From contig OY782781.1 in NCBI GenBank assembly GCA_963678315.1, forward strand, positions 2,752,001 to 2,816,000: 64,000 bases of DNA, in the 5' to 3' direction. Below the pieces are notes generated by a model that ran no database searches, had not been told where the DNA came from, and worked only from the letters and a program-made list of their open reading frames with translations. The stretch is from Candidatus Cloacimonadales bacterium. Its GTDB lineage: Bacteria; Cloacimonadota; Cloacimonadia; Cloacimonadales; JAFGVF01. Positions 1-64,000 of this stretch are shown one piece after another; position 1 is the first letter of the stretch; each line of letters starts with the position of its first letter. Position numbers and translations under genes: made by a program.

Positions 1-1
1 C

Positions 2-172
2 TTTGGAAGAAGAAACGACGGCTACGGTCGAGGTTACCGCCGTTTCGATTCATATGATGTAAATAATACACCAAATGCATATAATGATAAATCATACCTT
101 GAAAGTATGGTTAAATATCTAACAGATAGATTAACCTTCTTCAAGAATAAATTAAACGATAGTGATGACTAA
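2..172 (+). CDS. 3' end of probable DUF5320-like Gly/Arg-rich small protein (5'-truncated by window)
   Basis: Frame 2 reads FGRRNDGYGRGYRRF...SYLESMVKYLTDRLTFFKNKLNDSDD*. Gly/Arg-rich stretch plus a short C-terminal helix, upstream of MinD-ferredoxin and NifX genes. Confidence 0.55.
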   Translation, partial: FGRRNDGYGRGYRRFDSYDVNNTPNAYNDKSYLESMVKYLTDRLTFFKNKLNDSDD

Positions 173-235
173 ACTTAGTATCACATATCAATAACATAAT
201 AAAATATTATTACTTAACCTGCAATCGAGGTATTT

Positions 236-1099
236 ATGTTTAAAATAGCTGTTGCTAGCGGAAAAGGTGGAACAGGTAAGACAACTGTTTCAACCAATCT
301 TGCTTATTATTTAGCAAAGGATAACAAAATTCTTCTAAGCGATATGGATGTAGAAGAACCTGATTCTCATATTTTCGTAAAAGGTAAAACTTTGCAAGAA
401 AAAAAAGCATATAAGAAAGTTCCACAGTTGATTCAAGACAAGTGTGTTTCTTGTGGACGTTGTAAAGAAGTCTGTGCGTTTAATGCAGTTACATTATTAG
501 GAGACAAGGTAATATTCTTTAATGAATTATGTCATTCATGTTATTCATGTGTAGAATTATGTCCTAAATCTGCAATTGAGATGGTCGAACAGGAGCTTGG
601 TTTAATTACTCATATTCAAGAAGGGAATGTTGATTTCATCGAAGCAAGACTTGATATCGGTCAAGAGCAAGCTGTTCCAATGATAAAGAGTGGATTTAAA
701 TATATTGAGGATAATTTTGAAACAGAAATAGCAATTATAGATTCTCCCCCTGGTTCATCATGTCCAGTAGTGGAAACTATTCAAAATGTAGACCATGTAT
801 TTTTAGTGACTGAGCCTTCACCTTTTGGTTTGAATGATTTGAAGATTGCTATTGATACTGTTAAAATTCTTAAAAAGAAATTTTCCATAATTATTAATAA
901 AGATGATGGTAAACAAAATATTATTAGAGATTTCTGCCAAAAGGAAAGTTGTGAGATTATTGGAGCTATTCCTGAAAAGATAGAGATAGCCCAATTGTAT
1001 TCAAAAGGTTCTAGAATTTATGAATATGATAAAGACTTTAAAGAAGCAATTGAATCTATCAAAAGTAAAGTTAGCTCTCTTGTTGGAGGTGAAGAATGA
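236..1099 (+). CDS. MinD/ParA-superfamily P-loop ATPase with inserted 4Fe-4S ferredoxin domain
   Basis: SGKGGTGKTT deviant Walker A; CxxCxxCxxxC twice; DSPPGSSCP; VTEPSPFG. Confidence 0.9.
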   Translation: MFKIAVASGKGGTGKTTVSTNLAYYLAKDNKILLSDMDVEEPDSHIFVKGKTLQEKKAYKKVPQLIQDKCVSCGRCKEVCAFNAVTLLGDKVIFFNELCHSCYSCVELCPKSAIEMVEQELGLITHIQEGNVDFIEARLDIGQEQAVPMIKSGFKYIEDNFETEIAIIDSPPGSSCPVVETIQNVDHVFLVTEPSPFGLNDLKIAIDTVKILKKKFSIIINKDDGKQNIIRDFCQKESCEIIGAIPEKIEIAQLYSKGSRIYEYDKDFKEAIESIKSKVSSLVGGEE

Positions 1100-1974
1100 A
1101 AGAAATAGTAGTAATATCTGGAAAAGGTGGAACAGGTAAAACCACTATCACTGCAGCCTTAGCTCAACATTTAGCTTCAAATTGCATTGTAGCCGACTGC
1201 GATGTTGATGCTGCCGATATGCACTTAGTATTCACCCCAAAAGCATTAAAAGAAGAAAAGTTCTTTTCTGGTAAAGAAGCAATAATTAATAGAGAAAAGT
1301 GCAAAAACTGTGGGTTATGCCAAGCTAAGTGCCGTTTCGATGCAATAATCCCATTAAGCAATTATAAAAAGGTTGATCCATTCTCATGTGAAGGTTGTGG
1401 TTTATGCTCACATTTATGCCCACATGATGCTATTAAAATGGAAGATAGATATGTTGGAGATTTCTTTATTTCCGAAATCAGAACTAATACGAATATGGTT
1501 CATGCTAAACTCTTACCAGGAGGAGAAAACTCTGGTAAACTTGTTGCAGAAGTTAAAAAGGAATCACGAAATCAAGCTAACCGACTAAACAAAGACTACA
1601 TTATTGTTGATGGTTCACCTGGTATTGGATGCCCTGTTATATCATCACTGTCTGGTGCAGATTATGTTGTTTTAGTAACAGAACCTACTAAATCAGCTTT
1701 GCATGATTTAAAACGAGTTGTAGAGCTTTTAAAGAAGTTTAAGATAAGAGCTGGTTGCATTATCAATAAGGCTGACTTAAATGCTGATGTAGCTAAAGAG
1801 ATTAATGAATACATTGTCGAAGAAGAGCTAGACTATTTAGAAACTTTTAATTATAGTAAGAATTTCATTAATGCTGTGAAGAGCGGTTTAACCATTAATG
1901 AATATGACCCATTTGAAACTAAAAATAAGATAGAGAATATCTGGACTAAGGTTCAAGAATATTCTACTAGATAA
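1096..1974 (+). CDS. Second MinD-superfamily P-loop ATPase with 4Fe-4S domain
   Basis: SGKGGTGKTT; DCDVDA; CKNCGLC and CEGCGLC; DGSPGIGCP; start overlaps the upstream stop (ATGA). Confidence 0.9.
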   Translation: MKEIVVISGKGGTGKTTITAALAQHLASNCIVADCDVDAADMHLVFTPKALKEEKFFSGKEAIINREKCKNCGLCQAKCRFDAIIPLSNYKKVDPFSCEGCGLCSHLCPHDAIKMEDRYVGDFFISEIRTNTNMVHAKLLPGGENSGKLVAEVKKESRNQANRLNKDYIIVDGSPGIGCPVISSLSGADYVVLVTEPTKSALHDLKRVVELLKKFKIRAGCIINKADLNADVAKEINEYIVEEELDYLETFNYSKNFINAVKSGLTINEYDPFETKNKIENIWTKVQEYSTR

Positions 1975-1988
1975 ATATAGGAGTTATT

Positions 1989-2333
1989 ATGAAAATTGCT
2001 GTAAGTACTGTTGGACCAGAAAAAGATGCAGTCCTAGAACCTCGTTTTGGACGTTCAAACTATTTCGTTATTTATGATACAGAAACTCAAGAATATTCAA
2101 GTTTAGATAACACAGCTATTCAAGCCGAGGCTCACGGAGCAGGTCCTAAAACCTCTCAGTTAATCTTTGATTCTGGAGTAAATATTGTCCTAACCGGTAA
2201 CGGTCCTGGAAAAAATGCTTTCCAAGTTTTACAAGCTGGAAATATTAGTATGTTTATATGTAAAGAAAACATATCTGCAACAGAAGTTATTACTAAATAT
2301 CTAAATAACGAACTTGCTGAATTTCAAAACTAA
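1989..2333 (+). CDS. NifB/NifX-family (FeMo-cofactor-binding-like) protein
   Basis: MKIAV...PRFGRS.YF..YD...HGAG...TGNGPGKNAF. Confidence 0.85.
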   Translation: MKIAVSTVGPEKDAVLEPRFGRSNYFVIYDTETQEYSSLDNTAIQAEAHGAGPKTSQLIFDSGVNIVLTGNGPGKNAFQVLQAGNISMFICKENISATEVITKYLNNELAEFQN

Positions 2334-2345
2334 AGGAGTTATCTA

Positions 2346-2684
2346 ATGAAAAAGATTATCGCATTACCAACTGAAAATAAACAGTTATGTTCTCATTTTG
2401 GTCATTGTGAAGAATTTGTATTCTTCACCACAGAAGATGGTAAAATTGTAAGCCAAGAGTGGGTTACACCACCTGAACATGTTCCAGGACTATATCCTAA
2501 ATTTGTTGCAGAAAAAGGTGCTACTGTAGTGATTGCAGGCGGTATGGGAATGAAAGCACAAGAGCTTTTTACTTCTAACAATGTTGATGTATTTTATGGT
2601 GTTGAACCATGTGCTTTAGAAACTATTGTTAATACCTATTTAGAAGGTAAATTAGAATCTGGTCAAAACCTATGTGATCACTAG
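2346..2684 (+). CDS. NifB/NifX-family protein
   Basis: SHFGHCEEF, PPEHVPG, IAGGMG, C-terminal NLCDH. Confidence 0.85.
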   Translation: MKKIIALPTENKQLCSHFGHCEEFVFFTTEDGKIVSQEWVTPPEHVPGLYPKFVAEKGATVVIAGGMGMKAQELFTSNNVDVFYGVEPCALETIVNTYLEGKLESGQNLCDH

Positions 2685-2710
2685 ATTGCAATATTACATT
2701 AAAACACTTT

Positions 2711-2738
2711 AAGAGCCTTCACTTCAAGGCTCTTTTTT
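2711..2738 (+). terminator. Intrinsic terminator
   Basis: aagagcctt-cacttc-aaggctctt followed by T-tract. Confidence 0.8.
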
Positions 2739-2764
2739 CATAGTTTACTGATTTATAATGCTTG

Positions 2765-2813
2765 CTTACTTGCCCCCTTGAAAAAAAGCCGATTTTTCAA
2801 GGAGACCAGTAAG
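2765..2813. repeat. ~50-bp imperfect palindrome, family A copy 1
   Basis: cttact..cccttgaaaaa aagccga tttttcaagg..agtaag; further copies at 14158, 27680, 40441, 59114. Confidence 0.85.
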
Positions 2814-2842
2814 TTAGAAGTTAGGAGTTAGGCAGAGGAACT

Positions 2843-2898
2843 AGGAGTGAGGAGTGAGGAGTGAGGAGTGAGGAGTGAGGAGTGAGGAGTTAGGAATT
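2843..2898. repeat. Heptamer tandem repeat (AGGAGTG)6 plus degenerate units
   Basis: Six exact AGGAGTG at 2843-2884, then aggagtt and aggaatt. Confidence 0.9.
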
Positions 2899-2948
2899 AA
2901 CTCCGATGAATGAAGAATGATTGAAGAATTGAGGAGATGCTATCCATA

Positions 2949-3315
2949 AAAACCCCGAAGGGGTGGCATATACTAAGCATGGAGGCTTGCCCTCCATGTA
3001 ATAGTTAAAAAATAAAAAAAGCCCTGAAAGGGCGACATAAAGGCTAGGCTTTATCTGCAAACAGGAAAGTATACCACGAAAAGCACGAATAACACGAAAA
3101 ACAGTCAAATTATTTAGGACTGGACAGAAGGGGTGGCATATATTAGCATGGGGTTTTGCACCCCATGTTCAATGATATAAAAGTTTTGAGTCCCGAAGGG
3201 ACGATATAGATTTTCAGTCCAGTTCAGATGTATTCAGAATTGTAAATAATGTACAGTATTCGGCTCGAACGCTGCAAGGATATATCTCTCCAGAACCCAT
3301 GATTTCAATAGTGAG
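2949..3315. repeat. Cluster of REP-like hairpins (family C)
   Basis: accccgaaggggt, catggagg..cctccatg, gccctgaaagggc, catgggg..ccccatg, gtcccgaagggac; 'gaaggggtggcatata' occurs twice. Confidence 0.7.
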
Positions 3316-3498
3316 CATGTATAGGATTATCAAAAAAAATGTAGAGTTGTTTTACTGTGTTAAACCCATTTGATTAAGAAAATAGTTTTTTTTGTTGAGG
3401 GTTGAAAATAATCACAGCCTAAGTTTTGACTATTGCACTATTAAATTATTGACAAGTAGACTGTATCATAAATTATGAGTTAACATGATAAATTATAA

Positions 3499-4056
<558 letters not shown>

Positions 4057-4059
4057 ACT

Positions 4060-4863
4060 ATGTCATTCTGGAAAAAATATAAAAATATCATCAAAGAAAA
4101 CAAGTCTTATGTTTGTCTTGGTTTAGATAGTGATTTTAGCAAATTACCTGAATGTGTTTTAGAACTTGAAGATCCAATATTTGAATTCAATAAGGCTATT
4201 ATTGATGCAACTAAAGATGTAGTTGCATGTTATAAGCCTAACTTTGCTTTCTATCACTCACAAGGTTTAAAATCTTTAGAGTCTTTACGTAAAACTTTAG
4301 ATTATATACCAGAGAATATCCCTGTGATTCTTGATATAAAAGCTGGTGATATAGGCAACACAATGTCTAATTATGCAAAAGCATTCTTTGAAGATTGGAA
4401 ATGCGATTCAATAACTTGTAATCCATTAATGGGTAATGATGTTATTGAAGCTCTAAAGGCTCACACTGAAAACTTTGCATTCATTTTAGCATTAACCTCA
4501 AACAAGTCTGCAAGTGATTTCTTGAAGAAGAATGACCTTTATAAGGATATTTCAAAATATATAGCAGATTTAAACTCTCAACAATTTGGTGCTGTTGTAG
4601 GAGCTACAAATTCATCAGAATTGAAAGAGCTAAGAGAATTAATGCCAGAGACCTTATTCTTAGTTCCGGGAATCGGAGCTCAAGGTGGTTCATTGGCTGA
4701 AGTTGTTGAAAACACAACTTATTCCAAAGATGATGCTCGATTTGTAATAAACTCTTCTAGAGGAATTATATTTGCTGATTCTTCAGAGAATTTTGCAGAG
4801 AAAGCTAGAGAAAAAGCTATTGAATTAAAAGATTCAATAAACGATTTGATTGAAAAACTGTAA
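4060..4863 (+). CDS. pyrF: Orotidine-5'-phosphate decarboxylase (subfamily 2)
   Basis: CLGLD, YKPNFAF, ILDIKAGDIGNT, VVGAT, LVPGIGAQGG, INSSRGII. Confidence 0.95.
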   Translation: MSFWKKYKNIIKENKSYVCLGLDSDFSKLPECVLELEDPIFEFNKAIIDATKDVVACYKPNFAFYHSQGLKSLESLRKTLDYIPENIPVILDIKAGDIGNTMSNYAKAFFEDWKCDSITCNPLMGNDVIEALKAHTENFAFILALTSNKSASDFLKKNDLYKDISKYIADLNSQQFGAVVGATNSSELKELRELMPETLFLVPGIGAQGGSLAEVVENTTYSKDDARFVINSSRGIIFADSSENFAEKAREKAIELKDSINDLIEKL

Positions 4864-4927
4864 TAAATATTATTGTGTTGCTTCGTATTAATTGCGGAGC
4901 AACATTTCATTATATAGTGGAGTAATA

Positions 4928-5404
4928 ATGCAAAAAAGACCTAGTTGGCAGAAATATTTCATAGAAATGGCATATTTAGTAGCTGAACGTTCAACCTGCT
5001 TAAGAAGAAAAGTAGGTGCAGTGATTGTACGTAATAATCAAGTATTGGCGACAGGCTATAATGGAGCACCTAAGAATGTAAAACATTGTAAAGAAACTGG
5101 ATGTTTAAGAGAACAATTAAATGTTCCATCAGGACAAAGACATGAGCTTTGCAGAGGTGTACATGCAGAACAAAATGCAATTATTCAAGCAGCAGTAAAC
5201 GGAACTCCAATTCAAAATGCTGAATTATATTGTACTACTCAACCTTGTATAATATGTGCTAAAATGATTATTAATTCTGAGATAAAAAGAGTCTATGTTG
5301 CAGAGCCATATAATGATGATATGTCAGAACAAATGCTAGCTGAAGCTGGCGTAGAACTAATACATTTGGATAGGGATTCGGGACATTTAAAAAAACTAAA
5401 TTAG
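4928..5404 (+). CDS. dCMP deaminase (ComEB-like)
   Basis: [42 protein letters not shown] before ATG 4928. Confidence 0.9.
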
Positions 5405-5414
5405 GGGTGTAAAA

Positions 5415-6638
5415 ATGAAAAAGTTAGTATCATTATTAATGTTAAGTTCAAGTATTTTGCTATCAGCAAAAGTCTTAACTCTCAACCAAGCAGTAGAAAC
5501 TGCATTCAGAAATTCTCATGATATGCAAGTTCAAGAGGTTGATAATGAAAAAGTAAATTCATCTTACAATTCAGTTTTATGGGATATCGTTCCGGAAGCA
5601 GATGTTAATTGGTCATGGCAAAAGAATAATCAAGGAATAGGGAGATCAGCAGGATTTACATTTTCAAAAAGTCTTACATCTACCCTACCAGAATATTTTA
5701 ACTGGACAAATGCAAAACATAATATCGAAATAAACAAACTCCAAGAAGCTCAAAATCGTAAAGAAATTGCTTGGAATGTTCTTAATACTTATATTGATTT
5801 ACTTCTATCTCAAAAAAAGTTATCTATCTATAACGAAAACTATTCTATACAAAAAGACTTGTTAGAGGAAGCCAAAATCTTAAAAGACCAAGGTAGAAAA
5901 TCAGTTTATGATTATAATCAAGTTGAGATTAATACTTTAAACTCAGAACTAGACCTTATTCAAGCTAAGAAAAGTGTTTCTGACAATATTAGAGAGCTCA
6001 AGTTAGTTTTGAATATTGAAGCTGATACTCTTTCTTTAGCTGATATTGATATTCCTACAGATAGAGAACTTGATTATGATATAGAAAATGAAAGTTCATA
6101 CTCACTTCAATTGAAAGAAAGCAACATCTCTCATGACAAGTATATGCTTAATCAAGAAAAGATTAGATTTTTACCTGACCTAAGTCTTTCATATAATCAT
6201 AGCTATTCTTCATCTAATGGTTATGATGATTTTGATGATAGTTATACTTTAGGCTTGGGGATTAGCTATTCTCTATGGAATTTCTTTGAGCATGGCCAAG
6301 AATATTATCGTTCAAAACTAAATATCTCTTCAAGTGAAATTGAGCTTGATAGAGAATTAATGAAGTTTAAAAAAGATTTTAGACAAAACCAAGATGACTT
6401 AGCTAACCTAAGAATTAAAAAGAAAATTAACGATAAAATTCTTGCTCAAGCTAAAGAGAATTTTGAAATCGCTAAAACTAATTTCAACTTAGGATTAATC
6501 AAGGCAATTGAACTAGAGGAATCAAAAACAGACTTGAATGATGCTAAAGTTAGTAATCTAGAGCTAGGTTATCAATTATACTTAAAAGAAGAAGCAATTA
6601 ATTATCTATTGTCAAAAGAAATTGCGGGGAAATGGTAG
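5415..6638 (+). CDS. TolC-family outer membrane efflux protein
   Basis: Signal peptide; LTLNQAVETA; FLPDLSLSY; coiled-coil halves; adjacent to an MFP gene. Confidence 0.8.
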   Translation: MKKLVSLLMLSSSILLSAKVLTLNQAVETAFRNSHDMQVQEVDNEKVNSSYNSVLWDIVPEADVNWSWQKNNQGIGRSAGFTFSKSLTSTLPEYFNWTNAKHNIEINKLQEAQNRKEIAWNVLNTYIDLLLSQKKLSIYNENYSIQKDLLEEAKILKDQGRKSVYDYNQVEINTLNSELDLIQAKKSVSDNIRELKLVLNIEADTLSLADIDIPTDRELDYDIENESSYSLQLKESNISHDKYMLNQEKIRFLPDLSLSYNHSYSSSNGYDDFDDSYTLGLGISYSLWNFFEHGQEYYRSKLNISSSEIELDRELMKFKKDFRQNQDDLANLRIKKKINDKILAQAKENFEIAKTNFNLGLIKAIELEESKTDLNDAKVSNLELGYQLYLKEEAINYLLSKEIAGKW

Positions 6639-6644
6639 GAAAAA

Positions 6645-7766
6645 ATGAAGAAGTTTTTTAGAATTTTACTGTTTTTAGTTGTTGTTGTTGTTATTGGATA
6701 CTTTGCAAAGTCATATTTGGGTAAATCAGATTCTGAAGCGACTAGCAAATCAGTTTTTAAGTTTCAATCTGTAAAAGCCTCAAAAGGTGAGATTGTTACA
6801 CAAATCGATATAACTGGAGTAGTTGAACCAGAAACTACTGTTGAGATTAAATCTAAGGTTTCTGGTAAAATAGTTAAATTCTATAAAGATATTAACGATT
6901 CTGTTAGAATAGGTGATTTAATAGCAACAATTGAACCAGATTATCAGCAAGCAAATTCTATTACTAACACTCGTTCTAATTTAGATTTAGCTAGAATTAG
7001 ATATGAATGGGCTTTGAAAGATTTTAAAGACATAGAAACCCAGTATAATTTAGGTCATGAATCAAAATATAACTATGACCAAAGTAAAAAGGAATTGGAT
7101 CAAGCTCTTATCAATTTCAATATAGCAAAAGAGCAATATGCTCAAGTTGAAGAGATTGATACTAAAGGTGCAGAATCAAAGATTTACGCATCAGTTCATG
7201 GTAAAGTCATTTCTAGATCAGTCGAAGAGGGCGAAATGATTTCTTCTGTCGGACTAGGAAATTCAGATGGTACAGCAATAATGAATATTGCAGACCTATC
7301 AAAAATGATCGTAAAATCAAATATTAACGAAATTGATATTAATAAATATAGAGAAGGACAGAAAGCTCAAATCACTGTTCCAGCAAACCCTTATCATAAG
7401 TATAAAGGAACTATCAAACAGATTGCTGTAATGGCTATTGATTCTAATAATACTAAAGTATTCCCTATTGAAATAGAACTAGAGGATGTAGATAAGAAAA
7501 TTATGCCTGGAATGACTGCAGAAATAACTATTCAAGGTGATTCAAAACAAGATATTATTAAAATACCTATCCGTGCCTTATTTAGTAATGATAAAGGTGA
7601 GGATGTTGTTTATATCGCAGAAAATGAGAAAATCACTGAAACTAGGGTTGTTCAAACTGGCATAAATAATTTCCGAGAAGTAGAGATTGTTTCTGGGCTT
7701 CAAGAAAACGAAGAAATTTCTTTATTCCCACCTTCTATGATTAATGGAACAAGCGAGAAAAAATAA
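6645..7766 (+). CDS. Efflux periplasmic adaptor (MFP, MacA/HlyD-like)
   Basis: N-terminal TM; EIKSKVSGKI; IYASVHGKV; NEIDI..GQKA; MPGMTA; VSGLQENE. Confidence 0.9.
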   Translation: MKKFFRILLFLVVVVVIGYFAKSYLGKSDSEATSKSVFKFQSVKASKGEIVTQIDITGVVEPETTVEIKSKVSGKIVKFYKDINDSVRIGDLIATIEPDYQQANSITNTRSNLDLARIRYEWALKDFKDIETQYNLGHESKYNYDQSKKELDQALINFNIAKEQYAQVEEIDTKGAESKIYASVHGKVISRSVEEGEMISSVGLGNSDGTAIMNIADLSKMIVKSNINEIDINKYREGQKAQITVPANPYHKYKGTIKQIAVMAIDSNNTKVFPIEIELEDVDKKIMPGMTAEITIQGDSKQDIIKIPIRALFSNDKGEDVVYIAENEKITETRVVQTGINNFREVEIVSGLQENEEISLFPPSMINGTSEKK

Positions 7767-8422
7767 TGAGTGATAAGACAAAGAAGATAATCTATTTTTC
7801 TTTACTGTTTATTTTAGGAGCTGCTTTCGTTATCCTCTATAACCTTGATAAGACAATCGAAACAGATGGTCAGTCAATAGTGGATGTCGCAACAAAATGG
7901 ATTCCTGTAGATGAAGATACTCAAACTAATACTGCAGAAAGTGACTCTCTTGATTCTGAAAACTACTACAAAAATGAAACTGTTACTCCCTTTAAATATG
8001 ATTTGGATGACATCTCAGAAATAAAAGTAACATCAGATTACTACAACTATACTCTTTCTCAAGAAAAAGCTAAGAACTGGATGTATGTTTCTGAAAACCT
8101 CACTTGTAATGTGAAAAGGAACAACAATTCATTAAACAAACTAAGAAATATTTTATTTAATATAAAAGCAGATAACTATGGCACTAAAGATTACTCTGAC
8201 TATTCAAGATACTTTGAGAAACCACTGTTAACTGCTAAATTAACCTTTAAAGATAAGTCAACTCACACTTTGCAATTCATTAGAATAGAAGACCAAGTGA
8301 GGCACATGGCAGATTCTGGTAAACGAACCTACGTTCGTGTTGATGACGACACAGTTATCTACTTCATTGTTTATAGCAATGTACAACGCTTTATGATAAC
8401 TGATGAGTTGATTAATAAATAA
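7766..8422 (+). CDS. Membrane-anchored hypothetical protein (possibly DUF4340-like)
   Basis: N-terminal TM; ISEIKV..W..; YFEKPLLTAKL; TYVRVDD..VIY pattern. Confidence 0.5.
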   Translation: MSDKTKKIIYFSLLFILGAAFVILYNLDKTIETDGQSIVDVATKWIPVDEDTQTNTAESDSLDSENYYKNETVTPFKYDLDDISEIKVTSDYYNYTLSQEKAKNWMYVSENLTCNVKRNNNSLNKLRNILFNIKADNYGTKDYSDYSRYFEKPLLTAKLTFKDKSTHTLQFIRIEDQVRHMADSGKRTYVRVDDDTVIYFIVYSNVQRFMITDELINK

Positions 8423-8446
8423 TGAATATTATATGTGGAGGATAAA

Positions 8447-9592
8447 ATGGATTACTTCTTAACTGAAGATCAATTGGAAATGAGAGATATTGCACGCAGA
8501 ATAGCTCAGGAAAAAATTAAGCCGCTCTCTGAAGAGTACGATGAAAAAGGGATTTTCCCTTGGGATATAGTAGAGATATTAGCACAAAGTGATATCTTTG
8601 CTGTGCTTGTTCCAGAAGAATATGACGGAATTAGCGGAAAAGTATTAGATTTAGCTATAGTAACAGAAGAGTTATCTAAAGTAGATACTGGTATTGCTTT
8701 AGCTTTTGGGGCAACAGGGTTAGGAATGTATCCACTGCTTATTTCTGGAAGTGAAGAACAAAAACAGAAATATTTACCACAAATAGCAAACGGTGAAAAA
8801 TTAGCAGCTTTTGCCTTAACTGAAGCTAATGCTGGTTCAGATGCTGGTGCTATTGAAACCACTGCTACATTAGATGGTGATCATTATGTACTTAATGGTA
8901 CTAAACAATGGATTACTAACGGTGGTGATGCAGATATCTACACTGTATTTGCTATGACTAATAAGTCAAAAGGCGCGAGAGGTTGTTCTTGCTTTGTAGT
9001 AGAGAAAGGTACACCTGGTTTTGAGTTCGGTAAGAAAGAAAACAAAATGGGTATCAGAGCTTCTTCAACTAGAGAGCTTATCTTTGACAATTGTAGAATA
9101 CCAAAAGAAAACCTAATCGGAAGAGAAGGTACAGGCTTTATCACAGCAATGAAGACTTTTGATAAATCAAGACCTATGGTTGGTTCTCAAGCTGTTGGTG
9201 TTGCAGCAGGTGCATTAGATATCGCTGCAAAATACTCTAAAGAAAGATACCAATTCGGAAAACCTATTTCAGCATTCCAAGGTGTTCAATTCATGCTTGC
9301 AGATATGGCAACACAAGTAGAAGCAGCTAGAGCATTAGTTTATCAAACTGCTAGAATGGTTGATGCTGGTTGTAAGAAATATAGTAAAGAAAGCGCTATG
9401 TGTAAATACTTTGCTTCTGATGTAGCAATGAAAGTTACAACTGATGCTGTTCAAATCCTTGGTGGATATGGTTACATGAAAGAATACCCAGTAGAAAAAA
9501 TGATGCGTGATGCTAAGATTCTTCAAATCTATGAAGGAACAAACCAAGTTCAAAGAACTATTGTTGCATCTAACTTATTAAAAGAATATTAA
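8447..9592 (+). CDS. Acyl-CoA dehydrogenase (butyryl-CoA dehydrogenase-like)
   Basis: FALTEANAGSDA, LNGTKQWITN, KMGIRAS, RYQFGKPI, GGYGYMKEYPVE, IYEGTNQ. Confidence 0.95.
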   Translation: MDYFLTEDQLEMRDIARRIAQEKIKPLSEEYDEKGIFPWDIVEILAQSDIFAVLVPEEYDGISGKVLDLAIVTEELSKVDTGIALAFGATGLGMYPLLISGSEEQKQKYLPQIANGEKLAAFALTEANAGSDAGAIETTATLDGDHYVLNGTKQWITNGGDADIYTVFAMTNKSKGARGCSCFVVEKGTPGFEFGKKENKMGIRASSTRELIFDNCRIPKENLIGREGTGFITAMKTFDKSRPMVGSQAVGVAAGALDIAAKYSKERYQFGKPISAFQGVQFMLADMATQVEAARALVYQTARMVDAGCKKYSKESAMCKYFASDVAMKVTTDAVQILGGYGYMKEYPVEKMMRDAKILQIYEGTNQVQRTIVASNLLKEY

Positions 9593-9819
9593 ACTAAAAA
9601 CTTATACAAAGCAAACGGGATAGTCTAACTATTCCGTTCTGCTTTACAGAGATTTCTTAAATTCTTATTATTATAAAACTCAGACAATCTATGAGGTATT
9701 ATTTGGGTTAAAATCAATATATTGAAATAAGTAGTATGAATTTAAGAAATATCTTGACGATAATTCTATAAATTTAACAAAGTTATAAAAAATAAGAAAA
9801 TAAAATATTGGAGCTATAG

Positions 9820-12732
9820 ATGAAGAAAAAGACGATAATTATTGAATCAATAATCTTAGTTGTTTCAGCTGTTGTTTTGGCTTTATTCTTGGGTTTACCA
9901 CAAGTAATTGATCTTGACAAGAGGCAGAATAAGCAAAAGAACATTTCTCAGCTAACAGAGCTAACTATGAACACAAACAATTTCTTGGATAAGTACAAAT
10001 ATAGCATGACTGCTGATTTAGGAAGATTAAAAGAAAAAATGGAATATTCTCAGAAGCTATATGTACCTGGGGATAATGATTATAAGTATTTTGTGTACGG
10101 TGGTATTAAAAATAGTGATTTAAGATACTTAATCACTTATGACTTACTAGATATTTTGAATGCTTACCCATCACTTTCATCTAGTAATAAACTAAAATTC
10201 AATAATTCAATGAATGCTTACTTAATCACTGCTAAGAATAGATTAATGTATTCAGAAGATAGTGAAAAATATCAAGAATTTTTAAAAGCAATTGAGAATT
10301 TACAAGCAAACTTAGGTAATACTAAGTACTTCAGAAAAGCTCAATACTTATCTGATATTAAGAAGAGTTTAAGTAAAGAAAATGCTGCTCTTTATGATAA
10401 CAGAGTATCAATATTCTTACCATCATTGATTCAATCATTCTCTAATGAAGGTAAAAAGAATCTCCAAATTGGTATTGCATTTTATTTAGCTTATGTTAAT
10501 AGAATCAATTCAGGAACAGATATTAATGAAAGTTTTGTTGCTTTTTCAAATGACATTGATGAATTATCTAAATATTCAGCTTTAAAACAAGCTGCATCAA
10601 ACAATGTATTCCCAGAAGGAACTAGCAGCAAAGATATCACAACTATCTTTGATAATGAATTGTCTAATGTTGTATTAGCATCATGCAACTATCAAGATAG
10701 ATTGAACAAGGGTATCGTAGCAATCGGTACAAACGTAGCAGAAAACCCTAAAGATAAATTATCTTCTGAAACTGTACTATCCTACAATAATACTTCATTC
10801 CAAAAAGAAATTAATAACAAATTAGATCAGCTTATTGAACAATATCAAGGTGATTCAGACGGACTTGAAAATGCTATTGCTGCTATGGTAAATGACTACA
10901 AGATGAATGATATTAACAATCAAGTTGTCGATATTACTGAATCAATTTTTAATTACATGCAATATCAAGATTTTACTTATAAATCAATCTATAACAGTCA
11001 AAAAAGTTCTGTTGGAGCTAAGTTCAGTGAAAAGTATGTTGATATCTTCCATAAATACTTAATGAAGTATGACAAGCAATTAATCATTGAAAATCTTGCT
11101 AAAGAAATGGAATCTAAAAAACAAGATGCTCTTAAGAATTACAAATCTAGACTTAAAAACACTGAGTTGCTTCCTGTATTAAGAACACAAATGATGAATA
11201 CTCCTGATTTCTTAAACAAGTATTATTCTTCAAAGAAGTTTAAAACTTTAGTTGCAGACAACGAGAAAGATTTCATCAAAAATATTGAGAGAGAATTTGT
11301 TAATACTAAGAAAAAAGATTTAACTATTGAAAACATTAAAGCTAATGCTGATAACGATAAAATCATCTTTGATGATGATTATCTAAAGCAGTTAAAAGCA
11401 AACAAGACTTTATGGAATAATCAATATGATTATATTGTTTATCATGTAACTAAAGATAACCCTAAAGCTTCTATAAAAGGTATTGCAGCTGAAGTTATTG
11501 CTGATTCAACTAATATAATCAAAAACAACTCTAAATTAGTTAGTAGCTTACAAGATAAGATTGCAAAATCTAAAGAAGATTATGTTAAAAAAGATTATTC
11601 AAATTATAATGCTCTCTTATACTATAGTGATTATTGCACAAACCTAATTGCTAAGAATATTGAAATTACTAACAAGGCTGGTTATGATGGTTTTATTGAA
11701 GCTACTACAAAAACAGCTGACAATATTATTACTAACGATGAATATCCAGAGTTTACTGATGACTTCTTATCTCAAGTTAAAACTGCTATGAATGAAGTAA
11801 CCAAGAATTACATTATTGATGAAGGAAACATTCCAGCTGAATTATCTGCACAGTTAGACCAATTAAGTGCTCAATTAACTAACTATGATGCTTACTTGAA
11901 ATACGTGCAAGCTAAGAAAGTTAGTAGCAAGAAAAGATTCTCTAAAAATGAACTAGCTTTATATTCAGCAAGCGGCATTGATAAAAACAGTTTAGTATCT
12001 TACTATAACGGTAATATTCGTTACATTAAAGGTAAACTTGATAAAAAAGACATCTTTAGAAAGTTCTATAATACTCAAAAAAGCCTATTATTATCTAAAT
12101 ATAACGATGCGAAAAGATCTGCTACTGAAGAAGACTTTAATAAACTAGAAACTCAAATCAGTGCTTTTGTTAAGGCTAATAATCAAGATGATAGAGCAAA
12201 CTTCACTAACATCGTATCTCAAATGCTTAAAAATTATAATGAGTATATCAATAATGATTATAAATTCAATAATGCATTCAACTTTGATGGTCTTATTTCA
12301 GATTTAACAAGAGTTGAGAATAATATTAAGTTCTACCGTTCACTTGTTGAATTCCCTTATTATGACAAGGATGAATATTATCTTTTATATGGAAGATTCA
12401 TTGAACCTGAGCATGATAAAAAAGCTAAAACTTATGAAAAGATTGGAGTTAGTGCTGTAGTTTACACTGATATTCATAACTTTCCACAAGCTCATAAAGT
12501 TGTAGTAAGAGACCTTGGAAATACTAATGTAGATGTTCAATCATTACAATCTGCTTTAGAAGCTAAAATTAACTCATTAATCCAACAAAACAGATCTGAT
12601 TCATACGTTCATTATACAGATCCAGATTACAAGTTAACAAAGCAAGAAGCACAGGCTAAGAAAGACATTAGAGAAAAACTAACTACTGAGTTAAACAAAA
12701 TAGTAGATGACTTTGTTAAAGAAAATTACTAA
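9820..12732 (+). CDS. Large membrane-anchored hypothetical protein (970 aa)
   Basis: Long ORF, GGAG RBS, single N-terminal TM, Lys/Asn/Tyr-rich helical body, own terminator. Confidence 0.8.
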   Translation: MKKKTIIIESIILVVSAVVLALFLGLPQVIDLDKRQNKQKNISQLTELTMNTNNFLDKYKYSMTADLGRLKEKMEYSQKLYVPGDNDYKYFVYGGIKNSDLRYLITYDLLDILNAYPSLSSSNKLKFNNSMNAYLITAKNRLMYSEDSEKYQEFLKAIENLQANLGNTKYFRKAQYLSDIKKSLSKENAALYDNRVSIFLPSLIQSFSNEGKKNLQIGIAFYLAYVNRINSGTDINESFVAFSNDIDELSKYSALKQAASNNVFPEGTSSKDITTIFDNELSNVVLASCNYQDRLNKGIVAIGTNVAENPKDKLSSETVLSYNNTSFQKEINNKLDQLIEQYQGDSDGLENAIAAMVNDYKMNDINNQVVDITESIFNYMQYQDFTYKSIYNSQKSSVGAKFSEKYVDIFHKYLMKYDKQLIIENLAKEMESKKQDALKNYKSRLKNTELLPVLRTQMMNTPDFLNKYYSSKKFKTLVADNEKDFIKNIEREFVNTKKKDLTIENIKANADNDKIIFDDDYLKQLKANKTLWNNQYDYIVYHVTKDNPKASIKGIAAEVIADSTNIIKNNSKLVSSLQDKIAKSKEDYVKKDYSNYNALLYYSDYCTNLIAKNIEITNKAGYDGFIEATTKTADNIITNDEYPEFTDDFLSQVKTAMNEVTKNYIIDEGNIPAELSAQLDQLSAQLTNYDAYLKYVQAKKVSSKKRFSKNELALYSASGIDKNSLVSYYNGNIRYIKGKLDKKDIFRKFYNTQKSLLLSKYNDAKRSATEEDFNKLETQISAFVKANNQDDRANFTNIVSQMLKNYNEYINNDYKFNNAFNFDGLISDLTRVENNIKFYRSLVEFPYYDKDEYYLLYGRFIEPEHDKKAKTYEKIGVSAVVYTDIHNFPQAHKVVVRDLGNTNVDVQSLQSALEAKINSLIQQNRSDSYVHYTDPDYKLTKQEAQAKKDIREKLTTELNKIVDDFVKENY

Positions 12733-12756
12733 AGAATAAATATATCTTAAAAAATT

Positions 12757-12789
12757 AGATGAGCTACTGTATGGTATCTCATCTTTTTT
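12757..12789 (+). terminator. Intrinsic terminator
   Basis: agatgag..tac/gta..ctcatct followed by T-tract. Confidence 0.7.
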
Positions 12790-12804
12790 GTTATGGGAGA
12801 ACAA

Positions 12805-14079
12805 ATGGAATATAAAGAATTTCTAGATAAACTATATCAAAGATACTCTGGTAATGTAAAGTTAGGGTTAAATCGTATGTTTGAAATCTTAAAAGAGATG
12901 GATAACCCTCATGAGAAAATGAAAGGTTTTCATATTGCAGGAACTAATGGCAAGGGTTCTACATCAGCAATGCTGGAAGCATTATCCTTAGCTTATAATC
13001 TTTCAACTGGTTTGAACACATCTCCCCACTTAGTTAATTATACTGAAAGATTTCGAGTAAGTGGTAAGCAGTCAAGCTTTGAAGATGTTTATAACTATTA
13101 CAAAGAATGGGAGTCTGTCTTCAATAAAACAGATGCATCTTTTTTCGAGATTACCACAGCAATTGCTTTTAAAATGTTTTTGCAGAATAAGGTAGATGTA
13201 GCTATTTTTGAAGTAGGTTTAGGTGGAAGACTAGATGGAACTAATCCTTTTAAATCAACTGTTACAGCCATTACTTCTATCTCAATCGACCATAAAAAGT
13301 CTCTTGGAGATAGTTTTGAAAAGATTGCTTATGAAAAAGCAGGTATTATAAAAGAAAATGTGCCAGTAGTACTAGGTAAAATCCAAGCAAGTCCATTAAA
13401 AGTTATCACTGATATAGCGAATGAACGCTATGCCCCAGTGTATAAATATGGAGAAGATTACACAGTTTCAAATATCAGAATGGATGAAAATGGTACAACT
13501 TTTGACTATGAGCTTCCTTCTGAGAATATTTATCTAAAAGATATTTCTGTTAACTTACTTGGTGAACACCAAGCTCTGAATGCTTCGGTAGCTCTCACTT
13601 GCTTTATTCTTTACTTAAGATTACAAAAGATAGAATTTGACGAAGTTACGATTCGAAAAGGTCTTTCATCAGTTTCTTGGTCAGGTAGAATGCAGATTAT
13701 AAATAAAAAGCCTCTAGCAATACTTGATGGTGCACATAATGATGCAGGTATGAACTTCTTGATAAACAATACTAAGAGTATTTTCCCGGATAAGAGAAGA
13801 GTTTTCGTTCTAGGTATATTAAGAGATAAACCTTTTGCAGAGATGCTTAAAATGGCTTCAGAAATTGCTTCTAAACTATATTTATGTCAAAGCACCTCCC
13901 AACGTGCTGCCGATGTTGAAGACTTAAGACTGGTAGCTGATAAATTAGCCATAGATTATGAGGTTATCCCAGATGTAAATGAAGCTTACCAAAAAGCAAT
14001 CAAAGACTGTGATGAAGATGACTTGATTATAGTTGGAGGTTCTTTATATACTATCTCTGAAGTTCTAGCTCATCAATAA
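12805..14079 (+). CDS. folC: Dihydrofolate/folylpolyglutamate synthase
   Basis: HIAGTNGKGST, TSPHL, FEVGLGGRLDGTN, EKAGIIK, LDGAHN, GSLY. Confidence 0.95.
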   Translation: MEYKEFLDKLYQRYSGNVKLGLNRMFEILKEMDNPHEKMKGFHIAGTNGKGSTSAMLEALSLAYNLSTGLNTSPHLVNYTERFRVSGKQSSFEDVYNYYKEWESVFNKTDASFFEITTAIAFKMFLQNKVDVAIFEVGLGGRLDGTNPFKSTVTAITSISIDHKKSLGDSFEKIAYEKAGIIKENVPVVLGKIQASPLKVITDIANERYAPVYKYGEDYTVSNIRMDENGTTFDYELPSENIYLKDISVNLLGEHQALNASVALTCFILYLRLQKIEFDEVTIRKGLSSVSWSGRMQIINKKPLAILDGAHNDAGMNFLINNTKSIFPDKRRVFVLGILRDKPFAEMLKMASEIASKLYLCQSTSQRAADVEDLRLVADKLAIDYEVIPDVNEAYQKAIKDCDEDDLIIVGGSLYTISEVLAHQ

Positions 14080-14157
14080 GAAATTGACATAATTTTGGTG
14101 ATTATATTGAGCAATTTGCTTATATGTGTAATCATAATTTTAACTCACTAAGGTGAC

Positions 14158-14208
14158 CCTTACTGACCTCCTTGAAAAAAAGCCGATTTTTCAAGGAGGC
14201 AAGTAAGG
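14158..14208. repeat. Family A palindrome copy 2
   Basis: ccttactgacctccttgaaaaaaagccgatttttcaaggaggcaagtaagg. Confidence 0.85.
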
Positions 14209-14323
14209 ATGAAGTAATAATCTTGTGTCTCTGAAAAGATTTTTCAAATCTCTTCAAGGCTAAGAGTTCATTTTGATAAATAAAAAACAAGTTTTATATC
14301 TAACGAATAATTGGAATACAAAC

Positions 14324-14359
14324 AAAAAGAGAGTATTGAATAATCAAAACTCTCTTTTT
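14324..14359. terminator. Bidirectional intrinsic terminator
   Basis: aaaaagagag...ctctcttttt between convergent genes. Confidence 0.7.
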
Positions 14360-14370
14360 ATATAATTTAT

Positions 14371-14531
14371 CCCAGATGATGCATTAGGATTGACGAAAAT
14401 AGTGCAGATTCTTTCAGCAAAATAGCTTACAGAATCGAAGCTTGAATAATATTTATTCTAGTTGAGATTATGGAAGTTATTCTTGCCAAATAATATCGTG
14501 CTATTTTTCAAGTCCTAGTGCATTATTTGGG
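14371..14531. mobile_element. MITE-like element, family D copy 1
   Basis: ~24-bp imperfect terminal inverted repeats (cccagatgatgcattaggattga / tcaagtcctagtgcattatttggg); core shared with 27402 and 55967. Confidence 0.7.
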
Positions 14532-14544
14532 TTTATAGAAACTA

Positions 14545-15444
14545 CTAGTATTTAACTACTTCATATTTTCCTGAGTCAAGCAATCTTCTAATAATACCAG
14601 TATCATTAACATAGTGTCCAGCACCTACAATAACAAAAGCTGTTTTGTTTTGAGCTAGCATATCTTCAATTTTAGCAGTCATTTTAGTATCTCTATCACC
14701 AAATAAACTCTTGATATAAGCTTCTTCTTCTTTAGTTTCAAAGTTTGTGAAGTAAGCTTTCATAGCTTGAGCATCACCTCTTTGCCAAATATCAGCTAGA
14801 GAGTTTAATTGTTCTTTGTAATTTTCTGCTTCCACTAGTGATTTTCTTAAAAGTCCTTCAGAGCTTGACTCATCTGAGCTAAATAATAATTCAATTTGAC
14901 CTTCAATACCTTCAAGCTCTACAATCTCTTTATTCATCTCATTAGCTCTATTTAAAAAGTGCACATCAATACCGTATTCAGCATTTAAACCTGCTTTCAT
15001 TGATTCATTTTGAACAATTGAGATATTGATTAGACCAGGCTTCATCATGTTAATTTGTTGCATAGGTGCATTCAATGCGGTGAAATATTCAACTAACAGT
15101 TCATAAGTTTCTGGAGAAATATGATCTTTGATTGTTGTACCATCCATATAGATACCTTTAGACGCGATCATTTGTTGAATCATCATTTGATCAACATTCA
15201 ACATATCTACTTCTACAGCTAACAAATCGGATTGAGTAAAAGCATCTTCTACCACTTTATCCATTGGGAAAAATTCTTTCTTACCAAAATGCATTGAGCC
15301 TAATAAATAAACTGAACTATCTTCATCTGAAACCTTCCAGAACATCATTTCACCACTATCAAGTGGATCTGAGGATGAGAACATTGAACAACTAGATAAT
15401 ACTACTAATACAAGTGCAAAAAGCACAAATTTTCTTAACTTCAT
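14545..15444 (-). CDS. TraB/GumN-family lipoprotein
   Basis: Lipobox VLSSC; FWKV...YLLGSMH; YGIDVHF; ELEGIEGQ; IVGAGH. Confidence 0.88.
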   Translation of the reverse strand: MKLRKFVLFALVLVVLSSCSMFSSSDPLDSGEMMFWKVSDEDSSVYLLGSMHFGKKEFFPMDKVVEDAFTQSDLLAVEVDMLNVDQMMIQQMIASKGIYMDGTTIKDHISPETYELLVEYFTALNAPMQQINMMKPGLINISIVQNESMKAGLNAEYGIDVHFLNRANEMNKEIVELEGIEGQIELLFSSDESSSEGLLRKSLVEAENYKEQLNSLADIWQRGDAQAMKAYFTNFETKEEEAYIKSLFGDRDTKMTAKIEDMLAQNKTAFVIVGAGHYVNDTGIIRRLLDSGKYEVVKY

Positions 15445-15504
15445 AACATACTCCATATATTTTTTGTTAATATCTTTTCAAATGACAAATAAGTCAAGCA
15501 CAAA

Positions 15505-17496
15505 CTATTTTACTATAAGTACTTTTGTTACTTCACTGCTTCCTTTTCCACTTACTTTTATGATATAAACACCTTCAGCAACTTTTAAATCAACATCAAA
15601 AGTTACTTCTTTTGAATTAGCATAATAATCTTTTCTTTTCACTAATTGTCCTCGTAAATTGTATAGTTCAACGGTTTCAACATTATGTTCAGATTTAATT
15701 GCTAGTTTATTATCTACAAGTGGATTTGGATATATTCTTAGATTACAAGCTTCTACATCGTTACTAGCATTTTCTGTTGCATAAGAAGACAAACTGATTC
15801 TGTCAATCATGATCATAGATGCTTGATTACTACAATTCTTAAGCCAAAAGTTAGTAATCATATCATCACCAGAAACACTGTATTCAAAGTTTAGGAGGCT
15901 ATAGTCAGGCGTAATTTCTATATAAGGCATTTCATAGGCTTCTACAGATTGAGAAGAATCATTATTTAAATAGATTCCTGTTTTTATTCTGTCATAACCC
16001 CATTCAGAAGATAAGCTTCTTAGCCAGACCATTACATTTAGCTGCTGAGTTCGAAAATCTGGCGAAATAAGTAAATCCTCGGTAAAACCATTGTTTGCTG
16101 AGACACTGACCAGAGACTTGTCTTGAATATTGTTTATATTTAAAGTAGAATCTAGAGAGTTAAAATCAATAATGAAAAAACCACTATGACTACCTTCATT
16201 CTCAAAATCAAACCATGGAAAGGTCACAGTATTTGCTTGGTCAAGATCATAAGACTGCCAAACTCCTAGATTATCTTCACCATTTTGATAAGATTGGAAA
16301 TCATCATTTATAATGAACTCAGCCCCTTGAAGTGGTGATATCTCAATTGAATTTGATTGGCAAGTGTAAGCAATAAAGTCTTTTGTAACATATATGTTAT
16401 CAAGGTTATCAAATTCATTTAAGTTGAGAGTATAGCTTGTTGCATTGCATGAAATACTTTCGCTTCCACAGTTGACCATATAGACACATTCATCTTCAGT
16501 AACAAAACTTGGAAACCAAGTCATTGAAATAGAATCATTACCAATATTAGTTGTAATCAAATCTATATGAGGAAGATCTCCTGCAAAGCTTAGAGAATAT
16601 TCTTCACTTGGGTATTCTAAACCATTCAATGCATTTATAAACTTAATTGTATAGTCTTTGCTAGGACACCACATTTCAGGTAAAACTATTCTATACTGGT
16701 TGTTAGAGATGCTTTCTAATTCTAAATCTTCAATTACATCAGATATAGATTCAGTTTGGTACTCCATTCTAATGGACCCTATTTCATTTGCTTGCACAAC
16801 AATATCAACTGCAATATCAAGGTTGTCTAAATTATTAGTTGGACTTACTAGTAAAGGACAATTTACAGAGGGCTCAAATTCAAACTTGGTATTAGGAAGG
16901 TAGTTTCTTAAGAATTGACCATTAACAAGGTTGTTAACATCTATTAAGGAATCAAATTGGCAGTATGCTAAAGATGTATTGGCTTGTGTTTCAAAACATA
17001 GGAAGTTATCACTAGTGGAAGCGTAATCTTCTCGGTTCTCAACAAAGACTACTGCTAAATTATTATTTTCTGTATATTCAAAGTCAGTTTGGAAATCTAT
17101 ATTTAACCACCCTTCCCCAACTTCTGTAGAAAAATTGTTAGCTGTTAACTCTCCTTCGAATACTAACTCTAATGATGAAGTATCAATCCAATCATCATTT
17201 GTAGCAAACTCCAGTCCATCAGTATAGCCCATATAGATAGAAACATCATTTATGTAACTTGCAGGATTAGGACTCTCTATTGAATATTGATAACTAATGG
17301 AATTAATGCTTCCTAAGGAATTAAAGTAATCACGACTATATATAGTCTCACTCATTGAATAATTATAGTGTGGATCAGAAGGTAAATGTTGATTGTCTAT
17401 GGTTCCCCCACCGACCTCGATTGAATAAGCATATATTTTATTTACACTACAAATAGCAAAGAATACAAATAATACTACAGCACCAAAGCGTTTCAT
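15505..17496 (-). CDS. Secreted protein with T9SS/Por-type C-terminal sorting domain
   Basis: Signal peptide; acidic beta-rich body; C-terminal IYPNP...LYNLRGQLV...GVYIIKV...KVLIVK. Confidence 0.8.
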   Translation of the reverse strand: MKRFGAVVLFVFFAICSVNKIYAYSIEVGGGTIDNQHLPSDPHYNYSMSETIYSRDYFNSLGSINSISYQYSIESPNPASYINDVSIYMGYTDGLEFATNDDWIDTSSLELVFEGELTANNFSTEVGEGWLNIDFQTDFEYTENNNLAVVFVENREDYASTSDNFLCFETQANTSLAYCQFDSLIDVNNLVNGQFLRNYLPNTKFEFEPSVNCPLLVSPTNNLDNLDIAVDIVVQANEIGSIRMEYQTESISDVIEDLELESISNNQYRIVLPEMWCPSKDYTIKFINALNGLEYPSEEYSLSFAGDLPHIDLITTNIGNDSISMTWFPSFVTEDECVYMVNCGSESISCNATSYTLNLNEFDNLDNIYVTKDFIAYTCQSNSIEISPLQGAEFIINDDFQSYQNGEDNLGVWQSYDLDQANTVTFPWFDFENEGSHSGFFIIDFNSLDSTLNINNIQDKSLVSVSANNGFTEDLLISPDFRTQQLNVMVWLRSLSSEWGYDRIKTGIYLNNDSSQSVEAYEMPYIEITPDYSLLNFEYSVSGDDMITNFWLKNCSNQASMIMIDRISLSSYATENASNDVEACNLRIYPNPLVDNKLAIKSEHNVETVELYNLRGQLVKRKDYYANSKEVTFDVDLKVAEGVYIIKVSGKGSSEVTKVLIVK

Positions 17497-17600
17497 ATTT
17501 CCTCCAAATATAAGTCTAGTAAACCATTAAATATATTTACAATTATTTATCTACAGTTGTCAAGAGCTTTTTGAGAAATGTGGAAATATTTAGTACAATT

Positions 17601-17716
17601 AAAAAAGGCTACTCATTTGAGTAGCCTAATCTATGGCTCCGACAGAGGGATCCGGCAGTTGCCGGACAAGTTCCGAACCCCCGTCCGTCCGGCAGCTGCC
17701 GGATAACAGCCACCCG
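17601..17716 (-). pseudogene. Partial tRNA-Asn duplicate (3' part plus terminator) interrupted by two palindromes
   Basis: Repeats terminator + tggctccgacagagggat, gaacccccg and taacagccacccg of the true tRNA; TCCGGCAGYTGCCGGA at 17651 and 17688. Confidence 0.8.
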
Positions 17717-17765
17717 GTTGACATCACATGTTATTTATTATATTTCTAATAAGATCTCTGCAACG

Positions 17766-17793
17766 AAAAAAAGGCTACTCAGTTGAGTAGCCT
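17766..17793 (-). terminator. Terminator of tRNA-Asn (duplicated at 17601-17628)
   Basis: aggctactca-x-tgagtagcct with T-tract on the minus strand. Confidence 0.85.
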
Positions 17794-17799
17794 AATCTA

Positions 17800-17874
17800 T
17801 GGCTCCGACAGAGGGATTTGAACCCCCGACCTAGTGGTTAACAGCCACCCGCTCTACCGCTGAGCCATGTCGGA
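17800..17874 (-). tRNA. tRNA-Asn(GTT)
   Basis: Reverse complement tccgacatggctcagcggtagagcgggtggctGTTaaccactaggtcgggggttcaaatccctctgtcggagCCA forms a cloverleaf. Confidence 0.95.
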
Positions 17875-17912
17875 ATAATTAATAAAGATTTGATTGACAC
17901 TTTTCATTGGTC

Positions 17913-17979
17913 GGGATTAAACCCCCGTCCGGCAACTGCCGGATAACAGCCACCCGCTCTACCGCTGAGCCATGTCGGA
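17913..17979 (-). pseudogene. Partial tRNA-Asn duplicate (5' half plus degenerate T arm) interrupted by a palindrome
   Basis: Identical to the tRNA from its 5' end through the anticodon, then tccggcagttgccggac replaces the 3' anticodon strand and variable loop. Confidence 0.8.
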
Positions 17980-18042
17980 ATGATTATCAATCATGTTTAA
18001 TCAAAATATAATATTAGTGTTTCTGTGTCAATAATAAATTTA

Positions 18043-18480
18043 TTATTTTTCTAAAATAATGGTAACAGGTCCATCATTAGTTAATTGTATCTTCATATCT
18101 GCAGCAAAGATACCTGTTTTTGGTTCTTTATAAATATTTTTAATTTGTTCTATCATTTTCTTGTATAAACCTTCTGCTATATCAGGTTTTGCAGTGTTAA
18201 TAAAGTCTGGACGCATACCTCTTTTACAGTTGGCATATAGAGTAAACTGAGAGACAAGCATAACATCCCCTTCAATATCTTTAACTGATAAGTTCATTTT
18301 ACCATTACAATCTTCGAATATTCTTAATCCAATGAGTTTATTAACAAGCCATTCTATCTCCGTACCTGTATCTTGACAACCGATACCGACAAAAACTAAA
18401 AGACCTTTTCCTATTTCAGAGACTAATTTATTATCAACAGTCACAGAAGCATTATTTACTCTTTGAATCAAAAGTTTCAT
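18043..18480 (-). CDS. dtd: D-aminoacyl-tRNA deacylase
   Basis: LIQRV, LRIFED, VSQFTL, GIFAADM, NDGPVT. Confidence 0.95.
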   Translation of the reverse strand: MKLLIQRVNNASVTVDNKLVSEIGKGLLVFVGIGCQDTGTEIEWLVNKLIGLRIFEDCNGKMNLSVKDIEGDVMLVSQFTLYANCKRGMRPDFINTAKPDIAEGLYKKMIEQIKNIYKEPKTGIFAADMKIQLTNDGPVTIILEK

Positions 18481-19445
18481 TAAACTACACCAGCTTTGAT
18501 TAGGTCATGTAGATGTAAAACACCAACAGGTTCATTATCTTTATCAATAACAGGTAAAACAGTAATATTAAAGTCTTCCATTACATTCAAAGCTTCTACA
18601 GCAAGAATATCTTCTTTTATTGATTTAGGACTAGAAGTCATAGCCTTATTTACAGGAAAAGTAGCAAGCTCATTGTAGCCCTTTTGTAAGAACCTTCTCA
18701 AATCACCATCAGTAACTATTCCTACTAACTTGTTAGCTTCAAGCACCAAGACACATCCAAGCTTTTTGGAGGTCATGGTCATGATAGCTTTATCCATTGT
18801 TGAAGTAATCTCGATAGTAGGGCAATCATCTCCCCTATGCATTAAATCTTCTACTCTTAGAAGAATCTTTTTCCCTATAGATCCGCCTGGATGAAACTGA
18901 GCATAATCTTCAAGTTTAAAGTTTCTCTTCTTAAGTAACGAAACTGCAAGAGCATCACCAACAGCTAATTCTACAGTAGTGCTTGCTGTAGGTACTAAGC
19001 CTAATTGTTCAAACTCTTTAGGTACTGAGCAGTCAATGACTACATCAGAATGTTGAGCAAGTTTGCTCTGCAAGTTGCCAGTTAAACCTATTAAGGGAAT
19101 CTTGTTGAATTTTATAAATGGTATAATCGAAATTAGTTCTTGAGTGTTTCCACTGTTGGAAATAGCAATAACAACGTCTTCTTTTTGGAGCATTCCTAAA
19201 TCGCCATGAATACCTTCTGCAGGGTGTAGAAATATAGAAGTAGTACCTGTACTAGCTAGTGTAGCAGATATCTTACGTGCTATCAAACCCGCTTTACCCA
19301 TACCGGTTACCACAACTTTACCTTTGCATTCAACTAAAATTTCCAAAGCTTCAACTACATTATTATCTATTTTATCGGAACACATTTGGATAGCTTTAGC
19401 TTGTTGTTCAAGCTCTTTTTTAACAACTTTGATATAATCTTTCAT
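18480..19445 (-). CDS. kdsD: Arabinose-5-phosphate isomerase (KpsF/GutQ, SIS + CBS)
   Basis: TGMGKAG, HPAEGIHGDLG, PTASTT, FHPGGSIG, tandem CBS domains. Confidence 0.9.
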   Translation of the reverse strand: MKDYIKVVKKELEQQAKAIQMCSDKIDNNVVEALEILVECKGKVVVTGMGKAGLIARKISATLASTGTTSIFLHPAEGIHGDLGMLQKEDVVIAISNSGNTQELISIIPFIKFNKIPLIGLTGNLQSKLAQHSDVVIDCSVPKEFEQLGLVPTASTTVELAVGDALAVSLLKKRNFKLEDYAQFHPGGSIGKKILLRVEDLMHRGDDCPTIEITSTMDKAIMTMTSKKLGCVLVLEANKLVGIVTDGDLRRFLQKGYNELATFPVNKAMTSSPKSIKEDILAVEALNVMEDFNITVLPVIDKDNEPVGVLHLHDLIKAGVV

Positions 19446-19537
19446 CTTATCGCCTACTATTAGAAAGGGTAAACACATTGGTTTACCCTAATTATTTATC
19501 CTCTGAGCTAGCTAATAAAGCTCACTCTTCTTAATCA

Positions 19538-21445
19538 TTATTCTTCATCTTCTAAAACTGATTTAATAGCATCTTCAACCTTTAGAATACCTAAATCACC
19601 TTTAGTATGACGTCTAACTGATACAGAATCAGCTTCAGCTTCTTTACCACCAATAATGAACATGTATGGTATCTTAGAAACTTCAGCTTCTCTTATCTTG
19701 TAACCAATCTTTTCTGTTCTAGTATCAATTTCAGCTCTTATACCAGCAGCTTTGAGTTTTGCAAGAACTTCTTGGCCATATTCATTTACAGAATCAGCAA
19801 TAGGAAGAACTTTAACTTGAACTGGGCATAACCATACTGGGAAGTTTCCTGCATGGTATTCAATTAAAGTACCAAAGAAACGTTCGATAGAGCCTAATAA
19901 AGCTCTATGAATCATATAAGGTCTGTGAGGTTGATTATCTGAGCCTATGTAGTCCATATCAAACCTAGTTGGTAAGTTAAAGTCGAACTGAATAGTAGTA
20001 CATTGCCATGATCTGTTTAAAGCATCCTTAATCTTAATATCAATTTTAGGACCATAGAAAGCTCCACCACCTTCATCTACTTTGTATTCTAAGCCATGTT
20101 TCTCAATTGCTTTCTTGAGTGATTCAGTAGCTTTATCCCATTCTTCAACTTCTCCAACAGCCTTTTCAGGTTTTGTTGATAAGTATATGTCAAAGTTATT
20201 GAAACCGAATTTCTTTAGAATCATTAGAGAGAAGTCTAGTAACTTTTCAACTTCAGTCTCTAACTGATCAGGTGTACATATAATATGAGCGTCATCTTGT
20301 GTAAAACCTCTAACTCTCATCAAGCCATGTAAAGCTCCAGAAAGCTCATTTCTGTACACAGTTCCAAGCTCAGCCATTTTATAAGGAAGCTCACGGTATG
20401 ATCTTCTAGATGATTTGTATATCATTATGTGGAATGGACAGTTCATAGGTTTTACATAATAGTCTATTCCATCCATTTCCATTGAGTCATACATGCCATC
20501 TTTGTAGAAATGCAAGTGACCACTAGTTTCCCACAAAGTACCTTTACCAATATGTGGTGTATAAACTAAATTATAATCATAAGCCAGATGTTGTTCTTTC
20601 CAATAAGACTCTATTTGATGTCTAATCATAGCACCTTTAGGATGCCATAAAACTAAACCTGCACCAATTTCATCATTGATTGAGAAAAGGTCTAATTCCT
20701 TACCAATCTTTCTGTGGTCTCTTTTCTTAGCTTCTTCTAAATTGTTTAAGTGCACCTTAAGATCTTTTTTAGAAGGGAAAGAGATACCATATATTCTCTT
20801 AAGCATTTTATTCTTTTCATCGCCTCTCCAGTAAGCACCTGAAGAACGTAATAATTTAAAAGCTTTAATCTTGCCAGTATGAGTTACATGAGGACCTCTA
20901 CACAAGTCTGTGAAGTCACCTTGAGTATATAACGAAAGAGTTTCATCTTCTGGAATTTCGTTTAAGATCTCCAATTTATAAGGCTCATCCATCTCTTTGA
21001 AAATTTCTATTGCTTCATTTCTTGAAACTTCTTTTCTTGAATAAGGAAGCTTTTGCTTAGAAAGTTCTTTCATCTTGTCTTCGATTTTAACAAGTTCTTC
21101 TTCAGAGAATGCTTTGTCTCGATCAAAGTCATAATAGAAACCGTTTTCTATAGCAGGACCAATAGTTACTTTTACATCTGGATAAAGTTGTTTAACAGCT
21201 TGAGCCATTAAGTGAGCAGTAGAATGCCAGAATATTTCAGGACCTTCTTCTGATTTAAAGGTTATAATTGATACTTCTGCATCTGAATCTATTTTATGAT
21301 TTAAATCTACTTTCTTTCCATTTACTATTCCAGCTAAAGCAGCGTTAGCTAGTCCATCGCTGATACTTCTAGCGACTTCTAATACATCAATTTGTCCTTC
21401 AAACTCTTTTATTGAGCCATCAGGTAATTTAATTTTTAAACTCAT
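19538..21445 (-). CDS. thrS: Threonine--tRNA ligase
   Basis: TGS domain; HSTAHL; DLCRGPH; RDHRKIG; KPMNCP; RVRGFTQDDAH; HRALLGSIERF. Confidence 0.97.
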   Translation of the reverse strand: MSLKIKLPDGSIKEFEGQIDVLEVARSISDGLANAALAGIVNGKKVDLNHKIDSDAEVSIITFKSEEGPEIFWHSTAHLMAQAVKQLYPDVKVTIGPAIENGFYYDFDRDKAFSEEELVKIEDKMKELSKQKLPYSRKEVSRNEAIEIFKEMDEPYKLEILNEIPEDETLSLYTQGDFTDLCRGPHVTHTGKIKAFKLLRSSGAYWRGDEKNKMLKRIYGISFPSKKDLKVHLNNLEEAKKRDHRKIGKELDLFSINDEIGAGLVLWHPKGAMIRHQIESYWKEQHLAYDYNLVYTPHIGKGTLWETSGHLHFYKDGMYDSMEMDGIDYYVKPMNCPFHIMIYKSSRRSYRELPYKMAELGTVYRNELSGALHGLMRVRGFTQDDAHIICTPDQLETEVEKLLDFSLMILKKFGFNNFDIYLSTKPEKAVGEVEEWDKATESLKKAIEKHGLEYKVDEGGGAFYGPKIDIKIKDALNRSWQCTTIQFDFNLPTRFDMDYIGSDNQPHRPYMIHRALLGSIERFFGTLIEYHAGNFPVWLCPVQVKVLPIADSVNEYGQEVLAKLKAAGIRAEIDTRTEKIGYKIREAEVSKIPYMFIIGGKEAEADSVSVRRHTKGDLGILKVEDAIKSVLEDEE

Positions 21446-21450
21446 ATCTA

Positions 21451-22773
21451 TTATTCTCCATTCCTATTTTCATTCTTTTCGATGCTTGTAGATAATCTTT
21501 CAGCAACATCATCTAGTAATTTCATAAGTTCGTTATCAGTTAGATCTTTAGTATTATCAGCAGTTGGTTCTAAGACAAATTTTTCTATGTCTTTTCTTGT
21601 TTTACGCCATTCAGAAATAGTTGGTTCTGTTTCTGCACTATTTAATTGGTCATATACTTCAAATAACTTATTATTCTCTTCAAGTCTTGTTTTCAATGGT
21701 TCTACATCTAGAGCGCTCTTTCTAAGTGGCATATAATATGTATCATAAGACCATTTAGCTGTTTGTTCTTTTTCTGTTAACCATTTAATAAAGTTCCAAG
21801 CCCCTCTTTCTTTCTTATCAGAGCTTTTGAAAATTGCTATATTTGTACCACTAATCACGTTCTTAATCGTTCGATGATGTGGTATTGGTGCTATACCAAT
21901 GTTAAACTTAATCTTGTCGTTATTAGCCATAAAAGCCATTGAAACACTTGACCCTTCATAAGTAAGAACTTTTTCAGCCAAGAAGTCATTCTGACCATCA
22001 AAGCCTTGCACTGTATAAGCAGCTCCTAAGTCAACAAGTAATGTTCTTAAGTATCTTAGAGCTTCAACACCTTCAGGGCTATTAAATTTTGGTTCTTTAC
22101 CATCAACAATCTCTCCCCCAGCTTGCAGAATCAAGTTCACTAGTTGGGTTGTACTGTTGTTAAGGTTTGTCATATAAACCTTTGGATAACCATTCTCATC
22201 TTTTTCAGCTATAACATATCTAGCGTAGTCTAGGTATTCATCCCATGTTTCAGGTGGGTCGTAAGGATCTACACCATATTTAAGAAACATATCTTTGTTG
22301 TAGTACAAAACTCTCACACTCTTATTGAATGGGAAGGTCCATAATGTATCTTGGAAAGTATTACTTCTTAAGAATACAGGGTAGAAGTCTTCGATTATTT
22401 CAGACTTAAGTTCTTTGTCTTCATTTATGAACTTTTGAACTGGGCATAAATCACGTGACTTAATAAAATCAGCTGTTGTATTTTCATATAGTTGGGCTAT
22501 ATCTGGTTGATTACCAGCAGTAATAGAAGCTTGCAACTTTTGAGTTAAAGCAGTATAATTACCAACAGATACTCCATCAACAAATATGGAATCCTGTGAA
22601 CTGTTATATTCCTCAATTAAGTTATCTAAAGATTCACCTAAAGGTCCGCCCATACTATGCCAAAAAGTAATAGTAACTTTATCTTCAGCACTTTTTTTCA
22701 TACAACTAGTTAATGTTAGTAGCATTATTAGAGCTAGACTAATAACAACCACAAATGATAATGCTCGTTTCAT
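21451..22773 (-). CDS. ABC transporter substrate-binding lipoprotein (UgpB-like)
   Basis: Lipobox LTSC; ITFWHSMGG; FPFNKS..LYYNKD; PPETWDE; AWNFIKWL. Confidence 0.88.
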   Translation of the reverse strand: MKRALSFVVVISLALIMLLTLTSCMKKSAEDKVTITFWHSMGGPLGESLDNLIEEYNSSQDSIFVDGVSVGNYTALTQKLQASITAGNQPDIAQLYENTTADFIKSRDLCPVQKFINEDKELKSEIIEDFYPVFLRSNTFQDTLWTFPFNKSVRVLYYNKDMFLKYGVDPYDPPETWDEYLDYARYVIAEKDENGYPKVYMTNLNNSTTQLVNLILQAGGEIVDGKEPKFNSPEGVEALRYLRTLLVDLGAAYTVQGFDGQNDFLAEKVLTYEGSSVSMAFMANNDKIKFNIGIAPIPHHRTIKNVISGTNIAIFKSSDKKERGAWNFIKWLTEKEQTAKWSYDTYYMPLRKSALDVEPLKTRLEENNKLFEVYDQLNSAETEPTISEWRKTRKDIEKFVLEPTADNTKDLTDNELMKLLDDVAERLSTSIEKNENRNGE

Positions 22774-22907
22774 TTTATCTCCAGTTCTTGATTTCTAGTA
22801 ATTTTATCTATACTATTATATCACACAAAATATCTACAATCTAATAGTCAATATTTTTTTTGTTTTCCCAATAATATTAATGTAGGATTAACAATCTATC
22901 AACCTTC

Positions 22908-24353
22908 TTAGAAACTCATGCTAACACCAATTTTATATTCTCTATCCTTCTTATCCAGAGTAGAATATTCTTCTCGATCTGTCTTAAATAGATTATCTAC
23001 TTGACCCCAAAGAGAGCACCAGTCAACAATCTGATAATCTGCCATCATATTCATATTCGTTGAGTTATCTATTTTATTAAAACTATCATCAAGCATATTA
23101 AAATTATGAATTACAGCAAATCCACAATTTAATCTTTGGTATGAATAATTTAAATCAGCAGATATTCTTTCTTCAGCTAGGAATGGAAGTCTAACTTCTG
23201 CAATATTTAAGTCTTGTTTAATTGTATCATCTGAAGACAGTCCTGTTGATATAAACTCAGCTTTTAAAGCAAGACTAAGTTTATTTATCTGCTTTTTAAC
23301 ACTTATATAAGAACTATTTTCCCAATAAGTATCATTGTAGAAACTTAGACCATCGCCACCATTTCTGTATATAGGTCTATCAACCCAATATTTAAAAGAA
23401 TTTCCTACATCGAGACATAGATTATTTGAATAACTAATCTTTATATCTGCATTAACAGGCAAAGCAGAATCCGTATCATTTAAGATATATATGTTATATG
23501 GATTTTTGTTAAAGATATCGTGATAACTTTTAAATTCAAAACCTGGATTATTTTTAAGTGAGAATCCCCAACGATTATTACTAAGTGCAATATTAATTTT
23601 AGGTGCAATTAAGTAGTCATCTCTTGATTTCCCAAACCAAAGTCCTATATTGTTTACATCTTCATAGTATAATTCAATAGAAGATCTATTTTTCTCATGA
23701 TTATATCCAAGTTGCATATTATAGTATAAATTTGAATATATTTCCATAGTTGAAGCAAGGAATATATTTATGAAACTAGCATCATTTAAGCTTTGATCAT
23801 AATACTCATTGCTTAACTTTATTTCGATAATCTTGTTATTCTTATAAAGGTAACTGTATTCAACTTGCCCAATGAACTGGTCATAGCTTACCAAATTACC
23901 AGAGAACTCACTTTCAATATAATCAAGTTCAAAAGCAAATTTATGATTGTTGTCCTTATGAGAAACTAACATGTGCCCTGTATTTTTTTCTCTATCATCA
24001 GAATTTCTATATACCCCAAAATCCATTTTAGCATTAGTATTATTATCACCATATAGTAGATCTAGGTTAAATAAACTCTTGTTACCTCCATTGACTTTCA
24101 GATAGGCAATCGAGTTCTTTGGAGCAAAAAGGAAGTAGTCTGTTTTAATAGGCATGCCATGATAAGTATAATTGAATCTTTCTAAAGAATCTGCTTCTAT
24201 AGGAGCATCATAGTTAACAGGATTTAGTTGAAGAGTATTCTGTAAATCAGCTCTTGTTTCTACAACGATAGGTTCTCTTTCCCCTTCCAAAATATCATCT
24301 TGAGCTGATAGCAATGAAGCAAATAAAAGAATACAAATTATATAATATTTCAT
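22908..24353 (-). CDS. Hypothetical outer-membrane beta-barrel protein (TonB-receptor-like C-terminus)
   Basis: Signal peptide; aromatic/Asn-rich strands; VDNLF...REYKIGVSMSF ending in Phe. Confidence 0.6.
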   Translation of the reverse strand: MKYYIICILLFASLLSAQDDILEGEREPIVVETRADLQNTLQLNPVNYDAPIEADSLERFNYTYHGMPIKTDYFLFAPKNSIAYLKVNGGNKSLFNLDLLYGDNNTNAKMDFGVYRNSDDREKNTGHMLVSHKDNNHKFAFELDYIESEFSGNLVSYDQFIGQVEYSYLYKNNKIIEIKLSNEYYDQSLNDASFINIFLASTMEIYSNLYYNMQLGYNHEKNRSSIELYYEDVNNIGLWFGKSRDDYLIAPKINIALSNNRWGFSLKNNPGFEFKSYHDIFNKNPYNIYILNDTDSALPVNADIKISYSNNLCLDVGNSFKYWVDRPIYRNGGDGLSFYNDTYWENSSYISVKKQINKLSLALKAEFISTGLSSDDTIKQDLNIAEVRLPFLAEERISADLNYSYQRLNCGFAVIHNFNMLDDSFNKIDNSTNMNMMADYQIVDWCSLWGQVDNLFKTDREEYSTLDKKDREYKIGVSMSF

Positions 24354-24361
24354 TGTTGCTC

Positions 24362-27265
24362 CTACTTAATAAGTCTCTGATAAAGTTCATTCTTCTGCCA
24401 TTCTGGAAGAAGACTCTTATATGAATCATAAGATTGCTTTGCTTTCTCGAATCTATTGTTTTCAATCTGAGATAATATTAGATAATATGATGCTTTTACA
24501 TTCAAGTCTTTATATTCTTCAAACAAGAACAAGACTCTCATCATATATAAAGAAGCAGCATTATAATCTTGATTTCTATAACTTTGCAAGCCCAGCAAAT
24601 AATAACTCAAGCTTGATAATCTATCATCATCGCTATCTTTAAGGCTTTCAGCTAATATAATATCTACTTTCTTATTTAGCTTCAAGTCATATTCTATTTT
24701 TAACAAGTTAGCATAATCAGTAAAATTCTTATCCGCATTAAGAACAAATCTTTTGTGAGTAGAAACAAAAGTTGAGTCCTTAGTACTTAATTGAAGTTTT
24801 AGCAGTTTAATCCAAATCTCAGGTTCATTACTATAGCCTATGCCTTCGTTAAGAACAGATTTTGCATTTGTAGTATCTTTTCTTGCAAGGAATACATCAG
24901 CCCAAGCAGAAAATACTTCAGCATCTTTATGTGAATCAGTTAAGGCTGAATAAAGAGAGTCAGCTCTTTCAAATTGATTTGTCTTCGTATATGCTATAGC
25001 TAAATTTTTACTTACGTTTTTATTCTGTCTATCTTGAGGGTTTTCCTTAATTAACTCTTCACCAGTTTTAATTAAATCTTCCCATTTTTCTTCTTGAGAT
25101 TCATATAGTAGAATTATCTGCTTCAAAGTTCTGGAAACATTTTTGTTAGTCATTTTTCTTGCTAAAGTAGCTAATTTAGAACGATAATCTTTATTTTTAT
25201 CACTCAAAACAGACCATTTTATTCCCAAAATAGAATTCTTAAATTCACTTTTCGAAGGATTACTATCAAGAACTTTTATATAAGTATTTAAAGCATCTTC
25301 AAACTGATTCTGATTAAAATAAGAATCGGCAAGATTAAGATTAACATAATTTAGTTTATAACTTTCTGGATACTTCAATGTAAATTCTCTGAAAAGATTA
25401 ACTGCATCTGCATAATTTTTACCATTCATAGCAGAACTTCCAGCTAATATTAGATAATCTTCTGAAGAATTAGAATCTTTAGACAATTCACGGAATTTGC
25501 TCTCTGCTTTTTCAAAATCTTTCATCAAGTAATATGTCCAACCCATTCTACTATTTACCTGATCTATCTGCTTTGCTTCTATAGCATTATCATAAGAAAT
25601 AGTATAATATTCTAGTGCTTTCTCATAATTATTGAGATTGTAGAATACATTTCCCTTAATAAGATTTGCTCTAAATAGATAGAGAGGGTGAGTATCAATA
25701 TTTTGAAGACTAACTATTGTTTCTTCCCATTTACTCAATAAGAAGTTGAGTTCAGATATTCTTAACCAGACAGCATTCTTATCAACAGAATCAGTCATAC
25801 ACATTTCGAAATACTCTAAAGCAACTTCGTAGTTCTCATTTATTGTGTTAATTTCTCCTAAATAGAAATAAGTAGTTGATATATTCACAAAATCAGGATA
25901 TTTCTTAGCTAACTCTGTTAGACTTTCTGCAGATTCCTTGTATTCTCCTAAATTGAAGTAAGAGAGACCCATTTTATAAAGCACTTCGTCATAAAATCTT
26001 CCGTTGGGATAGAGATCTATATAGTTTGTAAGGAATGAAATTGCTTTCTTGTATTCCTTATCAATAAAATAAATATCACTTACTAAGAATAATAATTTTT
26101 CTGATGTGTCATTATCTAAAACTTGGTTTTTTGCCATTAGTATAAGATCTAAAGATTGTTTATAATCTGCTTCAAGATACTTTATATAACTAGTTAAATA
26201 ATATGCATTACCTATATATTTACTATCTGGATTTCTTTCAATAAATTTATTAATTCGTGCAAAAATCAAATTATTTGATTTAATGGTTTGTGCTTTTTCT
26301 TCTTCTGAACCAACTGGGACTTTAATCTCATAATTGACTAGCTCAAAGAAACTCAAATCCTTTATCTTCTTCATATCTGAGTTATCAGATAAATCTCTAA
26401 ACAAACCACTTGCAATTTTCAAGTCTCCAGTAGCCTTATATGCTAATCCTAGATAGAATCTTTTAACATCTGTATCTGGACTAATCGAATTAAAAACCCT
26501 TTTTGCAGATTCAAAATCTCCAGTTTTATAGTAAGCTTGACCCAATATTATGGCATAATCAGAATACAATCTAGAATGTTTTGGAACTCTATAACTATTA
26601 CTAGAAACAATTTTCTTATAATCAAGATTCTCATATAAATAATTATACCATTCTAAGACTATTTGATTAACATATTCATCTTGATATTTACTATATGTTT
26701 CAGATAAAACCTTCTCAGCAGTGTCAATATCATCTTGTTTAATTCTTAACTGGAATTCTAAATACTTAGTCATAGATGAAGAATTTTCTTGCCCAATTTG
26801 AGTTAGATAACTATCAGCTTTGATATATTCCCCATTATCTAAAGCAATTCTTCCTAACCAACAATACACTTCTGTAATGCTAGTATTAGCTGGAAATGAA
26901 GCTATAAATTCATTAGCATATTTGTTGGCATCAACATAATCTTCCTGGAAATAATTTGCTTGTATCAAAGCAACAATAACTAAGGGTCTTATATCACTAT
27001 CAGCAGAAGCTTTACTAATCATCAGAAGTTTTTCTTCTGCTTGACTAAATTTATTTTCTAAAAGCTCAATCATAGCTGTGTAGTATTCTGCTTTAGATTT
27101 TAATTCACTCTGAGGGTACTTCTTTATAAAGTCTTCTAACTGCATCTTTGCAAATTCTAATTCGTCCCTTTGATAAAGTTCCTCGATAAACCTAAAATCC
27201 CTCTTTTCATTTGCATTTAATATTGTTGTTAATATCAGTATCATTATAATAAGTACTTTTCTCAT
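24362..27265 (-). CDS. Exported tetratricopeptide-repeat protein
   Basis: Signal peptide; many TPR units (YKMGLSYFNLGEY, FYLGEI, KYPES); GGAG RBS before MRKVL. Confidence 0.85.
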   Translation of the reverse strand: MRKVLIIMILILTTILNANEKRDFRFIEELYQRDELEFAKMQLEDFIKKYPQSELKSKAEYYTAMIELLENKFSQAEEKLLMISKASADSDIRPLVIVALIQANYFQEDYVDANKYANEFIASFPANTSITEVYCWLGRIALDNGEYIKADSYLTQIGQENSSSMTKYLEFQLRIKQDDIDTAEKVLSETYSKYQDEYVNQIVLEWYNYLYENLDYKKIVSSNSYRVPKHSRLYSDYAIILGQAYYKTGDFESAKRVFNSISPDTDVKRFYLGLAYKATGDLKIASGLFRDLSDNSDMKKIKDLSFFELVNYEIKVPVGSEEEKAQTIKSNNLIFARINKFIERNPDSKYIGNAYYLTSYIKYLEADYKQSLDLILMAKNQVLDNDTSEKLLFLVSDIYFIDKEYKKAISFLTNYIDLYPNGRFYDEVLYKMGLSYFNLGEYKESAESLTELAKKYPDFVNISTTYFYLGEINTINENYEVALEYFEMCMTDSVDKNAVWLRISELNFLLSKWEETIVSLQNIDTHPLYLFRANLIKGNVFYNLNNYEKALEYYTISYDNAIEAKQIDQVNSRMGWTYYLMKDFEKAESKFRELSKDSNSSEDYLILAGSSAMNGKNYADAVNLFREFTLKYPESYKLNYVNLNLADSYFNQNQFEDALNTYIKVLDSNPSKSEFKNSILGIKWSVLSDKNKDYRSKLATLARKMTNKNVSRTLKQIILLYESQEEKWEDLIKTGEELIKENPQDRQNKNVSKNLAIAYTKTNQFERADSLYSALTDSHKDAEVFSAWADVFLARKDTTNAKSVLNEGIGYSNEPEIWIKLLKLQLSTKDSTFVSTHKRFVLNADKNFTDYANLLKIEYDLKLNKKVDIILAESLKDSDDDRLSSLSYYLLGLQSYRNQDYNAASLYMMRVLFLFEEYKDLNVKASYYLILSQIENNRFEKAKQSYDSYKSLLPEWQKNELYQRLIK

Positions 27266-27401
27266 TCTTTCTCCATAAATGGTTTTCTTCATAAAAACAT
27301 GGTTATTCCTTTATAAAAGACTTTCTAGCTTTAATAATGTCAAGATTTTTATCACCAACTTTTTAAAAATTCACTTTGACCACCATATATTTCAAGTTTT
27401 T

Positions 27402-27617
27402 AACTCATTTAATCTAGTAGGCTTCTCGTGAAGAGTGCAGATTCCGTCTAAGCCGGACACGGTATTTCAGCAAAATAATTTACAGAATCGAAGTTTGAAT
27501 AATATATATTCTAGCTGAGATTATGAAAGTTATTCTTGCCATGAGTCTTCGCTAAAGCTACGCCCTCACAGGAATAATATTGTACTATTCTAGAAGTTCT
27601 ACTTTATTAGATGAGTT
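27402..27617. mobile_element. MITE-like family D copy 2 with two nested inserts
   Basis: TIRs aactcatttaatctagtaggcttct / agaagttctactttattagatgagtt; inserts cgtctaagccggacacggta and atgagtcttcgctaaagctacgccctcacagg. Confidence 0.75.
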
Positions 27618-27679
27618 TGGGGAACATATATCCCAAATTTCAATCCCTTAACACCTAACTACTCACTCCTCCTCTTCTT

Positions 27680-27730
27680 CCTTAAGGGCCTCATTGAAAA
27701 ATCGGCTAATTTTCAAGGAGGCAAGTAAGG
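27680..27730. repeat. Family A palindrome copy 3
   Basis: ccttaagggcctcattgaaaaatcggctaattttcaaggaggcaagtaagg, preceded by degenerate heptamers. Confidence 0.8.
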
Positions 27731-28019
27731 AAGCACTATTAAGAGCTAAAATCACAATAGAATTTTTGTTGTTTTCTCAGATTTTAAGCCTACTAAATCA
27801 TGTTGTTTTTTTATTAGAAAGTCATGGATAAATTAAGATATAAAATGTTTTTATTTATAAACAAATTAAGGCTTTGTTAGAGAATTATTGATTTCATTAA
27901 AAATTCTTGACAGCCTATAGAATTTATGAAATAATGTAAAAAAGATTGTATATAATTTGTAATTGTTAACAGATTCAATATACACTCACTATAAATTTAA
28001 ATTTCAAGGAAATTATATA

Positions 28020-29753
28020 ATGAAAAAAGGTTACTATTTTGGCTTCGGATGTCTAACATCTATTGTATTATTAGGATTATTTTTTGTGGCGATGATTGTT
28101 GGTATAAGTCAATTTGCTAAAACATCATACAAACAGCTTAAACCAAGTTCTGCTCTTGTTGTAGAGCTTAAAGGTGAAATCCCAGAATACTCTAGAATTA
28201 AAGATGATAAATTCTTCTTTAAAAGTTCATCTGTTTCTGAAATAGTTGATGCAATTAAAAAAGCTACTTACGATGTAAATATCGATGCTCTTATCCTAAA
28301 ACCTGAAATGTTAATGTGTGGCTACGCTTCTATTAATGAAATTATTGAAGCAATTGAGTACTTTAAAAAATCTGGAAAAGCAGTTACTTCATTTGTAACT
28401 ATAGCATCTAATGCAGATATGCTTATTGCTTCAACAGCTGGAGAAATAGTTATTTCTGAATCATCTTCAGCAGGTGTAATGTTGAAAGGTTATGGCGTTA
28501 ACAGAGCATATTATAAAAGCCTTTTTGATAAATTTGGAATTAAAGTACACGTAATAAGTGCGGGAAAATACAAGGACTATGGAACTCAATATTCTCACAC
28601 ATCTATGAGTAATGAATCTAGAACAAACATTGAAAGAGTTCTTGAAAGTAGATATACAAAATTCATCAACCAACTTGGAAAGCAAAAAGATTTAGTTCCA
28701 TTAGCAATTGACCAAATTATTAAAAATGAGAGTTTTTTAATATTGAACAATTCAGAATCTGTAAAAACTGGTTTAGTTGATGACATCAAGTTCGAAATTG
28801 ATTATGAAACAAGCCTAGAAAAATATTATGATGATACTGTTAGTATTAAAGAATATTTAGCTAGCTTTAAAGTAGATAAAAAAGATAAATTAGATAAAAA
28901 TATTGCAGTTTTATATCTCAATGGTAGTATAATGCCATTAGAATCTGATTTTTCCAAGCTAAGTTCAGGTTGGATTAATGATGCAGTAGAAGATATTTTA
29001 GCAGACAACACAATCAAAGCTTGTGTTGTGAGAGTAAACAGCCCAGGTGGAAGTGCTCTAGAATCAGAGAAAATATTAAGAGTTCTACAAAAATTAAAAT
29101 CACAAATGCCAGTTGTAGTTTCTATGGGTAATGTAGCAGCGTCTGGTGGATATATGATAAGTTGTGTTGGTGATTATATTTTTGCAGATCCATATACCAT
29201 TACTGGTTCAATCGGGGTTGTTCAGTTAATACCAGAACTTAAAGATTTTCAAGAATCTATTGGTATTAATCATGAAAAAGTAGAGTATGGTAAAAAGAGC
29301 GATTGGCTAAACCCTTTGAATGGTATTTCTGAAACACAGAAACAAGCTTATAAAAACTCAGCTGATAACGTTTATAACTCTTTTAAAACCATAGTAATGA
29401 ATGGAAGAAGCAACAAATTTTCTTCTTTAGAAGAAGTTGATAAAGTAGCACAAGGTCAAGTGTGGGATGCAGAAAGCGCATTAGAAAATGGTTTAATTGA
29501 CGAGATTGGATCCTTAACTAAAGCAGCTAAATACTCAGCATCTAAAGCAAATATTGACCAATACCAAATTAAAAACTTCCCAGTAAAAAAAGATATTTTT
29601 GAACTATTCATGGCAGATCAACTAGGATTAGACCAAGTTAAAACCATGTTAATGAAAAATACTTCCAATACTCTCTATGAACAAAAAGTATTCTTTGACG
29701 CAATCAAAAATAATAGCATTCAAACATTAATGCCTATTAGCTTCGATAATTAG
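28020..29753 (+). CDS. sppA: Signal peptide peptidase SppA (protease IV, long form)
   Basis: RVNSPGGSA, VSMGNVAASGGY, TITGSIGV, QGQVW, GLIDEIG. Confidence 0.92.
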   Translation: MKKGYYFGFGCLTSIVLLGLFFVAMIVGISQFAKTSYKQLKPSSALVVELKGEIPEYSRIKDDKFFFKSSSVSEIVDAIKKATYDVNIDALILKPEMLMCGYASINEIIEAIEYFKKSGKAVTSFVTIASNADMLIASTAGEIVISESSSAGVMLKGYGVNRAYYKSLFDKFGIKVHVISAGKYKDYGTQYSHTSMSNESRTNIERVLESRYTKFINQLGKQKDLVPLAIDQIIKNESFLILNNSESVKTGLVDDIKFEIDYETSLEKYYDDTVSIKEYLASFKVDKKDKLDKNIAVLYLNGSIMPLESDFSKLSSGWINDAVEDILADNTIKACVVRVNSPGGSALESEKILRVLQKLKSQMPVVVSMGNVAASGGYMISCVGDYIFADPYTITGSIGVVQLIPELKDFQESIGINHEKVEYGKKSDWLNPLNGISETQKQAYKNSADNVYNSFKTIVMNGRSNKFSSLEEVDKVAQGQVWDAESALENGLIDEIGSLTKAAKYSASKANIDQYQIKNFPVKKDIFELFMADQLGLDQVKTMLMKNTSNTLYEQKVFFDAIKNNSIQTLMPISFDN

Positions 29754-29786
29754 ATAATGATATAAAAACTGTTGCAAAGGATTGCA

Positions 29787-31292
29787 ATGAGTTTAGAAAT
29801 AATTGTAAATGTTTCTCCCTTTGAGAAAAGAATAGCATTGTTAGAAAATGGAAAACTTCTCGAGTTCATTATCGAGAAACCAAATTCTACAAATATTGTT
29901 AATAACATCTACAAAGGGATTGTAAAAGATGTACTTCCCGGTATGGGAGCTGCCTTTATTGATATTGGTCTAGAAAGAACTGCCTTTCTACACTACTCAG
30001 ATATCAGAACAGACTATTTGGATGAAGTTGAAGGTGATGGTAAACTTAGCAGAAAATCGAATGATTCTTCTATGATTAGTAAATACCTTCACCCTGGACA
30101 AGAGATTATTGTTCAGGTTCAAAAAGGACCACTCAATAAAAAAGGTGCTAGACTTACAGGGCAAATATCGTTGCCAGGTAAGTTTCTTGTCTTCTTTCCA
30201 AACAAGAAGAAAGTCTCTCTTTCTAGAAAGATTTCTTCTATAAAAGAAAAAAAGAGACTTCGAAACTTACTCTACGATATGAAAAATGATGACCATGGTT
30301 TGATAGTAAGAACTGAAGCTGAAGGTTGTTCTGACGAAGATTTAACAGCGGAATACAAGGCATTGGTTAAAAGTTGGAAATTGATTGATAAACAAATCCA
30401 ATATTCCAAGCCTCCTGTTTGTATCTTTGATGAGAATAAACTTCAAAATACACTTATTAGAGACCTTTTTAGAGATGATGTAACTCGTGTTGTAATAGAT
30501 GATTTGGATTTCCTAAAGAGTATTAAACATGAAATTTCTGATATCTCCCCTGACCTTATCGATAGAATTGAATGGTATAACGAAGATTCTCCAATTTTTG
30601 ATGCCTTTGGTATAGAGAAAAAGATTCAATCAATTTTTAATTCCAAAGCTTACCTTCCAAGTGGTGGTAATATCCAAATAGACCAAACCGAAGCATTGGT
30701 TGCTATAGATGTTAATACTGGTAGCTTTACAGGTAAATCAAAGTATGAAGAAACTGTTAAAAAGACCAATAAAGAAGCTGCCAAAGAAGTAGCAAGACAG
30801 ATTAGACTTCGAGATTTATCTGGAATAATTATTGTTGATTTTATTGATATGGTTGAAGATGCTAGCAGAGAAGTAGTTCTTGATGTTCTTAGAAAAGAAC
30901 TTAGAAAAGATAGAGCCCGTAACAAAGCCTATCCATTTGGTCCTCTAGGATTGGTTCAAATTACAAGAAAAAGAATAAGACCATCTATCATTTCATCTTA
31001 TTCAGAATCATGTCCTTACTGCTACGGTTCTGGAAGAATATTCTCATGCGATGCCGTTATAATGAATATCAGTAGATGGCTAAATAGAGCAGAATATTTT
31101 ATCAAAGGTGATTTGCTCAGAGTTGAAGTTCACCCAGATATAAGAGCCTTTATTCTTAATAACCCTGACTACATTTATGACAACTATGATTTTAAAGTAG
31201 AATTCGTTAGTAATGAAGCTTTACACAGGCATGACTTCAAGGTATATCTTGGAAAACAAGGTAAAGAAATAACAGATCAATATAGTGCTTGA
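29787..31292 (+). CDS. rng: Ribonuclease E/G family (RNase G length)
   Basis: NIYKGIV..VLPGMGAAFIDIG, KGARLT, IDVNTG, RLRDLSGIIIVDFIDM, CPYCYGSG. Confidence 0.9.
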   Translation: MSLEIIVNVSPFEKRIALLENGKLLEFIIEKPNSTNIVNNIYKGIVKDVLPGMGAAFIDIGLERTAFLHYSDIRTDYLDEVEGDGKLSRKSNDSSMISKYLHPGQEIIVQVQKGPLNKKGARLTGQISLPGKFLVFFPNKKKVSLSRKISSIKEKKRLRNLLYDMKNDDHGLIVRTEAEGCSDEDLTAEYKALVKSWKLIDKQIQYSKPPVCIFDENKLQNTLIRDLFRDDVTRVVIDDLDFLKSIKHEISDISPDLIDRIEWYNEDSPIFDAFGIEKKIQSIFNSKAYLPSGGNIQIDQTEALVAIDVNTGSFTGKSKYEETVKKTNKEAAKEVARQIRLRDLSGIIIVDFIDMVEDASREVVLDVLRKELRKDRARNKAYPFGPLGLVQITRKRIRPSIISSYSESCPYCYGSGRIFSCDAVIMNISRWLNRAEYFIKGDLLRVEVHPDIRAFILNNPDYIYDNYDFKVEFVSNEALHRHDFKVYLGKQGKEITDQYSA

Positions 31293-31358
31293 CAAGATTC
31301 GTAAGTTTCTGGTTTATGTTCTATACGAAGAATTTATAATAAATTTGAAGGAGAAAAA

Positions 31359-31673
31359 ATGTACGCAATAGTTCATTTTAAAGGATATCAGTTTAAGGTT
31401 GAAAAAGATGCTATAGTAAAAGTACCTTACCTTGCTGACCATAATGCTGGCGACCAAGTTAGCATTGAAGACGTACTTGTTCTTAGAGAAGAAAATGATG
31501 TAACTTTTGGTTCTCCAAAAGTTGAAGGTGCAGTTGTGACTGCTGAAGTTCTTGGACACAAAAAAGATAAAAAAATTATCGTGTTTAAAAAGAAAAGAAG
31601 AAAAGGCTATAAAAAGAAAAATGGCCACAGACAAAACTTCACTGAAATTAAAATCAAAGAGATTAAAAAATAG
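31359..31673 (+). CDS. rplU: 50S ribosomal protein L21
   Basis: MYAIV..GYQFKV; FKKKRRKGYKKKNGHRQ. Confidence 0.97.
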   Translation: MYAIVHFKGYQFKVEKDAIVKVPYLADHNAGDQVSIEDVLVLREENDVTFGSPKVEGAVVTAEVLGHKKDKKIIVFKKKRRKGYKKKNGHRQNFTEIKIKEIKK

Positions 31674-31682
31674 GAGGAACTA

Positions 31683-31937
31683 ATGGCTCATAAGAAAGGT
31701 GTCGGATCGAGTAAAAACGGTAGAGATAGTAATCCTCAGTATCTCGGAGTAAAAAAATACGGTAATGAATTTGTTATTCCTGGTAACATCATCGTTAGAC
31801 AACGTGGAACAAAATTCCATCCAGGTCTAGGTGTTGGTATGGGTAAAGATCACACTATCTTCGCTACTTCAGAAGGTAAAGTTCAATTTGTTACAAAAAG
31901 AAATGGTAGAAAATTCATTAACGTGGTTTCTGCTTAA
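31683..31937 (+). CDS. rpmA: 50S ribosomal protein L27
   Basis: [24 protein letters not shown]. Confidence 0.97.
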
Positions 31938-31956
31938 ATAAATAGTTTATTATTTT

Positions 31957-31988
31957 AAGAGTGTTGAAAAATCAACACTCTTTTTTTT
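31957..31988 (+). terminator. Intrinsic terminator
   Basis: aagagtgttga-aaaa-tcaacactctt followed by T-tract. Confidence 0.85.
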
Positions 31989-32311
31989 ATATCTATAAAA
32001 TACTAGATTTTTAGCTCTATTCAATTGAAATAAGAAATTAATTCTTGTAATTTAATTCTTAATTCACTTAATTTTAACTAAATATTCTTTAAAATGAAAT
32101 TTAGCCAATTTAAATAAAACACTCTTATTTACATATAGACCATAGTTTTACACTACTTCTATCGTCTTTTTTTATAGCCTAACTTGACAACTATAACTTT
32201 TTGAACTATCTTGCCTTATGTGATTATCAACATCTATTTCGAGATGTCTGGTAATCCTTTTTGCGTTTATAATAGATATAATTTAATAGACTTAAAGGAG
32301 ATTGGGATATT

Positions 32312-34048
32312 ATGGCAAGTAAATCAAGTGCTAGCTATTATGGAGATTTAAAGAAAATGTCAAAAATTAGAGCTTTGGCAGAAACAGCAGTAAACAATTC
32401 TAATGTTAGGAAAGTTACTATCGCTGAAGCTTATGAAATGGCAAGAAAACAAGCAGGTGTATCAGAAACAGATTTCGAGATTTATCCAGAATTTGCAAAA
32501 AAAGCTGGATTACCATCAGGTGCTAAAGTTCTCAATGACTGTCACGGAACAATATTAGGACGTACTGCAAAAGCTAGAAAATTCTATCATAGAGAAGAAG
32601 AAAAGAATCAAATTAGAATTGAAGGCGATATCAGGGAAGCAATGTACGAACTACAACACTATGATTTAATCATGGGAGAAGCTGTTATCGGTCTTGATAA
32701 AGACTTGATGATTAAAGCTACTTATGTGACTACCGAAACTGATGCGATGAATATGTTTAATTGGTTAACTAACTTCATCCCTTATGAATTAGTTGCAGAT
32801 GAATATGCTAAGAGTAAAGAACTAGATATTCAAGATATCATCATTATTGCTTATAATGATTGGTGTCCACCAAAACAGGATAACTTCTACCATACTGTTA
32901 ATTCTACTCAGCTTGCTCTAGTAGATGAAAAAGAGAATGTTATCTTTAACTTCGGTATGAGATATTTCGGTGAAAGAAAGAAAGGAACACTCACTTTAGC
33001 ATGGACTTCTGGTATGAGATTAGGTATGGCAGCGTGTCATGGTGGAATTAAAGAAATTGACTTCACTAACTGCACTGATGAACAATACCAAGATCTAGGC
33101 AAGCGTTCTATAGCTTTCTACGGACTTTCAGGAACTGGTAAATCTTCTCATACTAATAGTATTGATAACTGTGGAACATTACCAGAAGGCTTTAAGAAAG
33201 TTGTTCTTCATGATGATGCTTTCCAAATTGATGTAGAAGAAAAAGTATGCCGTGTGTGGGAACCTAGTCTCTTTGATAAAACAGACTCTAGAACTCCTAG
33301 TCACCAAGACTGGAAATATTGCTTATCTCTAATGAATCATGCAATCATTAATATTGATGGTAAAAGAGTCCCTGTCGGTTTGGATTTAAGAAATGCTAAT
33401 GGTAGATGTCTCTTTGATAGAGATCTTTTAGGAAACTGGGTTAATAGATGTTCTTTCCCTAAAGCTCTTGCTTGGCTTATGAAAGATACAATACTTCCTC
33501 CAGTAATCAGATTTACCAATAAGCATTTAGCAGTTTCAATGGGTACTGCTTTGATGACCAAAAGAAATAGAGCTGAGAACGTCAAGGAAGAAGAACTTAA
33601 CAAATTAGTATTTGAACCTTTCGCTAACCCTTTCAGAGTTTATGAATTGTGGAAAGACGTTGAAGCATTCATCAAAGTAATAGAAAATGGTGCTAATGTG
33701 TATTGTTTCAACTCTATTGGTTATTGGAAATCTTCAGATACAGACTTAGAAGCTATTCCTTTAGCAACTTCATTAACACTTCAAACAGGCATCCTTATGG
33801 ATCAATTAGAATGGGAAGATTGGGACTTATTTGACGGAGCTCAAATTCCTACCAAAGAATCAGTAGATAAAATTCTTCCAGGTTACTATGACCGTTATGA
33901 TCCAAATAAACGTGAAAATATTCATAAATATAAAATGATGGTTCTAGATAGATTTAGACAACGTATGGACTTTATTAAAGGCTCAGATGTAAGCACAAAA
34001 CCTGAATTACTAGATGATTTAATTAAATCATTAAAAGTACATTTATAG
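32312..34048 (+). CDS. Phosphoenolpyruvate carboxykinase (ATP), divergent type
   Basis: YFGERKKG, CHGG, GLSGTGKSS P-loop, LHDDAF, EPFANPFRVY. Confidence 0.75.
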   Translation: MASKSSASYYGDLKKMSKIRALAETAVNNSNVRKVTIAEAYEMARKQAGVSETDFEIYPEFAKKAGLPSGAKVLNDCHGTILGRTAKARKFYHREEEKNQIRIEGDIREAMYELQHYDLIMGEAVIGLDKDLMIKATYVTTETDAMNMFNWLTNFIPYELVADEYAKSKELDIQDIIIIAYNDWCPPKQDNFYHTVNSTQLALVDEKENVIFNFGMRYFGERKKGTLTLAWTSGMRLGMAACHGGIKEIDFTNCTDEQYQDLGKRSIAFYGLSGTGKSSHTNSIDNCGTLPEGFKKVVLHDDAFQIDVEEKVCRVWEPSLFDKTDSRTPSHQDWKYCLSLMNHAIINIDGKRVPVGLDLRNANGRCLFDRDLLGNWVNRCSFPKALAWLMKDTILPPVIRFTNKHLAVSMGTALMTKRNRAENVKEEELNKLVFEPFANPFRVYELWKDVEAFIKVIENGANVYCFNSIGYWKSSDTDLEAIPLATSLTLQTGILMDQLEWEDWDLFDGAQIPTKESVDKILPGYYDRYDPNKRENIHKYKMMVLDRFRQRMDFIKGSDVSTKPELLDDLIKSLKVHL

Positions 34049-34070
34049 AATTATTATTAAATAACATATT

Positions 34071-34099
34071 AAGGGAAACTAATTTTGGTTTCCCTTTTT
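34071..34099 (+). terminator. Intrinsic terminator
   Basis: aagggaaact...ggtttccctt followed by T-tract. Confidence 0.75.
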
Positions 34100-34208
34100 C
34101 TTTTCCAGCATACATATTCTGTAGATACATGCAAATGTATGAATGAAAATTTTTATAAAATCAAAGACATTAATAATTGTCCTTTGGGACGAACACCAGG
34201 TTCTTTCT

Positions 34209-34255
34209 ACCCTGAAAGGGTTATTCTTTCCAAAGCCCAGTACTTCAGTGCTGGG
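34209..34255. repeat. REP-like hairpin pair (family C) downstream of 5S
   Basis: accctgaaagggt and cccagtacttcagtgctggg. Confidence 0.65.
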
Positions 34256-34306
34256 TAATAATAAAGCCACAGCCCCTATCATACATAAAAAAAAGCAAGG
34301 GTCAAA

Positions 34307-34422
<116 letters not shown>

Positions 34423-34668
34423 TTTGACCCTTGCCAAAAATGATTTATATTAGTGTTTTTTACTTCATTTATTAATATGTAAGTTCGTAAGCAAGATGCT
34501 TACAATCCTTATTCATAATAAAATAAAGCTATAGAGTGTATAAAATTTAATAAGTAAGACGATCGAGTTATTAGTATCACTCGGCTGAACATATTGCTAT
34601 GCGTACACCTGTGACCTATATACATTGTAGTCTCCAATGACTCTAAGGGGAGATCTAATCTTGAGGTT

Positions 34669-34701
<33 letters not shown>

Positions 34702-34819
34702 GTTCCGAACTTAGCTACTCGGCAATGCAGCTGGCGCCACAACCGATACACCAGAGGTTCGTCCACACCGGTCCTCTCGTACTAAATGAAGATCCTCTCA
34801 AATCTCCTACGCCCACGAA

Positions 34820-34866
<47 letters not shown>

Positions 34867-34869
34867 ACT

Positions 34870-34920
<51 letters not shown>

Positions 34921-34976
34921 AGTTGAGCCGACATCGAGGTGCCAAACACCGCCGTCGATATGAACTCTTGGGCGGT

Positions 34977-35009
<33 letters not shown>

Positions 35010-35348
35010 TTTGAGCAACGGCCCTTCCATTCAGAACCGCCGGATCACTAAGACCTAGTTTCCTACCTGCTCGACCCGTCAGTCTCGCAGTCAAGCTCCC
35101 TTATACCTTTATGCTCTGCAGATGATTACCAACCATCTTGAGGGAACCTTGGTAAGCCTCCGTTACTTTTTAGGAGGCGACCGCCCCAGTCAAACCGCCC
35201 ACCTGGCAATGTCCGATATGTTTTCATATCGTTAGTAAATCAATTTAATAAGGGTGGTATTTCAACAACGGCTCATCACAATCTAGCGACCATGAGTCAT
35301 AGCCTCCCACCTATCCTACACATACTAAACCAATGTACAATGCCAAGA

Positions 35349-35379
<31 letters not shown>

Positions 35380-35446
35380 GTTCGCGGGTAAGCGGTATCT
35401 TCACCGCTATTACAATTTCACCGAGTTCCTGGTTGAGACAGTGCCC

Positions 35447-35534
<88 letters not shown>

Positions 35535-36242
35535 TGGGGCTTCATTTCAAAGCTTCGCAATTAAGCTAACCTCTCCATTTAACCTTCCAGCACCGGGCAG
35601 GTGTCAGTCTGTATACTTCGAATTACTTCTTCGCACAGACCTGTGTTTTTGATAAACAGTCGCTTGGGCCTCTTCACTGCGGCCACTTCATGCTTTGTAT
35701 TGTACATACTAACACTAACGTGGCACCCCTTCTCCCGAAGTTACGGGGTCATTTTGCCTAGTTCCTTAACCAGAATTCTCTCGAACACCTGAGGATACTC
35801 TCCTCGTCCACCTGTGTCGGTTTAGGGTACGGTCTGTTATAATTCAACGTTTAGAAGCTATTTCTCGGCAGTCCTATAAACACACTTTATTAGCTATGCT
35901 ATCGTCCTGTACCTCGGATTGACTCTACGGATTTGCCTATAAAGTCTCCTACATACATTCAACTACTAATCCAACAGTAGTCTGTGCAGCATTACTGCGT
36001 CACTCCATCACTCATTATAACAGGCCCAGGAATATTAACCTGGTTCCCATCAGCTGCGCCGTTCGGCATCGCCTTAGGGGCCGGCTTACCCTCAGAAGAT
36101 TATCTTTACTGAGGAAACCTTGGACTTGCGGTGTGTGAGTTTCTCACTCACATTATCGTTACTCATGCCAACATCGTCTCTTCCGAACGCTCCAACTAAC
36201 CTCACAGTTAATCTTCGTCGCTGTTCAGAATGCTCTTCTACC

Positions 36243-36558
36243 CCCAGCACTTATTTGTATTTTTTTTAGATTGTTTCAATACTATTACTTATACGTTCTT
36301 TCAAAAATCTCTTACTGTTTCCATGTTGTTTGAGTTTTTGCTCACGTTGTCTTGCATCTTTTTCTGAGTAGTATGCTTCATAATATACTAAATCCCATAT
36401 GTCGTTATTAGTATATCCTTTATGTTTACTATTATGTTGTTTAACTCGCTGTTGTAAATTTGATGTATATCCTATATACAATTTCTCTTTACTTCTACTT
36501 ATTAACACATAAACATAGTACATACGAACTCCTAAAAAAAATATAAATAAGTGCTGGG
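36243..36558 (-). mobile_element. Intervening sequence (IVS) replacing 23S helix 45
   Basis: AT-rich insert between conserved gaatgctcttctacc and ccacggcttcgg; arms 36243-36270 and 36531-36558 form a 28-bp stem with one mismatch. Confidence 0.9.
36266..36523 (-). CDS. GIY-YIG nuclease (85 aa, stand-alone UPF0213/SLX1-like) encoded inside the 23S IVS
   Basis: MYYVYVL...LYIGYTSNLQQRVKQHN...WDLVYYEAY.SEKDARQREQKLK; AGGAG 5 nt before ATG; same strand as the rRNA. Confidence 0.9.
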   Translation of the reverse strand: MYYVYVLISRSKEKLYIGYTSNLQQRVKQHNSKHKGYTNNDIWDLVYYEAYYSEKDARQREQKLKQHGNSKRFLKERISNSIETI

Positions 36559-36607
36559 CCACGGCTTCGGTTCTATGCTTTAGTCCCGATCATCTTCGGT
36601 GCATTAC

Positions 36608-36641
<34 letters not shown>

Positions 36642-37810
36642 TGGTGGCTGCTTCTAAGCCAACATCCTGGCTGTCTATGCAATTAAACATCCTTTCTCAC
36701 TTAGCATAAAATTGGGGACCTTAGCCGGTGGTCTGGGTTCTTTCCCTTTCGTCCGTGAAGCTTATCCCCCACGGGCTGTCTCCCAGGTATCATTTATAGG
36801 CATTCGGAGTTTGATTGGGTTCAGTAAACTGGTGAGTCCCCTAGCCCATTCAGTGCTCTACCTCCTATAAACTTTTGCCTGAGGCCATACCTAAATATGT
36901 TTCGAAGAGAACCAGCTATCTCCGGGTTTGTTTGGCCTTTCACCCCTACCCACAACTCATCCACTAATTTTTTAACATTAGTTGGTGCGGTCCTTCAGCA
37001 AGTGTTACCTTGCCTTCAACCTGGTCATGGGTAGATCACCCGGTTTCGGGTCTAATCCAATCAACTTAACGCGCTATTAACACTCGCTTTCGCTTCGGCT
37101 ACATTTCTGTAAAACTTAACCTCGCTGAATAGATTAACTCGTTGGCTCATTATGCAAAAGGCACGCCATCGCTATTAAGCTCTGACTGCTTGTAAACACA
37201 CGGTTTCAGGTTCTATTTCACTCCCCTTCTGGGGTCCTTTTCACCTTTCCCTCACGGTACTGTTTCACTATCGGTCACCAAACGTATTTAGCCTTACGAG
37301 ATGGTCCTCGCAGATTCAATCGGAATTTCTCGTGTTCCGACCTACTCGGGATGCTACTAAGATGGTAATCAATTTTAACTACAGGACTTTCACCTTCTCT
37401 GGTTGAACTTCCCAGATCAATTCGTCTATCAATTACTTCTCTACATTGTAGTCCCACAACCCCAGTTATTCAACTGGTTTAGGCTCTTCCCCGTTCGCTC
37501 GCCGCTACTTAGGAAATCGTTTTTACTTTCTCTTCCTGAGGGTACTTAGATGTTTCAGTTCCCCTCGTTCGCCTCCGGTAAACCGGATGACACAACATTA
37601 CTTGTGCCGGGTTGCCCCATTCGGATACCTCCGGGTCGAAGCTTGCTTACAGCTCACCGAAGATTTTCGCAGTTAACCACGTCCTTCATCGCCATTTGGT
37701 GCCAAGGCATCCACCATGTGCTCTTTTGCTCTTACAAAAAAAATCTTACACACTCTATATTACACTCTATTTACTGTTTAAACATCTTAGTTTCCTTTGA
37801 TAAAAAAATA

Positions 37811-37886
37811 TGGTGGAGAATAACGGGCTCGAACCGTTGACCCCCTGCTTGCAAAGCAGGTGCTCTCCCAACTGAGCTAATCCCCC
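37811..37886 (-). tRNA. tRNA-Ala(TGC)
   Basis: ggggga..agctcagttgggagagcacctgcttTGCaagcagg...ctccaCCA in the 16S-23S spacer. Confidence 0.96.
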
Positions 37887-37891
37887 ACAAC

Positions 37892-37968
<77 letters not shown>

Positions 37969-38057
37969 ATATTTTAATCAGAAACTATATAGATTAAAAA
38001 AGTCCCTATAATCATGAAAGAATGAAAGTGAACTCGTCGAGAAACATTTCTCCTTTA

Positions 38058-39593
<1,536 letters not shown>

Positions 39594-39664
39594 TAATAAA
39601 AATCGTTTTTTCTGTCTCTCGCAAGTTCACATTCATTCTCTCACTCTATAAAAACTTTTAATTT

Positions 39665-39759
39665 AACTTTCAAAGATCATTACCTCTGCTTTGTCGCTTC
39701 GTTTCCTTAGCTCCCGTGCATCGGTTGTGTTAAACTATAAGAGCCTGCTTTCTTGTCAA
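39665..39759 (-). promoter_or_regulatory. rrn promoter and boxA-like antitermination site
   Basis: TTGACA (39759-39754), 16-nt spacer, TAGTTT; downstream tgatctttgaaagtt. Confidence 0.6.
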
Positions 39760-40024
39760 TACTTATTTTAATCTTTTTATGTTTTTTATTTTATCAATAC
39801 AGACATTCCTCTTTATCATACTTTTGTTAAATAAGCAGTTAAAGTCTCTAATATTTTTATGTATTATTTTGATTATTAATAAAAATTGCTTTAAAATCGA
39901 GATTATATTAATAAATTCAACCTGTAAGTTTCAGAAAAACTTCTATTGTGAGGATGAATATATTTGGTTAGAGTAAGTATGCATTTTAGTTGTTTTCTTT
40001 TCTACTACTATTATATAATATCAA

Positions 40025-40074
40025 TTTGCGTAAGCATGAAGTTCCTTCAACCTAGCGGTGGATGCTTACACTCC
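40025..40074. repeat. ~50-bp gtaagcat...atgcttac unit (also at ~40217 and inverted at ~59362)
   Basis: tttgcgtaagcatgaagttccttcaacctagcggtggatgcttacactcc. Confidence 0.8.
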
Positions 40075-40195
40075 ACAAATCCTCATATCATTCTCCCACG
40101 ATTGAAATCATAGGCTCTGAAGAAAGCTGTCCCTTTGGGACAATCACCTTAAGACCTTCTGCCGAACGTCTCTACTCTGGGCTTGTAGCCATCCT

Positions 40196-40491
40196 TGGCT
40201 ACGAAAAACACTTTACTTTGTGTAAGCATGAACTTTGTTCAAGCTATCGGTGGATGCTTACACTCCCTTTTCTGAGACGTTCTTCCGAACGCCTCTACAA
40301 ATTCACTTATCACTGCGTTCTAATGAAGCCAGCGCAGAGGCTGGCGATCCCAGTAACTCCTAACTTCTAACACCTCTTTGCCAGCTATCCGGCAGCAGCC
40401 GGACTAAAGGCAAAGCCTTCCCAGTAACTCATAACTCCTTCCTTACGGGTCTCCTTGAAAAATTGGCTTTTTTTCAAAGGAGCAAGTAAGG
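40196..40491. repeat. ~300-bp composite repeat, inverted relative to 59114-59432
   Basis: Ordered modules: gtaagcat unit, GTAGAG REP, gccagcgcagaggctggc, heptamers, tccggcagcagccgga, family A palindrome. Confidence 0.85.
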
Positions 40492-40621
40492 ATGGCCTAT
40501 ATCCTAATAATATCTATACATTATTATATACTACTAAAACATATTTTGAATTTTCTTATTGACAGCATTTTGCAAAAAGCTTGAATTTGCACAACTAACG
40601 ATATCAAAAAAAAGGAGATTC

Positions 40622-42244
40622 ATGATGGGATTTATACCAAGACCAAAAAATGAACCAATTTTATCTTACGCTCCAGGCAACCCAGAAACAGTTGCATTAA
40701 AAGCAGAATTAGAAAGAATGTCTAATGAGACAATCGAGATTCCTCTTATAATCGGTGGAAAAGAAATCAAAACAGGAAATATGGCGCAAGCAGTTGAGCC
40801 ACATAATCATAAAAACGTATTAGCAAACTATCACCAAGCAGGTGAAAAAGAAGTTAATATGGCAATCGAAGCGGCTTTAGAAGCTAGAAAACAATGGGCA
40901 GCTACACCTTATAAAGTTAGAGCTGGAATTTTCTTAAAAGCTGCTGAGCTTATCTCAGGAAAATACAGAGCAAGAGTTAATGCTGCAACAATGTTAAACC
41001 AATCAAAGAATGCTTTCCAAGCAGAAATTGATTCATGTTGTGAACTTACAGACTTCTTACGTTTCAATGCTAAGTTTATGGAAGACATTTATGAAGCACA
41101 AGAACTTACATCTCCAGTTGGAACATGGAACCAATTAGAATACCGTGGTTTAGAAGGTTTTGTATTTGCTGTTTCTCCATTTAATTTCACAGCTATCGGA
41201 GGTAATTTACCTACATCTCCAGCAATGATGGGTTGTGTTGCTTTATGGAAACCTGCATCAACTTCTGTTTTCTCAAACTATATTATAATGAAGATTTTAG
41301 AAGAAGCTGGTTTACCAGCTGGTGTTATTAACTTTATTCCTGGAAGAGGCTCACAAGTTGGTGATCCAGTAATGGCATCAGAACACTTAGCAGGTATTCA
41401 CTTTACTGGTTCTACTGGTGTATTCCAAGGTATTTGGAAAACTGTTGGTGATAACATTGCAAAATATAGATCATACCCTAGAATCGTTGGTGAAACTGGT
41501 GGTAAAGACTTTATCGTTGCACACAAATCTGCAGATGTTAAAGCTTTAGCTACAGCTACAGTACGTGGTGCTTTCGAATTCCAAGGACAAAAATGTTCAG
41601 CTCTTTCAAGAATATATATTCCTGAATCAATGTATGATGAATGGTTAGAATTATGTAAAAAAGATATGAATTCAATGAAAATGGGTGATGTAAAAGATTT
41701 CTCTAACTTCATTAATGCTGTTATCGATGAAAAGAGCTATGATAAAATCACAACAGAGTACATTGAGCATGCTAAAGCAAGCGCTGATGCTGAAGTTGTT
41801 GCTGGTGGTGAATATGATAAATCAGAAGGTTACTTCATCCGTCCTACAATTATAAGAGCTAAAACAGCAGATTATAAATCAATGGTAGAAGAGATATTCG
41901 GACCAGTACTTACTGTATTCACTTATGCAGACGACAAGTATGAAGAAATTCTTGAAGTATGTGATAAAACATCTATGTATGCTCTTACTGGTGCTCTTTG
42001 GGCACAAGATAGATATGCAATTGAAGTTGGAACAAAAGCATTAGTTCATGCTGCGGGTAACTTCTATATTAATGACAAACCAACAGGTGCTGTTGTTGGT
42101 CAACAACCATTTGGTGGTGGTCGTGCTTCAGGTACAAATGACAAAGCTGGTTCTTACTTAAATCTTATTAGATGGGCTTCAGTTAGAACAATTAAAGAAA
42201 CATTTAACCCACCTACAGATTATAGATATCCTTTCTTAGGATAA
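40622..42244 (+). CDS. pruA: 1-pyrroline-5-carboxylate (glutamate semialdehyde) dehydrogenase
   Basis: NEPILSYAPG, SPFNFTAIG, HFTGST, GETGGKDF, EFQGQKCSA, QQPFGGGRASGTNDKAG. Confidence 0.93.
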   Translation: MMGFIPRPKNEPILSYAPGNPETVALKAELERMSNETIEIPLIIGGKEIKTGNMAQAVEPHNHKNVLANYHQAGEKEVNMAIEAALEARKQWAATPYKVRAGIFLKAAELISGKYRARVNAATMLNQSKNAFQAEIDSCCELTDFLRFNAKFMEDIYEAQELTSPVGTWNQLEYRGLEGFVFAVSPFNFTAIGGNLPTSPAMMGCVALWKPASTSVFSNYIIMKILEEAGLPAGVINFIPGRGSQVGDPVMASEHLAGIHFTGSTGVFQGIWKTVGDNIAKYRSYPRIVGETGGKDFIVAHKSADVKALATATVRGAFEFQGQKCSALSRIYIPESMYDEWLELCKKDMNSMKMGDVKDFSNFINAVIDEKSYDKITTEYIEHAKASADAEVVAGGEYDKSEGYFIRPTIIRAKTADYKSMVEEIFGPVLTVFTYADDKYEEILEVCDKTSMYALTGALWAQDRYAIEVGTKALVHAAGNFYINDKPTGAVVGQQPFGGGRASGTNDKAGSYLNLIRWASVRTIKETFNPPTDYRYPFLG

Positions 42245-42265
42245 TTAATCTAATATAAATTTGTT

Positions 42266-42292
42266 AAGGGACTACGTATTGTAGTCCCTTTT
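42266..42292 (+). terminator. Intrinsic terminator
   Basis: aagggactac-gtatt-gtagtccctttt. Confidence 0.8.
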
Positions 42293-42318
42293 CTAGATTA
42301 TTGAGGTAATAAAAAACT

Positions 42319-42813
42319 ATGCAAATAAGGTCAAATAGATTAGTAATAAGAGATTTAAAGGATAGCGACTTGAAATCATTTATTGAATTACATACATCAA
42401 AAAAAGTAATGCAAATGATTCCGATGAAAACACTTTCTCAAGAAGAATCCATATTTGAGTTTAAGAGAATAATTAAAAACAAGAAAGATTCTAAAGTCAG
42501 GGTTTATGCTATAGAAGAGATTTCCATAGAAACAATGATTGGTACATTTGCCATCATTGATTTAGATGATAACTCATGTGAAATAGGATATCGAATAATC
42601 CCAAAGTATTGGGGCAAGGAATATGCCTCTGAGGCTGTTAAGGTTGTTCTTAATCATTTGAAAAAGAACTTTCATTATATAAAGGTTAAAGCAATTATTG
42701 ACATAAAAAATACCAGGTCTCAGAAAGTCATAGAAAAATTCCTAAAACTAGATAGAAAACAATTTAGTGAGAATAATAAAGCATGGGAGTTTATATATAG
42801 TCTTGAACTATAA
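42319..42813 (+). CDS. GNAT acetyltransferase (RimJ/RimL-like)
   Basis: RLVIR, EIGYRI.PKYWGKEYASEA, NTRSQKVIEK. Confidence 0.85.
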   Translation: MQIRSNRLVIRDLKDSDLKSFIELHTSKKVMQMIPMKTLSQEESIFEFKRIIKNKKDSKVRVYAIEEISIETMIGTFAIIDLDDNSCEIGYRIIPKYWGKEYASEAVKVVLNHLKKNFHYIKVKAIIDIKNTRSQKVIEKFLKLDRKQFSENNKAWEFIYSLEL

Positions 42814-42956
42814 TTGCACTATCAAAATCTAAATTCAACAAAAAAGACATTAGAATAGTTTTTATCTTTACCTACCAATTAATTACAAATTAATAATACT
42901 TGTTTATATGGAACATATAATGCAATTAATAAGATTAAATCAAAATAGGGGGAAAT

Positions 42957-45617
42957 ATGAAAAGATTTTTGATTTGTGTTTTATTTGTTTCATTAGTAGG
43001 ACTTATATTTAGTGTTAATGTTATCGATAACGACAATTTCGTAATGACAGAAGATGTGGAGATTTCCAGCAGTGGGGAAGTTACTTATTCTTATATCCAG
43101 GTGCATGATGGTCTGCAAACTTTAAATGTTAAACGTCGAGATGCAAGTGGGCAAGTAATATCGGCAACTACTTATGAATTTAATCCTCGTAAACTATATT
43201 TTATCAAAGAAAGTTTAGTTACTAGCAATGGTGGTTTTCAAATATTATTTACTGTTGAAAAAGAATATGATGATATGAAATTTCTTAAGTTTTCTGCATC
43301 TTTATATCTAGAAAGTGATATTGATTTTGATTACCGAGTAGCCGGTGTATATAAAGATACAGATAATCTTATTGGGCTTAAAGAAACTGAGGAAAACCTG
43401 TCACATGAGCTTATAATCTTTGATAATGAAACAACTATACTACCTTTCACATGTACTGAAGGTATCTACTTTTTCACCAACAATCATGGAATTAAGAGTT
43501 TCAACGATTATAAATATATCAATGGTCAGCACTCATTAATAAAATTCAATAATGAGGGTGTAGAAGTCATGACTTTGGATTATGAAGAGTATCTAAATAT
43601 TCTTGATTTCGAAGTTGAAGAAGATGGATACGATATTGTTGTTTCTAACCAAATGGGGAATGAATGGAGATTTCATGAGCTTAATAATTCCTTTGAAATT
43701 GAAAGCACAACTATAATCGATAATGATTATTATAGTAATAACTACTATAATCCGTACCCTGGAGCTTTTTTAGAAAATGGTATGTTGACTATTAGTAGCT
43801 ATAATTCTGTTCGTTATCTTAGCATTGCAACTGACACGTGGCAAGAAATTCAAACAGAAAATATATACACAAACACTTTCGAATCTTTAGGCAACAACAA
43901 TTTCATTTACACAAGTATGAATTCTGATATGGATCTTACTATCAGAATGGTTACTCCTTACGAAGATTATTTACTATTTGCTGTAGTTAATGATGACGGC
44001 TATATTTCTTATGACTATAAAATTACACTAAAAGGAGAATATGCAAGTGTTGCATTTATGTCAACTTCTTATAGTACATTTTCTTCTGACCTGGGAGCTG
44101 TAAGAATTGATTTATCTAATTATCCAACGCTTTCAGCTATACAGTATCAATTAGAAACATTTGAGCAAAAGCATATAGATGCTGGTAATCACCAGTTTGT
44201 TCAATATTATGATGATCATGAAATAATTTACTCATACACTGATAATAACACAATTAGAATTCAAAAAACTCAAATCATTAATGATGAAGTTACTGATATC
44301 GAATATGATATTTTAGATTCTCAAGAAACTGAATCCTATTATCACTTTAAAATGGGGATTATCGATGACTATGTAGTTTACTATTACTTAAAAGAATCTA
44401 CTAGTTTCCCTGAAGCCAAATTGATGTATAATTACTATGAAGATGGAATAAAACATTTTGATGAAGATCAGTTTATTGCTTCTAATGTGTCTGATTTAGA
44501 TAGCTACTTTAGTAACATTTGTATCAATAACAACCATATCAACTTTACATTTGTTGATGGCTATACATATTATGGAGATCCATATTTCTTTAATATTGAA
44601 ACAAGCATACTACACCAAGCAGAATTGCCTATAGTTCCAGGATATAGTGAGCAAATGTACCTTCTATATCAAGACAATTTTAATTTAGATTATACAAGAT
44701 TAAGATATGATAGTAACTCTGGGAACCAGGTAAAAATATTTGTTTTAAGTGATGAATTTGAATATGTCCTCTTGTTAGAGGAAGAATTAAGTTCAGATAT
44801 GATAGTTGTCATAAGAGAAGATTACCTAATTTATCAGACACCTACCAGTTTAGTAAAAAGATATGCTAATGGAGATATAACTGAAATTGAAATTCCAGAA
44901 GGACATATAGCTATAAGTTATGATTATAATGAAGATTACATTTTATACACTAATGATAATTTGATTCGTATTTATTCAATTGAAGATATGACATTGGTTC
45001 ACGAGTATTTATGTTCAGAATCTGTTGGAGAAAGAATTCAAGATGCTTATATTGGCTCAGATTCAGTTATTCAATACATTATCCAACAATATCCTACAAA
45101 TTCAGATACATATAGTTTGTCTTATAGAGCTTTCTACAATAATGAAGTTCATGAATCAATCTATTCTCATGATGGATATATTTATCCAATAAGAAATGAA
45201 ACAACACTGGGAAATCCCGACATTATCTTCAACAAATTGTTATTTGGAGAAGAATATGGCATTTCTAATCAGATTTACAGAGATACAAATTATCTATTTA
45301 CTGAAAATACAGAAGAAGAACTGCCTAGTGCTAATACTTGCGTAAAATTATTAGGAAATTATCCTAATCCATTTAATCCTGAGACAAGAATCTCTTTTAA
45401 TGTTTCTGAGCAGAATACACCTGTAGATATTTCTATATACAACATTAAGGGACAAAAAGTTAAAGATATCGTAAAAGATGTTTATTCTAGTGGAAATCAT
45501 TCTGTTGTATGGAATGGTAGCAATGAAAACAACAAGCAAGTATCGTCAGGAATATATTTCTACAAAATTAAAAGTGGAAGATATTCCAAGACAAAGAAAA
45601 TGGTTTTAATGAAATAG
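42957..45617 (+). CDS. Secreted protein with FlgD-Ig/T9SS-like C-terminal domain
   Basis: Signal peptide; C-terminal LLGNYPNPFNPETRISF...IYNIKGQKV...VWNG....VSSGIYFYKI...KMVLMK. Confidence 0.85.
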   Translation: MKRFLICVLFVSLVGLIFSVNVIDNDNFVMTEDVEISSSGEVTYSYIQVHDGLQTLNVKRRDASGQVISATTYEFNPRKLYFIKESLVTSNGGFQILFTVEKEYDDMKFLKFSASLYLESDIDFDYRVAGVYKDTDNLIGLKETEENLSHELIIFDNETTILPFTCTEGIYFFTNNHGIKSFNDYKYINGQHSLIKFNNEGVEVMTLDYEEYLNILDFEVEEDGYDIVVSNQMGNEWRFHELNNSFEIESTTIIDNDYYSNNYYNPYPGAFLENGMLTISSYNSVRYLSIATDTWQEIQTENIYTNTFESLGNNNFIYTSMNSDMDLTIRMVTPYEDYLLFAVVNDDGYISYDYKITLKGEYASVAFMSTSYSTFSSDLGAVRIDLSNYPTLSAIQYQLETFEQKHIDAGNHQFVQYYDDHEIIYSYTDNNTIRIQKTQIINDEVTDIEYDILDSQETESYYHFKMGIIDDYVVYYYLKESTSFPEAKLMYNYYEDGIKHFDEDQFIASNVSDLDSYFSNICINNNHINFTFVDGYTYYGDPYFFNIETSILHQAELPIVPGYSEQMYLLYQDNFNLDYTRLRYDSNSGNQVKIFVLSDEFEYVLLLEEELSSDMIVVIREDYLIYQTPTSLVKRYANGDITEIEIPEGHIAISYDYNEDYILYTNDNLIRIYSIEDMTLVHEYLCSESVGERIQDAYIGSDSVIQYIIQQYPTNSDTYSLSYRAFYNNEVHESIYSHDGYIYPIRNETTLGNPDIIFNKLLFGEEYGISNQIYRDTNYLFTENTEEELPSANTCVKLLGNYPNPFNPETRISFNVSEQNTPVDISIYNIKGQKVKDIVKDVYSSGNHSVVWNGSNENNKQVSSGIYFYKIKSGRYSKTKKMVLMK

Positions 45618-45910
45618 ATTGCTTGCACTAAGTATAAATTGATTAAGGGAGCAAATACAGCTCCCTTAAGACTTTTGACAAAAGGCTTATGTAGAAAATT
45701 ATTACTGCTAAACATGAATATTTAGTATTTTGATATTCGACATATCTTAGTTTAACTAACCTATTGTCGATTTATTTTTGTAAAAATAAAGCAAAAACAC
45801 AGAGTCTTGATTTTGTCAAGACTCTGTCCCTTTCTTCATTATAAAAAATAGATAGACATAATAAAGCAACAATTATAATTATATCTTGAATAAGAAGATA
45901 AAGGAAAATT

Positions 45911-46639
45911 ATGAGTAAAGCATGTTTATATATAGTTGCAACCCCAATAGGTAATTGGGACGATATCACCCTTAGAGCACTAAAAGTTCTTAAAGAAGTA
46001 GATTTTGTAATCTGCGAAGAAAGAAAAGTTGGTAGTAGATTACTACGCTATTATGAAATAAAACAAGAAGTAATGCTATTGAATGAACATTCAACATCAG
46101 GTGACATGGAAGAAATATTCAATAAACTATTTCTAGAAGGAAAAACTGCAGCCTTAATATCTGATGCTGGAACTCCACTATTTGCAGACCCAGGTAACAG
46201 ACTTGTCTACAAATGTAATGACAATGGGATTCAAGTTAAACCTGTTCCTGGAGCTTCATCTTTGATGGCTATGTTAATGATTTCAGGACTTAAACTAAAT
46301 AGCTTCCAATATTGTGGATTCCTACCAGCCAATAGAGAAGAAAGGGGTAATGCTTTAAGAAGATATCAAAAACTAACAAATTTAGATCTTGTATTTCTTG
46401 AAGCACCTTACAGACTAAAACAGATTTTGCGTGATATGGAAGTAGTTCTAGGTGCTAATAGAAAGATTATGCTTGGATATAAATTAACTCAAGAGGAAGA
46501 GAAATTCTTTGAAGGAACTATTTCAGAAATGAGAATAATGACTTCAGAACTTCCCAAAGGTGAGTTTGTAGTAGTTCTACCATCTAATAAGGATTCTTTC
46601 TACAAGAGACCTAACGGTACATTTTTCAAGAAAAAATAA
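45911..46639 (+). CDS. rsmI: 16S rRNA (C1402-2'-O)-methyltransferase
   Basis: LYIVATPIGNWDDITLRAL, ISDAGTP..ADPG, PVPGAS, EAPYRL, KGEFVV. Confidence 0.92.
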   Translation: MSKACLYIVATPIGNWDDITLRALKVLKEVDFVICEERKVGSRLLRYYEIKQEVMLLNEHSTSGDMEEIFNKLFLEGKTAALISDAGTPLFADPGNRLVYKCNDNGIQVKPVPGASSLMAMLMISGLKLNSFQYCGFLPANREERGNALRRYQKLTNLDLVFLEAPYRLKQILRDMEVVLGANRKIMLGYKLTQEEEKFFEGTISEMRIMTSELPKGEFVVVLPSNKDSFYKRPNGTFFKKK

Positions 46640-46641
46640 CT

Positions 46642-47394
46642 ATGACTGTTCCTTATAAGATACTGTGCAGAGGTATATTCAAAGAAAATGACATTCTTAT
46701 GAGAGATACACTAATTAGAAAGAGTTATTCTCATGAAGTAAACTTGTTGATTGAGCAATCTTGGAAAGACGTGAGCTCCAACTCTGAGGTATTTATTTTT
46801 AACGGTAAAGTTAGCTGTTTGGATTCTTGGGAGTTAGTAAAGGACACTTTAACTGTTAACTATTGTGAGAGTGATTACAAGTCCTATTATGGAACGAACA
46901 TCAAAAATATTAACAAGATATCTGATAAAAATAGCCTAGCTAATACTCTAGCTGTGTGTAGTGTTGTTGAGACTGTAGATAAAAAGATAATTGTAGGTAA
47001 GCGAGGGAAACATCTTGCAGAAGGAAGAGCTCTTTGGCATGTACCTGGGGGAACCTTAGAATACTATCCTGAAAGAATAAATCACCCTTTTGAAGTGATG
47101 AAACGAGAACTTGTTGAAGAGTTAAATTTACATGAAATACATGATATGATTTGTTTAGGTTTTGGAGAAAATCTAAGCCTAAACAAGCCAGAATTTCTTC
47201 TTTATACAAAAACTAAACTTACCTCAAAAGAGATAGAAAGAGAAATAAGTAAGGCTTCTGACTATGATGAACACTCTGAAATAAGATTTATAGATATTAA
47301 AGAGATAAATGGTTTCATACAGAAACACATTTTCACAGAAATTGGACAAGCTGTTCTTTCACTATATCTAGAACATATTGAGATAAAAGACTAA
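46642..47394 (+). CDS. NUDIX-like hydrolase
   Basis: WHVPGGTLE...MKRELVEELNL Nudix-like box. Confidence 0.7.
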   Translation: MTVPYKILCRGIFKENDILMRDTLIRKSYSHEVNLLIEQSWKDVSSNSEVFIFNGKVSCLDSWELVKDTLTVNYCESDYKSYYGTNIKNINKISDKNSLANTLAVCSVVETVDKKIIVGKRGKHLAEGRALWHVPGGTLEYYPERINHPFEVMKRELVEELNLHEIHDMICLGFGENLSLNKPEFLLYTKTKLTSKEIEREISKASDYDEHSEIRFIDIKEINGFIQKHIFTEIGQAVLSLYLEHIEIKD

Positions 47395-49514
47395 TGATTA
47401 AAAATATAGAAGCTAATTTAAATTATTCATATAAGCAAATTGAGACGGTCATTAAACTAACAGAAGAGGGATATACTGTCCCTTTCATAGCACGTTACAG
47501 AAAAGAGTTAACCAATAATTTATCTGAACTAGACATTCAAGCAATCTTGCAAGAACATTCAAGACTAACAAATCTAGAAGAGAGAAAACAAGAAATACTG
47601 AGTATTCTCACTGAACGCAATATTCTAAACAAAAATATTGAACAGAACATAAAGGATTGTGATAAGTTAGTACAGTTAGAAGAACTTTATAAACCATATA
47701 AGAAGAAGCAGAAAACCAAAGCAACTATTGCAAGAGAGCAAGGTTTAGAAGAAGTTGCTGATGGAATGCTTCACTTTAGAGAAAGAAGAAAAGCTGACTT
47801 CAGTAAGTTTGTGGGTAAAAAGTTTTCATCTCAAGAGGAAGTTCTGGAAAATGCAAGTCATATACTTATTGAAGACTTTACGAACAACTTATACTTAAGA
47901 AATGCTCTAAAAGAATATTTTTCTAATAAAGGTTTCATTAATACTACATTGAATAAAGCTGAGCTAGACCCTGATAAAGTTTTCAAGAATTATTATGATT
48001 TTCACAAACCCCTTAAATATTTAGAACCATTTCAGATATTGGCAATTAATCGTGGCATTAAGCAAAAGATTCTAAAAAGCACTGTTGATATTGATATTGA
48101 TTTAGTATATAAATCTGAACGTATATTAAGAATTAGAGACAATTTAGCTTATTATCCTGAATTAGTTACTTCAGTAAGAAAAGCTTATAATAGTAACTTA
48201 AAACCTTCACTTATTAGAGAAATTTGGAATGAACTAACAGACAAAGCAGAAAAACGTGCAACAAAGGTTTTCACAAATAATCTTAGAGCTATTCTGTTAA
48301 AAAAGCCTCTCAAAACTAAGGCTGTAATTGGACTTGATCCAGGCTTTAGAACAGGCTGTAAAGTCGCTGTTGTTGATAAAGATGGTAACTACTTAGCTCA
48401 TGATGTAATTTATCCTGTTCCACCTCATAACAAGATTAATGAAGCACAAGGTAAGTTAGTTAAATTTATAGATAGATATAATGTTGATGTAATAGCTATC
48501 GGTGATGGAACTGCATCCTATGAAACTACAACTTTTGTTTCAGAGACTATATCAAAATACAAGCTGAATTGTAGATTCACTGTGATATCTGAATCAGGAG
48601 CATCTGTATATTCAGCTTCTAAAAAGGCAGTAGAAGAATTTCCTAATCTGGATTTAACTATTAGAAGTGCTATCAGTATTGCTAGAAGAGTTCAATCATT
48701 TCTTGATGAAGTAATTAAGATTCCACCTGAATCAATAGGGGTTGGCATGTATCAACATGATATTACTCCAAAACTTTTAAAAGAATCATTAGCTTTCGAA
48801 GTTAACTCAGTTGTTCATCATGTGGGAGTAGATATAAACAAGGCATCAAGTTATTTATTAGAACACATCTCAGGTATCTCTGCTTCAGTTGCAAAGAACA
48901 TAGTTGAGTATCGCCATTCTAAGAAACGCTTTTCTAACAGAAAAGAACTGATGGATGTTAAAGGCTTTGGAAAAAAAGCTTTTGAACTTGCTTCGGGTTT
49001 CTGTAGAGTTGCTGATTCTACAAACCCTTTAGATAATACTATCATTCATCCTGATAAATACCCTGTGACGAGTAAACTATTAAGAGAACTTGGTTATTCT
49101 AAGCAATTAGCTCATACCAGTTTGCAAGATATAAAGAGTTTTCTAAAGCAATTTGACATTAATAAGATTAGTTTAAAAGATATTTCAAAAAATGATATTG
49201 ACTTTATCTTATCAGCTATTTTAAATAGAGACATAGACCCTAGAGAATCACTTGCTGATGTTAGCTTGTTATCAAGTGTTCCTACAATCGAAGATTTTGT
49301 TCCAAACTCAGTTTGGGATGGAGAAGTTAAAAACGTAACTGATTTCGGTATTTTTGTTAATTTAGGAATAAAAGTTGATGGACTAATTCACGTTTCAAGG
49401 TTTCCATCAAAAAAGATCATGTTTTCTGAGTATTCACCTGGAGAAAAGGTTACTGTCATAGTAGAAGATGTTGATATAGAAAGAAAGAGAATTCAATTAA
49501 AGCTTAAAGATTAG
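47394..49514 (+). CDS. tex: Tex-family RNA-binding transcription accessory protein
   Basis: TVPFIARYRKE, GLDPGFRTGCK, ESGASVYSAS, IGVGMYQHD, C-terminal S1. Confidence 0.93.
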   Translation: MIKNIEANLNYSYKQIETVIKLTEEGYTVPFIARYRKELTNNLSELDIQAILQEHSRLTNLEERKQEILSILTERNILNKNIEQNIKDCDKLVQLEELYKPYKKKQKTKATIAREQGLEEVADGMLHFRERRKADFSKFVGKKFSSQEEVLENASHILIEDFTNNLYLRNALKEYFSNKGFINTTLNKAELDPDKVFKNYYDFHKPLKYLEPFQILAINRGIKQKILKSTVDIDIDLVYKSERILRIRDNLAYYPELVTSVRKAYNSNLKPSLIREIWNELTDKAEKRATKVFTNNLRAILLKKPLKTKAVIGLDPGFRTGCKVAVVDKDGNYLAHDVIYPVPPHNKINEAQGKLVKFIDRYNVDVIAIGDGTASYETTTFVSETISKYKLNCRFTVISESGASVYSASKKAVEEFPNLDLTIRSAISIARRVQSFLDEVIKIPPESIGVGMYQHDITPKLLKESLAFEVNSVVHHVGVDINKASSYLLEHISGISASVAKNIVEYRHSKKRFSNRKELMDVKGFGKKAFELASGFCRVADSTNPLDNTIIHPDKYPVTSKLLRELGYSKQLAHTSLQDIKSFLKQFDINKISLKDISKNDIDFILSAILNRDIDPRESLADVSLLSSVPTIEDFVPNSVWDGEVKNVTDFGIFVNLGIKVDGLIHVSRFPSKKIMFSEYSPGEKVTVIVEDVDIERKRIQLKLKD

Positions 49515-49525
49515 TTGGAGGAAGT

Positions 49526-50242
49526 ATGGATTTTAAGAAACATTATGATATAGACGCTAGAGTGTTTGACTACTTTGGTCAAGAACAGCTGTCAGAGAAT
49601 GAACGAAGAAGGAACTACATAGTGTTCAAGAACTTTCCAGTTAAACAGGGAGAAAAGATCCTTGAAATAGGCTCTGGGAGAGGCTGGTTCTCATTGGAGA
49701 TGGCTAAACTAGGACATGATATTACAGCTGTAGATTTATCACAAGATAACCTAGATAAGATTAGTAGTCAGTCTGCAAGAGTTAGAACAGTGTACGGTTC
49801 AGCTGATGATTTACCTTTTACTGAAGAGAGATTTGATTGGATAGTAATGAATGAAGTTTTAGAGCATTTAGAAAAGCCTAAAGAAGTGCTAGAACATATC
49901 AGAAGTTTTCTAAAACCTTTAGGTAAAGTATTTATATCGGTTCCTTATGATGAAAAGATTGTTCAAGAATTATGTATTCATTGTCATCTGTTAACTCCTA
50001 GGAACGCTCATTTACATTCTTTCTCAGAAGAATCACTAACTAAATTAGCCAAAGATAGTGAATATATTGTCCTTAGAACATTCAAGTATTTAAGCAAGAT
50101 CTTTACTAGAACAGGATTAATCAAGGTCGTTAAGTTTCTACCTGATTCTTTATTTTACTTGAAAGACCAAATATCTTGTGAGCTATTTAGGAAACCTGAA
50201 TACATAACTATAATTATACAAGCTAAAAAGAAGGAGATTTAA
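49526..50242 (+). CDS. Class I SAM-dependent methyltransferase
   Basis: ILEIGSGRG, AVDLS, LPF..FD, EVLEHLEKP. Confidence 0.85.
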   Translation: MDFKKHYDIDARVFDYFGQEQLSENERRRNYIVFKNFPVKQGEKILEIGSGRGWFSLEMAKLGHDITAVDLSQDNLDKISSQSARVRTVYGSADDLPFTEERFDWIVMNEVLEHLEKPKEVLEHIRSFLKPLGKVFISVPYDEKIVQELCIHCHLLTPRNAHLHSFSEESLTKLAKDSEYIVLRTFKYLSKIFTRTGLIKVVKFLPDSLFYLKDQISCELFRKPEYITIIIQAKKKEI

Positions 50243-50245
50243 TAA

Positions 50246-50656
50246 ATGCAAGGAAATGTAATATTTTATGATGTGAGTAGTAGTTCTGGATTTATCTCTG
50301 GTGACGATGGAGTAAGATACTCTTTTGTAAGACAACAATGGCTTGGACAAGCTGAGCCATACCAACATGCAAGGGTTGATTTTAAAGCTGATGGAGATAG
50401 AGCTGAAGACATCATCTTAATGAATAATTATACTGTCAGAAGTGATACTTCAAGAGACTGGTTAACAACTCTTTTGTTATGTATTTTCTTAGGTCAATTA
50501 GGTATTCATCGCTTCTACACTAATCACATTGCAATTGGGATTCTACAATTCTTAACCTTGGGTGGTTGTGGTATATGGTGGTTAATTGACATTATACTGA
50601 TTGTAACAGATTCATACAGAGATTATGAAGGCAACCCACTTGTTAGGAAATTATAG
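50246..50656 (+). CDS. TM2-domain protein with N-terminal cold-shock-like OB domain
   Basis: MQGNVIFYD...GFISGDDGVRYSF; LLCIFLGQLGIHRFY...LTLGGCGIWWLID. Confidence 0.8.
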   Translation: MQGNVIFYDVSSSSGFISGDDGVRYSFVRQQWLGQAEPYQHARVDFKADGDRAEDIILMNNYTVRSDTSRDWLTTLLLCIFLGQLGIHRFYTNHIAIGILQFLTLGGCGIWWLIDIILIVTDSYRDYEGNPLVRKL

Positions 50657-50948
50657 TAAAGCTAAGCACATTATTGTGATATGTATTCTGCTAGCTATAC
50701 CAATTATATTTATAAGCCTTACAGCTAAAACAGTAGAAAATGGTCCTATAATATGTATATACAAGAATTTAACAGGTAGAGATTGTCCTGGTTGTGGATT
50801 GACTAGGGCAATTACTTCTGTTTTTCACTTACAATTTAAACAAGCCTACCAGTATAATTGGAAGATAGTTCTTGTTTTTCCTTTATTAGCTTATTTATGG
50901 ATTAAGTACTTTCTTCGTTCAATAATGATTTTAATTAGTAAGAAGTAG
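50625..50948 (+). CDS. DUF2752-family membrane protein
   Basis: CIYKNLTGRDCPGCGLTRA...AYQYN; start uncertain. Confidence 0.8.
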   Translation: MKATHLLGNYSKAKHIIVICILLAIPIIFISLTAKTVENGPIICIYKNLTGRDCPGCGLTRAITSVFHLQFKQAYQYNWKIVLVFPLLAYLWIKYFLRSIMILISKK

Positions 50949-50949
50949 T

Positions 50950-52893
50950 TTACCATAATCCTTTTTTAACATTAAATTTAGAAGTGTTCTCAATATTTTT
51001 ATTCTGTTTGAACTTATTAAAGATATCTATCAAATCATAGCTAGCTACATTTGGAGTACTAATATCAATTAAGAACTTTCTGTAATTAGTTAGCTTGTTT
51101 CTAAAACTAAATATACAGACTGCTTTTACTGGATATGTTTTAGTTAATCGTCCCACTCTCTTAATTATATACTGATTAGTCCTATCTTTTATGCTTCTTT
51201 CTTTAACTGGCATTCTAGAAGTAAACAGGGCTGGAGTGTAGAACATTGCTATAATTCCATCTTGTTGCTTGTAGTTATTAAAGTTTGGATAATCATTTTC
51301 ATAGGGATAGATGTAATCATTAACGCCAAACTGCTTGAGTTGTTTTATAGAAAAATCATTCATCGTATATACTTTTTCATTGGCAAGAATATTATCTGAT
51401 TTTTCAAATAATTCAAGCTGAGAGACATGAGATATAGCAAAGTTTACTAAGCCAAGTGCTTTAAGCTTATCAATTTTATCTTTAACTCCAAGCAGTTCTT
51501 TTTCCCCTATAAAATCTGCTAGTTCAATAAATAGTTTCTGTTTAAGTCTTTTTAATGTATTATCATTTAGATTTACATTATCAATCGATATTATGTAATG
51601 AACTTTCTCTTTAAATCTAGGAATTTCATTTATCTGTTGGACAGACTTTACTCGTATGTATAGAACATCACTTTTAGCACAACTAGATTTCACTGAAAGA
51701 AGTGATTTTACATCCTTGTTGGAAATATTCTTCATGTTTACTGAAGTAAACTTAATCTGTTTCTTTGCAATATCTCCACTACTAACTTTATAAACTTGTA
51801 TTCCTTGAGATCTCTTTAAGTTTCCATTAAACTTAATCTTTGCTATCTTAGATGCATTGTTTATATCTTCGTGTTGAACATCTTCAACACTATAAGTCTG
51901 AGAATCTTCTTCTCCTTGATAAATCTTTATTTTATCACCAACACTGACTTGGTTCTCTTGAATGAGAATTAGTTGATTTCCAATAACCTCACCATCTCCA
52001 AGAAATATCCCTGCAAAGGGCTTTTCAGATATTGCTTTAGATACATCTTTTCCAGCAAAATAACTTGTTTTAGTTCTTCCATAGTCATCTTTTAATCTGC
52101 TCATAGAATTTGAAATACTGCTTGTGTCATCAATTACTTGACGATAAGCTGAGACAACCTTTTGAACATACTCTGCTCTTTTCATGCGTCCTTCTATTTT
52201 TATAGAAGCAACACCAGCAGATATTAATTCAGGAATATATTCAATAAGTTGGAAATCTTTAAGACTAAAAAGGTGTTCTTTTTTTCTTTTAGTTAGGTTA
52301 AATACTCTGCGACATGGTTGTTTGCACTTACCTCTATTGGCACTCATCCCTCCTAGAAAACTAGAGAATAAACAGTTCCCTGACAAAGAGTAGCATAAAG
52401 CACCATGAACAAACACTTCAGTCTCCCCTACTTTTGATGCTTCTTTAATCTCATCCAAAGTAAGTTCTCTTGCTAGTATTGTTCTCTCTATCCCTTGTTT
52501 ATTAGCAAAATTAACACCCATTGAGTTATGGAATCCCGCTTGTGTAGATGCATGAAGAGCTGCGAACCCAAGTTTTTTAGCTAGTAAGAATAGTCCCCAA
52601 TCTTGAAATATTATAGCATCAATATTTGTATACTTTAATTTATATAGCAGCTTGATTAAGTCTGATAATTCATCATTCTTGATTAAGGTATTTAATGTAA
52701 GATATACTTTTACTTCATGCTTATGGCAATAGTCACTGATGCTCTGCAATTCTTCAATCTTAAAATTCTTAGCTCTATCTCTAGCATTGAAAGATTCAAC
52801 ACCTAGATAGACAGCATTGCAGCCTGATTCTACAGCCTCAAGCAGTGAGTATTTATCACCAGCAGGAGCCAATAACTCAATTTTCTGTTTCAT
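50950..52893 (-). CDS. U32 peptidase-family protein (RlhA/TrhP-like RNA hydroxylation family)
   Basis: ELLAPAG, AVYLG..FNAR, LHASTQ, EVFVHGALCYSLSGNC, NRGKCKQPCR, KIEGRMK. Confidence 0.88.
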   Translation of the reverse strand: MKQKIELLAPAGDKYSLLEAVESGCNAVYLGVESFNARDRAKNFKIEELQSISDYCHKHEVKVYLTLNTLIKNDELSDLIKLLYKLKYTNIDAIIFQDWGLFLLAKKLGFAALHASTQAGFHNSMGVNFANKQGIERTILARELTLDEIKEASKVGETEVFVHGALCYSLSGNCLFSSFLGGMSANRGKCKQPCRRVFNLTKRKKEHLFSLKDFQLIEYIPELISAGVASIKIEGRMKRAEYVQKVVSAYRQVIDDTSSISNSMSRLKDDYGRTKTSYFAGKDVSKAISEKPFAGIFLGDGEVIGNQLILIQENQVSVGDKIKIYQGEEDSQTYSVEDVQHEDINNASKIAKIKFNGNLKRSQGIQVYKVSSGDIAKKQIKFTSVNMKNISNKDVKSLLSVKSSCAKSDVLYIRVKSVQQINEIPRFKEKVHYIISIDNVNLNDNTLKRLKQKLFIELADFIGEKELLGVKDKIDKLKALGLVNFAISHVSQLELFEKSDNILANEKVYTMNDFSIKQLKQFGVNDYIYPYENDYPNFNNYKQQDGIIAMFYTPALFTSRMPVKERSIKDRTNQYIIKRVGRLTKTYPVKAVCIFSFRNKLTNYRKFLIDISTPNVASYDLIDIFNKFKQNKNIENTSKFNVKKGLW

Positions 52894-52898
52894 AAAAT

Positions 52899-53993
52899 CT
52901 ACTTACTAATCCTTCTGTATAGTTCTTTTACTTGCTCAGCAGAAACACTTAAAGGATTTAATGCCATATTTCTGGTCGCCATGACTTTTTCAGTCATATA
53001 CTCAATCAATTCTTCATCAAGTTTTTCATTCAATACTAAATCAAACTTCTTTAACCAGGAATAAAAATCTGTTTTGGTCATGTTTAAGTAGTCAAATAAT
53101 TCATCTAGTTGACTTTTTGCGTGTGGGTAGTAAAGTTCCATTATATCCTCCATAACTATACCATTCGCCATACCGTGAGGGGTTCCGAATTCAGTAGTAA
53201 GAGGATAACCAATAGAATGTTGCAAAGTAGTACCAGTATGAGCAATAACAATACCGCCATACAATGAACCAAGCATTAGACCAGCCCTTGCCTCGTAATT
53301 ATCTGCTTGAGTCAATGCTACTTCAAGATTATCAATGATAAGTTTAACACCTTTATGAAGCATTGGAGTTACAAGCATGTTTCTATTTTTAGAATATAAA
53401 CCTTCGAGAAGATGACTTAGTGCATCTATAGCTGTATTTAAAGTAACATTTCGTGGAACTGAATAGCTGAATTCAGGATTAACTATGGATAGTTTTGGAA
53501 AAACTAAAGCAGAACCAAAACCAGCTTTCTTTTTGTTTATGGTGTCAGTTAACACGCTATATTGAGTTGCTTCGGTACCTGTCCCAGAAGTTAAAGGAAC
53601 TGCTACAAGAGGTAGAGCTGCTTTGAACTTGCTAGCATCATAAATCTCTTCTGTCTTAATTTCAGAAGCTACAATCATAGCAATAGCCTTCCCAGCATCA
53701 ATTGGAGAACCTCCACCAATACCTATGATAAAATCACAAGCAGTTTTCTTACATAATTCAACACCTTTATCAACAGAAATCAAGGAAGGATTCTCTTGTA
53801 TTTCAGCATATATTTCATACTGAATGCTTAGCTTATCTAATGAATTTTTAATAGAAGTTAACGCTCCGCTTTTCTTAGCTGAAGATCTACCAGTAACTAT
53901 CAGAGCTTTTTCACCTATGCTCTTCAAATCATTTTCGGCATCACAAACTGCATTTTTCCCAAAAAATACTTTAGTTGGTAAGTAATAATTCAT
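52899..53993 (-). CDS. Iron-containing alcohol dehydrogenase
   Basis: GIGGGSPIDAGK, PLTSGTGTEAT, DALSHLLE, HSIGY...PHG. Confidence 0.9.
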   Translation of the reverse strand: MNYYLPTKVFFGKNAVCDAENDLKSIGEKALIVTGRSSAKKSGALTSIKNSLDKLSIQYEIYAEIQENPSLISVDKGVELCKKTACDFIIGIGGGSPIDAGKAIAMIVASEIKTEEIYDASKFKAALPLVAVPLTSGTGTEATQYSVLTDTINKKKAGFGSALVFPKLSIVNPEFSYSVPRNVTLNTAIDALSHLLEGLYSKNRNMLVTPMLHKGVKLIIDNLEVALTQADNYEARAGLMLGSLYGGIVIAHTGTTLQHSIGYPLTTEFGTPHGMANGIVMEDIMELYYPHAKSQLDELFDYLNMTKTDFYSWLKKFDLVLNEKLDEELIEYMTEKVMATRNMALNPLSVSAEQVKELYRRISK

Positions 53994-54009
53994 ATATACC
54001 TCATTTATT

Positions 54010-54432
54010 TTATTTATTAATTTTCCTATTTATTTGAACAATATAGCCATCTAAGCTTTCGAATCCAAAGTTTTCATACATCCTTTTAGCTCTAATATTA
54101 CTTTCATAGACTTCGAGCTTTGCTTGTAGTCCAATTGATTTACTGAAGTCTAAAGAGTTTTGTAGAAGCAATGACCCAATCCCATGACCTTGGTAAGCTT
54201 TTAATACTGCCATATGGTGAATATAAGTTCTCCTATAATCATGTGTTACCCAGACTGTTCCAACAACTTTGCCATCTTTGATTGCAGTAATCATTTTAGC
54301 ACCATGGTCCAGGGTTTTCTTCACTGAATGATAGTCATCACCACGAGCTGGATTAGCAATCCCTCGCTCCAACCAGATCTGTCTAATTTCTTCAAAAAGT
54401 TCTTCATTAAAATCAAAAGAAATCTTAATCAC
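54010..54432 (-). CDS. GNAT acetyltransferase
   Basis: IHHMAV...YQGHGIGSLL; LEVYESN.RA..MYENFGF. Confidence 0.85.
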   Translation of the reverse strand: MIKISFDFNEELFEEIRQIWLERGIANPARGDDYHSVKKTLDHGAKMITAIKDGKVVGTVWVTHDYRRTYIHHMAVLKAYQGHGIGSLLLQNSLDFSKSIGLQAKLEVYESNIRAKRMYENFGFESLDGYIVQINRKINK

Positions 54433-54658
54433 ATTTCCTCCAAACTCATCAATTTATAGCTAAAAAATCAATATGATAAATCTATAAAAATTACTACTAT
54501 TAATTTGGCAAGTAGATAGTTTAAATTTTAAAGCTTGACGATATTAATATAATTATGATTTTTGATGAAATAAGAAAAAATATTTAATATTCTTAATATT
54601 ATATAAGTTTTGAGAAATTTAAAATTAATATATTAAGTGTAATTGTGGAGGATTTTAC

Positions 54659-55825
54659 ATGAAGAAATACCTAGCTGTATTGATAGTTATTGCTTGTTTT
54701 TTAGCTGGCTGTTCTGTTTTCAGTTCTGGAAAAGATGAGTTAAGCCCTAGCGCAAGAAGATCATTAAGAAACGGAAACATCTATTATCCTGGTAATTTGG
54801 ACAAAGCTAGAAAGTTCTTATCCGAAGTTCTAGATGAGTATCCTGAAAATATTGAAGCTAACAAGAAAATGGCTGACATTTACTTTTCTGATGCTGAAAA
54901 CAATGAATCAATTGCTTATGAAAAATACTTGGAAGCATGGGACAAATACCAAATTGTTTACAACAAGTTGAGAGCAATTGAAAGAAAAGATCGTACTCGT
55001 AATCAAAGACGTTGGTATAAGGATACTAAGAAAAAGATTAAATCAATCTACTTAAGAATTCAAGCCCAAGCTAAAGAAGAATACTCAAAGTATTTAGAAG
55101 ATGGTTCTGGTAACGTAGAATTAGCAATTGAAAAATTCAATAAAACTATTGATTTAGATCCTACTCAAAATTCATCTTATGTTTTCTTATTAAAGATTTA
55201 TAGTTCAAAGATTGATGATCTCTATAAAGAAGAAGTTTTAGATGAAGCTAAATTAGCTGAATATGATAACATGATTTTAGGTTTCTTCGGTAAATTAGCT
55301 GAAAATGAACCAGACAATGTTAGTTACTTATCTAAATATGCTAAACAATTGTTTAACATGGAAAGATATAATGAATCATTAGAAGAATTCACAAACCTCA
55401 TCGAAGTAGATACTTATAACTTTGAGAATTACTATTATGCAGCTCAATGTAATGATAAATTAGGTAACTTAGATGAATCTATATCAATTATGACTTTAGC
55501 TAATACAAATATTCCTGAAAATGTTGATGTTCTTAAAACTTTAGCATTATATTCAAAACAAGCTGAGATGAAAGAAGATTATATCAATTACACTAAACAA
55601 TTAATTGATCTTGAAGCTTCTTCACCAATCTTAAGTTCATTCTGTGCTTTCTTGTATAAAGAAAAAATGTGGGAAGAGCTTCTAACATATTCTGAAAGAT
55701 GGTATGTTGTTGACAAAAAGAATGCTAACTCAGCTCGTTTCGCAGCTTACGCAGCTCAACAACTTAAACAAAATGATAAATATAAATTCTACGGAAAAAT
55801 ATTTAAAAAGTTATCTGGCAAATAA
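54659..55825 (+). CDS. TPR-like lipoprotein
   Basis: Lipobox LAGC; helical repeats (AIEKFNKTIDLDP, YYYAAQC). Confidence 0.75.
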   Translation: MKKYLAVLIVIACFLAGCSVFSSGKDELSPSARRSLRNGNIYYPGNLDKARKFLSEVLDEYPENIEANKKMADIYFSDAENNESIAYEKYLEAWDKYQIVYNKLRAIERKDRTRNQRRWYKDTKKKIKSIYLRIQAQAKEEYSKYLEDGSGNVELAIEKFNKTIDLDPTQNSSYVFLLKIYSSKIDDLYKEEVLDEAKLAEYDNMILGFFGKLAENEPDNVSYLSKYAKQLFNMERYNESLEEFTNLIEVDTYNFENYYYAAQCNDKLGNLDESISIMTLANTNIPENVDVLKTLALYSKQAEMKEDYINYTKQLIDLEASSPILSSFCAFLYKEKMWEELLTYSERWYVVDKKNANSARFAAYAAQQLKQNDKYKFYGKIFKKLSGK

Positions 55826-55844
55826 TAGATATACATTATAAATT

Positions 55845-55879
55845 AAAAGAGCTTTGATTTAATCAAAGCTCTTTTTTTT
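55845..55879 (+). terminator. Intrinsic terminator
   Basis: aaaagagctttgat-tta-atcaaagctctttt. Confidence 0.85.
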
Positions 55880-55966
55880 GCTTTATTTTTACAAAAGCAC
55901 AAGACTTTTATATTTACAACTGATATTTTTCAACATTAAGCTTTTTTATAAAAAGTCTGTCTTTAT

Positions 55967-56147
55967 CCCATTTGATGCAGTAGGCTTCTCGTGAAGAGTG
56001 CAGATTCCGTCTAAGCCGGACACGGTATTTCAGCAAAATAAGTTACAGAATCGAAGTTTGAATAATATATATTCTAGCTGAGGTTATGGAATTTATTCTT
56101 GCAAAATAATATAGTACTATTCTAGAAGTTCTACTGTATTAGATGGG
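55967..56147. mobile_element. MITE-like family D copy 3
   Basis: TIRs cccatttgatgcagtaggcttct / agaagttctactgtattagatggg; core nearly identical to the 27402 copy. Confidence 0.75.
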
Positions 56148-56165
56148 TTTATATCGCTTAATTAA

Positions 56166-56642
56166 CTATAAAGACAAAATTTCTTTATCTCCTTCTTTGC
56201 TAGCCCAAGAATACTTCACTTCTCCAACAAAGATAGTATGATCCCCGGAAAGCACTTGAGTTACAATATTACACTCGAAGTTTGCTACTGCTTTCTCAAA
56301 GATTGGTAATTTTCTGTATTTACCTGGGAAATGTTTCAATTTAGATAGTTCAATTTTATTAACATCTCTACCAGACTGTAAGCCAAAGAACATTGTTTCT
56401 TCGTGCATTTCGCTTGAAGGGATAACCAAGTTAAAGTATCTATTATTCTGAAGCGCTTCATAGGAATATCTTTGATTTCCAACAGATATAGCAAACATTG
56501 GAGGCTTTATTGATGTTTTCATAAACCATTCTAAAGTAATTACATTGGGTTTACCATCAGCTTGTTCTACAACTGCAAGTGCTACTCTTCTATTTTTATT
56601 AGATTTTGCATGAGCAAAGTTAAATTCTACTTGTTCCATCAT
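56166..56642 (-). CDS. Flavin reductase-family protein
   Basis: PNVITL.W, PPMFAISV, SGRDVNK, FEC, GDHTIFVGEV. Confidence 0.85.
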   Translation of the reverse strand: MMEQVEFNFAHAKSNKNRRVALAVVEQADGKPNVITLEWFMKTSIKPPMFAISVGNQRYSYEALQNNRYFNLVIPSSEMHEETMFFGLQSGRDVNKIELSKLKHFPGKYRKLPIFEKAVANFECNIVTQVLSGDHTIFVGEVKYSWASKEGDKEILSL

Positions 56643-56722
56643 AACTCCTTAATTATTCTCTTGATAAATATTATAATGAGAATTCTTATATTAGCAATAT
56701 TTACTCTTTAGATGAGAATTAG

Positions 56723-57904
56723 CTAATCAATAGTTAATAGTTTAGGTGTGAATGCACGTATTAGTATGAGTCCTAAAGGAGCAGTAAAAAGAATGGATAA
56801 TACTGCAATTGCTAATATCACATCGCCTTGAGCTATACCATTTTTAAGTGCTACGCTTCCTAATGCTGCTTGAACAGTAGCTTTTGGTAAATATGCAATT
56901 ACACAGAATAGTTTTTCTTTCTTGTTAAGTTTAGAGAAAGCAGTTGCAATTAGCACACCTAAAGATCGTGCTAGCAGACCTAAACATATAACAGCTAATC
57001 CCTTTAGTCCAGAACCTAGAGCTACATCAACATCAACAGCTAATCCGATTAGAATAAATAAGATTATCTCAGCAAAGACCCATATTTGAGATAAGCTAGA
57101 GGCTAAATCATTTGCTACTCTGTTATTCTTTTCAAGAATTACAAAGCCTACAGTCATAATACCCAACAAGGCTGCTGAATGTAATATATTTCCAACTTGT
57201 ACAAGCAGCATAGATATAGTTAGTAAGACCAGAGTTTTTTCTGTTGTATGAATATGCTTATCTCGCTTCTTAAAGTAATATACTAAAATATAACCGACAA
57301 TTATTCCTGGAATAATGCCCAACAATATTGAAATTGGAATATTTAAAAGAGCTTTACCAATGTGAGAATCTCCACCAGTAGCTAACCCAAGAAAAACCGA
57401 GAATATAGTAATTGCAAAAACATCATCAACAGAAGCACCAGCTAGAATTATAGTCGGAACATCTTTTTTCTTACCATATCCTTTTGATTTAAAGTCTAGC
57501 ATTGAAGGAACTATCACCGCAGGTGAAACTGCTGAGATCATGAAAGCAGTCAAACCAGACACTGCAAATGGAAAGTCGAACCAATAGTAGAATAACGTTG
57601 TCAGGAGTAGTCCTTCAAGAATACAAGGGATAAAGGACATAAGCAAAGCCGTGATACCTACCTTTTTTAAAGTCACCTTACTGATTCCTAATCCTGCTCT
57701 AAGTAGAATAACTATTAAAGCAAATGATTTTAGAAATGGCTCAGCTTCAAATATCAAGTTTGGAATTGATTCCTGATAAAAAAAACTAAATCCTATACCA
57801 TATATCAACATCCCTAATACTGATGGAAGTTTTAATTTAGTGAATAATTTACCTACAAACCATCCTCCAAGAACCATTAAAACCACAAATACATTCAAGT
57901 CCAT
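56723..57904 (-). CDS. Cation:proton antiporter (NHA/SLC9B-like)
   Basis: Multiple TMs; ILLRAGL; AVSPAVIVP; ASVDDVFAI; LPKATVQAALG; AAGGAG RBS before MDLNV. Confidence 0.88.
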   Translation of the reverse strand: MDLNVFVVLMVLGGWFVGKLFTKLKLPSVLGMLIYGIGFSFFYQESIPNLIFEAEPFLKSFALIVILLRAGLGISKVTLKKVGITALLMSFIPCILEGLLLTTLFYYWFDFPFAVSGLTAFMISAVSPAVIVPSMLDFKSKGYGKKKDVPTIILAGASVDDVFAITIFSVFLGLATGGDSHIGKALLNIPISILLGIIPGIIVGYILVYYFKKRDKHIHTTEKTLVLLTISMLLVQVGNILHSAALLGIMTVGFVILEKNNRVANDLASSLSQIWVFAEIILFILIGLAVDVDVALGSGLKGLAVICLGLLARSLGVLIATAFSKLNKKEKLFCVIAYLPKATVQAALGSVALKNGIAQGDVILAIAVLSILFTAPLGLILIRAFTPKLLTID

Positions 57905-57923
57905 TTCTTCTCCTTTATTATGC

Positions 57924-58026
57924 AAAAAAATGACTCCTGCATAACACTAATTAAAATATTATGTAGGAGTCATTAGTCTTTCGACGGTTTTATATAATCT
58001 AATTATATAGGCGAACTCCATCACCT
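57924..58026 (-). promoter_or_regulatory. Fluoride riboswitch (crcB motif) with overlapping terminator
   Basis: GGUGAUGGAGUUCGCC...AAACCGUC GAAA GACUAAUGACUCCUAC; terminator augacuccuacauaa...uuaugcaggagucau-U tract. Confidence 0.88.
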
Positions 58027-58199
58027 TGAAATCAATCAATCTATGATCTTTGAATTAGTCAAGTTTTTTAGCTCAAGAAAAAACTATTGACTTAGTTCTC
58101 AAGATTAAAAGAGTATAATTATGGAAAGGCAGGCTAGCAGTCTAGCTCAGCATTCACCGAATGCTGTCCCTCCATAAAAATAATACTTAATGAGGATTT

Positions 58200-59090
58200 A
58201 TGCTTAATCTTGATGTTTATAAATGCGGATTTGTTGCTATTATCGGAAAACCAAATGTAGGAAAGTCTACATTGATGAATCATTTGATTGGGGAAAAAAT
58301 CTCAATCATTTCATCTAAACCCCAAACAACTAGACAAAGCCTTAAAGGCATCTATTCTGATGATACAAAGCAGATTATTTTTGTTGATACACCAGGATTT
58401 CTAAAGCCTAGATATGAGCTTCACAATAGAATGCTTGACCTTATTATGAGCTCTCTTAAAAACTCAGATCTGATTGTCTTTATAACAGACGCTAACCACT
58501 TCCCTACTGATTACGATAAGGAACTGCTAAAAGAACTTGAAAGCGTTAGATTGCCTAAAGTAGCCTTGCTTAATAAAATTGATTTAATTGATCAAGCTAC
58601 AATAGCGGAAAAGACTGATCTCTTATCTAAACACTTCGATAAAGTTATTCCTATTTCAGCTCTTAAAAGTACAAATACAGATACATTACTTGATACTTTT
58701 GCAGAAATGCTACCTTTCAGTCCCCCATTATATGACCCAGATCACTTATCAGATTTACCAATGCGTTTCTTTGCTCAAGAGATTATTCGAGAAAAGATTT
58801 TCTTGAATTTCTCTGATGAAATCCCATATTCAACAGCCATTCTTATTGATAGATATGATGAAACAGACGAAAGTGTAAAGATTGATGCATCTTTATGGAT
58901 TGAAAGAGCTTCGCAAAAACCTATTGTAATAGGAAAAGGAGGCTCTATGATTAAGAAGATTCGCCTTGATGCACAAAGAGAACTAAAGAACTTTGTTGGA
59001 AAAGCAGTCAAAATTGAAATATTTGTTAAAATTAAAAAGAAATGGAGAAAGAATAATAGTCATTTAAATGAACTAGGATTCAAGAAGTAA
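58200..59090 (+). CDS. era: GTPase Era
   Basis: GKPNVGKSTL, KPQTTR, DTPG, NKID, EIIREK, EIPY, IGKGG KH domain. Confidence 0.96.
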   Translation: MLNLDVYKCGFVAIIGKPNVGKSTLMNHLIGEKISIISSKPQTTRQSLKGIYSDDTKQIIFVDTPGFLKPRYELHNRMLDLIMSSLKNSDLIVFITDANHFPTDYDKELLKELESVRLPKVALLNKIDLIDQATIAEKTDLLSKHFDKVIPISALKSTNTDTLLDTFAEMLPFSPPLYDPDHLSDLPMRFFAQEIIREKIFLNFSDEIPYSTAILIDRYDETDESVKIDASLWIERASQKPIVIGKGGSMIKKIRLDAQRELKNFVGKAVKIEIFVKIKKKWRKNNSHLNELGFKK

Positions 59091-59113
59091 TCTTTATTAC
59101 AACTTTAGGGCTC

Positions 59114-59432
59114 CCTTACTAGCCCCTTTGAAAAATCGGCTTTTTTTCAAGCAGACCAGTAAGGAAGGAGTGAGAAGTTATTGGGAACGCTTTGCCTTTA
59201 GTCCGGCTGCTGCCGGATAGCTGGCAAAGAGAAGTTAGGAGTGAGGAGTTAGGAGTTAGGATCAGACTGGGAACTGGGATCGCCAGCCTCTGCGCTGGCT
59301 TCACTTAGAACGTAGTGATAAGTGAATTTGTAGAGACGTTTCGAAAACATCTCAAAAAAGGGAGTGTAAGCATCCACCGATAGGTTGAAGGAACTTCATG
59401 CTTACGCAAAGTAGATTATTTTTTCGTAGCCA
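59114..59432. repeat. Composite repeat, inverted copy of 40196-40491 (includes family A copy 5)
   Basis: Reverse-complement match module by module. Confidence 0.85.
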
Positions 59433-59882
59433 GGGCCGTGTCAGGCTTTGACTGAGTCTTGCACCCCATGTACAATGACATAAAAGAATCAAATCCCGAA
59501 GGGACGGTATAATTTCAAATGAAAAGAGAAAAGTGAAAAATGAAAACTGATAACACAGAAAAGGCAGATTATATAGATACGATGTTTACGAGTTAAAATG
59601 TTTAATTGTTGAGAAGTCGAAATGTTTAATTTCTTAGGATCTGGATTTGTGTATATTGGTGTTATTTGTGGCTATTTCTCTTATTTATTATTTAGTCTCG
59701 AAGGTAGTTTCGCAAGCAAAATGCTTGCAACCCAAGAGTAGCGACGTTTAGTAGAATTCACCCTCATTCTGTCTACTTTCAGATAGCCCAAAACACACAA
59801 TAATTGGCATATTTTCCTATTTATATTGACAGGAATGTCTAAAATAAATTCATGCACTTGAAATATGATTTTAGGAGAAAAA

Positions 59883-60851
59883 ATGTTAAGACACTTTAAT
59901 TCTGAGAATTTTAAACAGATTTTAGGAATTATTTTGGGAAGTATCTTTTATGGAATAGGATACTCATGGTTTTTAGTACCTTACCAAATGTCACCCGGTG
60001 GCGTTGGAGGTATCGCACAGATTTTGAATCACTTCTTTGATTTACCTGTTGGTGTAATAAGTATTTCAATGAATATACCATTGTTCATTGTTTCTTTCTT
60101 ATTAATAGGAAAAACATTTGGTTCAAGGTCTATATACGGTATGATTATTAGTGCGTTAATGATTGATGCTGTAAGTTTCCCATTCCTACACAAAATTGGA
60201 TTGATTTCAAGCTTAGATGCTTATACTCATGTATTTAAAGGTAAACAAATTCTAGCAATGTTAGGACCAGACGATATTTATTTATCAGCTATTGCAGGTT
60301 CTGTGCTTTTAGGATTTGGTTTAGGAATAATCTTTAGGTTCCGTGGTTCTACGGGTGGTACTGATATTCCAGTTGCTTTAGTTAAGCAAAAAACAGGAAT
60401 TTCAGTTGGTACTGCTTACTGGGTTATCGAAACACTGATTATTCTTAGTGTATGCCTTGTATTCCAAGATATAAAGCTACTAATTTGGGCTTATATCAAC
60501 TTGTTCATATCTACCAAAATTACAGATATTGCTAGTGAAGGTCTTCCTTATATTAAAGGTGTATATATTATTTCAACTGAAGCGATTGAAATTAAAAATG
60601 AGATTTATAAGCAATTAAACCGTGGTGTTACTATGTTCAAAGCACAATCAGGTTGGAGTAACCGTGATTTAAATGTTTTATTGTGTGTGTGTAACAGACG
60701 CCAAGTTGGTCCTTTAACAGACCTTGTAAAATCTATCGATCCGAACTCATTTGTTATCTTAAATGATGTTTATGATGTGATGGGATATGGATTCAAGAGC
60801 AGACAGCTGAACTTACAGGATAAGAAGCCTGAACAAAAGGCTAAAGCATAG
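59883..60851 (+). CDS. YitT-family membrane protein (DUF2179 C-terminus)
   Basis: PGGVGG, NIPLF, GSTGGTDI, LNRGVT, IDPNSFV....V.DVMG.GF. Confidence 0.9.
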   Translation: MLRHFNSENFKQILGIILGSIFYGIGYSWFLVPYQMSPGGVGGIAQILNHFFDLPVGVISISMNIPLFIVSFLLIGKTFGSRSIYGMIISALMIDAVSFPFLHKIGLISSLDAYTHVFKGKQILAMLGPDDIYLSAIAGSVLLGFGLGIIFRFRGSTGGTDIPVALVKQKTGISVGTAYWVIETLIILSVCLVFQDIKLLIWAYINLFISTKITDIASEGLPYIKGVYIISTEAIEIKNEIYKQLNRGVTMFKAQSGWSNRDLNVLLCVCNRRQVGPLTDLVKSIDPNSFVILNDVYDVMGYGFKSRQLNLQDKKPEQKAKA

Positions 60852-60859
60852 ATTGATTT

Positions 60860-60888
60860 AAGAGCTTTGATTATTCGAAGCTCTTTTT
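60860..60888 (+). terminator. Intrinsic terminator
   Basis: aagagcttt...gaagctctttt. Confidence 0.75.
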
Positions 60889-61067
60889 CTTTTTTACACC
60901 AATTATAACATGTAAGCAGTTCTTTACTAAGGATTTTCAATTAACGATAAATTTCATTTAAACACTTGACAGATATGCAAAAAAAAATATATTTTACTTA
61001 ATATGATTAATAATGATTAAGGAAATTTTATAAATAAATAATATACATAGTTTTAGACTTAATGGCT

Positions 61068-61100
61068 AACCACTGTGCAGAATTGCTTACAGTGGTTTTT
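61068..61100 (+). promoter_or_regulatory. rimP-leader-like attenuator hairpin
   Basis: aaccactgt..gca/tgc..acagtggttttt just upstream of rimP-nusA-infB. Confidence 0.55.
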
Positions 61101-61122
61101 AATTTATATAAAAGGTGATAAG

Positions 61123-61599
61123 ATGAACAAAGAACGAATATCGATTTTAGATGACATAGCCAAGAGAGCTTCAAAAGAAGTTGGAGTTTCTTTGTATGAT
61201 GTTGAAGAGAAAAAAACAAATCATGGGCTTGTCGCAATAATATATATTACAAAGTTGGGTGGAGTAACTGTAGACGAGTGTACATCAGTAAGTAGAATTA
61301 TTGGAGCAGAACTTGAGTTACTAGATATTTACAAAGGTAAATATACTATTGAAGTCTCTTCACCAGGTTTAGAAAGAGAATTAAAATATAAAAAACACTA
61401 TGCAAGTGCAATAAATAATAGAGTTAAAATCAAATATCAGGAAGATGAACAGAGATTAGTTGTAGAAGGGATTTTAAAGGAAGTAAGTCCTCAAGCTATC
61501 AAAATTGAGACTAACGATAATGAAATTGTAATACCTTTCACTTCAATAAAAAAAGCAAGAACATTGTTTGATTTTTCAGATACCAAGGAGAAGAAATAA
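61123..61599 (+). CDS. rimP: Ribosome maturation factor RimP
   Basis: GVTVDECTSVSR, YTIEVSSPGLEREL, IKKAR. Confidence 0.93.
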   Translation: MNKERISILDDIAKRASKEVGVSLYDVEEKKTNHGLVAIIYITKLGGVTVDECTSVSRIIGAELELLDIYKGKYTIEVSSPGLERELKYKKHYASAINNRVKIKYQEDEQRLVVEGILKEVSPQAIKIETNDNEIVIPFTSIKKARTLFDFSDTKEKK

Positions 61600-62834
61600 T
61601 GAGTTCAAATTTACTTGCAGTCTTAAATCAATTAGCTAACTTTAAACAGTTAGACAAAGAGATGCTTACAGAGATTATCAGAGAAAGTTTATATAATTCT
61701 ATATCAAAAAAACTAGCTCCTGAAAATGAATTAGAAATCAAGCTTGATTTCAAATCGAATGAAATATACGCTCATTTCAAAAAAGTAGTTGTTCTAGCTG
61801 ACACGCAATTAGGGGATATTAGTCTAGCTGAAGCAAAAAAGCAATATGGCAGAGATATTGAGTTAGGTGATAAAGTTGATGTAACAATGCAACTCCATGA
61901 ATTTGGACCAAAAGTTATCAAGAATGCTAAGAAAGCTATTCAAGAAAGAATTAAACGAGAAGATAATAACAAAACTTCTTTGCACTTTGAAAATCAAAAA
62001 CATACTATTGTTACAGGTAAAGTAAAGACTATAGGCTTTAGCGGTATCAAAGTAGATATTGGCTATACTACAGCCCTGCTTCCACCAGAAGAGCAAATTG
62101 AAGAAGAATATTATAAAGTTGGTGACATAGTGAAAGCTTATGTTACTAATATTAGAAGAAAAGAAAACTCTGTTACTATTCTCTTATCAAGAACTAACCC
62201 TGAATTCGTAAAGAAACTTTTTGAAAACGAAATACCTGAAGTAATCAGAGGTGAAATCGTTATTAAAAAGATTGTCAGAGAACCAGGCATAAGAACAAAA
62301 GTAGAAGTATGTTCTGAAAATGAGCACATAGATGCAGCAGGAAGCTGTTTGGGTGTTAAAGGTGTTAGAATCGACTCAATTAGAAAAGAGCTACATGGTG
62401 AGCAAATCGATATCGTTGTTTCTAATGAAGATATTGACGAATATATTGCTAATGCAATAGGTAAAGACCTAGTAGAACGTGTAATCGTTTCTGATAGAGG
62501 TAAATTTGCTAGAGTTATTGTTAAAGAAAAGAATAAGAATCTTGCTATAGGTAAAAAAGGTAAAAATGTTAGACTAGCAGCAAAGCTAACTAACTTTAAA
62601 ATAGATATATACACTAAAGAAGAGTTTGACTTCAAATTAGCAGAAGAAAGAAGAATTACTAACCATGTAAGCGAACTAGATGGAGTTACTCCAAACATCG
62701 CACAAATTTTGAAGAACCATGGTTATACATCTGTTCAAGATATATTCTTAGCTACAACAGAAGAACTCTGTAACTTAGAAGGAATAGGAAGCAAAACTGC
62801 TGAAAAGTTAAAAGAATCAGCGGAGGCTTTCTAG
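61599..62834 (+). CDS. nusA: Transcription termination/antitermination factor NusA
   Basis: S1 + KH domains: LSRT, VREPGIRTK, GEQIDIV, AIGKKGKNVRLAAKLT; C-terminal HhH. Confidence 0.95.
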   Translation: MSSNLLAVLNQLANFKQLDKEMLTEIIRESLYNSISKKLAPENELEIKLDFKSNEIYAHFKKVVVLADTQLGDISLAEAKKQYGRDIELGDKVDVTMQLHEFGPKVIKNAKKAIQERIKREDNNKTSLHFENQKHTIVTGKVKTIGFSGIKVDIGYTTALLPPEEQIEEEYYKVGDIVKAYVTNIRRKENSVTILLSRTNPEFVKKLFENEIPEVIRGEIVIKKIVREPGIRTKVEVCSENEHIDAAGSCLGVKGVRIDSIRKELHGEQIDIVVSNEDIDEYIANAIGKDLVERVIVSDRGKFARVIVKEKNKNLAIGKKGKNVRLAAKLTNFKIDIYTKEEFDFKLAEERRITNHVSELDGVTPNIAQILKNHGYTSVQDIFLATTEELCNLEGIGSKTAEKLKESAEAF

Positions 62835-62839
62835 TAATT

Positions 62840-63070
62840 GTGTCCTTGAAGCATATACCTACAAGAAGCTGTGTAGTTTGCAGAAAAAAAAACAGTAAAT
62901 CAAACTTATTGAGATTTCAAGTTTTAGCAGATGAAATTGTTTATGACAATAAGCAAATACTAAATGGCAGAGGATATTATGTTTGTAAAGATCTACAATG
63001 TATAGAAAGATTATCTATATGGAAAACAAAGAGATTAAAGAGGTTACGCAAGACACAGAAGAAAAGTTAA
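62840..63070 (+). CDS. ylxR: YlxR (DUF448) RNA-binding protein
   Basis: HIPTRSCVVCR...LLRF...GRGYYVC. Confidence 0.88.
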   Translation: MSLKHIPTRSCVVCRKKNSKSNLLRFQVLADEIVYDNKQILNGRGYYVCKDLQCIERLSIWKTKRLKRLRKTQKKS

Positions 63071-63351
63071 TAAGACTTCTTCAGCTTGCCCAAAGAGCAG
63101 GTAAGTTGAAGTATGGAATAGGTATGCTCAAAACTCTGAATAGAAAAATAAAGATAATAGTAATAAGTAAAGATGTTTCTGAGAGTAATCTGAGAAAGAT
63201 TAATAATTTTGAAGGTATAAATCCTACTATTGTTAAAGTAGGTACAAAAGTAACACTTGGCCAAGCTTTAGGCCGAGAAGCAGTGAGCGTGATTTCACTT
63301 ACTGATGTTAATTTTGGTGATGGAATAATGAAATTAGTGACTCAAAATTAG
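63019..63351 (+). CDS. L7Ae-family RNA-binding protein (YlxQ-like)
   Basis: LLQLAQRAGKL..G; SKDVSE; LGQALGR; located between ylxR and infB. Confidence 0.8.
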   Translation: MENKEIKEVTQDTEEKLIRLLQLAQRAGKLKYGIGMLKTLNRKIKIIVISKDVSESNLRKINNFEGINPTIVKVGTKVTLGQALGREAVSVISLTDVNFGDGIMKLVTQN

Positions 63352-63359
63352 GAGGAATA

Positions 63360-64000
63360 TTGTCTAAGATTAGAGTACATGTACTTGCTAAAGAGTTGAA
63401 AATTTCTGCTGCAGCCCTTAAAAAAACTTTAGCTGACCTAGGTGTAGTAGTGAAGAGCCATATGAGCTTTCTTGAAGATGACGTAGCGGATAAAATTAGA
63501 CAGATGTTTAATGCACAGTTAAGTGCAAATAGACATCCTGAAGTTATAGAGAATAAAAAGTCTAGTAGCGAAGCAGATCGCAAGGTAGTTGTTAAGAACG
63601 ACGACACACCGAAGAAAAGCAGAGATAATTCTAGAAGTGATTATAAACATGAACGTTTAAATACATCGAATAATAGAAGAACAAATAGCAGTTCTGAGAA
63701 AAAATATACTGAACGTAAAAATCATGACAGGAAACCACAGCACAATGATGCTAAAGCTCCTGAAAAGAAAACAGCTTTACCAATAAACTCTGCTGATAAG
63801 ATTAAAGCTCTTCTAAAGAAAAAAAGTCAAGCTGCTACTACAGATAGTTATTATCATGCGGATAATGTTGCAGAAAGAGAACAAAATAAGAAAAATAGAC
63901 AAAGTCAGACTAGAAACAGACCTCAAGGTGATAGAAGAGATAACAACAATAGACGTGGTAGTTTCAACAATAATAGGAAAGATGGAAAACCAGCTTTCCA
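63360..64000 (+). CDS. infB: Translation initiation factor IF-2, N-terminal part (3'-truncated by window)
   Basis: AGGAGG RBS, TTG start, SKIRVHVLAKELK...LGVVVKSHMS IF2_N motif, operon context. Confidence 0.9.
   Translation, partial: MSKIRVHVLAKELKISAAALKKTLADLGVVVKSHMSFLEDDVADKIRQMFNAQLSANRHPEVIENKKSSSEADRKVVVKNDDTPKKSRDNSRSDYKHERLNTSNNRRTNSSSEKKYTERKNHDRKPQHNDAKAPEKKTALPINSADKIKALLKKKSQAATTDSYYHADNVAEREQNKKNRQSQTRNRPQGDRRDNNNRRGSFNNNRKDGKPAF

Follow-up and report, generated by a model that had tools for sequence, protein, structure and literature searches.

Within the window, a 64,000-nucleotide stretch of a Candidatus Cloacimonadales genome, a 23S rRNA gene has the tip of its helix 45 replaced by an intervening sequence (IVS) that pairs end to end as a hairpin and carries an ORF for a predicted GIY-YIG nuclease (Table 1). 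We favour, with modest confidence, the view that this hairpin cassette belongs, as an autonomous member with a protein-coding gene, to a family of mobile hairpin IVSs, a family that would be removed from the transcript by RNase III and whose nuclease would act on the hairpin arms, with no homing to a fixed site. The features on which this view is based are described below, together with the other explanations that we considered.

Table 1. Features of the insert (window coordinates), followed by the sites of subfamily ORFs inside rRNA genes (E. coli coordinates; counts are for set 1 plus set 2).
Feature	Position	Strand	Basis or count
23S rRNA gene hosting the insert	34550..37737	(-)	Rfam LSU_rRNA_bacteria, 2779.7 bits, model 1-2925
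316-nt IVS (hairpin cassette) in place of the helix 45 tip	36243..36558	(-)	E. coli 1164/1185
5' arm of the 28-bp stem	36531..36558	(-)	sequence, fold, motif statistics
Conserved arm base CCCAGCACTTA, outermost 11 nt of the 5' arm	36548-36558	(-)	
3' arm of the stem, with the final sense codon and stop codon inside and TAAGTGCTGGG at its end	36243..36270	(-)	
TAAGTGCTGGG, terminal part of the 3' arm	36243-36253	(-)	
Shine-Dalgarno AGGAG, partly within the 5' arm at its inner end	36529..36533	(-)	read from sequence
Predicted 85-aa GIY-YIG nuclease ORF, SLX1/UPF0213 type, TAA included	36266..36523	(-)	Pfam, PDB, AF2, Foldseek
Subfamily site, 23S	540/553		35 ORFs
Subfamily site, 23S	1854-66/1875		26 ORFs
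Subfamily site, 23S	1164/1185		15 ORFs
Subfamily site, 23S	about 270		10 ORFs
Subfamily site, 23S	1704/1770		7 ORFs
Subfamily site, 23S	2789/2821		6 ORFs
Subfamily site, 16S	about 66-72		12 ORFs
Subfamily site, 16S	452/473		4 ORFs
Subfamily site, 16S	1408/1492		3 ORFs

The insert and its place in the 23S rRNA gene

A local cmscan alignment placed the extra sequence in the loop of a hairpin at LSU model positions 1205-1226, and blastn against E. coli K-12 rrlH located the break in the 23S sequence between E. coli positions 1164 and 1185, which corresponds to helix 45. Both placements agree with a preliminary description of this DNA, which had put the insert in helix 45 and had given it a 28-bp stem with one A.C mismatch. 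That stem is also recovered here: its 28 positions comprise 26 Watson-Crick pairs, one G.U pair and the A.C mismatch. The predicted fold of the insert has an energy of −76 kcal/mol (RNAfold; z −6.19), and none of 100 shuffled sequences gave an equally good fold. The long stem would lengthen helix 45, and the cassette would be transcribed together with the rrn operon.

The non-coding part of the insert amounts to 58 nt only, and Rfam scans (E<=1) matched no ribozyme or intron family, the matches being LSU and a single sRNA that scored below threshold (24.7 bits, where the gathering score is 65.2). These figures uphold the earlier statement that the insert has no room for a ribozyme. The insert resembles helix-45 IVSs in that it replaces the tip of the helix, pairs its ends in a long stem and varies among rrn copies and relatives; it falls outside the introns of groups I and II with homing endonucleases, having no ribozyme core.

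The ORF and its predicted product

The ORF begins with an ATG that follows the sequence AGGAG at a distance of 5 nt, in the region of the loop and arm, and its TAA stop codon (36266-36268) lies within the 3' arm. Reading the identical frame from an upstream GTG would give a protein of 98 aa; homologs start at the ATG, which gives 85 aa. The assignment of this ORF to the GIY-YIG nucleases, which had been made by eye in the preliminary description, was substantiated by a profile search: the match to Pfam GIY-YIG (PF01541) has an E-value of 9.4e-17 and a score of 61.5 bits (the cut-off being 22.6), and extends over profile positions 1-74 of 78. The four-helix-bundle IVP family (S23p) was absent among the five Pfam families listed for the ORF at E<=1.

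Sixteen columns are invariant in 38 sequences of the family, among them Y5, Y16, G18, R26 and R60-E61, and the residues V4-Y5-V6, Y16-I17-G18, R26, H30 and R60-E61 are all invariant or nearly so. The ORF described here holds every family-invariant residue; by analogy with UvrC and I-TevI, we take the GIY-YIG residues among them (the GIY and YIG strands, the conserved Arg and, in a later helix, a metal-binding Glu) to have the corresponding catalytic roles. An AF2 model of the protein (pLDDT 91.2) contains strands at residues 2-9, 15-20 and 43-51 and helices at residues 23-30, 54-66 and 68-77, which form a three-stranded sheet flanked by helices, as in the GIY-YIG superfamily. Foldseek matched the model to SLX1, UPF0213 and UvrC, of which the nuclease domains of SLX1 were nearest (probability 1.00, TM 0.57-0.69); I-TevI, at an E-value of 0.9, ranked far below SLX1 at 0.005. 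The best PDB sequence matches were 1zg2 (2.3e-11) and 1ywl (1.5e-07).

The SLX1/UPF0213 branch (BH0048, EF2693) supplies the best PDB matches in both sequence and fold, and its bacterial members are similar in size to the protein described here. The UPF0213 structures are titled as hypothetical proteins in the PDB, and we know of no reported link between the UPF0213 proteins and rRNA genes. SLX1 itself carries a zinc-finger domain at its C terminus and acts together with a partner, SLX4. The 85-aa protein is a bare catalytic domain with no DNA-binding module, which sets it apart from SLX1 as a structure-specific endonuclease. Judging by the model, it is predicted to be a minimal GIY-YIG nuclease whose nearest counterparts are of the SLX1/UPF0213 type.

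The ratio dN/dS had a median of 0.125 over 52 pairs of family ORFs, which are not independent of one another, and was below 0.5 in 98% of the pairs. By this measure, the ORFs of the family are under purifying selection. This bears on the idea that the ORF is a decaying passenger, no longer expressed or needed at this locus (like S23p in the Coxiella IVS), within an insert that is rendered harmless by its excision. According to the available text of PMC4990558, no product of the helix-45 IVS ORF is made in Coxiella in vivo, and that ORF is undergoing reductive evolution, which is also a caution for translation in the present case. In-frame stops in three related copies from the same phylum point in the same direction. 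We nevertheless consider decay decidedly unlikely here, given the strong AGGAG at a 5-nt spacing from the ATG, the retention of all the invariant residues, the family-wide dN/dS of 0.125, and the fact that both copies of the ORF in this genome are intact and have a single synonymous difference.

Alleles among rrn copies and in sequencing runs

The genome is closed, in one contig of 2.99 Mb, and contains four rrn copies. Comparison of these copies, which the preliminary description had suggested along with the dN/dS analysis given above, revealed two long and two short inserts: two copies contain the ORF insert (in versions that differ by the one synonymous base), and the other two contain a 110-nt ORF-less insert that has a 14-bp stem base in common with it. 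Beyond the four rrn operons, no further copies of the extended arm were found in the genome. The host also possesses an RNase III gene, rnc (246.9 bits, above the cut-off).

Misassembly had been named in the preliminary description as a possible source of the insert, and rRNA operons, being repeats, are prone to it. A unitig from run X15 spans both junctions (36227-36574) without a mismatch, at a depth of 57.9 as compared to approximately 123 in the flanks, and an alternative joint from 36256 to 36545 has a depth of 61; these depths fit a division of the four copies into two and two. The insert is also found in a second run, X16, with one base different from the sequence in the window. Together with the presence of two copies in a closed one-contig genome, and of the same architecture in more than 100 independent related loci, these results make an assembly or chimera artefact practically out of the question.

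Three helix-45 alleles are present on identical flanks in run X16: the normal tip (17 nt between 36242 and 36559), a short insert, and the ORF insert. Metatranscriptome contigs from run X1 matched the flanks without a mismatch and had a depth of 0 inside the insert. The same contigs contain an IVS-less joint and may stem from strains that do not carry the insert, so that excision and absence would give the same depth of 0 in this run. RNA reads from run X21 (oligo-dT) matched within the conserved stretch 36610-36680 only, at 90-95% likeness.

Conserved arms on coding and ORF-less hairpins

The cassettes from all sites and phyla have an arm base in common, CCCAGCAC(C/T)TA...TA(G/A)GTGCTGGG. The paired motif accompanies 39 of 86 ORFs in one set and 51 of 85 in another, with both arms exact in 8 and 9 cases respectively, compared with 123 of 20000 random placements. 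An unbiased count of 6-mers identified CCCAGC upstream (37 of 150 ORFs, against a background of 1.7%) and GTGCTG downstream (30 of 150, against 1%), and a scan recovered the motif as the base of a hairpin in 136 cases, as compared to 0-22 cases for 12 permuted motifs. Arms that match exactly were seen in at least six phyla, both at non-rRNA loci and at five sites within rRNA. The stop codon opens the 3' arm in 57 of 107 related cassettes. The non-Watson-Crick pairs in the stems, read on the sense strand, are G.U in 26 cases and A.C in 11; because G.U exceeds A.C, the arms appear to be constrained at the RNA level, instead of or besides serving as a DNA site.

Hairpins with the same arms are also found with no ORF inside. 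We counted 55 of these, between 32 and 149 nt in length, in 553 kb of the fetched loci; most of them occupy IVS sites in the same operons. In a sister genus, ORF-less helix-45 inserts measure approximately 210-255 nt and have the variant arm CCGCCACTCATTTAT, while other rrn copies there have a normal helix 45; one genome (G001) contains ORF-less inserts and has no match to the ORF. Neither the short insert of the present genome nor any of six sister-genus inserts contained an ORF remnant (hmmsearch E>1), and the ORF-less interiors, aligned to the ORF, scored 18, where shuffled sequences averaged 19.9; there is therefore no sign that these inserts descended from ORF-bearing cassettes. Inspection by eye of the listed 6-nt flanks, which belong to the host helix, revealed no direct repeat of the kind left by target-site duplication. 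As in transposons and MITEs with terminal inverted repeats, those repeats are conserved in coding and non-coding copies alike.

The arms invite a reading in which the GIY-YIG protein is an enzyme of RNA, recognising the arm base there and cutting hairpins from pre-rRNA or helping to do so. By acting in trans on ORF-less inserts, such an enzyme would make the family independent of host processing enzymes. Within one operon, hairpins with and without an ORF have the same arm sequence, which is consistent with this proposal, as is the bias to G.U, which favours pairing in RNA. Known GIY-YIG enzymes, including SLX1 and UvrC as the nearest structures, act on DNA, however, and G001 retains its ORF-less inserts with no match to the ORF. 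The host has an RNase III gene of its own, and RNase III is enough for the known IVSs (available text of PMC4990558). We regard an RNA-level role of this kind as very unlikely.

Distribution of the subfamily

We fetched 159 loci of the ORF subfamily, 79 from a genome collection and 80 from a metagenome collection. The ORF lies inside an rRNA gene in 109 of these, and in the sense orientation in every one of the 109. One rRNA gene of the same orientation is present on both sides of the ORF in 51 of the 79 loci from the genome collection, on one side in 4 and on neither in 24; for the 80 metagenome loci, an rRNA gene is found on both sides in 58, on one side in 8 and on neither in 14. The ORFs occupy approximately nine helix tips of 23S and 16S rRNA (Table 1) in many phyla, CPR not alone. 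Cultured strains with members of the subfamily include Methylomicrobium sp. wino1, Methylotuvimicrobium sp. KM1, Deferribacter thermophilus and Lagierella massiliensis.

Of 232 genomes from the host's phylum, 7 (counting that of the window) contain the subfamily at E<=1e-20; all of these copies are within 23S, and three have in-frame stops. None of the 11 other genomes of the host's family contains it. No name is attached to 107 of the 120 homologs listed. Viral contigs yielded seven weak or partial relatives, among which the sole full-length match has 33% identity, and no known RNA family was matched at E<=0.1 around the non-rRNA cassettes of Omnitrophota. Of 19 GIY-YIG paralogs at a greater distance (33-49% identity), 18 reach a helix score of at most 10, and the other one has an unrelated sequence; as far as these sequences indicate, such paralogs lack the conserved arms. 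We also considered whether two ORFs within one 23S gene are always sisters, and rejected this, since they are mutual best matches in only 3 of 12 intra-locus pairs.

The preliminary description had suggested that the element may spread between rrn copies through gene conversion triggered by the nuclease. A classical homing endonuclease would cut IVS-less helix-45 rDNA at a specific sequence, and repair would copy the insert into the break. An IVS-less allele does exist on identical flanks in runs X16 and X1, rrn copies differ from one another in insert state, and the GIY-YIG proteins are a recognised homing-endonuclease family (main text of PMC11270868). The nearest relatives of this ORF (55-59% identity), however, are found not only at H45 but also at 23S 1854/1889, ~653, ~270, 530/564 and 1703 and at non-rRNA loci. 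A protein tree (a quick tree, with 5 of 77 inner branches well supported) needs 37 changes of site against a minimum of 13. The protein, at 85 aa, has no DNA-binding domain and is closer in fold to SLX1 than to I-TevI, and two ORF-less inserts persist in the same genome. Homing to a fixed helix-45 target is highly improbable in the face of these results, and this part of the earlier proposal is not retained.

The distribution bears equally on a reading in which the nuclease is host-serving or neutral cargo. The insert would then be an ordinary IVS processed by RNase III, in which the nuclease gains strong, growth-coupled expression and serves the cell (for example by tending rDNA or stalled forks) in a way unrelated to spread, with the arms kept only as a signal for processing or stability. 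Expression tied to ribosome synthesis, which the preliminary description had offered as an alternative, is a possibility here. Purifying selection on the ORF and the sense orientation of all 109 rRNA-internal loci speak for such cargo; the excess of G.U over A.C suggests RNA-level selection on the stem, and the predicted SLX1-like fold is suggestive in that yeast Slx1-Slx4 is reportedly linked to rDNA maintenance. Against this stand the very patchy occurrence (0 of 11 other family genomes and 7 of 232 phylum genomes), the restriction of the insert to two of four rrn copies, the existence of pseudogenised copies, and the presence of the same arm sequence in phyla that are far apart and differ in their RNase III enzymes, as well as in non-rRNA loci. 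We consider a cargo role unlikely on this evidence.

Discussion

GIY-YIG ORFs within non-intron insertion sequences have been described in rRNA genes of CPR bacteria (J Bacteriol 2024, PMC11270868, main text), and the insert described here contains a GIY-YIG ORF in a non-intron rRNA insert as defined in that text. The CPR inserts are similar in that they carry GIY-YIG ORFs in both 16S and 23S, resemble introns of neither group I nor group II and occupy less conserved sites; they differ in host, the present one being outside CPR and having a 2.99 Mb genome with four rrn operons. The authors of that study doubt homing as the means of spread (PMC11270868, main text). The words 'inverted repeat', 'palindrom' and 'hairpin' are absent from its main text, and for that reason we take it that conserved arms, ORF-less partners and a spread beyond CPR are not described in that main text. 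In the open full-text literature, we found neither GIY-YIG rRNA inserts outside CPR nor conserved arms on such inserts.

The helix-45 IVS of Coxiella burnetii, a few hundred nt in length with one small ORF (S23p), is the closest parallel in position: it too lies in helix 45, is excised by RNase III to leave pieces of ~1.2 and ~1.7 kb, and is considered selfish and horizontally acquired (available text of PMC4990558). Its ORF is a decaying four-helix S23p/IVP, whereas the one described here encodes a predicted GIY-YIG protein under apparent purifying selection (same text for Coxiella). GIY-YIG genes of the I-TevI type, found in introns, have the catalytic fold in common with our ORF and are likewise selfish genes within a host gene that are removed at the RNA level; they differ from it in that no ribozyme, DNA-binding domain or fixed site is found here, and in the Foldseek values given above.

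Classical ORF-less IVSs processed by RNase III are known at helices 25 and 45 in Salmonella, Campylobacter, Leptospira and others (cited in PMC11270868). They are similar to the inserts described here in occupying the same two sites, in having long terminal stems, in varying among rrn copies and strains, and in leaving a fragmented 23S; the CCCAGCAC arm base is found in ORF-less inserts of this genome and of the sister genus. Neisseria Correia elements are MITEs with transcribed inverted repeats that are cut by RNase III, and together with REPIN-RAYT pairs they offer a second comparison, consisting of short hairpin repeats in which non-autonomous copies occur beside a protein-coding relative flanked by the same repeats. 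They differ in that their proteins belong to another family; here, no target-site duplication was seen, and the copies are located almost only at rRNA helix tips.

On our preferred reading, that of a mobile hairpin-IVS family, a cassette consists of complementary arms with a conserved base, and a short loop with a ribosome-binding site and an ORF for a nuclease of ~85 aa. Host RNase III would cut the stem, leaving the 23S rRNA as pieces of ~1.18 and ~1.69 kb and setting free a stem-closed RNA of ~300 nt that would work as the mRNA of the nuclease; both the excision and the translation of the cassette we infer. The nuclease may then act on the arms, or on structures formed by them, and so keep or spread the cassette, and hairpins that have these arms and no ORF would be non-autonomous relatives of it. 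The conserved arms, the many sites, the patchy distribution, the pseudogenised copies and the polymorphism among rrn copies all fit a selfish element, in line with the earlier description.

Several observations count against this reading. The two ORF-less inserts of the same genome, with their identical arm bases, stand unconverted beside the ORF-bearing copies, and G001 has ORF-less inserts yet no match to the ORF. To these are added the flanks with no visible target-site duplication, the excess of G.U over A.C pairs, the ORF-less interiors with no ORF remnant, the weakly supported protein tree and the Coxiella ORF that is reported not to be made in vivo. We also know of no GIY-YIG protein that acts as a prokaryotic transposase.

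Bacterial rRNA intervening sequences and fragmented 23S rRNAs have been known for decades, with no agreed origin or route of spread. The locus described here and its approximately 170 relatives suggest, as far as sequence comparison goes, that a large share of rRNA inserts belong to one family with conserved arms, that some members of this family encode their own nuclease, and that the family is common well outside CPR. Since it occurs in cultured strains, the question can be addressed at the bench. Standard annotation pipelines are not known to make ORF calls inside rRNA genes, and ORFs at such positions are likely an annotation blind spot. The predicted nuclease, as a structure-selective enzyme of 85 aa, may also be of practical interest.

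A broader proposal, which we put forward only tentatively, is that the hairpin cassettes and their ORF-less look-alikes constitute an unrecognised class of mobile elements, defined by arms of the form CCCAGCAC...GTGCTGGG and, in autonomous copies, by a minimal SLX1-like GIY-YIG nuclease, their sole protein, that reads the arm hairpin and not the host sequence. If so, this class would settle the helix tips of rRNA and of a few other structured-RNA genes in most bacterial phyla, and many puzzling rRNA intervening sequences, along with the rRNA fragmentation that results from them, would be footprints of this family.

A nuclease-encoding hairpin replaces the tip of 23S helix 45

We located the insert within its rrn operon by two alignments (see table). 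When the 23S gene was aligned locally with Rfam's LSU model, the hairpin of model positions 1205-1226 had ~300 additional bases in its loop, and blastn against E. coli K-12 rrlH put the break in the match at E. coli 1164/1185, which is helix 45. The two complementary ends of the insert (its arms) form a 28-position stem, in which 26 pairs are Watson-Crick and the other two are a G.U and an A.C, and the fold (z = -6.19) was matched in stability by 0 of 100 shuffles. The loop contains, in order, AGGAG, 5 nt, ATG and an 85-codon frame whose TAA stop lies within the 3' arm. A profile search identified this frame as a GIY-YIG protein (Pfam, E 9.4e-17), and Rfam at E<=1 returned no intron or other ribozyme in the insert. 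The preliminary description of a GIY-YIG ORF carried on a 28-bp stem at this site, with no ribozyme core, held in every detail checked.

The host genome, one contig of 2,988,751 bases (32.8% G+C), has four rrn copies. Two carry the 316-nt insert, with one synonymous difference between them (GAA/GAG, codon 54), and the other two carry an ORF-less 110-nt insert, a hairpin in its own right (z -5.27) whose outer 14 bp of stem (CCCAGCACTTATTT) are common to both insert types. Misassembly was considered as an explanation and is contradicted by two sequencing runs: a unitig of run X15 spans 36227-36574 with no mismatch, and run X16 has the insert too. The X15 depths (57.9 for this unitig, 61 for the alternative joint and ~123 for the flanks) are consistent with two plus two rrn copies. 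X16 contains three helix-45 alleles with identical flanks (window 36242/36559), namely an ORF insert with one base different, corresponding to the second genomic copy (depth 5.2), the short 110-nt insert (depth 24) and a normal 17-nt helix tip (depth 24.9), which suggests that the population is mixed or has diverged recently. The insert is thus genuine, and the site is polymorphic. The normal 17-nt allele further indicates that the cassette, as we term the insert, replaces the entire terminal hairpin of helix 45, so that the CCCAGCAC stem is part of the insert and not of the host helix.

A separate 20-nt hairpin, CCCAGCACUGAAGUACUGGG, follows the 5S gene at a distance of ~50 nt (window 34236-34255), with further copies at positions 1145044, 1145246 and 2715082 of the host contig (G000:C1), all near rrn operons. 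A relic, a terminator and chance are all possible explanations of this hairpin, whose base is similar to the cassette arm.

Features of the window's rrn operon, and rRNA sites (E. coli coordinates) with the number of family ORFs inside, summed over the genome and metagenome collections; these counts are not independent, some loci being duplicates from one genome or related samples. Helix names are those we take to correspond
Feature	Coordinates	Strand	Remarks
16S rRNA	38058-39593	minus	
23S rRNA	34550-37737	minus	
5S rRNA	34306-34422	minus	
Two tRNAs		minus	
Insert, 316 nt	36243-36558	minus	starts CCCAGCACUUAUUUAUAUUUUUUUUAGG, finishes UCUAAAAAAAAUACAAAUAAGUGCUGGG (rRNA sense)
23S site	~270		10 ORFs
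23S site (H25)	540/553		35 ORFs
23S site (H45)	1164/1185		15 ORFs, plus the window's own
23S site (H63)	1704/1770		7 ORFs
23S site (H68)	1854-66/1875		26 ORFs
23S site (H98)	2789/2821		6 ORFs
16S site (h6)	~66-72		12 ORFs
16S site (h17)	452/473		4 ORFs
16S site (h44)	1408/1492		3 ORFs

The ORF family occupies many rRNA sites in many phyla

The proteins nearest to the ORF (61-64% identity) are found mainly on short metagenome contigs. Two collections were sampled with the peptide pattern Wx[LYC]VYYEAY. Among 79 distinct loci from genomes (the best 80 of 255 relatives), 51 ORFs lie inside one rRNA gene in the same orientation, four have rRNA on one side only and 24 have none, an absence of rRNA upheld by an Rfam check; the corresponding figures for metagenomes (the best 80 of at least 598) are 58, 8 and 14. 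The sole rRNA-adjacent ORF in opposite orientation (L068) is beside a 16S gene, not inside it. By record titles, the hosts span Pseudomonadota, Thermodesulfobacteriota, Planctomycetota, Verrucomicrobiota, Acidobacteriota, Bacillota, Synergistota, Deferribacterota, Spirochaetota, Cloacimonadota, Actinomycetota and many lineages of CPR, the bacterial group with earlier-published GIY-YIG rRNA inserts, and include four cultured strains. The H25 cassette of a Desulfobacterales MAG (L044) recurs in a bacterial-type 23S fragment on a 1484-nt contig (L042) assigned to a Desulfurococcales archaeon MAG; the archaeal assignment is probably a binning error.

At ten loci a single 23S gene holds two ORFs, and another locus has two outside rRNA. 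Mutual best matches account for only 3 of 12 such intra-locus pairs, so that most double occupancies are separate arrivals. The ORF tree, itself weak, shows clustering by site and host yet is far from site-faithful: it requires 37 site changes, where shuffling gives a mean of 50.7 and the minimum would be 13.

Other settings were also observed. In a Peribacteria MAG (L073:2501-3078), a GIY-YIG ORF is immediately followed by a match to bacterial RNase P RNA (153 bits). In five loci from Omnitrophota and one other MAG (L054, L065, L076, L081, L084), the cassette lies outside rRNA, where it caps the central helix of a conserved RNA of several hairpins just upstream of a gene. On either side of that helix is a hairpin with a CUUACGG/CCGUAAG stem, and an AAUGAG/CUCAUU helix closes the structure. 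This RNA has no Rfam match at E<=0.1 and may be an undescribed structured RNA.

Closer to the host, which is a member of Cloacimonadota and not of CPR, no close ORF homolog was found among 40 relatives (best match 46% identity, <=39% within the family). Several genomes of the sister genus carry ORF-less helix-45 inserts of ~210-255 nt, with stems that start CCGCCACTCATTTATAAA, in some rrn copies and a normal helix tip of 16-20 nt in others. No ORF remnant was detectable in these inserts or in the host's own short insert. Across the phylum, the ORF subfamily (E<=1e-20) occurs in 7 of 232 genomes, host included, a lower bound because draft genomes often lack rRNA genes. All copies are within 23S, at ~270, 540/553 or 1164/1185, and three (L210, L215, L224) have in-frame stops; the genome with L224 as its second rrn copy has an intact first copy, L214. 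A different small GIY-YIG subfamily (39-49% identity; L216, L218-L222, L226) occurs in several Cloacimonadota families, mostly one (f17), adjoining, and in several loci sitting between, tRNA-3'-half-like repeats (T-arm plus CCA end); L226 has two such ORFs in tandem.

Conserved arms are shared with ORF-less partners

We searched for helices between the 70 nt before the start and the 60 nt after the stop of 149 non-identical ORFs, and found one (score >=10) at 107, with a median length of 16; in 57 of these 107 the 3' arm starts with the stop codon itself. The arm base, the conserved outer part of the arms (5' CCCAGCAC(C/T)TA, 3' TA(G/A)GTGCTGGG), is similar across sites and phyla, and variants keep the pairing (CCCCGCAC/GTGCGGGG, CCCGGCAC/GTGCCGGG, CCAAGCAC/GTGCTTGG). 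Complementary arms with at most two changes each flank 39/86 and 51/85 ORFs (both arms exact at 8 and 9), against 123/20000 random placements. An unbiased count likewise ranked CCCAGC (37/150), CCAGCA (34/150) and CAGCAC (33/150) first among upstream 6-mers (background 1.3-1.7%), and GTGCTG (30/150) and TGCTGG (29/150) first downstream (background ~1%). The loci contain 136 hairpins with the motif at their base, against 0-22 for twelve same-letter permutations, the higher of which overlap real arm variants. Exact arms were found at H45 (the window locus), H98, H25, h6 and ~270, and at non-rRNA loci of Omnitrophota and Saccharibacteria. Non-Watson-Crick pairs in the stems are more often G.U (26) than A.C (11), which argues for constraint on the arms at the RNA level.

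More distant small GIY-YIG genes are without such arms. The host contig has three free-standing paralogs (11365-11589, 14193-14438 and 2929077-2929280; 41-48% identity), and no hairpin arms lie beside the two with flanks examined. Two of the three adjoin IS21-like genes, with 14193-14438 directly downstream of an IstB-type ATPase ORF.

The same arm motif also closes 55 ORF-less hairpins of 32-149 nt in the 553 kb of loci, most of them elsewhere in the same rRNA operons, at further insert sites. They include hairpins at H45 (L043, L047), at H25 (L049), at ~270 and H25 of a locus with the ORF in its H45 (L062), and at three sites of L168. A Methylococcales-type H25 insert of ~500 nt (L063, L072, L074, L090, L102, L170) comprises three tandem modules, an ORF unit between two ORF-less hairpins of ~100 nt that both carry conserved arms; only the upstream ORF-less hairpin was detected in the H25 inserts of L183 and L196. 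The short and long inserts that coexist in the host conform to this pattern of partners.

The protein resembles SLX1 nuclease domains

The ORFs are under purifying selection: among 52 pairs that share 70-99.5% nucleotide identity, median dN/dS is 0.125 (0.06-0.15 for pairs inside rRNA). An alignment of 38 sequences has 16 invariant columns, including Y5, Y16, G18, R26 and R60-E61. The best PDB relatives by sequence, 1zg2 and 1ywl, are UPF0213 proteins titled hypothetical. The best fold matches of the AlphaFold model (pLDDT 91.2) are SLX1 nuclease domains (probability 1.00, TM 0.57-0.69), with UvrC and I-TevI far below. The protein is therefore predicted to consist of a catalytic domain alone, placed in the structure-selective branch of the GIY-YIG superfamily, and not to be a homing enzyme of the I-TevI type.

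Relation to published inserts and a possible mechanism

ORF-bearing helix-45 IVSs (intervening sequences) and GIY-YIG genes in rRNA inserts are already known, the latter from CPR (PMC11270868). That 2024 survey has all GIY-YIG proteins encoded by inserts unlike either intron class, which seem to stand outside spread by homing, and its main text makes no mention of inverted repeats, palindromes or hairpins. The non-intron setting is the same here, in a host outside CPR. No description of GIY-YIG rRNA inserts outside CPR, or of conserved arms, was found in full-text literature that mostly excludes subscription journals. The new elements thus appear to be the cassette with its conserved arms, the ORF-less partners, the breadth beyond CPR and the SLX1-like enzyme.

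The cassette is sense-oriented within 23S, its long stem prolongs helix 45, its loop provides a ribosome-binding site (AGGAG) while the stop codon falls in the stem, and the host carries an RNase III gene. By analogy with the Coxiella helix-45 IVS (PMC4990558), RNase III would cut the stem, the ribosome would keep its 23S as two pieces of ~1179 and 1693 nt, and the released stem-closed RNA might be translated. The nuclease may then act on the arms, or on structures formed by them, and so maintain or spread the cassette; we infer this from arms common to coding and non-coding copies, the many sites, and the patchy and decaying copies. Counted against such an action are the excess of G.U over A.C in stems (26 to 11), the lack of a target-site duplication in the cassette flanks (by eye), the two ORF-less inserts left unconverted in the host genome, a relative with ORF-less inserts and no ORF match, and the weak tree, with only 3/12 intra-locus pairs mutual best matches. 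From the earlier selfish-element reading we retain a ribozyme-free selfish cassette; its homing to a fixed site is not supported. We offer only tentatively, and judge somewhat improbable, the broader proposal that the cassette represents a mobile-element class of its own, one that may account for many bacterial rRNA intervening sequences.
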